Source: Clostridia bacterium (lineage in GTDB: Bacteria; Bacillota; Clostridia; Oscillospirales; CAG-272). From it: a stretch of DNA of 47,056 nucleotides. How positions within the stretch are numbered: position 1 is the first letter of the stretch; each line of letters opens with the position of its first letter. The position numbers and the translations under genes are program-made. Shown one piece after another: positions 1-47,056 of the stretch. The stretch is taken from the NCBI GenBank assembly GCA_017452565.1, contig JAFTMF010000171.1, positions 1 to 47,056 of the forward strand, in the 5' to 3' direction. The notes under the pieces are model-generated. The model saw only the letters and a list, made by a program, of their open reading frames with translations. It was not told the origin of the DNA and searched no databases.

Positions 1-1314
1 AAAGAGATCGGCACAGATCGCTCGCAGGACGGGATTTTTGCGCATAGCGTTGCCCGATGCGACGATGCCGACGATATTGCTATCCACACCCATTTGGGTA
101 TACATTTGATGAAGCTCCTCTACGATCCCTCGCAGAAAACCTGCTGAAAGTGCTTCGGGAGTGAAATTGTGCAGCCCGATCCCTGTGATCGATCCACGCA
201 CATCGGGGCTCTCCCGCGTTCCGCTGAACTGTGTGGAGACGGCGAGAGGCGCATCCTTGCCCTCTTCTGCCGCTCGGTTAAGATAATCGTAGATCACACG
301 GTCGGAGAGTTCCATCCCCAATCCCGAGGCGATGGAACGGATGAAGTTTTTTAGTAAAGTATAAGCTCTGCCACCGCAAAGAGCGGCGCCCGAACAGATG
401 TATTTGCCGTCGAAGTAGGGACGAATCTCACCGCCTGCTGCGGTGGGATCGTCTGTAATCACGCTGACCTGACTGCTGGTACCTACGTTGACCAGCACCA
501 TTCGGTCATCGGCAAGCGAGCCGAACAACCCTGCCTGATTGTCCCCGATGGAAACGGCTACGGGAATCTGTCGGTTTGCGGTATCATACGTGCCAACGAT
601 CCAATATCCGCCTGCGATTTTGGGTAGAACGGTACGTGGGATTTGCAATTTTTCCAAAACGTCTGCCCGAAACTGCTCTGCTTTCAGATCATAAGCACCC
701 ATTGCGGCGGCATTGGTAAGATGCAGGAGCGGCTTTGTCCCCGTTAGACGAGCTACGAGGAGATCCATTACGGTGACGATACCGGCAGTTTTTGCCGGAA
801 GCAAGCCCAGCTTGCGCAGGGCGTAATAGGTGGTGATGCCGTAGCCCGTTGGGATCGTCTCGCCGGTAAGAGCGGTGATCTCTTCGCAAATAGTACGCTT
901 GCCGCCCATCTTTCGCTGTCCGAATCCGTTTTGCCAAGTGTAGAGGGGAGACAAAATCTCGCACTGTTCATCTACGCAGATCACGCCATGCATCTGTCCG
1001 GCGATACCGATGGAAGCGATGGTCGGATAGGTTGCGGTCACCGATGCGATCAATGCCGTAGCACGCCGAAGGAGCAATTCTGCATCCGCAGCGAAGGCAT
1101 CGGGATAGCCGTCCACCGTAATAGCTGCGGTGTGATCGAAATTGTAGGTCTGTACGCAAGCACCGCTTTCCGATGCCACCACTTGTGCGGAAATCGAGGT
1201 AGTGCCGATGTCAACGCCAAGCAGAAGCGGACCGCCGGGGAGGTCGGTCGCTGCACTTTCCTCCTCCGAAAATGCATTGGTTGGAGATGAGAGTTCGGGG
1301 TTATCTCCTCGCAA
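1..1314 (-). CDS. FGGY-family carbohydrate kinase (partial; C-terminus lies beyond window edge; start uncertain)
   Basis: The minus-strand frame is open from position 1 to 1314. My translation gives PLLLGVDIGTTSISAQVV, IGIAGQMHGVICVD, SIGDNQAGLFGS and VLVNVGTSSQVS, which are actin-fold/FGGY sugar kinase motifs. It is absent from the ORF track because its stop is outside the window. Upstream of the DIGTTS motif (1201-1227) the only in-frame start is TTG at 1312-1314. Confidence 0.75.
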   Translation of the reverse strand, partial: MRGDNPELSSPTNAFSEEESAATDLPGGPLLLGVDIGTTSISAQVVASESGACVQTYNFDHTAAITVDGYPDAFAADAELLLRRATALIASVTATYPTIASIGIAGQMHGVICVDEQCEILSPLYTWQNGFGQRKMGGKRTICEEITALTGETIPTGYGITTYYALRKLGLLPAKTAGIVTVMDLLVARLTGTKPLLHLTNAAAMGAYDLKAEQFRADVLEKLQIPRTVLPKIAGGYWIVGTYDTANRQIPVAVSIGDNQAGLFGSLADDRMVLVNVGTSSQVSVITDDPTAAGGEIRPYFDGKYICSGAALCGGRAYTLLKNFIRSIASGLGMELSDRVIYDYLNRAAEEGKDAPLAVSTQFSGTRESPDVRGSITGIGLHNFTPEALSAGFLRGIVEELHQMYTQMGVDSNIVGIVASGNAMRKNPVLRAICADLF

Positions 1315-1613
1315 GAGCGCTTCGCAGACGGCACGGCAGTCACGCTCTTTTGGCTGTCATCATCCAGCGTCCGCAGGCGCTTGGCAATCAGCTCGTTTTT
1401 CGTGACAACGCCGTCCCGCCAGAGATGGATGTCGGACAGCGGAATATCCAACTCCCGAAACTGTCGGATCTGCAAAAGGGTTTGCACGCTTTCCTCGTCA
1501 TAGCTGCGGTAACCGTTGTCTTTTCGCTTGACCATGATCAGTCCGCGGCTCTCGTAATACCTTATGGCAGTAGATGGCAATCCGGTGAGTTTTTCGACGG
1601 TTGAGATGTTCAT
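1050..1613 (-). CDS. MerR-family transcriptional regulator
   Basis: The 187-aa ORF begins MNISTVEKLTGLPSTAIRYYESRGLI...YRSYDEESVQTLLQIRQFRELDIPLSDI, a classic MerR winged-HTH. Only the first ~100-110 aa look MerR-like. The last ~88 codons run through the kinase 5' end in another frame. Confidence 0.75.
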   Translation of the reverse strand: MNISTVEKLTGLPSTAIRYYESRGLIMVKRKDNGYRSYDEESVQTLLQIRQFRELDIPLSDIHLWRDGVVTKNELIAKRLRTLDDDSQKSVTAVPSAKRSCEEITPNSHLQPMHFRRRKVQRPTSPAVRFCLALTSALPRFPHKWWHRKAVLAYRPTISITPQLLRWTAIPMPSLRMQNCSFGVLRH

Positions 1614-1652
1614 AAATCGTCCTTTTTTAGGATAATGATAGTGTTTGATTTT

Positions 1653-1683
1653 ATTATAAACCTTCCAGTTGGTGGAAGGTCAA
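1653..1683 (-). promoter_or_regulatory. MerR-type promoter/operator: TTGACC, 19-nt spacer, TATAAT, with a dyad in the spacer
   Basis: The minus strand reads TTGACC(1683-1678) ttccaccaactggaaggtt TATAAT(1658-1653). The inverted repeat ACCTTCCA (1660-1667) / TGGAAGGT (1673-1680) overlaps the -35 and the spacer. A 19-nt spacer plus a dyad is the MerR-family signature (compare the CueR/copA ACCTTCC-N7-GGAAGGT site). It lies about 40 nt upstream of the merR-like ATG. Confidence 0.6.
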
Positions 1684-1766
1684 TACGGTTTTGCACAAAT
1701 TTACAATTTATTCACAATCAAATATAGAGAATGTGCACAATCATTGGTATCACCCTTGCCTGTATT

Positions 1767-1800
1767 AAAAAAAGCGGCGAAGCAATTACGCTTCGCCGCT
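1767..1800 (-). terminator. Rho-independent terminator downstream of the HTH-ARH gene
   Basis: An 11-bp stem AGCGGCGAAGC (1773-1783) / GCTTCGCCGCT (1790-1800) has a 6-nt loop. On the minus strand it is followed by a 7-U run (plus-strand A-run at 1767-1773). Confidence 0.7.
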
Positions 1801-1863
1801 TTCTGCGATGATGATTGTGTTTGCCATCATCACGCAACCGGTTCCATTTGAGATTCTTCAGCT

Positions 1864-3444
1864 TTATTTCCCTGCGATATGCTCCATCGTCAGCCTGACC
1901 AGATCGCTGATTTTCACCGTTCCTACACCGAAAATCGTGGTATGGAGAGTGTCTTGGATAGGCTTCGTCCAATAGTCGGAAATGGACTGAATGCCGTTGG
2001 CCATTCCCAGAACGGAACCTACCGTAGCGCCGTTGCAGTCGGTATCAAAGCCTGTCTCCACCGCCATACAGATGGACTTGCCATAATCGCCGCCACCATA
2101 CAATAGCGATGCAGCCACGATCATTGCGTTGGAATTGGTGTGACACCAGCCGTGCTGCGAATACTCATCGTAGCGGCTGTGAATCAGATCAAAGCAAGCC
2201 TTTTGCGACGCTCCGCTTCGATAAGCCTCCAACACCGCCTGCACGTCCGCGTACAATCGAGAGGTGTGTGGAATCTCGCCAAGACCGCCCTCGATGATTT
2301 GCTCCACGTCAGCGGTAACTGCTGCGCAGGCGATCATTGCTGCCGCAAACATTTCGCCGTAGATGCCGTTTTTGATATGGGAAATAGAGGCATCCCGCCA
2401 AGCCATCTCTGCTGCACGCTCCGGATCGCCCGGATTGATATAGCCGAAATAGTCGCCTCTGATCTGCGCGCCGATCCATTCACGGTAGGGATTTTTATAG
2501 ATTGCCGACTCGGGTGGCACATAGCCTTTCACGAAATTGCAGAATGCAACCCGCTCTGCGGTACAATATGCGTCCTTGTTTTGCGAATACAGCCACGCCC
2601 GGGAGACATCGTAGGGGGTGAAATCTCTTCCGTATCGGCTGATGATCTCCTGCGCCAGCACCACGTAATTGGTGTCGTCGTCCACCGGCATTCCATCTAC
2701 TGCATCGGCGTACTCGCGTCCCATAAATCCGTAGGTGTATTTTTGAACGATTTCGCTATTGAGATCGCTTTTGTAAATATAGCGGTGCATCGGATAATTG
2801 CCCGTCTCTTTCAAAAACGGGATCAGTTCGTCTGTGCGGATGCCCTCCACGGTTTTGCCCAGCAGACAACCGCAGATTCTGCCCATCCATGCGCCGTGAA
2901 TCTTTTGCGCAAGACTATCGGGATCGTATACGGTAGGCATCGCAGGTCGCCGTCTGAGCGCCCGAATCTGTCCCAGTTCCGAGGGCTCGATGTACGGATA
3001 GCCTTCCCGTTGGGGAGCGTTTGCCACTACCTCGAACAACACGTCCCCCAGTTTTTTCTTGATCTCTCCCTTGGGAAGTCGGGAAACTGCAGCAAACACG
3101 TCCCGATAATGCTCGATATCCAGTCCCTCTTCCATAGATTGCTCGTACTCGATAAGCAAGTTGGAGGAATAAAACTCCCAATCGTGCAAATTCTGATACT
3201 GCGGCTTGATCACCTTGGTGTGCTTCATTTCTTCTACCACACGATTGTTGTTCCCGAGAATCAATGCGTCCAGAGAAACGTCAAAGTATTTGGTAATCAG
3301 AATGATCTTATCCAGATCGGGGGTTGCCAGATCACTCTCCCACTTTTGCACCGATTGTTGGGATACCCCAAACAGTGCGGAAAACTGCGCTTGCGTCAGC
3401 TTGGCTTCGGTTCGGATTTTATAAATCGTAGCTCCTATTTTCAT
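1864..3444 (-). CDS. XRE-family HTH domain fused to an ADP-ribosylglycohydrolase (ARH/DraG-like) domain
   Basis: 526-aa ORF. The N-terminus IYKIRTEAKLTQAQFSALFGVSQQSVQKWES is a Cro/C1-type HTH. The C-terminal ~330 aa carry the ARH motifs MPVDDDTNYVVL and GFDTDCNGATVGSVLG (metal-binding Asp clusters). Confidence 0.8.
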   Translation of the reverse strand: MKIGATIYKIRTEAKLTQAQFSALFGVSQQSVQKWESDLATPDLDKIILITKYFDVSLDALILGNNNRVVEEMKHTKVIKPQYQNLHDWEFYSSNLLIEYEQSMEEGLDIEHYRDVFAAVSRLPKGEIKKKLGDVLFEVVANAPQREGYPYIEPSELGQIRALRRRPAMPTVYDPDSLAQKIHGAWMGRICGCLLGKTVEGIRTDELIPFLKETGNYPMHRYIYKSDLNSEIVQKYTYGFMGREYADAVDGMPVDDDTNYVVLAQEIISRYGRDFTPYDVSRAWLYSQNKDAYCTAERVAFCNFVKGYVPPESAIYKNPYREWIGAQIRGDYFGYINPGDPERAAEMAWRDASISHIKNGIYGEMFAAAMIACAAVTADVEQIIEGGLGEIPHTSRLYADVQAVLEAYRSGASQKACFDLIHSRYDEYSQHGWCHTNSNAMIVAASLLYGGGDYGKSICMAVETGFDTDCNGATVGSVLGMANGIQSISDYWTKPIQDTLHTTIFGVGTVKISDLVRLTMEHIAGK

Positions 3445-3540
3445 AGAAATCCCTCCTTTGTAAATCTATTATACCAAAGAATTGAATCGGATGCAACTAT
3501 ATGAGAATTGTTAATTATACAACCGATAGTTGTGCGAGTA

Positions 3541-3574
3541 AAAAACACCGCCGAAGAGCAAGCTCCACGGCGGT
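3541..3574 (-). terminator. Rho-independent terminator ending the GRE operon
   Basis: The stem ACCGCCG (3547-3553) / CGGCGGT (3568-3574) is followed on the minus strand by GUUUUU (plus-strand A-run 3541-3545). It sits just downstream of the GNAT stop. Confidence 0.6.
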
Positions 3575-3591
3575 AGTTCATATTTATCGGT

Positions 3592-4083
3592 TCATTTTTG
3601 CAGTTTCAGCTCTTTGAGATAGACCCATTCTTCCGCGGATTGCTGTGGCGGATAGAATCCACCTGCTCTGCGGTAGTCCAGCTTCTCGTAAAACTGCCAC
3701 GCATCCTCGTCTGCTTGCGTGCTGGTCATCGCATATGAATAGCCGCACCTCTGCAGATCACGTTCCCACGTTTGCATCAGTAAGGTTCCCAGTCCCTGCC
3801 TCCGATACGGTTCGTCTATGTACAGCAGATCCAAAAATGGGATGGTCTGCCAGAATAGACTATATCGCAGTATGCCCATTACGGAATTCTTCCGTTTATC
3901 AAGGTTGCTATCGTCCTTGAGAACATAGACTTGACCGTTCTCGATGCATTCTTCTAACCGATTTTGCGGGATATGGCTATCCAGTTTTGCGATCGTCTGT
4001 TGATCTTTTTGTGTTGCAAGCTCTATAATCATAGCTATCTCTACCTCATCTGCCGTCACACTGCAGATCAGCGGAGCTTTCAA
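3592..4083 (-). CDS. GNAT-family N-acetyltransferase
   Basis: 163-aa ORF. YIDEPYRRQGLGTLLMQ matches the acetyl-CoA binding Q/RxxGxG/A motif. It overlaps the activase gene by 38 nt, which implies the same operon. The stop is TGA. Confidence 0.75.
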   Translation of the reverse strand: MKAPLICSVTADEVEIAMIIELATQKDQQTIAKLDSHIPQNRLEECIENGQVYVLKDDSNLDKRKNSVMGILRYSLFWQTIPFLDLLYIDEPYRRQGLGTLLMQTWERDLQRCGYSYAMTSTQADEDAWQFYEKLDYRRAGGFYPPQQSAEEWVYLKELKLQK

Positions 4084-4900
4084 TGATCCCCTTCAGGCAA
4101 GCGTACTGCTTGTCGGACAGACGCGCTTCCTCACCTAAGGTGTACGGCTCTCCCAGCAGCTCGTATTTATGAATCCCCAATTCGTGATAGCGCAGAGCTT
4201 CGGTCCGCCGGATATTGGGAAACCGATTCAGATAGTCTCTGATACGGTTTGCTTCCTCCTCGTTTGCGTTGAAGGTGCCAATCAGCGGCACTCTCACCCA
4301 AATGGGTGCGCCGCTTTCATACAAACGTTGGAAATTCTCCAAAATCCGATGGTTGGAGACGCCGGTAAATCGCTTATGCAGATCGGGATCGATACACTTG
4401 ATGTCATACAGAAACAGCTGGGCATAGGGGATCAGCTTTTCTATATTGGAGAAATCCACCGCTCCGCAGGTATCGATCGCCACACGGATGCCGCATATGG
4501 ACAGACGCTTGGCACATTCCAGCACAAAATCGCTTTGCAGAAGACATTCACCGCCGGAAAAGGTGACGCCGCCCTCGCCTGTGAAAAAGGCTTGGTCTTC
4601 CAGAAGCTCGTTCACCAGTTCGTCGGGGGTGTATTCCCTGCCCGCTACCGAAAGGGCTTCGGTGGGGCAACGGCCTGCACCGTCGGCAGTGTGTGCACCA
4701 CCACAGCTGCCGCAGGAAATGCACTTGCGGGCATCGTAGGTCACCGATGGGATGCGGGATAGTCCCTCGGGATTCTGACACCATTTGCACCGCAGCGGAC
4801 AGCCCTTCAGAAACACCGTGGTGCGAACGCCCGGTCCATCGTGGAGGGAGCACCGCTGGACGTTGAATACAACACCCTTGACAGCAGAATCAATATGCAT
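4046..4900 (-). CDS. Glycyl-radical enzyme activating protein (radical SAM)
   Basis: 284-aa ORF. It carries CSLHDGPGVRTTVFLKGCPLRCKWCQNPE (the GRE-activase signature with CxxxCxxC) and an extra ferredoxin-like Cys cluster, CISCGSCGG...RCP. Confidence 0.9.
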   Translation of the reverse strand: MHIDSAVKGVVFNVQRCSLHDGPGVRTTVFLKGCPLRCKWCQNPEGLSRIPSVTYDARKCISCGSCGGAHTADGAGRCPTEALSVAGREYTPDELVNELLEDQAFFTGEGGVTFSGGECLLQSDFVLECAKRLSICGIRVAIDTCGAVDFSNIEKLIPYAQLFLYDIKCIDPDLHKRFTGVSNHRILENFQRLYESGAPIWVRVPLIGTFNANEEEANRIRDYLNRFPNIRRTEALRYHELGIHKYELLGEPYTLGEEARLSDKQYACLKGIIESSADLQCDGR

Positions 4901-5837
4901 CGCTGAGTTTTTCCAGAATCTCCTGATCCAGTACGTAGTCGGACATCTCTAAGATTTCCTTCAGATGGTCACTGCGGGAGGAGGAGAAGAGCGGAATCAC
5001 GGTAGGACGGTTGGGCAGGCGATCCTGGGCGAGCAGCCACGCGATTACCAGCTTAGAGGGGGTCAGACCCAACTCCTTGGCGCATTCCAACAGAGTGTCC
5101 AGACGGGATCCGGTTTCGTAAAAATCGGGGAGGCGGGCGGGATCGTCATAGCCGCCCTTAGCAAGACAGGAGTAAGCTACCAGCGGAATATCGTTGGCCG
5201 CAAGATAGCGCAAACGCTCCTCTACGGCGTTAACGTTGAACTCGTACGCCAGTTTGTAGCCGCCCTTGGGGAAGAGATAGGTGTAGCAGGGCTGGTTTAC
5301 CGTATAATCGGCATATCCATTCTGCTGAGCGATATGCTTAGCCTCGCACATCCGCCAAGTGTAGAAGTTGCTGGCACCGATGGCACGCACCTTGCCCTGC
5401 TTCACCAAGCGGTCAAAGGCTTCCATCGTTTCTTCCAGAGGAGTGTTTTTATCATCGGTGTGGGCGTAGTAGAGATCAATATAATCGGTGCCCAGCTTGC
5501 GCAGACTTTCATCGCACCAATACTCGATCTGCTTTGCGGTCAGACCCGCACCTTCGCCGTGGCGGTCAAAGCCTACCTTGGTAGCAATCACCAGCTGGTC
5601 ACGGCATCCGCGATCTGCCAGATATTTGCCCAGCAGAGTTTCGCTCTCATCGCCCGATGCGCCCGGCCACCAATGTGCGTAATTGTTGGAGGTATCTAAG
5701 AAATTACCGCCCATCTCACGGTAGAGATCCAGCTGACGGAATGCTTCCGCTTCGGACACCTGCGTTCCGTACATCATCGTTCCCAGGCAGATATTGCTGA
5801 CAGTCAGACCTGCCCGCTTCAGTTCAACTTTTTTCAT
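4890..5837 (-). CDS. Aldo/keto reductase family oxidoreductase
   Basis: 315-aa ORF with LGTMMYG, FLDTSNNY, IATKVG and VRAIGASNF, the conserved AKR blocks. It overlaps the activase start by 11 nt. Confidence 0.9.
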   Translation of the reverse strand: MKKVELKRAGLTVSNICLGTMMYGTQVSEAEAFRQLDLYREMGGNFLDTSNNYAHWWPGASGDESETLLGKYLADRGCRDQLVIATKVGFDRHGEGAGLTAKQIEYWCDESLRKLGTDYIDLYYAHTDDKNTPLEETMEAFDRLVKQGKVRAIGASNFYTWRMCEAKHIAQQNGYADYTVNQPCYTYLFPKGGYKLAYEFNVNAVEERLRYLAANDIPLVAYSCLAKGGYDDPARLPDFYETGSRLDTLLECAKELGLTPSKLVIAWLLAQDRLPNRPTVIPLFSSSRSDHLKEILEMSDYVLDQEILEKLSDAY

Positions 5838-5870
5838 AATATATTCCTTCTTTCTGAATTATTCACTAAA

Positions 5871-7220
5871 TTAGAATGTGTTTCTGGTAATCAAATCGTC
5901 TTGCGCCCGCTTGCACATCTCCACGAATACCGCACTGTAGCCGGTGACACGCACCATCAGATCCCGATGGGCGTCCGGATTTTGCTGTGCTTCTACCAAA
6001 AGCTCCCGATTCACAGCGCTGAGTTGGATTTGCATACCGCCCTTTTCGAAATAGACCGCAAGGATATTGGCAAGATTGCGAAGTCCCTCTTCGCCTGCAA
6101 AATTCTTAGGTTGGATGGTGACGTTCAACGCACCCGATGCGAAGCTGGCAAAAGGAATATTCGCCAGCGACGTCAGCATTGCGGTGATACCGTTTTTCGC
6201 CGATCCTACCGACGGTTGGCTGTTCTGAGCGATGGGAGCGCCCTTCTTTCTGCCGTCCGGGGTAGCACCGTACTCGGCGCCCCGATCCATATGCCACGTA
6301 TCGTTTTCGATGCAGAAGCGCAAACGGAGGAATGGCGGCAAATCTCTGCAAGCGTCCTTGACCGCCCGCACAAGGGTTTCGGGGAGTGCTTTTGCCCAAT
6401 AGGAGGACAGTTTATGACCGTCGCCCAGCTTGGGAGCGTTCTTACAGAGGGCGTGGATCACGGCGTTGTTCTCAAAATCATTTTCGCAGGCAGCTAAAAT
6501 CTCGGCGGTGGATAGATGCTTTTCGTTAATCAGATAATCCATTGCCGCGGCAATATCGATGACGTTGGCCACTCCGCCGAAGGGAACGATCAGATTGGTT
6601 CGCTCAAAGAAGAGGCCGCCGTTTTCGATATTATCGTAGGCAAAGCAAGAATAAAACTGCAACAGGTGAGAATTGGGCTTGTTTTCCTTGGGCAGGATGG
6701 GAAGCGTATCACGGACAACCGTTGTGTAAAGGCAATCGTAGACCGTTTGCAAAAAGGCCTCTCGGTCAAAACCGTCGGACTCTCTGCAGTATTGCTTCAC
6801 CGTTTCCATAAACAGCGGCAACATCGCACGGGAAGCACCACGGAAGAAGGTGCCGTGATAGGGGCGATCCTTGCCCGGGATCGTCGGCCAGTTGCAGCCG
6901 AAATACTCGTGGGAAAGTGCGTCTTCCACGCTCTCACCGTCGTTTATATACATCGCACACTCGGTGATATCGTTGTACACCATCGCAGATGCGCTGGCGC
7001 GCAGCTTGGAAACGAAGGATTGCCAAATATCGGGATGCGCTTCCGCAAATCCCTCGGCATAGCGGAACACCACCACGGGGTTTTTGTACTTGGGATGAAT
7101 CCGCTCCACCAGTAGCGCAGTCAGCTCGTTGCCTACCGCCTTTTGGGTTTTAGGATCGAGTCCGACAGAATCAGATACTGCGGTGCATCGTAGCAAAGGA
7201 TGCGGTGCCAGCCGGTACAC
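5871..7220 (-). CDS. Glycyl radical enzyme, C-terminal fragment (Cys loop and Gly-radical domain); part of a frameshifted gene
   Basis: 449-aa ORF. The Cys loop is VEDALSHEYFGCNWPTIPGKD (Cys codon 6894-6896). The C-terminal glycyl radical motif is MVRVTGYSAVFVEM (Gly codon 5940-5942). The ORF overlaps the N-terminal fragment by 88 nt in a different frame. Confidence 0.85.
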   Translation of the reverse strand: MYRLAPHPLLRCTAVSDSVGLDPKTQKAVGNELTALLVERIHPKYKNPVVVFRYAEGFAEAHPDIWQSFVSKLRASASAMVYNDITECAMYINDGESVEDALSHEYFGCNWPTIPGKDRPYHGTFFRGASRAMLPLFMETVKQYCRESDGFDREAFLQTVYDCLYTTVVRDTLPILPKENKPNSHLLQFYSCFAYDNIENGGLFFERTNLIVPFGGVANVIDIAAAMDYLINEKHLSTAEILAACENDFENNAVIHALCKNAPKLGDGHKLSSYWAKALPETLVRAVKDACRDLPPFLRLRFCIENDTWHMDRGAEYGATPDGRKKGAPIAQNSQPSVGSAKNGITAMLTSLANIPFASFASGALNVTIQPKNFAGEEGLRNLANILAVYFEKGGMQIQLSAVNRELLVEAQQNPDAHRDLMVRVTGYSAVFVEMCKRAQDDLITRNTF

Positions 7221-8062
7221 ATCTCGTGTCCTGCACGCGCGGACATCTGATGCTCTCCTCTGCCCATAATCAGATTGTTCTTAGCATAGAAATCGTCGAT
7301 CAGGAGGGCGGCATCCTCTCGGCTGAGCACGCCTTCTGCGATATCCTGCCGATAGAGATCAATCAGGAAGAGATCCAATCGACCGATCGTCAGCGTGGGA
7401 TTGGGAGAAATGTAGGCGCAGAAGAAAAATTCGATAGACCAAATCAACTGCAGTGCACTGCGGAAGGTCGTGGGAGCGCCTTCTGCCGCAATCTTGCACG
7501 CTTCTGCTGCCTCTGTGAGACCTGCCTGCTCTGCGGCTTCGGCAGAGCGATAAAGGAAACGGATCAAAGCATCGTAGATCATCACACAGCCCTGCACGAA
7601 ATCCCGTTTTTCGCCGTTGCCTTCTGCTTCGAAGCGATCTCTCCACGATTCGGCGTAGGCCTTCATTGCGGGGAGTCCCATCCGAATCAGATCGTTCCAG
7701 CGGAAGGATTGATGACCGGGATCGGTAATGAAGCTCGGAATGCCTTCCATCCGCAACAGATCGTGAATATATTCATTGCGGAAGATCTCCTCTTCCTCAG
7801 GAGTAAAGCTTTCCTCCACCATTCTGCCAATCAGCAGATCGGTGTCCTTAACGGGAATGGAAACCTGCCCTACGAACCGACGCATTCCCTCGCCGTACCG
7901 GAGCGGCTGTGAGGAAATCTCTGCCACCTCTTTGGCAATCCGGCTCCACAGACGGACTCGCTCTGAGGAATAGGTAATCACCGGCTTTTGGGTCAGCGCG
8001 GCTATGGCTTCCCTTTCCATAATCCCGCGCAGTTCATCAATTTTGTATGTGCCAATATTCAT
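7133..8062 (-). CDS. Glycyl radical enzyme, N-terminal fragment; part of a frameshifted gene
   Basis: 309-aa ORF with PFL-like N-terminal domain character. It continues directly into the 5871-7220 ORF after a 1-nt frame change near 7150-7200. The combined length is about 730 aa. Confidence 0.75.
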   Translation of the reverse strand: MNIGTYKIDELRGIMEREAIAALTQKPVITYSSERVRLWSRIAKEVAEISSQPLRYGEGMRRFVGQVSIPVKDTDLLIGRMVEESFTPEEEEIFRNEYIHDLLRMEGIPSFITDPGHQSFRWNDLIRMGLPAMKAYAESWRDRFEAEGNGEKRDFVQGCVMIYDALIRFLYRSAEAAEQAGLTEAAEACKIAAEGAPTTFRSALQLIWSIEFFFCAYISPNPTLTIGRLDLFLIDLYRQDIAEGVLSREDAALLIDDFYAKNNLIMGRGEHQMSARAGHEMCTGWHRILCYDAPQYLILSDSILKPKRR

Positions 8063-8118
8063 AATCTTGCTCCTTCAAACAAATATTTGCAACATAGAAT
8101 TCAAATTGTACCGATCTC

Positions 8119-8146
8119 ATTATAGCAGAAATTCACAAAATGTCAA
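8119..8146 (-). promoter_or_regulatory. Sigma-A type promoter of the GRE operon
   Basis: The minus strand reads TTGACA (8146-8141), a 16-nt spacer, then TATAAT (8124-8119). It is about 55 nt upstream of the GRE ATG at 8062. Confidence 0.55.
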
Positions 8147-8233
8147 GAGATTCGCAGTATATACGTAGCGAAACCAACAAAGGATTTCTATGAATCTCTA
8201 TCCGTTATCCTGAATCTCCTCTGCGCTTTTCCC

Positions 8234-8268
8234 AAAACAAAATACCGTGTGCTTTCGCACACGGTATT
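8234..8268 (-). terminator. Rho-independent terminator after rplQ (end of the ribosomal cluster)
   Basis: The stem AATACCGTGTGC / GCACACGGTATT (8241-8268) has a TTTC loop. On the minus strand it is followed by UUUGUUUU. Confidence 0.75.
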
Positions 8269-8282
8269 TCTATGTCGCCCAA

Positions 8283-8699
8283 TTATTCAGCGTCGGAAGT
8301 TTCTTCCTTCTTAGCCTTCTTCTTGGACTTCTTATCCTCTACAGCGGGAGCAGCGAGGCCAATCAGGCGAATGATCGCCATTTCAGCGCCGTCACCACGA
8401 CGGGGACCCAGCTTGTAGATTGCGGTGTAACCACCGTTTTTGCCCTCGTACTGAGGAGCGATTTCGTTAAAGAGCTTCTTAACCACGTCTTCCTTGGTGA
8501 TGAATGCAAGTGCAGCACGACGGGAAGCAATGGTATTATTCTTTCCAAGTGTAATCATTTTCTCAGCGAGTGCACGCACTTCCTTAGCTCTGGTAACGGT
8601 AGTTTCGATCTGACCGTTCTCCAGCAGATAAGTTACCATGCCGCGAAGCATCAGGTTTCTGTGCGCAGTAGGTCTGCCGAGCTTTCTGGTTCCTGGCAT
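8283..8699 (-). CDS. rplQ: 50S ribosomal protein L17
   Basis: [34 protein letters not shown] is the canonical L17 N-terminus. The protein is 138 aa, with a Lys/Glu-rich C-terminal tail. Confidence 0.97.
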
Positions 8700-8738
8700 C
8701 TTGAGTTTCCTCCTATTACTTATTCATCGAAAGCCGAG

Positions 8739-9692
8739 TTACTCTTCCTCGCGCTTGAGGTCGAGGCCCAGCGAATGCAGTTTGGCAATCACTTCTTCAA
8801 GCGATTTCTTACCGAGGTTTCTGACCTTGATCATATCATCCTCGGTCTTGTTTGTCAGATCTTCTACGGTGTTGATACCCGCACGCTTCAAGCAGTTGAA
8901 GCTTCTGACAGACATGTCAAGTTCCTCAATGGTCATCTCAAGGATCTTTTCCTTGACGGTCTCTTCCCGTTCGACCATAATCTGCGTGCCTCTCGTCTCC
9001 TCAGAAAGGTTAGCGAAGAGGTTGAGATGCTCGTTGAGTATCTTGGCGCCCAGCGATACTGCCTCTTTTGCAGAAATGACTCCGTTGGTGGTTACTTCCA
9101 GCGTCAGCTTGTCGTAGTCGGTAATGTTGCCCACACGGGTGTTCTCGACCTTGTAGCTTACGTTGTATACCGGCGTATAGATGGAGTCGGTATAGATCAG
9201 TCCCACTACGGGAGAGTTGTTCTGCTTGTTCTTTTCCTGGGATACGTATCCTCTGCCGTGATCAAAGGTGAGCTCCATATAGAGTCTCGTATTGTCAGAC
9301 AGGGTTGCGATTACGGTATCGGGATTCAGAACTTCCAGATCTGCATCAGGCTTGATGTCTGCTGCAGTAACGGTGCAAGGACCGTTCATATCAATGATAA
9401 CAGTCTTTGCGTTCTCGGAATAGAGCTTCGCTACGATGTTCTTAACGTTGAGGATGATTTCGGGAATGTCCTCTTTTACGCCAGAGAGCGTAGAGATCTC
9501 GTACAGTACGCCGTCAATCTTGACACTGACTACTGCTACACCGGGCAGAGAGCTGAGCAGAACTCTGCGCAGCGAGTTGCCGAGAGTTGTACCGTAGCCA
9601 CGTTCGAGAGGTTCTACAATAAACTTGCCAACTTTGCCGTCTTCGCTGAGATACTCAGTGACAATGTTGGGCTTTTCAATCATCTCTATCAT
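8739..9692 (-). CDS. rpoA: DNA-directed RNA polymerase subunit alpha
   Basis: 317 aa. It contains [28 protein letters not shown], and the C-terminal domain contains [23 protein letters not shown]. Confidence 0.97.
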
Positions 9693-9773
9693 AATTACCC
9701 TCCTATAGATATTTGGTTAGTGAACCGGGACGGGGCATCAATGCCCCATCCATGCATTGGAATGCTGAGAGAA

Positions 9774-10400
9774 TTACTTAGAGTAAAGCTCGACGATAAG
9801 CTGTTCCTCGAAGGGGAAGTCAATATCTTCGCGCTTGGGAAGAGCGATTACCTTAGCGGTTGCGTTCTCCTTGTCTACTTCCAGCCATGCGGGAGTAGTA
9901 GCGGACTGCATTGCTTCAATCAGTTCCTTCACTCTGCCGGTGGATTTGCTCTCTTCTCTTACGGAGAGAACGTCTCCTACCTTCAGGATCATGGAGGGGA
10001 TGTCAGCCTTCTTACCGTTCAGACGGATGTGTGCGTGGAGCACCAGCTGACGGGCTTCTGCGCGGCTGGAGGCCATACCCATTCTGTACACTACGTTGTC
10101 GAAACGACGCTCCAGAAGGCTCAGCAGGTTTTCACCGGTAACGCCTTCCATATTGTCGGCCATCTCGAAGTAGGTCTTGAACTGGTTCTCCAGAACGCCA
10201 TAGTATCTTCTTGCTTTCTGCTTCTCACGAAGCTGCATGCCGTATTCCTTCAGGTTCTTGCTGGAAGCGCCGTGCTGACCGGGAGCTACGGGTCTGCGGT
10301 TGAATGCGCACTTGTCGGAAGTGCAGCGATCGCCTTTCAGGAACAGCTTGGTGCCTTCTCTGCGGCACAGTTTGCACGAAGGGCCAGTATATCTTGCCAT
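9774..10400 (-). CDS. rpsD: 30S ribosomal protein S4
   Basis: [26 protein letters not shown]...; 208 aa; conserved position in the alpha operon. Confidence 0.97.
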
Positions 10401-10429
10401 ATCTTACAAATCCTCCTGTGATAGTATCC

Positions 10430-10828
10430 TCAAACGCGACGGCGCTTGGGGGGACGGCAGCCATTGTGAGGTACGGGAGTTACGTCCTTGATCATGGTAA
10501 CTTCCAGACCGGTTGCCTGCAGGGCACGGATAGCGGACTCACGTCCTGCGCCGGGACCCTTAACGTAAACCTCAACGGTCTTCATGCCGTGCTCAACTGC
10601 AATCTTAGCTGCAGTTTCAGCTGCGGACTGTGCTGCGAAGGGAGTAGACTTTCTGGAGCCACGGAAGCCCAGCTCGCCTGCGGATGCCCAAGATACAGCA
10701 TTGCCGTTCAGATCGGTAATGGTAACAATGGTATTGTTATAGGTCGCGCGAATGTGAGCAGCACCCTTTTCGATGTTCTTACGCTCCTTGCGCTTTCTGA
10801 TGACCTTCTTTGCGGTAGCTTTTGCCAT
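10430..10828 (-). CDS. rpsK: 30S ribosomal protein S11
   Basis: [30 protein letters not shown]; 132 aa. Confidence 0.97.
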
Positions 10829-10844
10829 CTCCTGTTCTCACTCC

Positions 10845-11213
10845 TTACTTCTTCTTGTTTGCGATGGTCTTCTTAGGACCCTTTCTGGTTCTCGCGTTGG
10901 TTCTGGTTCTCTGACCTCTTACGGGCAGACCCTTTCTGTGACGGATGCCACGGTAGCAGTTGATCTCAACCATTCTCTTGATGTCGAGTGCAACGTCACG
11001 GCGGAGGTCACCCTCTACCTTGTAGTTGTTTTCGATCTCATCACGGAGCTTCGCTACGTCAGCTTCAGTCAGATCCTTCGCACGAGTATCGGGATCGATA
11101 CCGGTGGCTGCGAGAATATCGTTTGCACTCTTTCTGCCGATACCATAGATATAGGTAAGAGCAATCTCAACGCGCTTGTTATTCGGAATATCAACGCCTG
11201 CAATACGTGCCAT
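10845..11213 (-). CDS. rpsM: 30S ribosomal protein S13
   Basis: [26 protein letters not shown]; 122 aa. Confidence 0.97.
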
Positions 11214-11236
11214 ATTCTATTCTACCTTTCTTATAA

Positions 11237-11350
11237 TTAGCCCTGCTTCTGCTTGTGCTTGGGATTCTCGCAAATAACCATTACGATACCCTTTCTCTTG
11301 ATGATCTTGCACTTGTCGCAGATCTTCTTAACGGACGGTTTAACCTTCAT
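11237..11350 (-). CDS. rpmJ: 50S ribosomal protein L36 (Cys-containing form)
   Basis: My translation is [37 protein letters not shown] (37 aa). It is too short for the ORF track. Confidence 0.95.
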
Positions 11351-11369
11351 GTTATTCACCATTCCTTTC

Positions 11370-11588
11370 TTATTTTGAACGCCATGTGATACGACCCTTA
11401 GTGGGATCGTAGATGGATACTTCCACTTTTACGCTGTCGCCGGGAAGAATCCAGATATAGTTCATACGAAGCTTACCGGACAGATGGGCGGTAATGATGT
11501 GCCCATTGGGAAGCTTCACCTTGAAGTTCGCGTTGGGCATTGCTTCCACAACGGTTCCTTCGAATTCGATTACATCATCTTTAGCCAG
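11370..11588 (-). CDS. infA: Translation initiation factor IF-1 (apparent non-ATG/GTG/TTG start)
   Basis: My translation is (L/M)[71 protein letters not shown]. The codon before AKDD is CTG (11586-11588), 6 nt after the GGAGGG SD, and an in-frame TAG lies just upstream. No ATG, GTG or TTG gives a full-length protein. Confidence 0.85.
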
Positions 11589-11620
11589 AAGAATCCCTCC
11601 ATTCTATTCACTATACATGA

Positions 11621-12370
11621 TCAGACTTTAGTCAGTACAATAATACCGTTTTCAGTGAGAGCGATCGTATTCTCGTAGTGTGCCGACAGACCGCCGTCAT
11701 TGGTAACCACCGTCCAACCGTCGGACAGCTCCCGTACCTCACCGGTACCGGTGCAGACCATCGGTTCGATGGCAAGAGTCATACCGGACGCAAGCCGGAG
11801 ACCCCGTCCCGGCGTTCCATAGTTAGGAACATCGGGGGACTCGTGGAGATTTCTGCCGATGCCGTGACCCACATACTTGCGGACGACAGCGTAGCCGTTC
11901 TCTTTTACGTGTCCTTCAATGGCGGCACCAACGTCTCCCAGACGGGCACCGATTTCGATCTTTTGAAGTCCTTGCCAGAAGCTCTCTTCAGTTACCTGAA
12001 TCAGCCGCTTGGCTTCTGCGCTGATATTGCCCACTGCGAAAGTGCGGGCGCTGTCACCGTGGTATCCGCCGATAAAGGCTCCCGTATCCACTTTGACAAT
12101 GTCGCCTTCCTGCAGTACAACGTTCTTGGAGGGGATCCCGTGGATCACCTGATCATTCACGCTGATACAGGCGCTGCCGGGGAATCCGCCGTACCCCAGG
12201 AAGGACGGCCTTGCACCCGATTTCTCGATATGGTGACAGATAATGTCATCCAGATGCTTGGTCGTGATTCCCGGTTTAACGGCTTCACCCGCCAGCACGA
12301 GGGCTTCAGCAGTAATTCTGCCTGCTCTCTTCATTGCGGAGATCTGCTCCGCATTCTTCAGCTGGATCAT
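11621..12370 (-). CDS. map: Type I methionine aminopeptidase
   Basis: 249 aa. The metal-ligand blocks are VKVDTGAFIGGYHGDSARTF, GHGIGRNLHE and AIEPM. Confidence 0.95.
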   Translation of the reverse strand: MIQLKNAEQISAMKRAGRITAEALVLAGEAVKPGITTKHLDDIICHHIEKSGARPSFLGYGGFPGSACISVNDQVIHGIPSKNVVLQEGDIVKVDTGAFIGGYHGDSARTFAVGNISAEAKRLIQVTEESFWQGLQKIEIGARLGDVGAAIEGHVKENGYAVVRKYVGHGIGRNLHESPDVPNYGTPGRGLRLASGMTLAIEPMVCTGTGEVRELSDGWTVVTNDGGLSAHYENTIALTENGIIVLTKV

Positions 12371-12372
12371 GC

Positions 12373-13011
12373 TTAGTTCGTACCTTTGATTGCCTCAAGG
12401 GTCAAACGGGTGGTATCTTCTACCTTTTCCTGACCGTAAACAAGCTTCAGCTTGCCCTTTGCCTGATAGTAATCCTTCAGGGGCTCGGTCAGTTCGTGGT
12501 AAACCTTCAGTCGGCTGAGCACTACGTCGGGAGCGTCATCCTTACGCATGGTCAGTTCGGCGCCACACTTGTCGCAGTGTACTCCGTCGGCTGTAGGAAT
12601 GAACTTAGTGTGATAACTTGCACCGCAAGCGGGGCAGACGCGACGTCCGCTCATACGCTCTACGATGTCGTCATCCGAAACCTCGATGCTGACAACGATG
12701 TCCATTTCGATGCCCATCTGGTCCAGTGCTTCAGCCTGCACAACGGTGCGGGGGAAGCCGTCCAGAATGTAGCCGTTCCGGCAATCGTCCTCTGCGAGGC
12801 GTTCCTTGATGATGCCGATGACGACTTCATCGGGAACCAGTGCACCGGTCTCGGTGTAAGCCTTAGCGGCCTTGCCCATTTCGGTGCCGTTTTTGATAGC
12901 TGCTCTGATGATAGCGCCGGTGGAGATGGCAGGAATGTTGAAGCTTGCGCTTACGTTCTCAGCCTGAGTACCCTTACCTGCGCCGGGAGCGCCTAAAAAC
13001 ATAATTTTCAT
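12373..13011 (-). CDS. adk: Adenylate kinase (zinc-lid form)
   Basis: MKIMFLGAPGAGKGTQ is the P-loop, and the lid is CPACGASYH...CDKCG. The start was chosen at the ATG at 13011, preceded by the GAAAGAGG SD. The longer ORF (13035, TAATG overlap with the secY stop) would add 8 atypical residues. Confidence 0.93.
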   Translation of the reverse strand: MKIMFLGAPGAGKGTQAENVSASFNIPAISTGAIIRAAIKNGTEMGKAAKAYTETGALVPDEVVIGIIKERLAEDDCRNGYILDGFPRTVVQAEALDQMGIEMDIVVSIEVSDDDIVERMSGRRVCPACGASYHTKFIPTADGVHCDKCGAELTMRKDDAPDVVLSRLKVYHELTEPLKDYYQAKGKLKLVYGQEKVEDTTRLTLEAIKGTN

Positions 13012-13034
13012 CGATTTACCTCTTTCAAGTAGCA

Positions 13035-14372
13035 TTACTGCAAGAAGCCCTTGTAGTGACGCATAGACATCTGAGCTTCGATATCACGGTAGGTTTCCAG
13101 AGCTACACCGACAACGATGAGCAGAGAGGAGCCGCCGAATGCCAGACCGCCGAGAGTATTGACCTCGAATGCAGCAGCAACTGCGTTCAGGATCAGAGGC
13201 ATACCTGCGATTACGATCAGGAAGAGTGCGCCGATCAGAGTAACTCTGTTCAGGATCTTCTTGATGTAGTCAGCGGTAGGAGCACCGGGACGAATGCCCT
13301 GTACGGTGCCGCCGTTGCGCTTCAGGTTGTTAGATACCTCAACGGGGTCGAAGGAGATGAGAATATAGAAGTAAGCGAATGCAATGATAAGAACGAGATA
13401 TGCGATAATATAAACGGGGGAAGTTGCGTCGAGAATGCCCAGAAGGGTGCCCCAGAAGGTCTTATCGGTATTCTTAACGCCACACAGAGTCATAATGGTA
13501 GCGGGCAGAGATACGATAGAGGAAGCGAAGATGATAGGCATAACGCCGGTCATATTCAGCTTGATGGGCAGGCTGGTGTTCTGACCGCCATACATCTTTC
13601 TGCCGACAACACGCTTAGCGTACTGTACGGGGATTCTACGCTCACTGTTGGTAACGAATACCACGAAGAAGATCATTACGATCAGCACGATAGGAGCGAG
13701 AATGGAGCATACCAGAGTGAGAACCTTCGCAAAGTTCACGTCGGTCCAGTTGGACTTTTCGAATACGTTGCGAACGATGGTTGCCAGAGTACCGGGCAGG
13801 CTGGAGATGATATTTGCGAACAGGATCATAGAGATACCGTTGCCGATACCGCTCTCGTTGATCTTCTCGCCCATCCACATGATAATCGAAGAACCTGCAG
13901 TGAAACAAGTAACGATTACAAGGCCTGCGAAGAAGTCATCACGAGTCAGCCAGTGGTTGGTCTTCAGGATCTGGAAGTATGCATAGGAAGTGATGAGCGC
14001 CAGAGCGATTGTAAGGATTCTGGTGTACTGCGCAATCTTCTTTTTGCCGTCTTCTTCCTTGGACATACGCTGCAGCTTATCGATCGCTACAGTCAGAAGC
14101 TGCAGAACGATCTGTGCAGTGATGTAAGGAGAGATAGAAAGTGCGAACAGGGTAGCCTGGGAAAGTGCCGAACCGGAGAGAACATTCAAGTATTCCAGTA
14201 CGGTGCCGCCATACATCTGCTGGAAGCCTACCATCAGAGAGTCGTTGACGTAAGGTACGGGAATCGCGGAACCGAGTCTGTACAGCAGGAGGATGAACGC
14301 AGTAAACAGAAGTTTGCTGCGAATATCACGAGCTGCCCAGATGTCTCTGATTTTGCTGAACACCTTTTTCAT
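13035..14372 (-). CDS. secY: Preprotein translocase subunit SecY
   Basis: 445 aa and multi-TM, with GSAIPVP, ALSISPYITAQIVLQLL and GIGNGISMILFANI. Confidence 0.97.
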   Translation of the reverse strand: MKKVFSKIRDIWAARDIRSKLLFTAFILLLYRLGSAIPVPYVNDSLMVGFQQMYGGTVLEYLNVLSGSALSQATLFALSISPYITAQIVLQLLTVAIDKLQRMSKEEDGKKKIAQYTRILTIALALITSYAYFQILKTNHWLTRDDFFAGLVIVTCFTAGSSIIMWMGEKINESGIGNGISMILFANIISSLPGTLATIVRNVFEKSNWTDVNFAKVLTLVCSILAPIVLIVMIFFVVFVTNSERRIPVQYAKRVVGRKMYGGQNTSLPIKLNMTGVMPIIFASSIVSLPATIMTLCGVKNTDKTFWGTLLGILDATSPVYIIAYLVLIIAFAYFYILISFDPVEVSNNLKRNGGTVQGIRPGAPTADYIKKILNRVTLIGALFLIVIAGMPLILNAVAAAFEVNTLGGLAFGGSSLLIVVGVALETYRDIEAQMSMRHYKGFLQ

Positions 14373-14813
14373 TTATACCTCCTCGGCCGTGCCGCCTACT
14401 GCCTCGATCTTCTCTTTTGCAGAGGCAGAAAAGACGTTGGCACGAACGGTGAGCTTCTTGGTGATCTCACCGCGACCGAGAATCTTGAGACCATCATTCG
14501 CCTTGCGAACGATGCCGGCAGCCATCAGAGCTGCCATATCTACTACTGCACCATCTTCGAAGCAGTTGAGAGTCTCAACGTTCACAACAGTGTAAACAGT
14601 AGCGAAGTGATTGGTGAAGCCTCTCTTGGGGAGTCTTCTGTACAGGGGAAGCTGACCGCCCTCGAATCCGGGCTTTACGCCGCCGCCGGAGCGAGCATTC
14701 TGACCCTTGTGGCCCTTACCGGCAGTTTTGCCGTTACCGGAACCGGCGCCTCTGCCCTTACGGAAGGGCTTTACAGCAGAACCGGCTGCCGGGGAAAGTT
14801 CATGAAGTTTCAT
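14373..14813 (-). CDS. rplO: 50S ribosomal protein L15
   Basis: [38 protein letters not shown]; 146 aa. Confidence 0.97.
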
Positions 14814-14827
14814 GTGATTTCTCCTCC

Positions 14828-15007
14828 TTAGACGGTTTCAACTTTCACGAGATGTGAAATAACCTTGATTTTGCCCTTGAGTGCATCAGTGTTCGGCAGA
14901 GTCTTGCTGTTGCCGATCTTCTTCAGACCCAGGGAAGCAGCGGTAGCCTTCTGATTGGGAAGTGCTGCGATCAGGCTCTTTACGAGCGTAACTTTAACCA
15001 TTTCCAT
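14828..15007 (-). CDS. rpmD: 50S ribosomal protein L30
   Basis: My translation is [59 protein letters not shown] (59 aa, below the ORF-track cutoff). Confidence 0.93.
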
Positions 15008-15019
15008 CGTCAGGCCTCC

Positions 15020-15538
15020 TTATTCTGCATCGGATACGCCGGTGATTTCAGCAACAGTCTTGCCACGCATAGCAGCTACCTGCTCAGCGGTGCGCAGAGA
15101 CTCCAGAGCTGCAAAGGTTGCCTTTACAACGTTGGTGGGGTTGCTGGAACGCAGGCACTTTGCACGGATGTTCTTGATGCCTGCCATCTCCAGTACAGCA
15201 CGCATAGTGCCGCCTGCGATGATACCGGTACCTTCGGGAGCGGGCTTCAGGAGAACCTTGCCTGCACCGTACTCGCCGATGACTTCGTGGGGGATAGTGT
15301 CGCCCTTCAGAGCAACAGTGATCATATTCTTCTTAGCGTCTTCCAGAGCCTTGCGCATTGCCTCGGGAATCTCGGCTGCCTTGCCCAGGCCATAACCTAC
15401 GTGACCGTTCTCGTCGCCTACTACCATAATGGAAGCGAAGCTTGCGATACGACCACCCTTAACGGTCTTGGATACACGCTTTGTGGAAACGCGCTTTTCC
15501 TTCAGGTCCAGCGCTGCTGCGTCAATATTCTTAGCCAT
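15020..15538 (-). CDS. rpsE: 30S ribosomal protein S5
   Basis: [33 protein letters not shown]; 172 aa. Confidence 0.97.
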
Positions 15539-15561
15539 GTTTGTATCCTCCTTTTACTTTC

Positions 15562-15921
15562 TCAGAACTGAAGTCCTGCTTCACGAGCACCTGCTGCGAG
15601 TTCCAGCACGCGGCCGTGATAGAGGTAACCGCCACGGTCGAATACGACCTCAGTAATTCCCTTTGCGATTGCACGCTCTGCAATCAGTTTGCCGACAACC
15701 TTCGCTGCCTCCTTGTTGGATCCGTTCATGCCGAAGTCCTTCTCATAAGAGGAAGCGGAAACCAGAGTAGTGCCGGTAACGTCGTCGATGATCTGTGCCT
15801 GAATGTTAGCGTTGGAACGGTAAACACACAGACGGGGGCATTCTGCAGTGCCGGAGATCTTAGCTCTAACGCGAGTGTGTCTCTTCTTACGCTGAATGTT
15901 GGAGTCTTTTCTTGATACCAT
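15562..15921 (-). CDS. rplR: 50S ribosomal protein L18
   Basis: [36 protein letters not shown]; 119 aa. Confidence 0.97.
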
Positions 15922-15939
15922 CTTCTTCTACTCCTTTCA

Positions 15940-16479
15940 TTACTTACCGGTTTTGCCGGCTTTGCGACGGATGCGCTCGCCCTCATAGGCAATACCCTTG
16001 CCCTTGTAGGGTTCGGGAGGTCTCTTGCCTCTGACAACTGCTGCTACCTGACCAACCTTCTGCTTATCAATGCCGGACACGATGATGGTATTTGCATCGG
16101 GGCACGCGAAGGTGATACCGTCTTCAGGTTCCATAACAACCAGGTGGGAATAACCCAGGGTCATCTGGAGGTTCTTACCGGCCATTGCTACTCTGTAGCC
16201 TACACCGGTAACGATGAGCTTCTTGGAATAACCGTTCGCTACGCCAACAACCATGTTGTTCACGAGAGTTCTGGTCAGACCGTGAAGAGCTCTGTTCATC
16301 TTTTCGTCATCGGGACGGGAGACAACGATCTCGCTGCCTTCCTTTGCGATGGTCATGTTGGGGTGGAACTTCTCAGTCAGAGTTCCCTTAGGTCCCTTAA
16401 CGGTGACCACATTGTTTTCACCGATGGTGACTTCTACACCAGCGGGAACAGGAATCGCTTTTCTACCAATTCTAGACAT
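15940..16479 (-). CDS. rplF: 50S ribosomal protein L6
   Basis: [34 protein letters not shown]; 179 aa. Confidence 0.97.
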
Positions 16480-16497
16480 CTTCTCTGCCCTCCCCGA

Positions 16498-16893
16498 TTA
16501 CCAAACGAATGCCAGGACTTCGCCGCCAACGTTCAGGCTACGAGCCTTCTTGTCGGTCATGATGCCCTTGGAAGTGGAAACGATGGCAACACCCAGGCCG
16601 TTCATAACCTTGGGCATATCTTCGCAGCTAGCGTAGATACGCAGGCCGGGCTTGGATACACGGCGAAGACCCTGGATAACCTTCTGCTTGCCGATGTACT
16701 TCAGGGTGATTCTGATTACGCCCTGCTTGCCGTCTTCGATTACCTGATAGCCCTTGATGTAGCCCTCTTCAACCAGGATGTCTGCGATGGACTTCTTCAG
16801 GTTGGAAGCGGGAACGTCAACGCTCTCATGCTTGGCATTGTTTGCATTGCGGATTCTGGTAAGCATATCCGCGATTACGTCTGAAATCTGCAT
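16498..16893 (-). CDS. rpsH: 30S ribosomal protein S8
   Basis: [36 protein letters not shown]; 131 aa. Confidence 0.97.
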
Positions 16894-17029
16894 AGTATTT
16901 TTCCTCCTAATTTATGCAAGTTCAATCTCTTGCTGCCCCCAGCCTTGTGGGGGCTGCATTCCGACGGTTAAAACCGGACTCGGTTTTCCTTCCGGAAGGA
17001 TTGGAGCTGTTAATATTTGTCTTGGTGAA
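16894..17029 (-). other. Unusually long, hairpin-rich rpsN-rpsH intercistronic spacer (136 nt)
   Basis: The minus-strand RNA contains four elements. (1) UCUUGGU-AAUUC-ACCAAGA, spanning the rpsN stop. (2) The palindrome UCCUUCCGGAAGGA. (3) AAAACCG-AGUC-CGGUUUU. (4) GC-a-GCCCCCA-CAAGGC-UGGGGGC-a-GC. These are followed by the rpsH SD (AGGAGG). Confidence 0.6.
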
Positions 17030-17215
17030 TTACCAAGAAGCCTTTCTTACGCCGGGAATCTCGCCCTTGTAGGCCAGTTCACGGAATCAGATACGGCAGA
17101 TACCATACTTACGCATATAAGCATGGGGACGGCCGCAGATCTTGCATCTGTTGTATTCACGGGTAGAGAACTTCTGGGGTCTCTGCTGTTTTGCAATCAT
17201 CGACTTCTTTGCCAT
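17030..17215 (-). CDS. rpsN: 30S ribosomal protein S14 type Z, interrupted by an in-frame TGA at codon 43 (a Cys position)
   Basis: My translation is [60 protein letters not shown]. It is collinear with the 61-aa zinc-ribbon S14, whose fourth ligand Cys43 aligns with the TGA at 17087-17089. It is absent from the ORF track because of the internal stop. Confidence 0.85.
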
Positions 17216-17229
17216 GTCAATTCTCCTCC

Positions 17230-17769
17230 TTATTTCGCGAACGGTGCGCCCAGCAGAGTCAGAAGCTCACGAGCCTCTTCGTCGGTCTGTGCGGTAGTTA
17301 CAAATGCAATGTCCATACCACGGATCTTGTCGATCTTATCGTACTCGATTTCGGGGAAGATCAGCTGCTCCTTCAGGCCGAGAGCGTAGTTGCCTCTGCC
17401 GTCGAAGCCGTTAGCGTTGATACCCTTAAAGTCACGTACGCGGGGCAGTGCCAGGTTGAACAGCTTATCAACGAACTCGTACATCATCTCGCCACGCAGG
17501 GTAACCTTTGCGCCGATCTTCATGCCCTCACGAAGCTTGAAGTTAGCAACGGACTTGCGTGCGAAGGTGGGAACTGCCTTCTGACCGGTGATCAGGGTCA
17601 GCTCGCTGATGATGGTGTCGATAACCTTAGCGTTTTCCTTTGCGTCACCGGCGCCAACGTTGATAACAACCTTGTTCAGCTTGGGGATCTGCATAACGCT
17701 CTTGTACTGGAACTTCTTCATGAGTGCAGGAGCAACTTCGGAAGTATAAAGTTCTTTCATTCTTGCCAT
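17230..17769 (-). CDS. rplE: 50S ribosomal protein L5
   Basis: [39 protein letters not shown]; 179 aa. Confidence 0.97.
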
Positions 17770-17783
17770 TTCCGTGTTCCTCC

Positions 17784-18122
17784 TTAGTCAAACTTGTAGC
17801 CGCACTTTACGCAAGCGCGAACCTTCTTGTCGCCGTCCATAACGATATGGGAGCGAACGCCCTTCTTGCAGTCGGGGCAGTACAGCTGAACCTTGCAAGC
17901 GTAGATGGGAGCGTCAACCTTCAGAATGGTGGACTGCTCACCCTGCTTTCTTGCCTTCAGATGCTTAGAAACTTTGTGAACGTTCTCAACGATTACCTTG
18001 CCCTCTTCGGGGGAAACCTCGAGAACCTTTGCGGTCTTGAGCTTGCCGTTATCGTCCTTGGTGTTAGCGTATTTGTCCTTACCGGAAAGTACTACTACGG
18101 TATCGCCTTTCTTAATAAACAT
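17784..18122 (-). CDS. rplX: 50S ribosomal protein L24 (variant with C-terminal CxxC...CxxC)
   Basis: [17 protein letters not shown]...[15 protein letters not shown] is the KOW/L24 core. The C-terminus is [32 protein letters not shown]. Confidence 0.93.
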
Positions 18123-18136
18123 GTCAGGTTACCTCC

Positions 18137-18505
18137 TTACAGTACTTCAGGAGCCAGAGACAGGATCTTGAGGTAATCCTTCTCACGGAGCTCTCTTGCT
18201 ACAGGGCCAAAAATACGGGTGCCGACAGGGTTCTTGTCAGCCTTGATGATAACTGCTGCGTTCTCATCGAACTTGATATAGGAGCCATCAGCGCGGCGGA
18301 TGCCCTTTACGCTTCTGACTACAACTGCTTTAACAACCTCGCCCTTCTTAACGGAGCCGCCGGGAGCTGCCTTCTTAACAGCGGCAACTACTACGTCGCC
18401 GATGTTGGCATATCTTCTGCCGGAACCGCCCAGGACACGGATGCACATAATCTCTTTGGCGCCGGTATTGTCGGCAACCTTCATGATTGTCTGCTGCTGA
18501 ATCAC
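18137..18505 (-). CDS. rplN: 50S ribosomal protein L14
   Basis: [28 protein letters not shown]; 122 aa. Confidence 0.97.
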
Positions 18506-18550
18506 TGTTTGTTCCTCCTTATGACAATACAGGTTTTGCTGTACTGTTGC

Positions 18551-18817
18551 TTACTTAACTTTTTCAATGATTTCAACAAGGCGCCATCTCTTCTGCTTGG
18601 AGAGAGGTCTTGTTTCCATCACGAGAACGGTGTCGCCGATATCGCACTGATTCTCTTCGTCATGAGCGTAGAGCTTCAAGGTTCTCTTGATGATCTTGCT
18701 ATACTTGGGGTGCTTTACGTTGTCTACTACAGCTACAACGATGGTCTTATCCATCTTGTTGCTGACAACCTTACCCACACGAGTCTTGCGCAGATTGCGC
18801 TCGGTCATTTCAGTCAT
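18551..18817 (-). CDS. rpsQ: 30S ribosomal protein S17
   Basis: [25 protein letters not shown]; 88 aa; AAGGAG SD 9 nt upstream. Confidence 0.96.
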
Positions 18818-18840
18818 GTTTCAATTCTCCTTCCCTATAC

Positions 18841-19029
18841 TCAGGCGTTCTTCTCGTGAAGAATCGTCATCACACGGGCGATGTCCTTCTTGACATCCGC
18901 AATCTTGTGAGGATTGTCAAGCTGATTGATCGCGTGCTGGAAGCGCAGATTGAACAGTTCTTCTTTGAGTTCGCCAAGCTTAGCTTCGAGCTGCTCTGCG
19001 GTCATTGCTCTGATTTCACTTGCTTTCAC
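18841..19029 (-). CDS. rpmC: 50S ribosomal protein L29
   Basis: MKASEIRAMTAEQLEAKLGELKEELFNLRFQ; 62 aa. The stop codon is TGA (18841-18843). Confidence 0.96.
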   Translation of the reverse strand: MKASEIRAMTAEQLEAKLGELKEELFNLRFQHAINQLDNPHKIADVKKDIARVMTILHEKNA

Positions 19030-19032
19030 TGC

Positions 19033-19449
19033 TTATGCCTCCTCAGTTTTCTGAACAAACTTGCATTTGATCGGCAGCTTGTGGGAAGCAAGACGCATAG
19101 CTTCCTTTGCGATTTCGGGTGCTACACCGTCCATCTCAAACATAACTCTGCCGGGTTTAACAACGGCTACCCAGTACTCGGGGGAACCCTTACCGGAACC
19201 CATTCGGGTTTCAGCAGGCTTCTCGGTGATGGGCTTGTCGGGGAAGATCTTGATCCAAACCTTACCGCCACGCTTGATGTAACGGGTCATGGCGATACGG
19301 GCTGCCTCGATCTGGTTGCTGGTGATCCAAGCGGGTTCCATAGCAACGAGGCCGTAGGTGCCGTTGGAAATGGTATTACCGCGCAAAGCCTTGCCCTTCA
19401 GGCGGCCACGCTGAACACGTCTGTATTTCACGCGCTTAGGCATTAACAT
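19033..19449 (-). CDS. rplP: 50S ribosomal protein L16
   Basis: [21 protein letters not shown]; 138 aa. Confidence 0.97.
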
Positions 19450-20288
19450 TACTTGTTACCCCCTTCTTCTCTGGGTGCTCTGTTAGTAGCAGGACGGTTG
19501 CCATCACGACGAGGACCGTTGTTGTTTCTGCGGTCGCCGCCACGACGGTCGCCATTTCTGCGATCACCGTTTCTGCGATCTCCTCTACGGTCGCCGCGGC
19601 GATCGTTCTTGGGAGCCTGGGTCTCCTGAGGAGCGATAGTAGTAAACTTCTTCTTCTGTTCGGGCAGAACCTCACCCTTGAAGATCCAAACCTTTACGCC
19701 GATCTTACCGTAGGTGGTGTTTGCTTCCCAGAAGCCGTATTCGATGTCCGCACGCAGGGTCTGCAGCGGGATGGTGCCCTCGTGGTAGTGCTCGGTACGT
19801 GCGATTTCTGCACCGTTGAGACGACCGGACAGGCTTACCTTGATACCCTTAGCGCCCATACGCATGGTTCTGCCGATGCAGAGCTTCATTGCACGACGGA
19901 ATGCAACTCTGCGCTCCAGCTGACCTGCGATGTTCTCAGCTACCAGCTGAGCGTTAACGTCAGGGTTGCGAATCTCGATTACGTTGACAGCGGTGGGCTT
20001 GCCAACCATCTTCTCGATGTCGCTCTTCAGCTTTTCGATTTCTGCGCCGCCGCGACCGATAACCATACCGGGCTTTGCGCAGTGGATGAAGACTCTAACC
20101 TTATCGGAGTCGCGTTCGATCTCGATCTTAGGAACGCCGGCAGCCTGCAGGTTCTTCTTCAGAGTCTTTCTAAGATTATAGTCGGATACCAGGGTATCGC
20201 CGAAGGTTTCGTCCTTCTCGTACCATCTGGAGTCCCAGTTCTTAATAACGCCTACACGGAAACCGTGGGGATTGACTTTCTGACCCAT
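19449..20288 (-). CDS. rpsC: 30S ribosomal protein S3 with a ~60-aa Arg/Asp/Gly-rich C-terminal extension
   Basis: [23 protein letters not shown] is the canonical S3 start. The protein is 279 aa versus about 220 typical. The tail is [52 protein letters not shown]. Confidence 0.96.
19491..19607 (-). repeat. In-frame degenerate tandem repeat encoding (N/G)GDRR units in the S3 tail
   Basis: The DNA shows reiterated cgacggtcgcc / ctgcgatc(a/t)cc units. The peptide shows DRR at least 6 times with 4-5 aa periodicity. Confidence 0.7.
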
Positions 20289-20306
20289 TTGACTTACCTC
20301 CTCCGA

Positions 20307-20657
20307 TTAGTCTCTTTCCTTAACCACAAGAGTCATGTGGCAGGTTCTCTTCAGGATGCGGTCGAAACCGCCGCGTGCTCTTGCCTGGCCGCGCTTCATA
20401 GTGGGGCCGGGGCACACGAATACTTCAGCAACGTACAGCTTGGACTCGTCAACGGCGATGCCTTCAACTTCAGCCTTGTTGATTACGTTTGCCTTAGCGG
20501 ATGCCAGGAGCTTGATCAGGGGCTCGCAAGCAGCCTTGCGGGTGTTTTTCAGAATACCCATTGCCACGTCGGTGTTCTTACCGCGGATCAGGTCCATAAC
20601 AATAGATACCTTGCGGGGGGAGATTCTGATATTCTTAACAATTGCTTTTGCTTCCAT
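20307..20657 (-). CDS. rplV: 50S ribosomal protein L22
   Basis: MEAKAIVKNIRISPRKVSIVMDLIRGKN; 116 aa. Confidence 0.97.
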   Translation of the reverse strand: MEAKAIVKNIRISPRKVSIVMDLIRGKNTDVAMGILKNTRKAACEPLIKLLASAKANVINKAEVEGIAVDESKLYVAEVFVCPGPTMKRGQARARGGFDRILKRTCHMTLVVKERD

Positions 20658-20676
20658 CTTTCATCTTCCTCCCTAA

Positions 20677-20958
20677 TTATTTGCCGTTATTAGAAGTTTT
20701 GGAACCGGCATGTCCCTTATAGGTTCTGGTGGGAGCGAACTCACCCAGCTTGTGACCAACCATATCCTCGATGATATATACGGGGATGTGCTTTCTGCCG
20801 TCGTACACTGCGATGGTGTGACCAACGAAATCAGGGTAGATGGTGGAAGCTCTGGACCAAGTCTTCAGAACCTTCTTTTCTCCTGCCTCGTTCATTGCGC
20901 ATACTCTGTTGTAGAGTTTCTCTTCAACGAACGGTGCTTTCTTCAGGCTTCTGCTCAT
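20677..20958 (-). CDS. rpsS: 30S ribosomal protein S19
   Basis: [15 protein letters not shown]...[17 protein letters not shown]; 93 aa. Confidence 0.97.
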
Positions 20959-20977
20959 TTACAATCTTCCTCCCAAA

Positions 20978-21811
20978 TTATTTACCGTTTCTGTGCTTAA
21001 CGATGAACTTCTCGGTTCTGGACTTCTTGTTACGAGTCTTATAGCCGAGAGCGGGCTTGCCCCAAGGGGTAACAGGGCCGGGACGGCCAACAGGGGACTT
21101 ACCTTCACCACCACCGTGAGGGTGGTCGTTGGGGTTCATTACGGAACCGCGAACGGTGGGACGGATACCCTTGTGACGAGTCTTACCTGCCTTACCTACC
21201 TTAACGGTGTCGTGCTCGATGTTGCCTACCTGGCCAATAGTAGCCTTGCAGTCCAGACGAACGAGACGAACCTCGCCGGAGGGGAGACGAACCTGAGCCA
21301 TGCCATTCTCCTTAGCCATCAGCTGAGCGAATGCGCCTGCGGTTCTAACCAGCTGTGCGCCCTTGCCGGGGTACAGCTCGATGTTGTGGATTACAACACC
21401 TACGGGGATTGCGGAGATGGGAAGAGTGTTACCGGGCTTGATATCGCTATCAGCACCGCTGGTAACTACGTCGCCATCGGTCAGACCGGTAGGAGCGATG
21501 ATGTAGCTCTTGGTCTTGTCTTCGTACTCCAGAAGTGCGATGTACGCGGTTCTGTTGGGGTCGTACTCAACGCCAACAACAGTTGCGGGCATATCGGTCT
21601 TCTGACGCTTGAAGTCGATGATTCTGTACTTCACCTTGTTGCCGCCGCCGTGATGACGAACGGTGATTCTGCCGTAGCTGTTACGGCCGGCGTGCTTTTT
21701 CTTGGTAGCCAGCAGGCTCTTCTCGGGGGTGTCCTTGGTTACTTCTGCGAAGGAAGGAACGGACATCTGTCTGCGGCCGGGAGTTGTAGGCTTATAAATC
21801 TTTGCTGCCAT
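20978..21811 (-). CDS. rplB: 50S ribosomal protein L2
   Basis: [13 protein letters not shown]...[16 protein letters not shown]; 277 aa. Confidence 0.97.
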
Positions 21812-21824
21812 TTCTTACTCCTCC

Positions 21825-22118
21825 TTACATCATTCCGTCGAAGAAGGCGATGGTCTTGGAAGACTCAGTCAGAGTTACAACAGCCTTCTTCCATTCGGAA
21901 GTGTAGCCTTCGGTAACGCCGCGTCTCTTCGGCTTCTTCTTCATAATAATCGTGTTAACGCTCTTAACCTCTACGCCGAACAGCTTTTCAACTGCGGAAG
22001 CGATCTCGGGCTTAGTAGCGTCCTTTGCTACCTTAAAGGTATAGGTTTTCGCAGCGATCTTGTCCATGGATGCTTCCGTGATAACGGGAGCGATCACGAT
22101 ATCGTAAATAGACTTCAT
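21825..22118 (-). CDS. rplW: 50S ribosomal protein L23
   Basis: DIVIAPVITEASMD...YTFKVAKDATKPEI; 97 aa. Confidence 0.96.
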   Translation of the reverse strand: MKSIYDIVIAPVITEASMDKIAAKTYTFKVAKDATKPEIASAVEKLFGVEVKSVNTIIMKKKPKRRGVTEGYTSEWKKAVVTLTESSKTIAFFDGMM

Positions 22119-22741
22119 TACGCGTAAACCTCCTCAATTTTCTTAGCCGCATCGGAAACTACAACGAAGGTGTTGCAGTTCAGGATGTCGTATACGTTGA
22201 TAGTGTTTGCCTGGGTAGTAACTACACCGGGAATGTTTGCGAAGGACTTGATAACCTTCTCATCATTGTTTGCAAGCACTACCAGAGTCTTCTTGCCGGC
22301 GCCTACTGCTGCGAGCATATTCACCATGGTCTTGGTCTTGTATGCATCGGTAGCGATCTGATCAACAACGATCATCTCGTTAGAAGCAACCTTGGAAGAC
22401 AGTGCACTGATCATAGCCAGTCTCTTGGTCTTCTTGTTCAGTGCGATCTTGTAAGTTCTGGGCTTAGGACCCAGAGCAACGCCGCCGTGGTACCACTGAG
22501 GAGCTCTGGTGGAACCCTGACGAGCTCTGCCGGTGCCCTTCTGCTTCCAGGGCTTTCTGCCGCCGCCGGAAACTTCGGTGCGAGTCAGAGTGGACTGAGT
22601 GCCCTGTCTCTGATTGAGAAGATAAGCGCGAACAGATGCGTGCAGCACTGCTGCGTTGGGCTCTGCGCCGAAAACGCTGTCAGCCAGCTCGATGGAGCCA
22701 ACCTCTGCGCCCTGCATATCTACAACTTTCAAATTCGGCAT
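22118..22741 (-). CDS. rplD: 50S ribosomal protein L4
   Basis: RQGTQSTLTRTEVSGGGRKPWKQKGTGRARQGS; 207 aa. Confidence 0.97.
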   Translation of the reverse strand: MPNLKVVDMQGAEVGSIELADSVFGAEPNAAVLHASVRAYLLNQRQGTQSTLTRTEVSGGGRKPWKQKGTGRARQGSTRAPQWYHGGVALGPKPRTYKIALNKKTKRLAMISALSSKVASNEMIVVDQIATDAYKTKTMVNMLAAVGAGKKTLVVLANNDEKVIKSFANIPGVVTTQANTINVYDILNCNTFVVVSDAAKKIEEVYA

Positions 22742-22754
22742 CGTTATTTCCTCC

Positions 22755-23387
22755 TTACTTAGACTTTACCGTGTTGCGGATGAACACGATACCGCCGCGA
22801 GCGCCGGGAACTGCGCCCTTTACTGCGATGAGATTCTTCTCTGCGTCGATCTTAGCAACGTACAGATTCTGTACAGTTACCTGCTCGTTACCGTACTGGC
22901 CGGCCATCTTCTTGTTCTTGAAGATTCTTGCAGGGTCGATAACGCCCATAGAACCGGACTGACGGTGGATAGGACCGATACCGTGAGTCTGACCCAGCAT
23001 GTGAAGATTCCAACGCTTGATTGCGCCGGTGTAACCGTGACCCTTGGTGATGCCGGTAACGTCGACCTTTTCACCTGCTGCAAATACGTCAGCGGTGACG
23101 GTATCGCCTACCTTATAACCGGATACATCATCAAAGCGGAACTCCTTCAGGTGCTTCTTGGGAGCAACGCCTGCCTTGTCGAACTTGCCCTTCATGGGCT
23201 TGTTTACCTTCTTGTCAGCGATGGTCATAAAACCGAGCTGAACTGCATCGTAACCGTCGGTGTCAACGGTCTTTACCTGCGTTACAGTGCAGGGACCTGC
23301 CTCGATGAGGGTTACGGGGATTACGTTGCCCTTCTCATCGAAAATCTGGGTCATACCGATCTTCTTGCCGATAATACCTTTGATCAT
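22755..23387 (-). CDS. rplC: 50S ribosomal protein L3
   Basis: MIKGIIGKKIGMTQIFDEKGNVIPVT; 210 aa. Confidence 0.97.
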   Translation of the reverse strand: MIKGIIGKKIGMTQIFDEKGNVIPVTLIEAGPCTVTQVKTVDTDGYDAVQLGFMTIADKKVNKPMKGKFDKAGVAPKKHLKEFRFDDVSGYKVGDTVTADVFAAGEKVDVTGITKGHGYTGAIKRWNLHMLGQTHGIGPIHRQSGSMGVIDPARIFKNKKMAGQYGNEQVTVQNLYVAKIDAEKNLIAVKGAVPGARGGIVFIRNTVKSK

Positions 23388-23463
23388 TTCTTTTTTCTCC
23401 TTGTTTTAGTTATTGGTCGGCGTTTAGTGTCTGCCGACTTGACATAAAACTCTCAGAGTTTTC

Positions 23464-23778
23464 TCAGAGCTTGATTTCGATTTCAACGCCTGCGGGAAGT
23501 TCCAGAGAGGTCAGTGCCTCAACGGTCTTCTGAGAGGGCTTGATTACGTCAATCAATCTCTTGTGGGTTCTGAGTTCAAACTGTTCGCGAGCGTCCTTGT
23601 ACTTGTGAACTGCACGCAGAATCGTTACGATTTCCTTCTCGGTAGGGAGCGGGATAGGACCGGAAACGGTTGCGCCAGTGCGCTTAGCTGCTTCAACGAT
23701 CTTTTCTGCTGCCTGATCGATCAGGGTGGAGTCGTAGCTCTTCAGTCTGATTCTCAGTTTCTCCTTTACTGCTGCCAT
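23464..23778 (-). CDS. rpsJ: 30S ribosomal protein S10
   Basis: [46 protein letters not shown]. The start was chosen at the ATG at 23778, 7 nt after the AAGGAGG SD; the longer track ORF (23829) adds 17 non-homologous residues. The stop is TGA. Confidence 0.95.
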
Positions 23779-24034
23779 TACTTGTGCCTCCTTATAGAAT
23801 AGGTTTGGCTCAGATGCTGTACACCGCACCGTGTGTTTCTTTTCCTCACATCATAAAACCGAACTTCGTGCGGCAACTCCTCGCACAAAATCCGGACTCA
23901 CAACTTGAGAATCCGTTACCTCTTGCGGCATCGTTTCTGTTTCGCCCGATTAACACGGACATACTCCGGCAAAATTACCTGTTGGTTCTGTTTCAAACCA
24001 TTTTTCAGCAACTTTTGCTTTCAACGCATCAAGC
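23779..24034 (-). promoter_or_regulatory. Long (~255 nt) 5' leader of the S10 operon
   Basis: This is the distance between the predicted -10 (24041-24046) and the rpsJ ATG. The leader contains three mutually complementary segments, GUGCG / GCCGCAC / GGUGCGGU, that could form alternative helices. Confidence 0.5.
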
Positions 24035-24040
24035 GTAGAC

Positions 24041-24069
24041 ATTCTATCATACTTCTCCCTTTTTGTCAA
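24041..24069 (-). promoter_or_regulatory. Sigma-A promoter of the S10-spc-alpha cluster
   Basis: The minus strand reads TTGACA (24069-24064), a 17-nt spacer, then TAGAAT (24046-24041). Confidence 0.7.
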
Positions 24070-24234
24070 TCCCCCTTTTCGGATTTTTTCGTATTTTCGC
24101 AATTATTTACAAACTATTCATATTTTTATTGATAATTTAGAAGGTTCCATCGCACACTTCCCATCATTTCATCCAAATACATTTACCTGTTTTTGCCATT
24201 TCTGACAAAATTATGGAAATTTTGCAAAATCCTA

Positions 24235-24263
24235 TTGACAAACGGTGTCGATTATGGTACTAT
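24235..24263 (+). promoter_or_regulatory. Sigma-A promoter of abrB
   Basis: TTGACA (24235-24240), a 17-nt spacer ending in TGG, then TACTAT (24258-24263). It lies 55 nt upstream of the abrB ATG. Confidence 0.6.
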
Positions 24264-24318
24264 ATTATCACAGTACAAACATTACACAGATTCACACTGA
24301 TCAGAAAGGAATTTTACG

Positions 24319-24579
24319 ATGAAAGCCACAGGTATTGTAAGACAAATCGATAATCTGGGAAGATTCGTTATTCCCAAGGAAATCCGCGAGACCATGAACA
24401 TCGAGAGCAACGATTCTCTTGAGATCTTCACCGAAGACGATCGCATCATTTTAAAGAAATACGCCCCCGCCTGCATCTTTTGCGGTGAGGTGGAAGGTGT
24501 CATTCAATTTCAGAAAAAGCTGATCTGTTCCCACTGTATCAACGCAATCGCCGCTCACGCAGATTCAATTCAAGAATAA
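24319..24579 (+). CDS. abrB: AbrB/SpoVT-family transition-state regulator
   Basis: MKATGIVRQIDNLGRFVIPKEIRETMNIESNDSLEIFTEDDRIILKKY is the swapped-hairpin AbrB N-domain. The C-terminus carries CIFCG...CSHC. This is the only clear plus-strand gene in the region. Confidence 0.9.
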   Translation: MKATGIVRQIDNLGRFVIPKEIRETMNIESNDSLEIFTEDDRIILKKYAPACIFCGEVEGVIQFQKKLICSHCINAIAAHADSIQE

Positions 24580-24581
24580 CC

Positions 24582-24612
24582 AAAATCCCGAATCTTTCGA
24601 TTCGGGATTTTT
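24582..24612. terminator. Bidirectional rho-independent terminator (abrB / radical-SAM operon)
   Basis: A 13-bp stem AAAATCCCGAATC / GATTCGGGATTTT has a TTTC loop and U-runs on both strands. Confidence 0.8.
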
Positions 24613-24619
24613 AGTTGCA

Positions 24620-25279
24620 TTATCGGAACAGCGTTCCGTCAGCCGTATAGCAAGCCGTACGGCAAATATGATAGAAGCAATCAGGATCATCAAGCGCCGC
24701 CAGCAATCCTTTGATAAAGTTCTCCGGATTGAGGAAGTTTCCCTGCCCTGCGGCAAGGCGGGCATCGATGCGATCGCCGCTTACCGTAGCAGAGATAATC
24801 TGAGGTGTGATGTCTTTTTCCTTGTCCCCTTTTTTGCCGTGAACCATTACCATCATAGGCTGCTTCAGTGCTGCCGCAACCGCATCGGGATCCAGCGGAT
24901 GCTCGGTATAGATCGCATACTCGGAATACTCAACGTCCTGCAATTTCGTCGCGGGACGGTAGACCTCCAAAATCGCAAGATCGGGAGTCACCGCAGCCTG
25001 CAGACGTTTGGCAATTTCGGATTCGCTCATTTCATGAGTGATACGAATATCCAGATACTCGGCTACGCTTTCCGCTCCCACAGAAACGGTGAGTGCAAAC
25101 ACCATCTTCGGACGAGGATTAAAGCCCTGCGAATACCAGATCGGAATTCCCGAGCGCAGGAACGCCGAGTTCAGCGTCCGGCACAAATCCAAATGTGAGA
25201 TGAAGCGCAGCTTGCCGGTCTTGGCAAACTTGATTCGAATTGCGCGGGGTTCTCTTAAGAGGTTACCTTTGGGCAACAT
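24620..25279 (-). CDS. TIGR03936/DUF2344 radical-SAM-linked protein
   Basis: IRIKFAKTGKLRFISHLDLCRTLNSAFLRSGIPIWYSQGFNPRPKMVFALTVSVGAESVAEYLDI is the family signature. It overlaps the upstream radical SAM gene by 25 nt. Confidence 0.85.
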   Translation of the reverse strand: MLPKGNLLREPRAIRIKFAKTGKLRFISHLDLCRTLNSAFLRSGIPIWYSQGFNPRPKMVFALTVSVGAESVAEYLDIRITHEMSESEIAKRLQAAVTPDLAILEVYRPATKLQDVEYSEYAIYTEHPLDPDAVAAALKQPMMVMVHGKKGDKEKDITPQIISATVSGDRIDARLAAGQGNFLNPENFIKGLLAALDDPDCFYHICRTACYTADGTLFR

Positions 25280-27129
25280 GAGCGCTCACCTCCCAACTTA
25301 TTGGCGCCGCATCCGGAGCACTGCTCGCGGCAAGACGGAGTCGTTACACCGGCATAAGCCTTCTTGCGTTCCCGTTTCAAAAATTCTTTGGTTACACCGC
25401 AATCGATGATATCCCACGCCAGCACCTCGTCCTCGGAGTAGGCACGATTGGCGTAGAAGGCGGGATCAATTCCGCATTCTTCAAATACCGCCATCCAAGC
25501 GTCGTAGTCGAAGAATTCATCCCAGCTATCAAACTTGATGCCTCTGCGATGAGCCGCCAGAAGCGCTTTGGACAGACGGCGGTCGCCTCTGGCAAAGACG
25601 CCTTCCAGATGACTGGTCTTGGCATCGTGCCATTTATAGGTGACGTGTTTCATCTTGGATACCGCCTCAAAGAGCACCGTCTGCTTCCGACGAAGCTCTT
25701 CCATCGTATACTGGGGCTCCCACTGGAAGGGAGTCCAAGGCTTGGGAATGAAGCAGGACACCGACACGGTTACGGTAGGTGCGCGGTTCTTCATCGCATT
25801 GGGATTTTTATAGTATGCCGACACCACCGAACGGGCCAGCTCGGCAATTCCGCGAATGTCGTCGTCGGTTTCGGTAGGCAGACCGTTCATAAAGTAGAGT
25901 TTCACCGTAGACTTGCCGTAATCGAAAGCTACGTTGCAAGCGCGAAGCAAATCCTCTTCGGTAAGATTCTTGTTGATAACGTCCCGCAGACGCTGAGTCC
26001 CCGCCTCGGGAGCGAAGGTAATACCGCTGGCACGGACACCGGAGATTTTCTCCATCAGCTCGGGGGTAAAACTGTTGACTCTCAAAGAAGGCAGCGACAG
26101 ACTCACCTTCGCTTCGTCGGTCCACTCCAACAGCTCGGTGGTCAGCGTATCCAGACAAGTGTAGTCCGAGATAGACAGCGAGGACAGCGAGATTTCATCG
26201 TATCCGGTTGCCTCGTACAGGGTTTTCGCCTGCTTATTCAGCACCTCGGGAGTCTTTTCCCGCACCGGACGGTAGGTCATACCCGCCTGACAGAAACGGC
26301 AGCCACGGATACAGCCGCGGTAAACCTCCAGCATAATCCGATCGTGCACCGTCTCGATGTAAGGCATCACCACTTTTTCGGGATAATAGGACTGATCCAG
26401 ATCCTTCATAATCCGCTTGGTGATTCGCTTGGGAATATCGTCATAAATCGGCGTATACGCCTCGATGGTTCCGTCAGCCTTGTAGGTAACGTCATACAGC
26501 GAAGGAACGTAGAATCCTTGCAGCTTCGCAGCCTCGTGCAAGAAAGCTTTGCGGGAGTACGTGCCGTTTTCCTTCATATTAATATATAGGCGGCAAATTT
26601 CCACCAGTGCGTCTTCGCCCTCGCCAATGGAGAAGAGGTCGAAGAAGTCGCAAACCGGTTCAGGGTTGTAGGTGCAAGGGCCGCCGCCGATGACGATGGG
26701 ATCTTCTTCAGAGCGATCCTTGGACAGCAGCGGAATCTGCGCCAGATCCAGCAGGTTCACTACGTTGGTGTAGCACATCTCGTACTGGAGAGTGAAGCCA
26801 AGGAAATCGAAGTCCTTCAGCGGATCTCCGCTCTCGTGTGCCCACATCGGCAGATTGTGGGTACGCAGTTGCTCTTCCATATCCACCCAAGGAGAATAGC
26901 AACGCTCACACCAAATATCCTCTTCCCTGTTCAGCACGCCGTACAGAATCCGCACACCCAAATTGGACATACCGATTTCATAGGTATCGGGAAAAGCAAA
27001 GGCAAATCGACATTTTACGGCGTTCTTGTCCTTGAGAATCTCTCCGAACTCGCCGCCGATATAGCGTCCCGGCTTAGTCACCGAGCGCAGGATTTTTTCT
27101 TTCAAATCAAAATTCATAGTAAACTCCAT
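25255..27129 (-). CDS. TIGR03960-type B12-binding-domain radical SAM protein
   Basis: 624 aa, with N-terminal VTKPGRYIGGEFGEI and the radical SAM cluster YRGCIRGCRFCQAG. Confidence 0.88.
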   Translation of the reverse strand: MEFTMNFDLKEKILRSVTKPGRYIGGEFGEILKDKNAVKCRFAFAFPDTYEIGMSNLGVRILYGVLNREEDIWCERCYSPWVDMEEQLRTHNLPMWAHESGDPLKDFDFLGFTLQYEMCYTNVVNLLDLAQIPLLSKDRSEEDPIVIGGGPCTYNPEPVCDFFDLFSIGEGEDALVEICRLYINMKENGTYSRKAFLHEAAKLQGFYVPSLYDVTYKADGTIEAYTPIYDDIPKRITKRIMKDLDQSYYPEKVVMPYIETVHDRIMLEVYRGCIRGCRFCQAGMTYRPVREKTPEVLNKQAKTLYEATGYDEISLSSLSISDYTCLDTLTTELLEWTDEAKVSLSLPSLRVNSFTPELMEKISGVRASGITFAPEAGTQRLRDVINKNLTEEDLLRACNVAFDYGKSTVKLYFMNGLPTETDDDIRGIAELARSVVSAYYKNPNAMKNRAPTVTVSVSCFIPKPWTPFQWEPQYTMEELRRKQTVLFEAVSKMKHVTYKWHDAKTSHLEGVFARGDRRLSKALLAAHRRGIKFDSWDEFFDYDAWMAVFEECGIDPAFYANRAYSEDEVLAWDIIDCGVTKEFLKRERKKAYAGVTTPSCREQCSGCGANKLGGERSCCPKVTS

Positions 27130-27163
27130 CCATCCTCATTTATGAAAGGATGCAACAGCATTT

Positions 27164-29233
27164 TTAACCAAAGAGCTTGGTAATCGTCAGCATCGGCAAC
27201 AGACCAATCAATTGATAGACCAGAATATTCAACGAAGTTACCTCGCTCATACCGATCATCGTCAGCACCAACCAATAGACCGGAATCGACGCCAGCATAA
27301 AGAGCACTGCAAATCCAACGCCCGTTTGCATAATCGCACGCGTAATGCGGCAAGCCTTTAGCGATTCGAACAAACCGCTTCTGTTGGAGGAAAGCAACAA
27401 GCTCTCCGCAGACTCCCGTTGAAGGATTCTATCCTTCTTTTCTTTACCGCGCACAATCTTCAGCGGCATATCTCCGCCCCATTGGATGCGGCGCTCCAAA
27501 AATTCCCGATTGATATTTGGGTCAAAGGTTTTAATGGCAACGCCAATGCCGGATCGAAAGAGATTCTTAGCAATTTCTTCGAAATCCTCGTCCATTTCAT
27601 ATTCCAGCTCCATACGGCCCACGGCAATGCGAGAGATTGCCATATACATAATTGCATCGGTGCATTTTTCATCTCGCTCATCCGGAGGCACCTTCACTCC
27701 GCGTTCGCGCAAATAGGTGCGCGTGCCGACCATCACCAATTCTCCATCCACCGCCGCTTCCAGGCCGTTTTCGGAAACGGTGATGAAGTCCATATCAGCC
27801 GTATAGCCGGTGTCGGATACCACCAGTGAGAACATTTCGCCCAGCGCGCCGCCGGTGGCACAGAAAATTGCGGATGCATAGCCAATCACTTTGGATATAT
27901 CGGCCTGATTCAAGGCCTTCACCTTCAAAAGCTTCACTTGATCCGCGGGAAACATTTCCGCATCAGTGAAAGTGACTACCGCAGGAGGAGCATATTCATC
28001 CATCGCTCGCTCACCGATAACAGCAGCGTTCACCTGATACGCCCCCCTGGAGAGCGAAGTCATCGGAGCGTAGAAAACGTACAAAAGCGATATAGGCATC
28101 GCAAGGAGATAGCCGCACATTCCCACCGCAACCGCATCGGACAACGACTTGGTCATAGACCAGCCAAAAAAGCCGAAACCGATTCCAATCAGTATGCAAA
28201 GGGGAACCAGCAGAACAATGGGACGCTTGACCGAACCGGGACGGTTGATTTCCCGATTGAAGCCTTGCACGCTACGGATTCTTTCCACTGCAAAATAACG
28301 GGTAGATTCCGACATCTCTTTTTGCAGGGCACTCCGCTCCAGCTGAGCCTCGTCCCCTTCCAGCATCCGAAGCGTATATTTTTCTCTTGAGGAGAACGCA
28401 ACGCAAAACGCCATATATTCCCGCTTGATGGCACCGTAATAACAATATTTCGTCCAAAATGCGCAGAACAACACAGCAGCACAGAAAGAAATCATAGGTT
28501 CTTCGGGCAGGAACACAATTCTGAACAACAAGTACAGAATATGAACCACCACCATCACCGCAAAGATCCGTCGCGGTGCACCGCCCCGTTCGGTCTTTTT
28601 CTTGCTTTGGAAGGTTTCGGGAAGCAGCGCGATGCTCCAAACCATCCATTGAATGGCAATCCATCCGCACACTACCGGATAGCGAACCGGATCCAAATAA
28701 TCCGGAAGCTGAAATCCGAAGAGCGCAGTATTTTCCCAAACCGCGGTCACTACAATCCTCAGCGCCAGAAGCCACAGACTCAAGCGTTGCCAGCGAAGCT
28801 GTTTCCGATAATCGGCGGCAATGGATTTCTTTTGCTCCACCGTCAAGTGATCGTACGGATCAGCCGCCTTTTTCTTTTCCCGTACACGCGACGGAATTTG
28901 CGCCGTCTCGGGATTCTTTTCTTCATCCTTGATGCCGAAAATACGCTTTAAATCATATTCCGTTTCATCAATTCGTGCCTTTGTCGGGTCCTCTGCATCA
29001 GATGTTCGCCGTTTGCGGGATGAAGGGATCGGCTTCGCTTTGGTAACCGTCCGCGGACCGTTCCCTTTTCGCCGAAGTGCATCATGACCAAAGAGCTTTT
29101 CCAACGGCGGCGCTTGCGGAGCTTCCTTCGGTTGCTCATCGGACTGTACTTTTTCGACAATCTGCGAAGTGTCGACGTGTTTTTTTAGTTGATCCAGCAG
29201 GTCATTTGCATGGATCTCATCATTATTCTTCAT
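27164..29233 (-). CDS. P-type ATPase-like integral membrane protein with degenerate catalytic motifs
   Basis: 689 aa: a hydrophilic N-terminus, about 6 TM helices, a soluble domain, then 2 C-terminal TM helices. The soluble domain is collinear with the P1B-ATPase P/N domains. However, DKTGT is FTDAEMF, TGDN is KTFDPN, and GDGxND is LSSNRSG. Confidence 0.5.
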   Translation of the reverse strand: MKNNDEIHANDLLDQLKKHVDTSQIVEKVQSDEQPKEAPQAPPLEKLFGHDALRRKGNGPRTVTKAKPIPSSRKRRTSDAEDPTKARIDETEYDLKRIFGIKDEEKNPETAQIPSRVREKKKAADPYDHLTVEQKKSIAADYRKQLRWQRLSLWLLALRIVVTAVWENTALFGFQLPDYLDPVRYPVVCGWIAIQWMVWSIALLPETFQSKKKTERGGAPRRIFAVMVVVHILYLLFRIVFLPEEPMISFCAAVLFCAFWTKYCYYGAIKREYMAFCVAFSSREKYTLRMLEGDEAQLERSALQKEMSESTRYFAVERIRSVQGFNREINRPGSVKRPIVLLVPLCILIGIGFGFFGWSMTKSLSDAVAVGMCGYLLAMPISLLYVFYAPMTSLSRGAYQVNAAVIGERAMDEYAPPAVVTFTDAEMFPADQVKLLKVKALNQADISKVIGYASAIFCATGGALGEMFSLVVSDTGYTADMDFITVSENGLEAAVDGELVMVGTRTYLRERGVKVPPDERDEKCTDAIMYMAISRIAVGRMELEYEMDEDFEEIAKNLFRSGIGVAIKTFDPNINREFLERRIQWGGDMPLKIVRGKEKKDRILQRESAESLLLSSNRSGLFESLKACRITRAIMQTGVGFAVLFMLASIPVYWLVLTMIGMSEVTSLNILVYQLIGLLPMLTITKLFG

Positions 29234-29304
29234 ATTAATATATAGTAGAAATCAATTCATACGCCGACTGACGATGCACTTGCATCGAGCAGTACAGACA
29301 AATT

Positions 29305-30135
29305 TTATTTAACAGAATGTCTACACTGTGCAGCTCTGCAAAGCACGACTGCAGTAGCGCAGGACACGTTAAAGGAGTTGACGTTTCCGTACATAGGGAT
29401 AGACAGCAGGAAATCGCACTTCTCTTTGACCAAACGGGAAATTCCATTACCTTCACTGCCAACCACGAATGCAGCAGCACCCGAGAGATCGGATTCATAA
29501 AGAGACGTTCCATCTGCCTCCGCGCCATAAATCCAAACGCCCTTCTTCTTAAGATCGTCAATGGTAGCGGCAATATTCACAACCTTGGCGATGGGCAGAT
29601 GATTGATCGCCCCTGCAGAGGATTTTACCACCACCGGCGTAACGGGAGCAGAATGACGCTTGGAAATTATCAATCCATGTGCACCTGCGCCCTCGGCACA
29701 ACGAATAATGGCGCCCAGATTGTGAGGATCTTCCACACCGTCAGCAATCACCAAGAAAGGAGGTTCACCCTTTTCTTCCGCAACCGCCAGCAAATCGTCC
29801 ACGGAACAATATTCCACGCCGGCAACCATTGCAACTACACCTTGATGTGCACCGCCGCCTGCAAGTGTGTCCAGTTTTTCCTTTACCACCTGCACTACCG
29901 GAACGCCGGCCTCTTTCGCTTTGGCAACGATCAGCGTAATAGAGCCTTCCCGCTCACCGGCTTGCACCAGCAACTTGTCCAGCGTTCGACCGCTCTTCAG
30001 CGCTTCCAAAACCGCGTTGCGGCCATAGAGCAGATTGCTGTCTTCCTGCGGCTCAACTGCAAGAGGACGCACATTTTGTCTTCCGCCGGGAGTGCGATCC
30101 GATTTATTCTTATGAGAATCAAAATTTTGTTTCAT
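29305..30135 (-). CDS. rlmB: SpoU/TrmH-family 23S rRNA 2'-O-methyltransferase (RlmB-like)
   Basis: LYGRNAVLEALKSGR (substrate-binding N-domain); DGVEDPHNLGAIIRCAEGAGAHGLI; GSEGNGISRLV; SFNVSCA. Confidence 0.88.
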   Translation of the reverse strand: MKQNFDSHKNKSDRTPGGRQNVRPLAVEPQEDSNLLYGRNAVLEALKSGRTLDKLLVQAGEREGSITLIVAKAKEAGVPVVQVVKEKLDTLAGGGAHQGVVAMVAGVEYCSVDDLLAVAEEKGEPPFLVIADGVEDPHNLGAIIRCAEGAGAHGLIISKRHSAPVTPVVVKSSAGAINHLPIAKVVNIAATIDDLKKKGVWIYGAEADGTSLYESDLSGAAAFVVGSEGNGISRLVKEKCDFLLSIPMYGNVNSFNVSCATAVVLCRAAQCRHSVK

Positions 30136-30240
30136 AGTTCACCTATTCCTATTTTAATGATCACAGATCAATAGTAGATACATTATACCACAAAAAAACG
30201 GCTTTGTATAGACTTTTCAAAGATTTTTCCGAAAAAGCGC

Positions 30241-30270
30241 AAAAAACCGAGACTTTCGTCTCGGTTTTTT
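30241..30270. terminator. Rho-independent terminator after the zinc-ribbon gene
   Basis: AAAAAACCGAGAC-TTTC-GTCTCGGTTTTTT is a perfect 13-bp stem with flanking A/T runs. Confidence 0.8.
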
Positions 30271-30291
30271 GATCAGCTTGCAAATTCTGGC

Positions 30292-30579
30292 TTACTTGCT
30301 GGCCTTTCTTGCTGCAAAGCAATCGCTGCAATACACGGGTCTGTCATTGGTAGGCTGGAAGGGAATCTTTGCAGGCTTACCGCACTCTGCGCAAATCGCA
30401 TCGAACAGTTCTCTCTGCGGTTTGGTTGTAGGGTTAACGCCCTTTTTAGCGGCACGGCACTCTTTGCATCTCTGGGGCTGATTCTGGAAGCCCTTTTCAG
30501 CATAGAATTCCTGCTCGCCGGCAGAGAATACGAACTCCTTTCCGCAGTCTTTGCACTTCAGTGTGATGTCCTGATACAT
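30292..30579 (-). CDS. Small double zinc-ribbon protein (four CxxC pairs)
   Basis: 95 aa: KCKDCGKEFVFSAGEQEFYAEKGF...RCKECR, then ICAECGKPAKIPFQPTNDRPVYCSDCF. Confidence 0.7.
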   Translation of the reverse strand: MYQDITLKCKDCGKEFVFSAGEQEFYAEKGFQNQPQRCKECRAAKKGVNPTTKPQRELFDAICAECGKPAKIPFQPTNDRPVYCSDCFAARKASK

Positions 30580-30728
30580 GTGTTTCTACCTCGCTTTGAT
30601 ATGGTATAATTTTACCCCGGACGGCTCTGAACCATCATCTTTGCAACTTTGCAACGATTACAACGCTTTTCTTAAGCTACTTGGGCATATAACAATGTGA
30701 ATAAAGAGACGAAGCTTTCGAATGATTT

Positions 30729-31379
30729 CTAACTCGAAAAATGCTGTTTAATTTTTTTGCGCACCCGATAGATGGCATTATCAATAGATTTATTAGAACG
30801 GTTCAACTGAATTGCAATCTCCTCGGCAGAGTACCCTGCAATGTACAAGCGATAAACCGATTTTTCAAAGTTAGAAAAAAGCGTATCAACCAGCTCAGAT
30901 AACTCTCCCATCTTCATCGACGCACGTCTGACAGATTTACGTTGATAGGAAGTCAGTACCGGTTTCGCTTTTACCGGGACGGGAGACAGTCTGCGATATT
31001 TACGAAGAGCAGAAATTAGACGGTTACGGATACAGATTTTTGCAAATAATCCGTAAGTGACCTCATTCTGGGATAAATCAAATTTCATCGCGGCATGATA
31101 CAGCGCAAGAGTAGCTTCCTGCATCAGATCGTTATACTCTGCGCTTTGCTCTTTTGCAAGAGCCCGTGAAACCATAGACTGTAAAAGAGCGCCGTACTGT
31201 TCTCGAAGCACGTCAAATGCAGATTCGTCACCCGCTTGAATTTGCTGAATGAGAGTTAATTGCGTCAAATCCACAGTTTGCTCCTGCCATTTTGAGTTAG
31301 GAAATGTAAAATTCAGACTACTTTTGTCACATTGCACAAAACCGAGCTGATTTTCACATTCAATTTTTATATTATTCAT
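30729..31379 (-). CDS. Sigma-70 family (group 4-like) RNA polymerase sigma factor
   Basis: The region 2-like block is DLMQEATLALYHAAMKFD...FAKICIRNRLISALRKYRR. The region 4 HTH is YRLYIAGYSAEEIAIQLNRSNKSIDNAIYRVRKKI. The gene is visibly more AT-rich than its neighbours. Confidence 0.75.
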   Translation of the reverse strand: MNNIKIECENQLGFVQCDKSSLNFTFPNSKWQEQTVDLTQLTLIQQIQAGDESAFDVLREQYGALLQSMVSRALAKEQSAEYNDLMQEATLALYHAAMKFDLSQNEVTYGLFAKICIRNRLISALRKYRRLSPVPVKAKPVLTSYQRKSVRRASMKMGELSELVDTLFSNFEKSVYRLYIAGYSAEEIAIQLNRSNKSIDNAIYRVRKKIKQHFSS

Positions 31380-31455
31380 TATATCACGATTTTACAATTT
31401 GTCAATACCTTATTCATATTTTTTATCTATGGTTTAAAATTCCGTGTTTTTCCAC

Positions 31456-31485
31456 AAAAAAAGCCCCGCAAATTCTCTTGCGGAG
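31456..31485 (-). terminator. Rho-independent terminator after the DUF4364 gene
   Basis: The minus strand reads CUCCGCAA-GAGAAU-UUGCGGGG followed by CUUUUUUU. Confidence 0.65.
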
Positions 31486-31522
31486 CTAAAATTATTGCGC
31501 ATTTTCACTAAGTACGAGAAAA

Positions 31523-32071
31523 TTATTCGGGCATAAAATATCCGATTTCTCCGGTGAGCAACGCCAGAATGCCTTTATAAATCTGTTCTGGATTTTCACG
31601 GAACTGATAGCGCATCAGCTCCAGCTGTGCGGAATTTTCCACCACCAGTTTCAGCTCCAACGATAGCGGGCCATTATCCCGAATCGCACAGGTCAGATCA
31701 TAACATCCGTCCGAACGAGGCTCGAAGGAGGTTTCCACCTTGGCACCCCGTTTGCGGAAATCCAGCAATCGCATTGCACTGCGAAGACCGCGGGTCTTGA
31801 CGTAATTCATCAAATCGCCCTGCAAGCTTTCCAGCACCTGCATCCCCTGATCGCTGACCTGATACAGGAGCTTGCCTTCTTCGTTGATCTCGGAAACATT
31901 CCCTCGCTCCAACAAATCGGCAAAACAATCTGCAAAATCAATACCGCCCACGAAACCGTCCTGCATCACGATATCGTTGATATCGTCATACTCCAGCGGT
32001 CTACCGATGTGATACATCAGATACAGAATAAAGAGCTTGATCTCATCCTCAGCATAAAGTCTGGTTTCCAT
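31523..32071 (-). CDS. DUF4364-like protein (putative winged-helix regulator)
   Basis: 182 aa. The N-terminus EIKLFILYLMYHIGRPLEYDDINDIVMQDG resembles the Clostridia-specific DUF4364/PadR-like fold. The family assignment is from memory. Confidence 0.55.
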   Translation of the reverse strand: METRLYAEDEIKLFILYLMYHIGRPLEYDDINDIVMQDGFVGGIDFADCFADLLERGNVSEINEEGKLLYQVSDQGMQVLESLQGDLMNYVKTRGLRSAMRLLDFRKRGAKVETSFEPRSDGCYDLTCAIRDNGPLSLELKLVVENSAQLELMRYQFRENPEQIYKGILALLTGEIGYFMPE

Positions 32072-32083
32072 AGTAACCTCCGA

Positions 32084-32116
32084 TGAAGAATGGGCGAGTG
32101 ATACCCGCCCATTCTT
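32084..32116 (-). other. Strong intercistronic hairpin (12-bp stem, no U-tract)
   Basis: GAAGAATGGGCG (32084-32095) pairs with CGCCCATTCTTC (32105-32116), between the SBP stop and the DUF4364 SD. Confidence 0.6.
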
Positions 32117-32136
32117 CTATGTGGATTTAAGCTGAC

Positions 32137-34002
32137 TCAGTTCCACTGCTTGGTGGGAATGAGTGCAACTGCGTTAGGATCGTACTTATAGGTAGAATCC
32201 TGCGCCTTGGTGAAGCCGTAGTGACCTGCATAGTCGATGGTCAGCTTCTTCAGATTTTCGCTGATCATAGTACCGGACTTCATAAAGTAAACAGGAGCAA
32301 CGGGAGCATCCTCCAGCAGCTTCTTCTCAGCCTTTGCCAGAAGAGTTGCACGCTTAGCGGCATCCTTTTCAGCCAGCGCATCGCTGATCAGCTTGTCGTA
32401 CTCTTCGTTAGAGTAACCGGTAACACCGGGGATCAGATCGAAATCGTCTGCAGACTCGGTAAAGTCGTATGCACCGCCGGAGTAAGGAGTAGCGAACTGA
32501 GCCAGTACAGCGAAAGGATCAGCAGTCATCATACTCAGATCCAGGCCGATTACGTCGTAATCGCCGGTTCTGTACTTCTCGATAAAGGCGTCCTTGATCA
32601 GATCGGAGTAAACGTAGTCGAATTCGTAACCGATGCCTTCACCGGTTTCAGCGTCGGTCTTAACGCTCTTGAACTCGTAGTATCTGAAGTAAGATACGGC
32701 TACCTCTTCGATGGTAACCTTGAAGCCCAGCTGAGTCCATGCCTCAACAGCAGCTTCAGCAACAGCCTTCTCTACTTCGTTATCCTTGTGGATGGTAAGA
32801 GTGAACTCGCCACCGGAAACGCCAGCCTGAGACAGCAGGGACTTTGCACCTGCGATATCAGCCTTGGTGTTCAGAACGGAGCCTGCAACCTCACGGAAGG
32901 AAGTGCCGCGCTTGTTGTTCCATACGCCGTCGGTGAGCAGACCGTTTGCAGCCTTGGCAAATACAACCTTGTTAGCAATTGCTTCGCGGTCCAGTGCCAT
33001 AGACAGAGCCTGAGTAACCTTAGGATTGGAGAAGAGCTCCTTATTGGTGTTGAACAGATAAGAGTAGGTAGACAGCAGATCCTTAGTCTCTACTGCGCCC
33101 TTTCTATCGGACAGAGGCAGGTTGTTGATAAACAGACCCTTGCCTTCCTTGAATTCAGCCAGTGCGGTAGCGGGATCAGCAAACTTGATGTTGATTCTGT
33201 AAGGAGTTACGTACTTCTGCAGTGCTTCTTCCTTCTCGCTATCGTAGTAGAAATACTTGTTACGTTCCAGAATGATACCGGGGTTCTCGGAATCCTTGTA
33301 GTTGAAATTCTTTACGTAGAAAGGACCGTTTGCCAGCATAACGGCAGACAGAGTTGCCCAGCTGTAATCAGCAGGACGAATGTAGCCGTCGATAGCTTCC
33401 ATATCTTCCTTGTACAGAGGATCGGGTTCAACCTTGATCTTCTCTACCTTGTCCTCACGCAGAGGGCTGAGGGCAACGCTTGCGCAGTTCTGCAGGAATG
33501 CATCTGCATAGGAAGCGTCGATCAGCTCAACGGTCAGCAGGTTGGTACCGGAAGCATAAAGGCCCAGATTGTCGATAGAGGTATCGCCATTCTTAACTTC
33601 TTCCGCATTCTTGATGTACATCAGCAGAGATGCAGCAGAGCACTGGAACTCGGGATTCAGAATACGCTTCCAAGCGTAAACAAAGTCCTTCGCCTGAATA
33701 ACGGTGCCGTCACTCCACTTAGTGGTGTTCAGACGGAACTCCAGAACGTTGCCGTCCAGCGTCCACTTTTTAGCAATGGAGCCAACGACTTTGCCCTTTT
33801 CGTTTACGTCAACAAGTCCATCGTAAACGAGAGACAGAACCTGTTCAGCGTCGGCATCATTGTAAGCCAGCGCAGGGTCCAGGTTGGTAATCTTGTCCGT
33901 ATAAATAGTAATCTCTGCTCCGGGATCCTCCTTTTCAGTACAAGCAACCAGCATCATACTGAGCATCACGAAACAAAGCACCATCGCAATGATCTTCTTC
34001 AA
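32137..34002 (-). CDS. ABC transporter substrate-binding lipoprotein, family 5 (peptide/nickel, OppA-like)
   Basis: The signal peptide and lipobox are (M)KKIIAMVLCFVMLSMMLVAC. The protein is about 620 aa and SBP_bac_5-like. The start was chosen at the TTG at 34002, 8 nt after the AAGGGGGA SD. The longest ORF starts at the ATG at 34020, which has no SD. Confidence 0.85.
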   Translation of the reverse strand: MKKIIAMVLCFVMLSMMLVACTEKEDPGAEITIYTDKITNLDPALAYNDADAEQVLSLVYDGLVDVNEKGKVVGSIAKKWTLDGNVLEFRLNTTKWSDGTVIQAKDFVYAWKRILNPEFQCSAASLLMYIKNAEEVKNGDTSIDNLGLYASGTNLLTVELIDASYADAFLQNCASVALSPLREDKVEKIKVEPDPLYKEDMEAIDGYIRPADYSWATLSAVMLANGPFYVKNFNYKDSENPGIILERNKYFYYDSEKEEALQKYVTPYRINIKFADPATALAEFKEGKGLFINNLPLSDRKGAVETKDLLSTYSYLFNTNKELFSNPKVTQALSMALDREAIANKVVFAKAANGLLTDGVWNNKRGTSFREVAGSVLNTKADIAGAKSLLSQAGVSGGEFTLTIHKDNEVEKAVAEAAVEAWTQLGFKVTIEEVAVSYFRYYEFKSVKTDAETGEGIGYEFDYVYSDLIKDAFIEKYRTGDYDVIGLDLSMMTADPFAVLAQFATPYSGGAYDFTESADDFDLIPGVTGYSNEEYDKLISDALAEKDAAKRATLLAKAEKKLLEDAPVAPVYFMKSGTMISENLKKLTIDYAGHYGFTKAQDSTYKYDPNAVALIPTKQWN

Positions 34003-34046
34003 AATGTGTTCCCCCTTCATTGCATCGCAAGTATAGTTATGAGAGT

Positions 34047-34075
34047 ATTATAGCATTATTTTCTGATTTTAGCAA
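34047..34075 (-). promoter_or_regulatory. Sigma-A promoter of the SBP gene
   Basis: The minus strand reads TTGCTA (34075-34070), a 17-nt spacer, then TATAAT (34052-34047). Confidence 0.6.
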
Positions 34076-34309
34076 TGGTAAATCGCACGATTCTTTGATT
34101 TCGTCCCCTTGTACAAAAGATACGAAATCTTTTTGGTCAAAATTCACAATGCATTTTTGTGCTTTTTTCGACCTTTCGGAGCACATCGCCGAATAAACGG
34201 CACTCCGTCGGGCGATTCTCGCGGTAATGATAAAAATTTCTCGCAAACGGTACTGAAATCGGTTTCCGTTGCATAGAATTGGTATAGAAAGCATCTACAG
34301 GAGGCAGAT

Positions 34310-34609
34310 ATGAATCTTTTTTTCTCCCCCCGATATCATCGCAAAGAGCAGATTGCCGGACGAGCTCTGATTACCGCCGCTGCCCTGCTCTTTCTTCTGA
34401 CAGCCCTCTTTCGCTCCCTTCCCTCTCGGGATCGGCTGATACAGCTTTGGGAGAATGCCGGACTGTCGGGATACTCCCGTGTCGAATCGACCACACCGGA
34501 GCGTTCTCCCGAGTTGGAAGAGTTTTACGATCGACCGTTGACATCGGGAGAAACCGAAACGTATTCGATACCGGATATCCCGCGCCCTCAGCCATCTGCT
34601 CACACCTAA
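34310..34609 (+). CDS. Hypothetical small membrane-anchored protein
   Basis: 99 aa, with an AGGAGG SD 6 nt upstream of the ATG and one hydrophobic helix (ALITAAALLFLLTALF). No recognisable family. Confidence 0.5.
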   Translation: MNLFFSPRYHRKEQIAGRALITAAALLFLLTALFRSLPSRDRLIQLWENAGLSGYSRVESTTPERSPELEEFYDRPLTSGETETYSIPDIPRPQPSAHT

Positions 34610-34618
34610 GCGACTACC

Positions 34619-35320
34619 TTACAGCTCAGGCGGAGTGAATGCGAAAATCGCTTCAAAGACCTCTTTGTCAAATTCATACTGCCGGTTCGCCTTTTTCTTG
34701 GAGCCGCCTGAGAAAACCGCGGCTTTGCGGATACAAAGCACAGTGTCTTCGGGAAGCACCTGCAGTGCGTCGAAATACTGTCCGAAGGGTGTATCCAGCA
34801 GCTTTACCGAATAGGCATCTCTTGCATAGTCGGGCACCTCACCCAGCACTTCTTCCAATGAAACGAAGGCATCCTGTGCAAGATACATATTGTACATATA
34901 AGGATCCATCAGACAGATCGTCGTCTCGCCGGTGGCAAACAAGGTAGTCACCTGAGAGATACTGTCCTTACGGGTTTTGAGGTCATAATAGACCTTATCG
35001 TCTTCTTTTTTGGCTTCCTCTTGCTTTGCGGCAAGCTGTTCATCGGAAAGAACCGTGATGCGGTTCACCAGCACCGATTTTTCATCGTCATCGTTGAAAT
35101 CACGGGGTAACACCGATGCGAAGGCATCTTCGATTCCCTTTGTCTGATCCTGATTCATCAAGATGGGACCCGTATAGAGGATATTGATATCATAAGTATC
35201 CTTAGTCGCCATCTGATACACGCCGATTCCAAACACCGTTGCAAAGAATAGCACGATAATAGTGACCCACTTATAATGATACCAGTAATTGGAAAACCAT
35301 TTTTTAATTTTTTCCATCAT
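34619..35320 (-). CDS. Hypothetical N-terminally anchored protein
   Basis: 233 aa, with a single TM helix (WVTIIVLFFATVFGIGVY). It lies immediately downstream of murI with a 4-nt gap. No recognisable family. Confidence 0.6.
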   Translation of the reverse strand: MMEKIKKWFSNYWYHYKWVTIIVLFFATVFGIGVYQMATKDTYDINILYTGPILMNQDQTKGIEDAFASVLPRDFNDDDEKSVLVNRITVLSDEQLAAKQEEAKKEDDKVYYDLKTRKDSISQVTTLFATGETTICLMDPYMYNMYLAQDAFVSLEEVLGEVPDYARDAYSVKLLDTPFGQYFDALQVLPEDTVLCIRKAAVFSGGSKKKANRQYEFDKEVFEAIFAFTPPEL

Positions 35321-35324
35321 TCCA

Positions 35325-36104
35325 TTACTCCTCCCAAGAGTTTGCTAGTAATTGTTGCGCCAAATCGAAAAATCCTGCATCTTGACCGTATCTGAGGAAG
35401 GTGACACCACCTTGCTCGCTGTCAGTAAGCCAATCTTTTGCTGCCAACAACCGCTGCGTTTGCAATGCGATACCGTGATTGCCGTCGTACAACGGCAAAT
35501 TGTTGCTGACTTTGCGAATCGTCTCGCCGACAAACGGATAATGAGTACATCCCAGCACCAATGCATCCACGCCTTTAGACAGCGGTTTTAGCAACAGCTT
35601 GGCTAAAAAAGCCTCCAGTACGGGGCCGGACCAGATCCGTTCTTCGATCAGCTCCACCAATCCCGGTGCAGGAATGGGGATGATCTCGGCTCCCTCGCCC
35701 ACAGTTTCCACCAAATTAGCAAATCTACGGGACGCCAGCGTGGTTTCGGTTGCCAGCACACCGATTCGATTATGTCCGTCTTTCAGCGCAGGCTTGATAG
35801 CAGGCTCCGCGCCGATGATGATTTGATCGGGCATCTCCGTACGAAGTGCCACGACCGCAGCTGCAGTTGCAGTATTGCAAGCCAGCACTACTGCCTTGCA
35901 TCCGTTATCGAACAGCCGATTTACACCCGAGCGGGTGAGGGTGAGGACCTCTTCTTCCGTGCGCACGCCGTACGGCGCATTTTGATCGTCACCAAAATAA
36001 AGGAACTGCTCACGAGGCATCAAAGCCTTTAGCTCACGGAGCACGCTGATACCGCCCAGTCCCGAATCAAACACCCCAATGGGGGCGTTTTTTTGTGTTT
36101 TCAT
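35325..36104 (-). CDS. murI: Glutamate racemase
   Basis: IGVFDSGLGGISVLRE, VLACNTATA and LGCTHYP, which include the catalytic Cys motifs. Confidence 0.95.
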   Translation of the reverse strand: MKTQKNAPIGVFDSGLGGISVLRELKALMPREQFLYFGDDQNAPYGVRTEEEVLTLTRSGVNRLFDNGCKAVVLACNTATAAAVVALRTEMPDQIIIGAEPAIKPALKDGHNRIGVLATETTLASRRFANLVETVGEGAEIIPIPAPGLVELIEERIWSGPVLEAFLAKLLLKPLSKGVDALVLGCTHYPFVGETIRKVSNNLPLYDGNHGIALQTQRLLAAKDWLTDSEQGGVTFLRYGQDAGFFDLAQQLLANSWEE

Positions 36105-36168
36105 AGATAACTCCCCTCAGGGCAATTCGCCAAGGCGCCGTAAAGGCACCTTGGCGATAGTTGATTGT

Positions 36169-37659
36169 TTAGTCCACGGGCTTCATTGTGGGGAACAACA
36201 GGACGTCGCGGATGGACGCGCTGTCGGTGAGAAGCATAACCAAACGGTCGATGCCGAAGCCCAGACCGCCGGTAGGAGGCAGACCGTATTCCAGTGCGGT
36301 GACGTAATCGTAGTCTACCTGCGCACGGGTTTCGGGATCCTGCGCCTTGCGCTCTGCTACCTGTTTCTCGAAACGCTCTCTCTGATCCACGGGGTCGTTG
36401 AGCTCGGAGAACGCGTTACCGAATTCGGTGGCGTTGATGAAATATTCGAAACGCTCGGTGAATGCGGGATCGGAGGGCTTGCGCTTCGCCAGAGGGCTGA
36501 TCTCTACGGGATAATCGTAGATAAAGGTGGGCTGGATCAGCTTCTCTTCTACGTATGCGTCGAAGAACTCAGCCAGGATTGCACCCTTGGTGGGAACCTC
36601 GGGCAGCTCTACGTGATGCTCCTTGGCCAGTGCGATTGCCTCTTCGTCGGAAGCAACCTCTGCGAAGTCTACGCCGGAGTATTTCTTAACAGCCTCCACC
36701 ATAGTCATACGCTCCCAGTGGGAGAGATCGATGGTCTGTCCCTGATAGGGGATCTGCAGAGTGCCGCAAACCTTCATAGTTACGGTCTTCATCATATCCT
36801 CAACCAGATTCATCATACCCTCAAAGTCGGTGTATGCCTGGTACAGTTCGATGGTGGTGAACTCGGGGTTATGCTTGGTATCCATACCCTCGTTACGGAA
36901 GATACGGCCTACCTCGTATACGCGATCCATACCGCCTACGATCAGACGCTTCAGATACAGCTCGGTCTCGATGCGGAGCACCATATCCATATCCAGCGTG
37001 TTGTGGTGGGTATAGAAGGGACGGGTAGATGCGCCAATCTCAAAAGGAGTGAGGATAGGAGTATCTACTTCCAAGAATCCCTTGGAGTCCAGATAAGCGC
37101 GGAGCTCGCGGAGGATCATACTACGCTTGACGAAGGTTTCCTTTACCTCGGGATTCACGATCAGGTCAACGTAACGCTGACGGTAGCGCTGGTCTACGTT
37201 GGTCAGACCATGGAACTTCTCGGGGAGAGGAAGAAGAGATTTTGCCAGCAGAGTCAGCTCGGTTACGTGGATGGAAACCTCGCCGGTCTGAGTGGTGAAT
37301 ACAGTGCCGGCTACGCCGATGATGTCGCCGATATCCCATTTCTTGAAGCCGGTGTTGTACAGGTCTGTGCCAACTTCGTCGCGCTTGACGTAGAGCTGAA
37401 TATTGCCCTGCTTGTCTGCCAGATTCGCAAAAGAAGCCTTACCCATAATACGGCGGCTCATCATTCTGCCTGCCAGGCGGACGGTCTTACCCTCGTAGGA
37501 GGGATAATCTGCTTTGATGTCTGCGCTGAATGCGTCTACATCGTACTTGGTAATCGTAAAGGGATCGTTACCGGTCGCCTTCAGCGTTGCCAGCTTTTCC
37601 CGACGGACCGCCAGCTCACTACCGGCGGAAATGACTTCATTCGTCTCATTTGCTGCCAT
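36169..37659 (-). CDS. lysS: Lysine--tRNA ligase (class II)
   Basis: 496 aa, with FLEVDTPIL, RIFRNEG and GGLGFGIDRLVMLLT. Confidence 0.96.
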   Translation of the reverse strand: MAANETNEVISAGSELAVRREKLATLKATGNDPFTITKYDVDAFSADIKADYPSYEGKTVRLAGRMMSRRIMGKASFANLADKQGNIQLYVKRDEVGTDLYNTGFKKWDIGDIIGVAGTVFTTQTGEVSIHVTELTLLAKSLLPLPEKFHGLTNVDQRYRQRYVDLIVNPEVKETFVKRSMILRELRAYLDSKGFLEVDTPILTPFEIGASTRPFYTHHNTLDMDMVLRIETELYLKRLIVGGMDRVYEVGRIFRNEGMDTKHNPEFTTIELYQAYTDFEGMMNLVEDMMKTVTMKVCGTLQIPYQGQTIDLSHWERMTMVEAVKKYSGVDFAEVASDEEAIALAKEHHVELPEVPTKGAILAEFFDAYVEEKLIQPTFIYDYPVEISPLAKRKPSDPAFTERFEYFINATEFGNAFSELNDPVDQRERFEKQVAERKAQDPETRAQVDYDYVTALEYGLPPTGGLGFGIDRLVMLLTDSASIRDVLLFPTMKPVD

Positions 37660-37697
37660 AATTTTATTATCCTTTCACTTCACTGTTTGGCTCAAGC

Positions 37698-38159
37698 TTA
37701 TTCGCTGATTTCCAGAATCGTTACGTTTGCGTGACCCATAGGAGTTTCTACTACTACGGTTTCGCCAACCTTGCGGCCAAGAATGGCGCTGCCGATGGGA
37801 GAGAGGTCGGAAATCTTATTTTTGAGAGGGTCTGCTTCGGTAGAACCAACAATATGGTATTCGATTTCCTCTTCCCACTTTGCATTGTATACGCGAACCT
37901 TGGAACCTACGCCTACTGCATCGGTATTCACTTCGCTTACAACAACGATATCCTTCAGCATTTCTTCCAGCTCGGCGATTCTGGATTCAACCTTCGCCTG
38001 CTCGGTTTTTGCTTCATCGTACTCGGAGTTCTCGGAAAGGTCACCAAAGCCCTTTGCGATACCGATTGCCTCGGTGATCTCTTTTCTTCTGACGTTCTTT
38101 AGATAATTCAGTTCTTCTTCCAGTTTGAGTTTGCCTTCTTTAGTTGCGGTACGTGCCAT
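37698..38159 (-). CDS. greA: Transcription elongation factor GreA
   Basis: 153 aa, with the [13 protein letters not shown] acidic tip and a C-terminal globular domain ([18 protein letters not shown]). Confidence 0.95.
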
Positions 38160-38263
38160 AATTGTATTCTCCTTATGATAGATATTAAATATATTGAAGG
38201 ATCTGTTGGGATCTGTTCCCTTCTACAGATCATCATTGACCGGGTGTTTACCTTCGCCGCAGT

Positions 38264-38488
38264 TTAATAGGTGTCCAGCACAACAATTTTCTGCAGCATT
38301 TCTTCCAGCTCGGCAATGCGGATCAGTATTTTCTCCCGCACTGCTTTGGCATCATTGTATTCGTGCAAATCGCCCATACTGATAGAAGCATCCATTTCTT
38401 CTTGTATGGCTTCCAGCACATCGGTTTTTAGGTGGCGCAGTTCTTCTTCCAGCACCCGCTTTCCACCGGGGGTAGTATAGATGGCCAT
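38264..38488 (-). CDS. GreA/GreB N-terminal coiled-coil domain-only protein
   Basis: The 74-aa protein, with an AAGGAGAG SD, aligns with GreA residues ~1-75. GGKRVLEEELRHLK matches LT..G...L..EL..LK; GDLHEYNDAK matches [13 protein letters not shown]; [14 protein letters not shown] matches [14 protein letters not shown]. It stops where the C-terminal domain would begin. Confidence 0.7.
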   Translation of the reverse strand: MAIYTTPGGKRVLEEELRHLKTDVLEAIQEEMDASISMGDLHEYNDAKAVREKILIRIAELEEMLQKIVVLDTY

Positions 38489-38521
38489 TTGATTCTCTCC
38501 TTACTCCGAAGCCCGAACGGT

Positions 38522-39757
38522 CTATTTACCGGACTCATTCAGTGCCTTCAACGCCGCCTTCAACTGATCGTCAGTTTCTTCGGTGAGCTTGAGCAAAGAT
38601 ACCTTTGCAGCCTCTTCCGACAGAGATGCGGGCACGCTCGGCGTAATGCCGATGCCGTCGTAATTGCCGCCGTAGGGAGGACTATACATACGGGTAGTGA
38701 GCGTCAGTGCGCCGCCGTTGGGGAGGGAGTAAACGTACTGCATACATCCCTTGCCGAAGGATTTTTCACCCACGATGGTAACCTTCTCATAGTCCCGCAG
38801 GCAGGAGGTGAAGAGTTCCGCTGCACTGGCAGTATTGCCGTTGACGAGCACCGCCATAGGACAGTCCACGGTATGATCGGTCTCCTCGGTATCGGAGTAG
38901 GTTTCCTCTTTGCCGGTCGCATCGTTGATGCGAATCAGCAGACTTCCCTTGGGAAGGATATAGGAGAGCACCGACAGGACGCTGTCCAGCTGTCCGCCGG
39001 GATTGTTCCGCAGATCGAAAATCAGCCGATCGGCTCCCTGCTTCTGCAAATCGTTCACCGCAGCAGAAAATTGGGGATAGGTGGTGGCGTTGAATTCAAA
39101 GATGCGGATCAGGCCGGTGTGACCGTCCGAGAGCATCTGATAGGTCACCGACAGGGCGGTAACGTGGGCTCGCTTAGTGGTCAGGACAACCTCTTCTCCG
39201 TCCGCCGCACGGCGCACGGTGAGGGATACCTCGGTGCCCGCTTCGCCCTTGATGGCGTCTGCCGCGGCGTTGTATCCGATTTCGGCTACCTTGACGCCGT
39301 CTACGGCAGTAATCAGGTCACCGGGAATAAGTCCCATAGACTCAGCAGGAGAGTTTGGCATTACCAGCAAAACTTCGATGGACAGGCTGGTAATATCGTA
39401 TGCAACCTGCACGCCGATGCCCACCAGATCGCCCTGCATAGAGGAGGTATACTCCTTGTACTCTTCGGGAGTCATATAGCGGGCGTAGGGATCGCCCAGC
39501 GAGGCGACGTACTCGTGAATGAGCTGATCGGTGGCAGCCGACAGATCAAACTCCGGCACCTCACCGATATAATTGGATTCCACCAACCGTCTGACGTAAG
39601 CAAAGGTGGGATCTTGGTAGAGATCGTCCGAGAGGTAGGGATAATTCCCTGCCTGATGCATCTGCACCTTCATTCCCACAAAGGTAGACATAAAGGTGAT
39701 CAGCACCGCCAAAATCACGGCCAGCGGCGTCCAATACCACGAAATTTTCTTCTTCAT
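38522..39757 (-). CDS. S41-family C-terminal processing peptidase
   Basis: 411 aa: an N-terminal TM helix, a PDZ-like segment (GDLITAVDG) and the catalytic block VLVNGNTASAAELF...GEKSFGKG. Confidence 0.88.
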   Translation of the reverse strand: MKKKISWYWTPLAVILAVLITFMSTFVGMKVQMHQAGNYPYLSDDLYQDPTFAYVRRLVESNYIGEVPEFDLSAATDQLIHEYVASLGDPYARYMTPEEYKEYTSSMQGDLVGIGVQVAYDITSLSIEVLLVMPNSPAESMGLIPGDLITAVDGVKVAEIGYNAAADAIKGEAGTEVSLTVRRAADGEEVVLTTKRAHVTALSVTYQMLSDGHTGLIRIFEFNATTYPQFSAAVNDLQKQGADRLIFDLRNNPGGQLDSVLSVLSYILPKGSLLIRINDATGKEETYSDTEETDHTVDCPMAVLVNGNTASAAELFTSCLRDYEKVTIVGEKSFGKGCMQYVYSLPNGGALTLTTRMYSPPYGGNYDGIGITPSVPASLSEEAAKVSLLKLTEETDDQLKAALKALNESGK

Positions 39758-39823
39758 ATAGATTATTCCTTATTATTCTGAAAATAGGATGCACTGTTAC
39801 GAAATCACTGCAGAGCGGATCGA

Positions 39824-41191
39824 TCAATCTGTAGTGGTGCTCGGCAGGTCGGATTTGGGAACCGTCAGATACTGAAGCGGATCCATCGGCGCACCGTTTT
39901 GCACGATCTCGAAATGACAGCCGATGCCGGCACTGTTGCCGCTGACACCTGCAGTTGCAATGATCTCGCCTTGCAGAACGTATTCACCGATTTCCACCAA
40001 CGCTTTGCCCAAATAAGCGTAACGAGTCTGACTGCCGTCGGCATGGAGAATTACCACGCAGATGCCGTAGCCGTCGAAATACTCGGTGGAGATCACCTTG
40101 CCTGAGGCCGCCGCTACAACAGAACTGCCGTAATCTGCTGCCAGATCCACGCCGCTGTGATAGGAGGTAATCAGCTTGCCGCCTACCTGATAGGTACGGT
40201 AGCCCATATGGGACAGCACCGATGCTTCTTTATCGGGTGAAATCACCAACGGCCATATGTAGGCGGCACCGTCTTCGTAGAACTGTGCGCCCTTCTGCAG
40301 ACTTCCCTGCTCCATCTGTGCACCGATCGCCTCGCCTGCCGTTTGCAGCTTGGCCTCTTGTTCGGCCAAGAGGAAACCGTTTCCTTCGGTGGCAATCCGA
40401 TCCAGCAGAGTCTGCACACGGTCGGCGATCATTCGATCCGCCCGTTGTTTTCCTGCTTGAGTCTGTTGCACGTAATAGCTGAAGCGGTTCACGTCTCCCA
40501 TCAGCGATTGGAGGAAGTTGCCGCTTTCCTGCAGACGCATATTGAGCTGTTGCATCCGCTTGGCACGCTCCAGCGCGGTATTACGACGATCGTAGCGGTA
40601 TTCATCCATTTGTCCTCGCAAATCGGCCAGCAGGATTTGATCCTCCTCCAGCGATTTCATCAGCGAGCGATCGTATTCTTCGATTTGCTTTAGCCGTTCC
40701 AGCCCGATCAGCAGATCCAAAAAGCTCTCTGCTCGACAGAATACTTCCCATTTTCCGGGCATCTCTTCTTCTCGGGTTTGGCGAAGCCGTTCGATCAGCG
40801 ATGCAAAGCGGTTATCGTAGGAAATGCTCAGTGCATCGTATTCGGTCTCCTGCCGATCCAAGAGGGCATCGTAGCACTCCAGCAGTAAATCGAAGCAGGC
40901 AATCTCCGAAGAAAGCAGGAAAATCTGCTGATCCATCAGCGTTTTCTGCTGCAAGGCACCGCCGACTTGTTCCTTTTCGGTAGCGATTTTCTGATCCAGC
41001 AAAAGCTGTTCTTCTCTCAATCGCTCAATTTCGGCGCGGAAATCGGCAATTTGCTGATCCGCTTCGCTCAGCTGAGATTCCTCTTCTGCCTCCGAGTCAG
41101 CCACGTTTGCAGAGCCCGGAAGGGCGCAGAGGGTCAGCGACAGTATGAGAAACAGGCAAGCCCATTTTCGCATATTGCAGAGCTTATACAT
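39824..41191 (-). CDS. Coiled-coil M23/LytM-domain protein (EnvC/PcsB-like)
   Basis: 455 aa: a signal peptide, about 250 aa of heptad-rich coiled coil, then a C-terminal LytM domain. YHSGVDLAA supplies HxxxD, but the HxH motif reads GCHFE. Confidence 0.8.
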   Translation of the reverse strand: MYKLCNMRKWACLFLILSLTLCALPGSANVADSEAEEESQLSEADQQIADFRAEIERLREEQLLLDQKIATEKEQVGGALQQKTLMDQQIFLLSSEIACFDLLLECYDALLDRQETEYDALSISYDNRFASLIERLRQTREEEMPGKWEVFCRAESFLDLLIGLERLKQIEEYDRSLMKSLEEDQILLADLRGQMDEYRYDRRNTALERAKRMQQLNMRLQESGNFLQSLMGDVNRFSYYVQQTQAGKQRADRMIADRVQTLLDRIATEGNGFLLAEQEAKLQTAGEAIGAQMEQGSLQKGAQFYEDGAAYIWPLVISPDKEASVLSHMGYRTYQVGGKLITSYHSGVDLAADYGSSVVAAASGKVISTEYFDGYGICVVILHADGSQTRYAYLGKALVEIGEYVLQGEIIATAGVSGNSAGIGCHFEIVQNGAPMDPLQYLTVPKSDLPSTTTD

Positions 41192-41234
41192 TTTATTTTA
41201 TTCAAACCTTTCCATAGGTATGCGCTGCCGTCAG

Positions 41235-42194
41235 TCACGATTGTGACCGATAGCTCTCCCGCAGGTAGCAAGCGGTAGACAGAGCGCCGCCTACAACTCC
41301 CACCAGCAATCCTACAAACAGGAATGCCGCCAGCACGTAATACCACAAATATTCAAAGGGAATCAGCGTGATCAACGGGAATGTGTTGCCAACGTAAGTA
41401 AGACAAGCCTCGTACAGATACCACTGTACGCCGAATGCAGCCGCCGAGGAGAAAAATCCCAGCACCAGTCCCTGCATCAGGAAGGGCGCTTTGATGAACG
41501 CTCCGGTAGCACCAACGTAACGCATCACGGCCAGCTCCTGACTCCGTCCGAAAATTGCCAGACGGACGGTATTGATCAGGATAAACAGTCCACCCAGCAG
41601 CAGTGCGGTGAAAATTGCAAACCCTACTGTGCGGAGCACTTTCATCACCTTCTGTACGGTATCGGTTGCCGTATCGTGAAGCGCCGAATTGACCACGGGC
41701 GTAAAGGGAATGCTATCCTCTTCTTCGGTAGAACGGGTCAGCGAGAATTTCTGCAACTCCTCGATCACCGATGCGATCTCTCCGGACTCACCTGCCTCCA
41801 GCACGTAAGAATCCCGATACGGATTTTCGCCGGTTTGCAGAGAGTGGAAGAGCTGGGGATAATCCCGGAACCGCTCCATCTCGGCACGCAGTGCCTCTTC
41901 TTTGGAGACGAAGGTATATGCTTTCAGACTTCCGTCTTTCACGTATTCATCCAACGTTTTCTGTACCTGCGCAATTTCTTCCACGGTACAATCGGATTGC
42001 AGGAAGATTGCCGCTCGTCCCTTTGTAGACAGATCTGACAGATTGACGTCTACGGTATATTGGAGCAATCCCACGGTTCCCAGCATCACAAGGCTTCCCA
42101 TCAATGCAAGGATAGTGGCAATGCTCATGACCAGCGTATTGCCGATCTGAGAAAAACTTTTTGAAAAAGCAAAGGATAAGCTGAATTTCTTCAT
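41235..42194 (-). CDS. ftsX: Cell division permease FtsX
   Basis: The start was chosen at MKKFSLSFAFSKSF (ATG at 42194), just after the ftsE stop. The protein has 4 TM helices and a large extracellular loop. The upstream 88 codons of the track ORF overlap ftsE and are Arg-rich junk. Confidence 0.88.
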   Translation of the reverse strand: MKKFSLSFAFSKSFSQIGNTLVMSIATILALMGSLVMLGTVGLLQYTVDVNLSDLSTKGRAAIFLQSDCTVEEIAQVQKTLDEYVKDGSLKAYTFVSKEEALRAEMERFRDYPQLFHSLQTGENPYRDSYVLEAGESGEIASVIEELQKFSLTRSTEEEDSIPFTPVVNSALHDTATDTVQKVMKVLRTVGFAIFTALLLGGLFILINTVRLAIFGRSQELAVMRYVGATGAFIKAPFLMQGLVLGFFSSAAAFGVQWYLYEACLTYVGNTFPLITLIPFEYLWYYVLAAFLFVGLLVGVVGGALSTACYLRESYRSQS

Positions 42195-42201
42195 AACAGT
42201 A

Positions 42202-43506
42202 TCAGTCCTCCTCCTTTGCGGGCGCACCCTTGGCGGTGATGACCGGAATGACCATAGTAGGACTATCGTCAGTCTCATCGGCAGGTACTTCCCTGTTCTC
42301 CGTCTGAACGGGCAGAACAACGGTAGGCTCTTCGCATTCCTCAGAGTCAGCCGAAGGCTCAACAGGCTCGACAGACTCCGCAGATTCGGCAGGCGCCGTC
42401 TCCTGCGGCACTTCTTCTGCCGCCGGAATGGGCAGCCCCAGCATTTGCATCGCCGCAATTACCAAATCGTTGGCGGTGTGGGAATCCATTTCACCGGACG
42501 CCACCAAAGCCGACAGATCGTATTCGATGGTATCGCCGGTTGCATACACCGGTTCTTCCTCTACCAAAACGGGAACGGATACTTCCGCAGGTTCGGCAGA
42601 CGGGTCGGGAGTGGCTTCTTCAGATTCTGCAGAAGAGGCAGGATCAGCGGAATCGGTCGATTCCACGGGCAAGTCAACGGTCGGCAAAATGATGGGAACG
42701 ATGGGAATGGGCGCACCGGGGATCACCTCGGTGGCATCTACCATAGGAATCCGCACCGACTCGGTTGGCAATGCGTCTTCATCCACGGCAGGGGCCGTCT
42801 CCCCCTCCGAGCTATGCTCGATCAGATCGCCGGGAATATATGCGGCACGATCCTCCACAATCTGCCCGCGGTGCAAGCGCACGATGCGGTGGCCGAAGGA
42901 TTCAGCCAGCTCCCGATCGTGAGTCAGTACCACAACCGTTTTTTCATAACGGCTTTGGATTCTGCCAAACAGCTCCAGCAGATCTCTGCTTTCCACCGGG
43001 TCGATATTGCCGCAGGGCTCGTCCGCGATGATCACGTTGGGACCGCCTGCAATGGCACGTGCCAGCGCAACCCTCTGCTGCTCGCAGCCGGTAAGATCGC
43101 CGGGATAGCATTTCACCTTATCGGACAATTCTACCATTTGAAGCGATGCCATCACCTTAGTACGGATAGAGCCGGAGGGCTCTCCGGTGACTCGCAGAGC
43201 GAACGCTACGTTTTCATACACCGTTTTATCGGTAAACAAACGGAAATCCCGGAAAACAATGCCGATTTTTCGACGGTATTCTGGAATTTGTCTCCGTTTG
43301 ATGGTATCCAACCGCTGATCGGCTACCGAAATAGTGCCTTCGGTGGGTTTATCCTCGGCAATCAGCAGCTGCAGAAGAGTGGTTTTACCCGCTCCCGAGC
43401 CGCCCACGATGAACACGAACTCGCCTTTATTGATCTGCAGATTGACATCCATCAGAGAATAGTTGCCTTCTGCATAAGTTTTGGTTACATTCTTCAGTTC
43501 AATCAT
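42202..43506 (-). CDS. ftsE: Cell division ATP-binding protein FtsE with a ~200-aa acidic C-terminal extension
   Basis: The ABC core occupies residues 1-~228, with Walker A GGSGAGKTT, signature LTGCEQQRVALARA and Walker B VIIADEP. Residues ~229-434 are Pro/Glu/Asp/Ser/Ala/Val-rich. Confidence 0.9.
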   Translation of the reverse strand: MIELKNVTKTYAEGNYSLMDVNLQINKGEFVFIVGGSGAGKTTLLQLLIAEDKPTEGTISVADQRLDTIKRRQIPEYRRKIGIVFRDFRLFTDKTVYENVAFALRVTGEPSGSIRTKVMASLQMVELSDKVKCYPGDLTGCEQQRVALARAIAGGPNVIIADEPCGNIDPVESRDLLELFGRIQSRYEKTVVVLTHDRELAESFGHRIVRLHRGQIVEDRAAYIPGDLIEHSSEGETAPAVDEDALPTESVRIPMVDATEVIPGAPIPIVPIILPTVDLPVESTDSADPASSAESEEATPDPSAEPAEVSVPVLVEEEPVYATGDTIEYDLSALVASGEMDSHTANDLVIAAMQMLGLPIPAAEEVPQETAPAESAESVEPVEPSADSEECEEPTVVLPVQTENREVPADETDDSPTMVIPVITAKGAPAKEED

Positions 43507-43641
43507 ATATTATTTTTAGATTCACTATACAGACAAAACAGAGCCCACCGAAGCGGGAGACCGAGCGTCAGAAAAAACGGTCTGCACTGTCATTTCTGTC
43601 GCGTCGGTCTCTGCTACGGGCAAGCCCATGTTTGTCGAGAC

Positions 43642-44730
43642 TTAATATTTAGTAGGCTTGGAAGAGAGATACTTCTTAACCATCAGCGCTACCTTAAAGG
43701 TGATAGCGTGCTCGAATTCTCTCAGATCCAGACCGGTGAGCTTACGGATCTTTTCCAGACGGTAAACCAGAGTGTTACGGTGAACGAACAGCTTTCTGGA
43801 GGTTTCGGATACGTTCAGGTTGTTCTCGAAGAATGCCTGAATGGTAGTGAGGGTTTCACGGTCCAGAGACTCCAGCGGTCCCTTCTTGAAGACTTCCTGC
43901 AGGAACATCTCGCAAAGAGAGGTAGGCAGCTGATAAATCAGACGGCCGATGCCCAGGTTATCGTAGCTGATGATATCCTTTTCGGTATCGAATACCTTAC
44001 CAACCTCCAGTGCAACCTGTGCTTCCTTGTAGGAACGGGACAGATCCTTGATATTGTCCACTACGGTACCGATACCGATGGAAACCTTGGAGTAGAACTC
44101 GGTGGAAATGGTATCGGAAATGGAGCGAGCCATCTTCTCAATGTCACGCATATCGTAATTGGGCTTGATTTCCTTTACCAGAACGCTGTCTCTCTCGCCA
44201 ACGCTGATGACGTAGTCCTTGTTCTTGCCGGGGAACATATTCTGCAGAACGTCGTAGGGGATTACGTCGTTCTTACCGGTGAATTTGATGAGGAATACTA
44301 CGCGGGAAACGTCACCTGCGAAGTGAAGCTCCTTGGACTTTATGTAAATATCGCTGGGAAGGATGTTGTCCAGAATGATGTTTTTAATAAAAGAAGATTT
44401 GTCGTGTTTTTCGTCGTAAAGGATCTTGATGTTGCCCAAAGAAATTGCCAGCAGCATAGACAGACGCTCAGCAGTCTTGTCCTCGCCTTCAACGAATACA
44501 ACGTATTCGCTCTTAGCGGCGCCTGCGCCCAGTGTACGGTAGGTATAACCGCCCAGCGTGGTCACCTCGGAGGTATAGGACAGCTCGTCCCGAACGCCCT
44601 GACGGATTTCACCGATCTTCACCAGCTCGCTGCAGGAAATAACTACCCCTGCCTCGTCCATAACGCCAATGACGCGGTCAACTGCATCCTTCATCTGATA
44701 AATAATACCCTGGAATAAGCGATTCGACAT
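43642..44730 (-). CDS. PucR/CdaR-family transcriptional regulator
   Basis: 362 aa, with the C-terminal HTH SETSRKLFVHRNTLVYRLEKIRKLTGLDL typical of PucR_C. Confidence 0.8.
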   Translation of the reverse strand: MSNRLFQGIIYQMKDAVDRVIGVMDEAGVVISCSELVKIGEIRQGVRDELSYTSEVTTLGGYTYRTLGAGAAKSEYVVFVEGEDKTAERLSMLLAISLGNIKILYDEKHDKSSFIKNIILDNILPSDIYIKSKELHFAGDVSRVVFLIKFTGKNDVIPYDVLQNMFPGKNKDYVISVGERDSVLVKEIKPNYDMRDIEKMARSISDTISTEFYSKVSIGIGTVVDNIKDLSRSYKEAQVALEVGKVFDTEKDIISYDNLGIGRLIYQLPTSLCEMFLQEVFKKGPLESLDRETLTTIQAFFENNLNVSETSRKLFVHRNTLVYRLEKIRKLTGLDLREFEHAITFKVALMVKKYLSSKPTKY

Positions 44731-44826
44731 AAAGAATGTCTCCTTTCAAATGACGGCAAGCAGATCGAACTGTTGTTTGATGAATCTGACAAGCCCGTAA
44801 ATTTCTTCTTGTTCAATACAACTATT

Positions 44827-44855
44827 ATTCTACACTATTTTTTGTAGAATTTCAA
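44827..44855 (-). promoter_or_regulatory. Sigma-A promoter of the pucR-like/ftsEX operon with an embedded inverted repeat
   Basis: The minus strand reads TTGAAA (44855-44850), a 17-nt spacer ending in GTG, then TAGAAT (44832-44827). The 8-bp inverted repeat ATTCTACA/TGTAGAAT spans the -10 and the spacer. Confidence 0.6.
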
Positions 44856-44947
44856 TAGGCAAATTAACATTTTTAATAAATTTTCTAAAAAAAATTTTCG
44901 GAATTTGAATGAAATGATGCCCAAAGTGGTCAAGTTATACAAACCGC

Positions 44948-45688
44948 TCACTCATAGAAGAAGGAAATTGCCGCCAGCACGTAGCCCGATGCCGTTTCGG
45001 TACGCAGAATGCGGGGCCCCAGTCCGCAGAGCTTGATCCCTGCCTCCACTGCCGCATCGGCTTCCCGGGGATCAAAGCCGCCCTCGGGGCCTACGAACAA
45101 GGAGAGGGTTGCAGGCGCAGACTCGGGGAGAAGCGCCGACAGAGACTGCGTTTTGCCCAGCTCTTCGTAGCAGAAGAGGGAAAGATCATCCGACTTTGCA
45201 GCAGCCACGGCTTCCTTGAAGGAGATCGGAGGGGCAACCTCGGGAAGAATGCCTCGTCCGCACTGCCCTGCCGCCTCGTTTGCAATTTTCTGCCATCGTG
45301 CGATCTTTTTATCGGCGTTGTCGCCCATTTTCATAATGCACCGTGCCGTGGTAACGGGAACAATGCGGGAAACGCCCAGCTCCACCGCTTTTTGGATAAT
45401 GGTATCCATTTTGTCGCCCTTGGCAAGCCCTTGATAGAGGGTGATTTTCACCGGCATCTCACGGGTGCTCTTGCGGGGTGCGGAAATCTCCACCTCCACC
45501 GCCGTGGGGGCGAGGGAGACGAGGGTACCGTCGTACTCTACCCCTGCGCCATCGCAGAGGGTGACTCCGTCGCCCACCCGCATCCGGAGGGAAAGGGAGA
45601 TATGACGGACATCGTCGCCGATAATGGTAACAAGATCCCCCGCAGATACGCCTTCAAAGGCGGCGGGAGGAAGAAAGAATCTGGGCAT
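44948..45688 (-). CDS. rsmE: 16S rRNA (uracil1498-N3)-methyltransferase RsmE
   Basis: MPRFFLPP...DDVRHISLSLRMRVGD...GPEGGF... is the RsmE signature. The start was chosen at the ATG at 45688; the longer track ORF adds 80 non-homologous residues. Confidence 0.9.
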   Translation of the reverse strand: MPRFFLPPAAFEGVSAGDLVTIIGDDVRHISLSLRMRVGDGVTLCDGAGVEYDGTLVSLAPTAVEVEISAPRKSTREMPVKITLYQGLAKGDKMDTIIQKAVELGVSRIVPVTTARCIMKMGDNADKKIARWQKIANEAAGQCGRGILPEVAPPISFKEAVAAAKSDDLSLFCYEELGKTQSLSALLPESAPATLSLFVGPEGGFDPREADAAVEAGIKLCGLGPRILRTETASGYVLAAISFFYE

Positions 45689-45718
45689 AGGTTTGACCTC
45701 GATTTTGTAGTTTGCTCC

Positions 45719-45747
45719 ATTATAATACAGAGGCGCGAGGTTGTCAA
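45719..45747 (-). promoter_or_regulatory. Sigma-A promoter of rsmE
   Basis: The minus strand reads TTGACA (45747-45742), a 17-nt spacer, then TATAAT (45724-45719). Confidence 0.65.
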
Positions 45748-45820
45748 GTTGGAAATTGTGAACGATTGAGGAAAATACAAAAGAGAGCGCCGTAGCGGCA
45801 GGAGATTGGATTCCTGCAAA

Positions 45821-45857
45821 CAAAAAGTCAATCTCCCCAGTTTGGGTGAGATTGACT
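45821..45857 (-). terminator. Rho-independent terminator after the 45864-46115 gene
   Basis: A 10-bp stem AGTCAATCTC (45826-45835) / GAGATTGACT (45848-45857) is followed on the minus strand by UUUUUG. Confidence 0.75.
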
Positions 45858-45863
45858 GTTCGT

Positions 45864-46115
45864 TTATTCCTCTTCTTCGTCGTAGAGCTCGTCCTGATAG
45901 TCCTCGTAGCAGTTGAACACGACCTCACAGTCGCAATAGCCGCCCATTTCTTCCATTTCCGCGAGAATTGCTTCGTGCTGATCCTCAGGGAGATTGATTG
46001 CTAACCACTCCTTGGTGTATCTGAGGGTATTGTCGCATCCATCCTCTTCCAATTTCTCGTCTAAGTAATCGAAAAGCGAAGCTACCTGCTCCAAGCTCAA
46101 CAAATAGTTTTCCAT
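45864..46115 (-). CDS. Small acidic hypothetical protein (DUF2695-like, GGYCDCE motif)
   Basis: MENYLLSLEQVASLFDYLDEKLEEDGCDNTLRYTKEWL...EEMGGYCDCEVVFNCYEDY. The start was chosen at the ATG at 46115, 7 nt after the AGGAGG SD. The family name is from memory. Confidence 0.6.
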   Translation of the reverse strand: MENYLLSLEQVASLFDYLDEKLEEDGCDNTLRYTKEWLAINLPEDQHEAILAEMEEMGGYCDCEVVFNCYEDYQDELYDEEEE

Positions 46116-46218
46116 AATGAGTTCCTCCTGAATGGTATTGCCATTAGTATAACACAAGCGAGCAACAAAAGCAAGGCCTTGTATAGGATTGTATCCATTT
46201 TTTGCAGAAATATCGAAG

Positions 46219-46242
46219 CAAAAAAGACCGCCGTAGCGGTCT
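46219..46242 (-). terminator. Rho-independent terminator after the 46248-47054 gene
   Basis: The stem AGACCGC / GCGGTCT (46225-46242) has a 4-nt loop and is followed by UUUUUU on the minus strand. Confidence 0.7.
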
Positions 46243-46247
46243 CTCTG

Positions 46248-47054
46248 TTATTGAATGTTTGTTAAAGCTTTTGCTTTTTCAAGAATTGAACGAAAGCGTT
46301 CCTCGTCCCGCACCGAATCAAACCACTCCCAACCGGTGGGAAGGGTCATCGTCTGCGCAAGCGGGTGGAGCCAATAGCGGATGCCCTTAAAATTAAAGCA
46401 ATATTTTTCGTTTGGCATAACGATATGATAATCTTCCTTCATAATCATCGTTTTTCCAAAAATCAGCGGATTTCCCAATTCGAGCGGCGTTTTATCGGGG
46501 ATTTGCGACCATCGTTCGTTAAGCGCATACACTTTTTCCAAATAAGCGTACCCTTTTTCGCACTCACCCAATCCAAAGTACCCTGCCGCCAACCGAATGT
46601 ATACATAGGCATATTCTCCGATCCATCCATCGGGAATTTCATCCTCATTTGCACGGTTTACCGCACAGTTCAACATACGCAAGTTCATTTCGTTCCACTC
46701 CACGCACAGTTCGGGATTCCCCCTGTAATCCGGATGCTTATTAAGCCGATCGAGAGCGTGCGCCACACGAAGGAAATTGCCGGCATATCGATACATCCAA
46801 TACTGTTCGTCATCTCCCATCAGTTTATAACGCTCCTCCCAAATGTCCAGTCGCTCTTCATGATAGAATCTTGTGTCACGCTTCATCCAATCGTCTACTT
46901 CGTTCTCGTCGCAGATCATACACATAGATTTTACTGCATTTCGACGAGAAACACTATCGGTACATTCCTTGAGAATACGTTCAACAATATCGTTCAACAG
47001 AGGTTTGTATTCCTCCAGTTTATCTCGATGGTGGCGGGTGATCTCGTGCATCAA
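46248..47054 (-). CDS. Hypothetical protein (possibly N-terminally truncated by the window edge)
   Basis: The ORF is at least 268 aa, Trp/Tyr/Glu-rich and lower in GC. The frame is still open at the window end, so the true start is unknown. I recognise no family. Confidence 0.6.
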   Translation of the reverse strand: MMHEITRHHRDKLEEYKPLLNDIVERILKECTDSVSRRNAVKSMCMICDENEVDDWMKRDTRFYHEERLDIWEERYKLMGDDEQYWMYRYAGNFLRVAHALDRLNKHPDYRGNPELCVEWNEMNLRMLNCAVNRANEDEIPDGWIGEYAYVYIRLAAGYFGLGECEKGYAYLEKVYALNERWSQIPDKTPLELGNPLIFGKTMIMKEDYHIVMPNEKYCFNFKGIRYWLHPLAQTMTLPTGWEWFDSVRDEERFRSILEKAKALTNIQ

Positions 47055-47056
47055 CG

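What the first reader, a model, noticed from the sequence alone, without database searches (positions are those of the whole stretch)
3592..8146. Uncharacterised glycyl-radical-enzyme operon: GRE with a GCNWP loop, aldo/keto reductase, activase and GNAT
A strong promoter (8119-8146) and a terminator (3541-3574) bracket four genes: GRE, AKR, GRE-activase and GNAT.

The GRE has the canonical glycyl motif RVTGYSAVF. Its catalytic Cys loop, however, reads YFGCNWPTIPGK where the characterised eliminases and dehydratases (glycerol and propanediol dehydratase, CutC, HypD) have GCVEPxxxGK. The general-base Glu is replaced (VE becomes NW). The enzyme is also short, at about 730 aa.

Pairing with an NAD(P)H-dependent aldo/keto reductase suggests a carbonyl or aldehyde product that is reduced immediately, as in other GRE pathways. 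The missing Glu argues against a standard 1,2-elimination mechanism. A GNAT in the same operon is not part of any GRE pathway I know. Together these point to an undescribed GRE subfamily and substrate.
Basis: partly seen in the sequence, partly recalled or inferred. Interest (0 to 1): 0.65.

Follow-up and report, generated by a model that had tools for sequence, protein, structure and literature searches.

The report
Uncharacterised glycyl-radical enzyme with reductase partner
A gut Clostridia operon encodes a glycyl-radical enzyme from a clade nobody has characterised, which lacks the usual catalytic glutamate and travels with its own aldo/keto reductase, mostly beside sugar-degrading genes; the copy in this window carries a one-base frameshift.

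Summary
A perfect sigma-70 promoter (8146..8119) and an intrinsic terminator (3574..3540) bracket four minus-strand genes: GRE, AKR, GRE-activase and GNAT.

The GRE is split here by a single missing G at 7161-7163. Read through, it gives a 730-aa protein identical to an intact gene in a sister contig. Three other runs, one of them metatranscriptomic, carry the intact allele.

The Cys loop is correctly placed. GCNWP aligns with GCVEP of the solved eliminases, so the CXE glutamate is absent.

This is a clade signature. All 141 family members scored keep C390-N391, 97% have Trp or His next, and nearly all carry a GRGEHQ loop and D588. The His equivalent to glycerol dehydratase His164 is retained. 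No curated model or solved structure comes close (18-21% identity). No paper I could find describes the clade.

The AKR is a true partner. Orthologs flank the GRE across 35-100% GRE identity, are more conserved than the GRE, and lead back to it in reverse look-ups.

The GNAT is not a partner. It lies on a strain-variable 518-bp segment.

Neighbours are mostly glycoside hydrolases and sugar transporters, so a glycan-derived substrate is likely. The substrate and reaction remain unknown.

The parts
8119..8146 (-). Operon promoter: TTGACA, 16-nt spacer, TG-extended TATAAT
   Evidence: scores it 12/12 with TG. One search finds 0 exact matches expected by chance. It lies downstream of the rplQ terminator at about 8233-8267.
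8070..8076 (-). Ribosome-binding site GAAGGAG ahead of the GRE ATG (8062..8060). The leader is about 50 nt and holds no riboswitch.
   Evidence: Sequence read. Rfam gives no hit in the leader.
5871..8062 (-). Glycyl radical enzyme gene. It gives 730 aa when read through and is interrupted in this window by a 1-nt deletion.
   Evidence: 100% identical to the intact P0001. The AF2 model has pLDDT 93. Foldseek matches GRE folds at TM 0.73-0.79.
7161..7163 (-). Frameshift site. It reads GG here and GGG in intact alleles, between codons S300 and G301.
   Evidence: In one search, run X1's contig reproduces the deletion, while X2, X3 and RNA run X17 carry the extra base.
7712..7714 (-). Codon of His117. 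It is invariant in the family and aligns with His164 of glycerol dehydratase.
   Evidence: (profile alignment to 1r8w), (141/141).
6870..6905 (-). Cys loop YFGCNWPTIPGK. The catalytic Cys390 codon is 6896..6894. Asn391-Trp392 stand in place of the Val-Glu of CXE enzymes.
   Evidence: aligned with GCVEP/GCVET; family conservation; beta-hairpin 386-394 in the model.
5925..5951 (-). Glycyl radical motif RVTGYSAVF. The Gly708 codon is 5942..5940.
   Evidence: The model shows a hairpin at 703-712.
4890..5837 (-). Aldo/keto reductase, 315 aa, with tetrad D48/Y53/K87/H126. It is the conserved partner of the GRE.
   Evidence: Orthologs lie beside the GRE in 14 or more dereplicated loci at 57-94% identity.
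4046..4900 (-). Radical-SAM GRE-activating enzyme, 284 aa. It has C34-x3-C38-x2-C41 and a single auxiliary Cys motif (C60, C63, C66, C78). Its start overlaps the AKR stop by 11 nt.
   Evidence: (TIGR02494, 283 bits, above cutoff).
3592..4032 (-). GNAT acetyltransferase, 146 aa from the ATG and 13 nt after the activase stop. It is a strain-specific passenger inside the transcription unit.
   Evidence: It is absent from every other locus. Window 3573-4090 has no counterpart in L064.
3540..3574 (-). Intrinsic terminator that closes the operon
   Evidence: The same hairpin follows the activase directly in L064.
1864..3444 (-). XRE-type HTH fused to an ADP-ribosylglycohydrolase domain, 526 aa, with its own promoter. 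It stays next to the operon in close relatives and may be its regulator (inferred).
   Evidence: It is the neighbour in L001 and L064, but not at 77% GRE identity (L002).

Best explanation
This is one transcription unit from an uncultured gut Clostridia bacterium. It encodes a glycyl radical enzyme (GRE) of an uncharacterised clade, its dedicated aldo/keto reductase (AKR), its radical-SAM activase, and an accessory GNAT that is not part of the conserved system.

**Proposed working**
1. The activase cleaves SAM and puts a radical on Gly708 (inferred from family membership).
2. The radical passes to Cys390 at the tip of the Cys loop (inferred).
3. The thiyl radical abstracts a hydrogen from a carbon bearing or adjoining a hydroxyl, on a glycan-derived sugar, sugar acid or polyol. 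Asn391, Trp392 and a set of invariant polar residues would hold the substrate (inferred).
4. A C-O bond beta to the radical is cleaved. His117, the counterpart of glycerol dehydratase His164, would act as the acid. The base would come from somewhere other than the missing CXE glutamate. Candidates are E270/H271 of the invariant GRGEHQ loop, or D588 (inferred).
5. The resulting carbonyl compound is reduced by the AKR with NAD(P)H. Alternatively, the AKR makes the alcohol substrate (inferred from strict co-conservation).

In this particular strain the GRE gene carries a 1-nt deletion, so the pathway is probably inactive. Other strains carry and transcribe an intact copy.

**My estimates**

| Claim | Probability |
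|---|---|
| GRE with a cognate activase | 0.95 |
| GRE and AKR functionally coupled | 0.8 |
| Carbohydrate-derived substrate | 0.55 |
| C-O elimination or isomerisation chemistry | 0.45 |
For: **GRE identity**
- Pfam PFL-like plus Gly_radical.
- AF2 model with pLDDT 93 and a GRE barrel, with hairpins at 386-394 and 703-712.
- Foldseek matches all GRE eliminases and isomerases at TM 0.73-0.79.
- The activase scores above the TIGR02494 cutoff and has CX3CX2C.

**Distinct clade**
- The best curated model, TIGR01774, scores 190 bits against a cutoff of 678. All equivalog models fall far below their cutoffs.
- Over 141 members, C390-N391, H117, H271, Q272, D292 and Y296 are 100% conserved. E270 is 99%, D588 98%, and W392 87% with His in 10%.
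- About 21 full-length clusters at 50% identity carry these motifs among 1.84 billion representatives.

**Alignment to solved enzymes**
- GCNWP sits on GCVEP. H117 sits on GD His164. T223 sits on GD Ser282.
- The 2026 review states that all known eliminases and isomerases keep CXE (PMC13450708).

**AKR coupling**
- Adjacent orthologs are 94/78/67/58% identical where the GRE is 77/62/55/37-43% identical.
- Two AKR-first look-ups each land beside a GCNW GRE.
- AKR is the commonest non-activase family within 2.6 kb of the GRE.

**Glycan context**
- GH127 with an ABC sugar transporter and an AraC-type two-component system.
- GH95, GH38, GH43, GH42, GH2 and GH31.
- Heparinase II/III-like and Pel9A-like proteins, GDSL esterases, ROK kinase and Gfo/Idh/MocA oxidoreductase.

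**Operon unity and expression**
- Promoter and terminator.
- The AKR and activase genes overlap by 11 nt, and a 13-nt gap precedes the GNAT.
- Metatranscriptome contigs span the GRE/AKR junction and the activase/GNAT junction.

**Frameshift**
-.
- Logan's separate assembly of run X1, which holds 91% of the window's words and is probably the source sample, reproduces it. Three other runs carry the intact allele.
Against: - No substrate, product or activity has been shown for any member.
- The neighbouring glycoside hydrolases belong to many different families, so they do not single out one sugar.
- In the closest relatives (GRE 60-100% identical) the operon sits among housekeeping genes: the rplQ operon, Rnf, and 2-oxoacid:ferredoxin oxidoreductase.
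- Without a CXE glutamate, elimination chemistry is not assured. I could not inspect model coordinates, so the placement of E270, H271 and D588 in the active site is untested.
- The AKR is adjacent only in Bacillota members.
- Many members have no adjacent activase.
- The frameshift rests on contigs of about 6x depth, not on raw reads.
Confidence: 0.6

Rival explanations
1. It is an ordinary small-diol dehydratase, of the 1,2-propanediol or glycerol type, feeding on fucose- or rhamnose-derived propanediol. The AKR would act as lactaldehyde or propionaldehyde reductase.
For: - The top Foldseek hits are glycerol and propanediol dehydratases.
- The His164 equivalent is retained.
- GH95 fucosidase-like and rhamnosidase-like neighbours occur in some loci (the rhamnosidase call is my reading of L002).
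Against: - The CXE glutamate and GD Asp447 are absent in all 141 members.
- Identity to GD and PD is only 20-21%, no closer than to HypD, CutC or PflD.
- No microcompartment shell genes or aldehyde dehydrogenase appear in any neighbourhood.
- A longer active-site loop with two invariant Arg residues suggests a larger or charged substrate (inference).
Confidence: 0.12
2. The substrate is not a carbohydrate (for example an amino-acid derivative, an osmolyte or a xenobiotic), and the glycan-gene neighbours are incidental.
For: - In the window and its closest relatives the operon lies among housekeeping genes.
- The best single-sequence PDB hit is an N-methyl-hydroxyproline dehydratase.
- The AKR's nearest solved relatives reduce diverse ketones and aldehydes.
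Against: - Across phyla, the recurring non-activase and non-AKR neighbours are glycoside hydrolases, sugar ABC transporters, and AraC or LacI regulators.
- No amino-acid pathway genes recur.
Confidence: 0.2
3. The frameshift is a sequencing or assembly artefact, and the organism's GRE gene is intact.
For: - Depth in run X1 is only about 6x.
- It is the only coding indel in 18 kb against the sister contig.
- The site is a short G run.
- All relatives have an intact gene.
Against: - Logan's separate assembly of run X1, probably the source sample, gives the same deletion with no mismatch over 6202-7189.
- A GG/GGG miscall in most Illumina reads is unusual (general knowledge).
Confidence: 0.25
4. 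The GNAT is an integral fourth enzyme of the pathway, for example acetylating the substrate or the product.
For: - It lies inside the transcription unit, 13 nt after the activase stop and before the terminator.
- An RNA contig spans the activase/GNAT junction.
Against: - It is found only in the window and L001, out of roughly 65 loci examined.
- L064 has a GRE 97% identical, yet goes from the activase straight to the same terminator without the 518-bp GNAT segment.
- No GNAT family appears in the 25 most frequent Pfam families listed for each neighbourhood batch.
Confidence: 0.05

Closest known systems
B12-independent glycerol dehydratase (1R8W) and GRE 1,2-propanediol dehydratase (5I2G, 9RCO)
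   Same: - Same GRE barrel (Foldseek TM 0.75-0.78).
- A single catalytic Cys on a GC..P..PGK loop.
- The His164 equivalent (H117) and the Ser282 equivalent (T223) are conserved.
- A dedicated radical-SAM activase.
- In those pathways the product aldehyde is reduced by a partner oxidoreductase (general knowledge).
   Different: - 20-21% identity.
- Glu435 of CXE is replaced by Trp or His, and Asp447 is not conserved.
- About 50 fewer N-terminal residues.
- An extra invariant GRGEHQ loop.
- An AKR partner instead of an iron-type alcohol dehydrogenase.
- No microcompartment genes.
GRE isomerases YbiW/PflD (1,5-anhydroglucitol/mannitol-6-phosphate to 1-deoxyfructose-6-phosphate; 8ID7, 8ID0, 8YJO)
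   Same: - They are the only known GREs that act on sugars, cleaving a ring C-O bond next to a hydroxyl carbon (PMC13450708).
- Similar fold distance (TM 0.76-0.79).
- The family here also sits in sugar-utilisation loci.
   Different: - YbiW and PflD keep CXE (Glu443/Glu433).
- 19-21% identity.
- The NCBIfam PflD model (NF007437) scores 138 bits against a cutoff of 1109.
- The known pathway continues with aldolases, not an AKR.
HpzG/HypD hydroxyproline dehydratases (8IOF, 6VXC)
   Same: 8IOF is the best single-sequence PDB hit (E = 1.5e-48). The overall architecture is the same.
   Different: - They carry a CXE motif that binds the substrate hydroxyl.
- The equivalog model NF043068 scores 163 bits against a cutoff of 1100.
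- No proline-pathway genes are nearby.
Long-chain AKRs (AKR6/11/13/14-like: YghZ, Tas, IolS, DepB, MtmW)
   Same: The window AKR has the Aldo_ket_red fold and the D-Y-K-H tetrad. These proteins are its best PDB hits.
   Different: - Only the N-terminal 185 residues align well (E about 1e-32).
- No NCBIfam model reaches its cutoff.
- The subfamily is defined by its position next to GCNW GREs.

Membership tests
Glycyl radical enzyme superfamily (PFL-like) | PFL-like catalytic domain plus a C-terminal glycyl radical domain | tested here: met
   PF02901 at 6e-32 and PF01228 at 1.6e-22.
Glycyl radical enzyme superfamily (PFL-like) | Fingerprint RVxG[FWY]x6-8[FL]x4Qx2[IV]x2R (PMC13450708) | tested here: met
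   The sequence is RVTGYSAVFVEMCKRAQDDLITR. It fits, with Met in place of [FL] and Leu in place of [IV]. The family consensus has Ile at the latter position.
Glycyl radical enzyme superfamily (PFL-like) | Ten-stranded barrel with Cys and Gly finger loops meeting in the centre | tested here: met
   The AF2 model has pLDDT 93.2 and pTM 0.93, with hairpins at 386-394 and 703-712. Foldseek probability is 1.00 to more than 40 GRE chains. I could not read coordinates, so loop contact was not measured.
Glycyl radical enzyme superfamily (PFL-like) | Cognate radical-SAM activase with CX3CX2C | tested here: met
   The gene lies in the same operon. TIGR02494 scores 283 bits against a cutoff of 174, and C34/C38/C41 are present.
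Glycyl radical enzyme superfamily (PFL-like) | Formation of a stable glycyl radical | not testable with these tools
   Needs anaerobic activation and EPR.
GRE 1,2-eliminases and isomerases (GD, PD, HypD, HpyG/HpzG, CutC, IslA/IseG, HpsG/HpfG, HplG, YbiW/PflD) | [quoted passage not shown] | tested here: not met
   The loop reads C390-N391-W392. Of 141 members, 0 have Glu at C+2.
GRE 1,2-eliminases and isomerases (GD, PD, HypD, HpyG/HpzG, CutC, IslA/IseG, HpsG/HpfG, HplG, YbiW/PflD) | Score above the curated family or equivalog cutoffs (TIGR01774, NF043068, TIGR04394, NF048011, NF007437 and others) | tested here: not met
   Scores against cutoffs are 190/678, 163/1100, 134/1050, 180/1000 and 138/1109 bits.
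GRE 1,2-eliminases and isomerases (GD, PD, HypD, HpyG/HpzG, CutC, IslA/IseG, HpsG/HpfG, HplG, YbiW/PflD) | General-acid His on the first barrel strand (GD His164) | tested here: met
   H117 aligns with His164 and is 141/141 conserved.
Formate lyases (PFL/TdcE) | Two adjacent cysteines on the Cys loop | tested here: not met
   The loop has a single Cys followed by Asn. TIGR01255 scores 70 bits against a cutoff of 994.
GRE decarboxylases and X-succinate synthases | Family-level sequence similarity and small accessory subunits | tested here: not met
   NF033715 scores 115/1150 and NF033718 scores 117/1100 bits. BSS and MASS are the weakest structural matches. There is no room for small-subunit genes inside the operon.
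Aldo/keto reductase superfamily (the AKR gene) | Aldo_ket_red domain and the catalytic tetrad Asp-Tyr-Lys-His | tested here: met
   PF00248 at 5e-59. D48, Y53, K87 and H126 are present.
GNAT acetyltransferases (the fourth gene) | Acetyltransf_1 fold with the acetyl-CoA-binding R/Q-x-x-G-x-G/A motif | tested here: met
   PF00583 at 4.8e-12. The motif reads RRQGLGT.

The most novel reading that the evidence does not exclude
The GCN[WH]P/GRGEHQ clade catalyses a GRE reaction type not yet described. It would be a radical transformation of a glycan-derived sugar, such as deoxygenation, or cleavage of an ether, anhydro bridge or other C-O or C-C bond. It would use a catalytic base relocated off the Cys loop and would be obligatorily coupled to a dedicated AKR. 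This would give anaerobes of guts and sediments an oxygen-free route for sugar modifications that hydrolases cannot handle.
Probability: 0.3. Interest if true: 0.85.

Novelty: new variant of a known kind. Interest (0 to 1): 0.6.

Why it matters
- **A mechanistic gap.** Every characterised GRE eliminase and isomerase uses a Cys-x-Glu loop. This clade is well delimited, and all of its members lack the Glu while keeping the rest of the radical machinery. It therefore either does different chemistry or reaches the same chemistry with a different base. Either answer would widen what is known of GRE mechanism.
- **Wide distribution.** The clade occurs in ruminant and human gut Clostridia, where it is transcribed. 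It also occurs in Latescibacterota, Planctomycetota, Lentisphaerota, Poribacteria, Armatimonadota and Chloroflexota MAGs, usually beside glycoside hydrolases and sugar transporters.
- **A possible missing step.** It may be an unrecognised step in anaerobic glycan breakdown.
- **A practical assay handle.** The tightly co-evolving AKR offers a direct read-out through NAD(P)H consumption.
- **An annotation problem.** In public records the family is labelled 'hypothetical', 'formate C-acetyltransferase' or 'hydroxyproline dehydratase'. The copy in this window is deposited as a 449-aa fragment.

Tried and rejected
1. **Greedy longest-ORF gene calling** of fetched loci. It produced antisense shadow ORFs and hid some AKR genes. 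I replaced it with all-ORF clustering, BLAST and the precomputed gene tables.
2. **An apparent link between the GRE and ADP-ribosylglycohydrolase genes** in L009, L010, L014 and L038. In L055, the same place as L010, the match is only to the HTH domain. I dropped the link beyond the closest relatives.
3. **A search for a riboswitch or other RNA element** that might name the ligand. There is none in the operon leader or in eight related loci. A cobalamin riboswitch in L007 belongs to a divergent neighbouring operon.
4. **A second CXE-type loop elsewhere in the protein.** The only other C-x-E (CRE, near residue 425) lies in a variable region that relatives do not conserve.
5. **Literature searches** for this clade, for GRE with AKR, and for GRE with glycoside hydrolases found nothing relevant. 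Levin et al. 2017 was not held.
6. **Programmed frameshifting** was rejected. All relatives have an uninterrupted frame.
7. **Active-site geometry from the model.** Coordinates are not exposed, so residue placement rests on sequence alignment to solved enzymes.
8. **The terminator scan** missed the operon terminator. Folding recovered it.

Full report
**1. What is in the sequence**

Four close-packed genes lie on the minus strand between 8146 and 3540.

- *Upstream boundary.* The rplQ gene of the alpha ribosomal operon ends with its own hairpin and T-run at about 8267-8233.
- *Promoter.* TTGACA, a 16-nt spacer and TG-extended TATAAT follow at 8146..8119, scoring 12/12. An exact match to that consensus occurs twice in the 47-kb window, against none in 100 shuffles.
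- *Translation start.* A leader of about 50 nt and a GAAGGAG ribosome-binding site precede the ATG at 8062.
- *Genes.* The order is a PFL-like glycyl radical enzyme (5871..8062), an aldo/keto reductase (4890..5837), a glycyl-radical activating enzyme (4046..4900) and a GNAT (3592..4032).
- *Spacing.* The AKR stop and the activase start overlap by 11 nt. The GNAT ATG lies 13 nt after the activase stop.
- *Terminator.* A hairpin ACCGCCG...CGGCGGT with a T-run at 3574..3540 closes the unit, at -28.4 kcal/mol and z = -3.8.

**2. The GRE gene is broken in this window**

- It reads as two overlapping ORFs in different frames, 7133..8062 and 5871..7220.
- Joining them at LILS|GLDPKT needs one extra G at 7161-7163. 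The result is a 730-aa protein.
- That protein is 100% identical to an intact protein, P0001, from an ENA metagenome contig.
- The contig, L001, is 99.86% identical to the window over 18 kb. It differs by 20 substitutions, a 4-nt intergenic indel at 5847, and this single G.
- Logan's separate assembly of the run holding 91% of the window's words (X1, probably the source sample) reproduces the deletion at about 6x depth.
- A second run from the same study, an unrelated run, and a metatranscriptome all carry the extra base.
- I therefore read it as a probable strain-level pseudogene. An artefact is not excluded, because raw reads were not available.
- The window's contig is in GenBank, where the GRE appears only as the 449-aa C-terminal fragment.
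- The metatranscriptome contigs cover parts of all four genes. They span the GRE/AKR junction and the activase/GNAT junction, which fits co-transcription of an intact allele in a gut community.

**3. Is the Cys loop correctly placed?**

Yes.

- In pairwise HMMER alignments to HpzG (8IOF) and glycerol dehydratase (1R8W), YFGCNWPTIPGK sits on the GCVET/GCVEP...PGK loops.
- A profile built from 60 family members gives the same placement.
- The AlphaFold model, built from that 60-sequence alignment, has pLDDT 93.2 and pTM 0.93. It puts residues 386-394 and 703-712 in the two beta-hairpins expected for the Cys and Gly loops.
- Foldseek returns only GREs. The eliminases and isomerases are about equidistant, at TM 0.73-0.79 and 18-21% identity.
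- The only other C-x-E in the protein lies in a variable, non-conserved stretch.

[quoted passage not shown] The 2026 review by Imrich et al. says all characterised eliminases and isomerases retain that glutamate, and that it hydrogen-bonds to the substrate (PMC13450708).

**4. It is a clade, not a one-off**

- The search of 5.8 billion proteins returned 181 relatives at E <= 1e-20 among the candidates scored. The 120 best listed are 702-789 aa long, and nearly all carry GCN[WH]P and R[VI]TGYS.
- Against 1.84 billion representatives at 50% identity, about 21 full-length clusters score 640-1079 bits with the family profile and share the family motifs.
- Below them comes a graded series of other short GRE-like clades with still other Cys loops (GCND, GCCN, GCNN, GCS.).
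- Ordinary CXE enzymes appear only at about 320-355 bits.
- Over 141 members, C390, N391, H117, H271, Q272, D292 and Y296 are invariant. E270 is 99%, R268 and R287 are 99%, and D588 is 98%. Position 392 is Trp in 87% and His in 10%.
- No curated NCBIfam model reaches its cutoff. The best is TIGR01774 at 190 bits against 678.
- H117 aligns with His164 of glycerol dehydratase, and T223 with Ser282. Glu435 and Asp447 have no counterpart.
- The segment that in other GREs contributes active-site aromatics (GD Tyr339) is about 12 residues longer here. It holds the invariant KNNLI-GRGEHQ...TGW.R...YDAPQY motifs, and part of it is modelled with low confidence (residues 271-290).
- That these residues replace the missing base is my inference. 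I could not read model coordinates.

**5. Which neighbours are conserved?**

I fetched 51 loci from species-representative genomes and about 20 more by exact protein look-up.

*Activase.* It is adjacent in about 20 loci.

*AKR.* An ortholog lies within about 1.1 kb of the GRE in 14 or more dereplicated loci. It is more conserved than the GRE itself:

| AKR identity to the window AKR | GRE identity to the window GRE |
|---|---|
| 94% | 77% |
| 75-78% | 60-62% |
| 66-67% | 53-57% |
| 57-58% | 37-43% |

- Starting instead from two arbitrary AKR homologs of about 60% identity, both proved to lie immediately downstream of a 742-760 aa GRE.
- Those GREs carry GCNW, GRGEHQ and NPTLT, and are 35-37% identical to the window's GRE.
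- The GRE-AKR pair is therefore a reciprocal, co-evolving module, at least in Bacillota.
- The AKR has the D48/Y53/K87/H126 tetrad. It has no close characterised relative.

*GNAT.* It occurs only in the window and L001.

- In L064 the GRE is 97% identical in protein and the DNA is 92% identical. There the activase is followed directly by the same terminator and the same HTH/ADP-ribosylglycohydrolase gene.
- Window 3573-4090, which carries the GNAT, has no counterpart in L064.
- The GNAT is a strain-variable passenger, not a pathway component.

**6. Context**

- A Pfam tally covered 208 ORFs within 2.6 kb of the GRE in 52 loci. It gives Radical_SAM 19, Aldo_ket_red 10 (16 by BLAST), URO-D-like 6, GH127 4, GH95 3, GDSL 3, GH38 2 and heparinase II/III-like 2.
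- Gene tables add several more settings:
  - an AraC-type two-component system, an ABC sugar transporter and GH127 directly upstream of GRE-activase, with GH31 and GH42 beyond;
  - GH38, GH43 and GDSL;
  - tandem GRE paralogs after a heparinase II/III-like gene;
  - a Pel9A-like beta-helix protein;
  - LacI and GH2;
  - a xylose-isomerase-like TIM barrel, Gfo/Idh/MocA, ROK kinase, SDR and AraC ahead of GRE-AKR-activase;
  - GH42 or GH2 next to GRE-AKR.
- The hosts are uncultured Clostridia and Oscillospiraceae of ruminant and human guts. They also include Latescibacterota, Planctomycetota, Victivallales/Lentisphaeria, Poribacteria, Armatimonadota, Chloroflexota and others.
- In the window itself the neighbours are housekeeping genes, apart from an FGGY kinase and a GH32 protein further downstream in L001.
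- The glycoside hydrolase families differ from locus to locus. They point to carbohydrates in general rather than to one sugar.

**7. Most likely working**

- *Shown by sequence or structure prediction:* a GRE fold, Gly and Cys loops, a cognate activase, a catalytically complete AKR, a single transcription unit, and absence of the CXE Glu.
- *Inferred:* the radical is installed on Gly708 and relayed to Cys390. A hydrogen is abstracted from a hydroxylated carbon of a glycan-derived sugar, sugar acid or polyol. A beta C-O bond is cleaved, with H117 as acid and a relocated base (E270/H271 or D588). The AKR then reduces the carbonyl with NAD(P)H, or the AKR acts first and makes the alcohol substrate.
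- *Estimates:* about 0.8 that GRE and AKR act in one pathway, 0.55 that the substrate is carbohydrate-derived, and 0.45 that the chemistry is elimination or isomerisation.
- *Rivals:* a plain diol dehydratase, a non-carbohydrate substrate, an artefactual frameshift, and an integral GNAT. Each is scored in its own section of this report.

**8. Comparison and novelty**

- The protein meets every sequence and fold criterion of the GRE superfamily.
- It fails the defining CXE test of the eliminase and isomerase classes, the two-Cys test of the formate lyases, and all curated equivalog cutoffs.
- It works like a GRE. It cannot be filed under any characterised class.
- No paper in the held library describes it. 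The review notes that entire clades remain unvalidated.
- I rate it a new variant of a known kind, with interest 0.6.
  - In its favour: the clade is coherent, widespread and transcribed, has an unusual active site, and comes with a ready-made coupled assay.
  - Against it: no function is shown, unannotated GRE clades are expected, and this particular copy is broken.

Noticed in passing
window 11181-11283 (-): A match to the Rfam Alpha_RBS element (alpha operon leader) below the gathering score, at 29.9 against 38 bits and E = 0.001. It lies upstream of the rpsM-rpsK-rpsD-rpoA-rplQ block that ends just before the GRE operon.
   Followed up: no
window 31378-31405 (-): A second exact TTGACA-N16-TATAAT promoter, again with a TG-extended -10. 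It sits in a low-GC stretch with no ORF of 220 aa or more and no tRNA or Rfam hit nearby. The transcript it drives was not identified.
   Followed up: partly
window 1864-3444 (-): A fusion of an XRE-type HTH domain with a full ADP-ribosylglycohydrolase domain (526 aa). It stays directly downstream of the GRE operon in L001 and L064, although the upstream context differs between them. It may be a ligand-sensing regulator.
   Followed up: partly
window 4046-4900 (-): The activase has only one auxiliary Cys motif (C60, C63, C66, C78). Most GRE activases have a two-cluster ferredoxin-like insert. Activases of more distant family members still show Fer4 hits.
   Followed up: partly
L055 5754-10175 (the same place as L010; also L009): Two GCNW-type GRE paralogs of 724 aa each lie in tandem. 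They follow a heparinase II/III-like gene and an M48 peptidase, and precede a Dabb-domain protein, a GDSL esterase and a GH43. No AKR or activase is adjacent.
   Followed up: no
Proteins P0143-P0202 (for example P0164, P0168, P0171, P0176): Further short (about 700-790 aa) GRE-like clades also lack CXE. Their Cys loops read GCND, GCCN, GCNN or GCS[TR], and some have unusual Gly motifs such as RQTGFSEYF or RMYGFSEYF. They look equally uncharacterised.
   Followed up: no
L019, L022, L024, L026, L032, L040, L041, L049 (cluster 6): URO-D-like proteins (the uroporphyrinogen decarboxylase / methyltransferase-like fold) recur near the GRE in non-Bacillota members and in L041. Six lie within 2.6 kb.
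   Followed up: partly
L007 7648-7785 (-): A cobalamin riboswitch lies just upstream of the GRE locus, but on the opposite strand. It serves a divergent operon of small membrane proteins.
   Followed up: no
window 5847 (GRE-AKR intergenic region): A 4-nt indel (TTCT/AGAA) distinguishes strains, within the 33-nt spacer that holds the AKR ribosome-binding site.
   Followed up: no
window 5871-7220 (-): The public GenBank record of this contig lists only the 449-aa C-terminal GRE fragment as a protein. Family-level searches that start from that record would miss the N-terminal 300 residues.
   Followed up: yes

Follow-up and report, generated by a model that had tools for sequence, protein, structure and literature searches.

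The question raised by this locus is whether an in-frame TGA, found where the gene for type Z ribosomal protein S14 (rpsZ) should encode its fourth zinc-ligand cysteine, is a recoded codon, a real nonsense mutation or a fault of the deposited sequence. The window, that is, the whole stretch of DNA analysed, corresponds to one complete contig (47,056 bp) of an NCBI MAG deposited as 'Clostridia bacterium' with locus tags IJW98_ (Table 1). A sequence-only reading of this DNA had listed three options: a base-call error, a pseudogene compensated by a paralogue and recoding of UGA. It made no choice between them but spoke against selenocysteine. Our comparisons favour the first, the TGA being a singleton on a contig that carries a second lesion, and speak against recoding, as the TGA is not conserved. 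Judged from comparative sequence data, the TGA is probably a consensus or assembly error in the MAG contig.

Table 1. Positions of the interrupted rpsZ gene, its neighbours and the second disrupted gene in the 47,056-bp window
Feature	Positions	Strand	Basis or remark
rpsZ, type Z (zinc-ribbon, 61-codon) S14 frame, interrupted at codon 43	17030..17215	(-)	translation; NF005974 match
In-frame TGA, fourth zinc-ligand Cys codon (43)	17087..17089	(-)	deviant base is A at 17087
Truncated 42-codon ORF, MBQ7325479.1 'hypothetical protein IJW98_07035'	17087..17215	(-)	as deposited
Other three zinc-ligand Cys codons, all TGC	C24 17144-17146; C27 17135-17137; C40 17096-17098	(-)	translation and pattern match
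rplE (L5), upstream neighbour of rpsZ	17230..17769	(-)	
rpsH (S8), downstream neighbour of rpsZ	16498..16893	(-)	
Glycyl-radical (PFL-like) enzyme gene, split into ORFs 7133-8062 and 5871-7220	5871..8062	(-)	Pfam on both halves

Translation and a protein family match confirmed that the rpsZ frame runs with a TGA at codon 43, at the fourth zinc-ligand Cys, as had been proposed. Once the Cys was restored, NF005974, the NCBIfam profile for 'type Z 30S ribosomal protein S14', matched the 61-aa protein along its whole length (1-61 of 61) with a score of 124.8 bits, the cut-off being 77 bits. The 42-aa fragment reached 76.2 bits, barely below that cut-off, and this is probably why the deposited ORF carries the name 'hypothetical protein'. 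The gene has in common with type Z S14 (RpsZ; NF005974, PF00253) its 61 codons, the location between rplE and rpsH, which is the spc operon position of this protein, and, with the Cys restored, the CxxC...CxxC layout and the full-length profile match. It differs in codon 43, where TGA reduces the annotated product to 42 aa. A complete S10-spc-alpha cluster surrounds rpsZ with all other genes of the cluster intact, and no decay was seen elsewhere in rpsZ, in its Shine-Dalgarno sequence or in the operon.

An in-frame TGA would also be seen if this organism read TGA as an amino acid, as in code 4 or code 25, though the TGA of rpsZ itself is all that speaks for such a code. TGA is the stop codon of 8 of the 35 genes checked (rpsJ, rpmC, rplR, map, rpsK and three more), each of the expected protein length, and no other in-frame TGA was found in conserved genes of the window. 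Because TGA ends these eight genes, a global reassignment is excluded, and we regard the probability of a TGA-sense code as vanishingly small. The earlier statements that TGA is a genuine stop of rpmC and rpsJ and that global reassignment is unlikely were thus borne out.

Contigs of the same species were collected by exact look-ups with the L5, S8, L6 and SecY proteins, and they came from ENA and JGI metagenome assemblies. Of the independent same-species contigs, 19 span codon 43 of rpsZ, and every one of them has TGC there. In the window contig, the fourth zinc-ligand codon is TGA and the three other TGC codons are intact; the private change is C to A at the third position of the TGC codon, nucleotide 129 of rpsZ. 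The rpsZ genes of 6 of the 19 contigs equal that of the window at every base but this one. A 1,543-bp contig (L106) that spans window positions 15820-17362 and carries the same L6 haplotype as the window differs from it at two bases, 17087 and the synonymous 16267. In another TGC-bearing contig (L001), the 350 nt around codon 43 are otherwise the same as in the window. Intact S14 genes were also present in the longer contigs, at 99.85% identity to the window over 21.3 kb (L112) and 99.78% over 15.9 kb (L113), and a 52.7-kb ENA contig, which comprises loci L112 and L114 and is 99.8% identical to the window over ~42 kb, encodes an intact 61-aa S14.

The wider comparison gave the same result. Cys stands at codon 43 in all 78 readable family-level GTDB relatives, of which 67 have TGC and 9 TGT by pattern, and two (L016 and L072) were read as Cys by translation. 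The closest genomes at the species level belong to uncultured Clostridia from gut and rumen, of the Oscillospiraceae/Acutalibacteraceae type, the L5 identity of the GTDB representatives found is at most 85%, and the contigs closest to the window come from animal-gut metagenome assemblies. We then used a degenerate pattern specific to a TGA in type Z S14 (CxxCGR-N30-CR[ILVM]-TGA-[FLIVM]RE); as a control, its TGA form matches the window and its TGY form matched 10 of the 10 loci then compared. There were no matches with TGA at S14 codon 43 in 185,579 species genomes. Conservation of the TGA among orthologues, which the sequence-only reading had put forward as a check, was therefore found in 0 of 19 same-species contigs, 0 of 78 family-level relatives and 0 of 185,579 species genomes.

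The TGA pattern had four matches among 241 million metagenome records. Three are type Z S14 genes with TGA at the fourth Cys codon (L011 at 128-195, L013 at 3760-3827 and L014 at 1943-2010); the fourth (L012) was a false positive, not S14. The three belong to unrelated organisms with GC contents of 66%, 37% and 62%, respectively, and are scattered singletons that form no lineage. Their neighbouring ribosomal protein genes are intact and without in-frame stops, and each of these TGAs is probably a singleton lesion like that of the window. In one GTDB representative MAG (E14__bin257; L038), rpsZ (~2057-2242) has an in-frame TAA at Tyr33 (GCC TAA CTT), which means that stops in MAG copies of rpsZ also occur at non-Cys codons.

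The protein records agree with the nucleotide data. Among ~15 billion proteins, the truncated 42-aa product is present on one contig (47,056 bp, NCBI only). The intact product of 61 aa, which bears the name 'type Z 30S ribosomal protein S14' and is identical to the Cys-restored sequence of the window, is on 125 others. The 42-aa product had no exact match in a gene-position index, and a protein-cluster look-up returned one contig; two 414-aa permeases (P0066 and P0068) listed as its cluster mates are unrelated and represent a clustering artefact. Nor did the protein collection contain an exact copy of a read-through S14 in which residue 43 is W or X.

Decoding of the UGA as selenocysteine, or its programmed read-through, would yield a full-length S14 in which, in the former case, Sec would be the fourth zinc ligand. 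The window resembles bacterial selenoprotein genes in that its in-frame UGA lies where all homologues have Cys, a likeness that is not diagnostic. The sequence-only reading had invoked this 'classic Sec/Cys pattern' as an argument, which did not hold, since TGA is the only stop that one change can make from TGC or TGT. Of the 549 single-base changes possible in rpsZ, 32 are nonsense and 4 of these fall on Cys codons, and a UGA at a Cys codon is no commoner than chance would give. The Sec/Cys alignment carries no weight because any one-base nonsense change at a Cys codon gives TGA.

The RNA downstream of the UGA was also considered. The earlier statement that no convincing SECIS-like hairpin is present stood, as Rfam searches gave no match, but the accompanying description of a weak 3+3 bp structure did not: RNAfold predicts a long imperfect hairpin that begins just before the UGA and extends to ~+42, with z = -2.2 for a 76-nt piece and 3 of 200 shuffles as stable. 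Together with the alignment of the UGA with Cys in homologues and the three unrelated metagenomic S14 genes that have TGA at the same codon, this hairpin is what speaks for Sec or read-through. It is, however, made of the coding sequence of conserved S14 residues, is the same in TGC-bearing relatives and has the apical loop ACAA. Bacterial SECIS loops carry G at the apex according to the bSECISearch criteria. No SECIS can have co-evolved with the UGA, because the surrounding sequence is identical in TGC-bearing contigs, as in the six with an otherwise identical rpsZ and in L001. The whole window searched against Rfam at the gathering threshold had no match to SECIS or any other family, and a search of 16850-17260 at E <= 10 with models that included the bacterial SECIS gave no SECIS match; the sole match, HOTAIR_3 at E = 6.9, is meaningless.

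In the 47-kb window, ARAGORN detected no tRNA and no tRNA-Sec, and neither sel genes nor Sec-related Pfam domains were found; a literature search returned no relevant report of an S14 selenoprotein. Sec normally occupies redox-active sites rather than structural zinc sites. In contrast to bacterial selenoprotein genes, the window thus combines a UGA that is conserved in no orthologue, even at >99.8% identity, with no SECIS match, no Sec machinery in the window and a residue that is a structural zinc ligand. With no match among the species genomes, and the metagenomic cases being unrelated singletons, we consider selenocysteine or programmed read-through extremely improbable. The related case, in which the A at 17087 would be real and the UGA read through either by Sec-tRNA, helped by a fortuitous hairpin, or by a near-cognate Cys- or Trp-tRNA, is very improbable as well. 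If it were true, such read-through would give a full-length, functional S14, and an essential ribosomal protein would have been caught very soon after a change from Cys to a recoded UGA; a Sec or read-through codon at the zinc ligand of such a protein would, if real, be unprecedented.

The quality of the contig itself bears on the origin of the TGA. A glycyl-radical enzyme gene is broken in the window by a 1-nt deletion (GGG to GG) at ~7164 relative to both L112 and L113. A 96%-identical orthologue aligns with the window in two frames, one for residues 1-300 and the other for residues 301-571, with the switch at 7163. In L112, the gene is intact and encodes a single 730-aa protein, and 730-aa products (P0063 and P0064) are on record, whereas the two halves in the window were deposited as 'hypothetical proteins' IJW98_06940 and IJW98_06945. 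Directly downstream of this gene lie genes for a radical-SAM activase (4046-4900) and an aldo/keto reductase (4890-5837). The TGA in rpsZ and the deletion at ~7164 thus both break a gene, and both are private to the window contig.

The other differences between the window and its closest relatives are of another nature. We counted ~25 substitutions over 21 kb between the window and L112, and 41 over another 21 kb between the window and L114. Apart from the two lesions, the differences from L112, L113 and L114 are overwhelmingly synonymous changes at third positions, the pattern expected where real polymorphism is subject to selection, and the two disruptive changes stand out against it. Comparison of window positions 26169-47056 with L114 and L115 showed substitutions only and no further disruptive private change. 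An FtsE-like ABC ATPase ORF (42202-43506, minus strand) was examined as a possible third lesion and rejected; its length of 434 aa is real because it is the same in L114 and L115. Pfam ABC_tran matches residues 18-165 of this protein, and the ~270 residues beyond have no Pfam domain. A typical FtsE has ~230 aa in all and is far shorter than this protein.

Two readings of the private base then have to be weighed. In the first, the A at 17087 would have arisen as a consensus or assembly error, possibly through low coverage or strain mixture. The codon 43 of the organism itself would be TGC, and it would make an ordinary 61-residue zinc-ribbon S14 with all four Cys ligands, with nothing recoded and no special mechanism required. 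In the second, the TGA would be a real nonsense allele private to one strain, which would survive through a long, Cys-free S14 paralogue or low UGA read-through, or would be a deleterious or lethal minority allele picked by the assembler.

The ~0.15-0.2% of genuine-looking polymorphism between the window and its nearest assemblies makes it a distinct haplotype, with ~70 other real-looking SNPs relative to L112/L114, which could carry private mutations of its own. At good coverage, a short-read consensus rarely contains single-base substitution errors. The three unrelated metagenome contigs with TGA at the same S14 codon also count against an error, and the frameshift in the glycyl-radical enzyme gene, which is non-essential, could be genuine decay. 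Some Firmicutes are said to have both Cys-containing and Cys-free S14 paralogues, and such a zinc-dependent/zinc-independent (C+/C-) pair would allow the loss of the zinc-ribbon copy to be tolerated. The window differs from that arrangement in that no second S14 is encoded within its 47 kb and the disrupted copy shows no other decay, the remainder of rpsZ, the Shine-Dalgarno sequence and the operon included. The TGA is also in no other assembly of the species, even the contig with two differences over 1.5 kb (L106), and no kind of real polymorphism is less likely than a nonsense change in a gene that is essential and otherwise perfectly conserved. In bacteria, UGA terminates strongly when the next base is U. 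A real nonsense allele is therefore unlikely, although less so than any form of recoding.

We infer a technical cause instead, because rpsZ is essential and otherwise perfectly conserved, the contig carries a second private lesion and the allele is absent from every independent assembly. Absence of a variant from independent assemblies of the same population is a mark of an artefact, and this is what was found for the TGA. The case is also like other single-base nonsense and frameshift artefacts in MAGs, being private to one assembly, with a second private indel on the contig and a comparable TAA at Tyr33 in another MAG.

Beside the interrupted gene, the spacer between rpsZ and rpsH (16894-17029, minus strand) attracted our attention. 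It is 135 nt long, which is unusual, as most family-level relatives have 14-40 nt, and it is strongly structured (z = -3.4). The spacer is conserved in the species cluster and in the nearest GTDB relatives (L002, L003, L016, L017, L018, L020, L021, L096, L097 and L099). RNAalifold applied to nine variants, from the species cluster and the four nearest GTDB species, predicted three helices, namely an outer one, an inner hairpin whose tip varies and a further hairpin, with compensatory changes in 7 of 20 pairs. In the predicted fold of the window spacer, the Shine-Dalgarno GGAG of rpsH is base-paired with a CUCC that lies upstream of the element.

A different-looking structured rpsZ-rpsH spacer is present in distant Oscillospiraceae that are Lawsonibacter- and Intestinimonas-like (L074, L082, L085, L089, L092 and L093; ~2,240-2,600 per locus). 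Its layout is GGCGAAAGG - hairpin - GAUACCUCGCC - hairpin - GUAACU..AGGAGG, with compensatory changes in 9 of 18 predicted pairs and a short helix over the Shine-Dalgarno sequence. The AAGG...(A/U)ACC internal loop of this distant spacer presumably recalls the S8 site in 16S helix 21. Neither spacer element had a match in Rfam 15. Eckert and Weinberg presented 20 ribosomal-leader candidates, none of them upstream of rpsH (PMC7247131). The S8 operator of Escherichia coli sits at the start of rplE, and most such E. coli regulatory RNAs are, as the title of that paper has it, found only in Gammaproteobacteria (PMC3616713). The candidate in the window lies instead in the rpsZ-rpsH spacer, and we propose as a reasonable hypothesis, based on predicted folds and covariation, that this spacer may be a translational operator for S8.

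Other observations concern the remainder of the window. Its end at 47056 coincides with position 1 of L114 and L115, so that three independent assemblies (the window and the 52.7-kb and 24.1-kb ENA contigs) break at the same base, which suggests a repeat or a strain-variable boundary just beyond the window. A 74-aa ORF (~38264-38488, minus strand) consists of only the N-terminal coiled-coil domain of GreA/GreB; it lies directly upstream of a full-length greA (37698-38159) and is kept in L114 and L115. A 689-aa ORF (27164-29233, minus strand), flanked by a SpoU methylase gene and a radical-SAM/DUF2344 pair, has no Pfam match and the same length in L114 and L115.

In the public record, the error that we consider probable has left S14 mislabelled as a 42-aa 'hypothetical protein', and the glycyl-radical enzyme stands there split into two 'hypothetical proteins'. 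More generally, caution is warranted, as an in-frame TGA at a Cys codon looks just like a random nonsense error at that position, and comparison with assemblies made independently from the same population is a quick way to settle such cases. The rpsZ of this Clostridia bacterium is an ordinary type Z S14 gene, and its TGA is best filed as no real feature.
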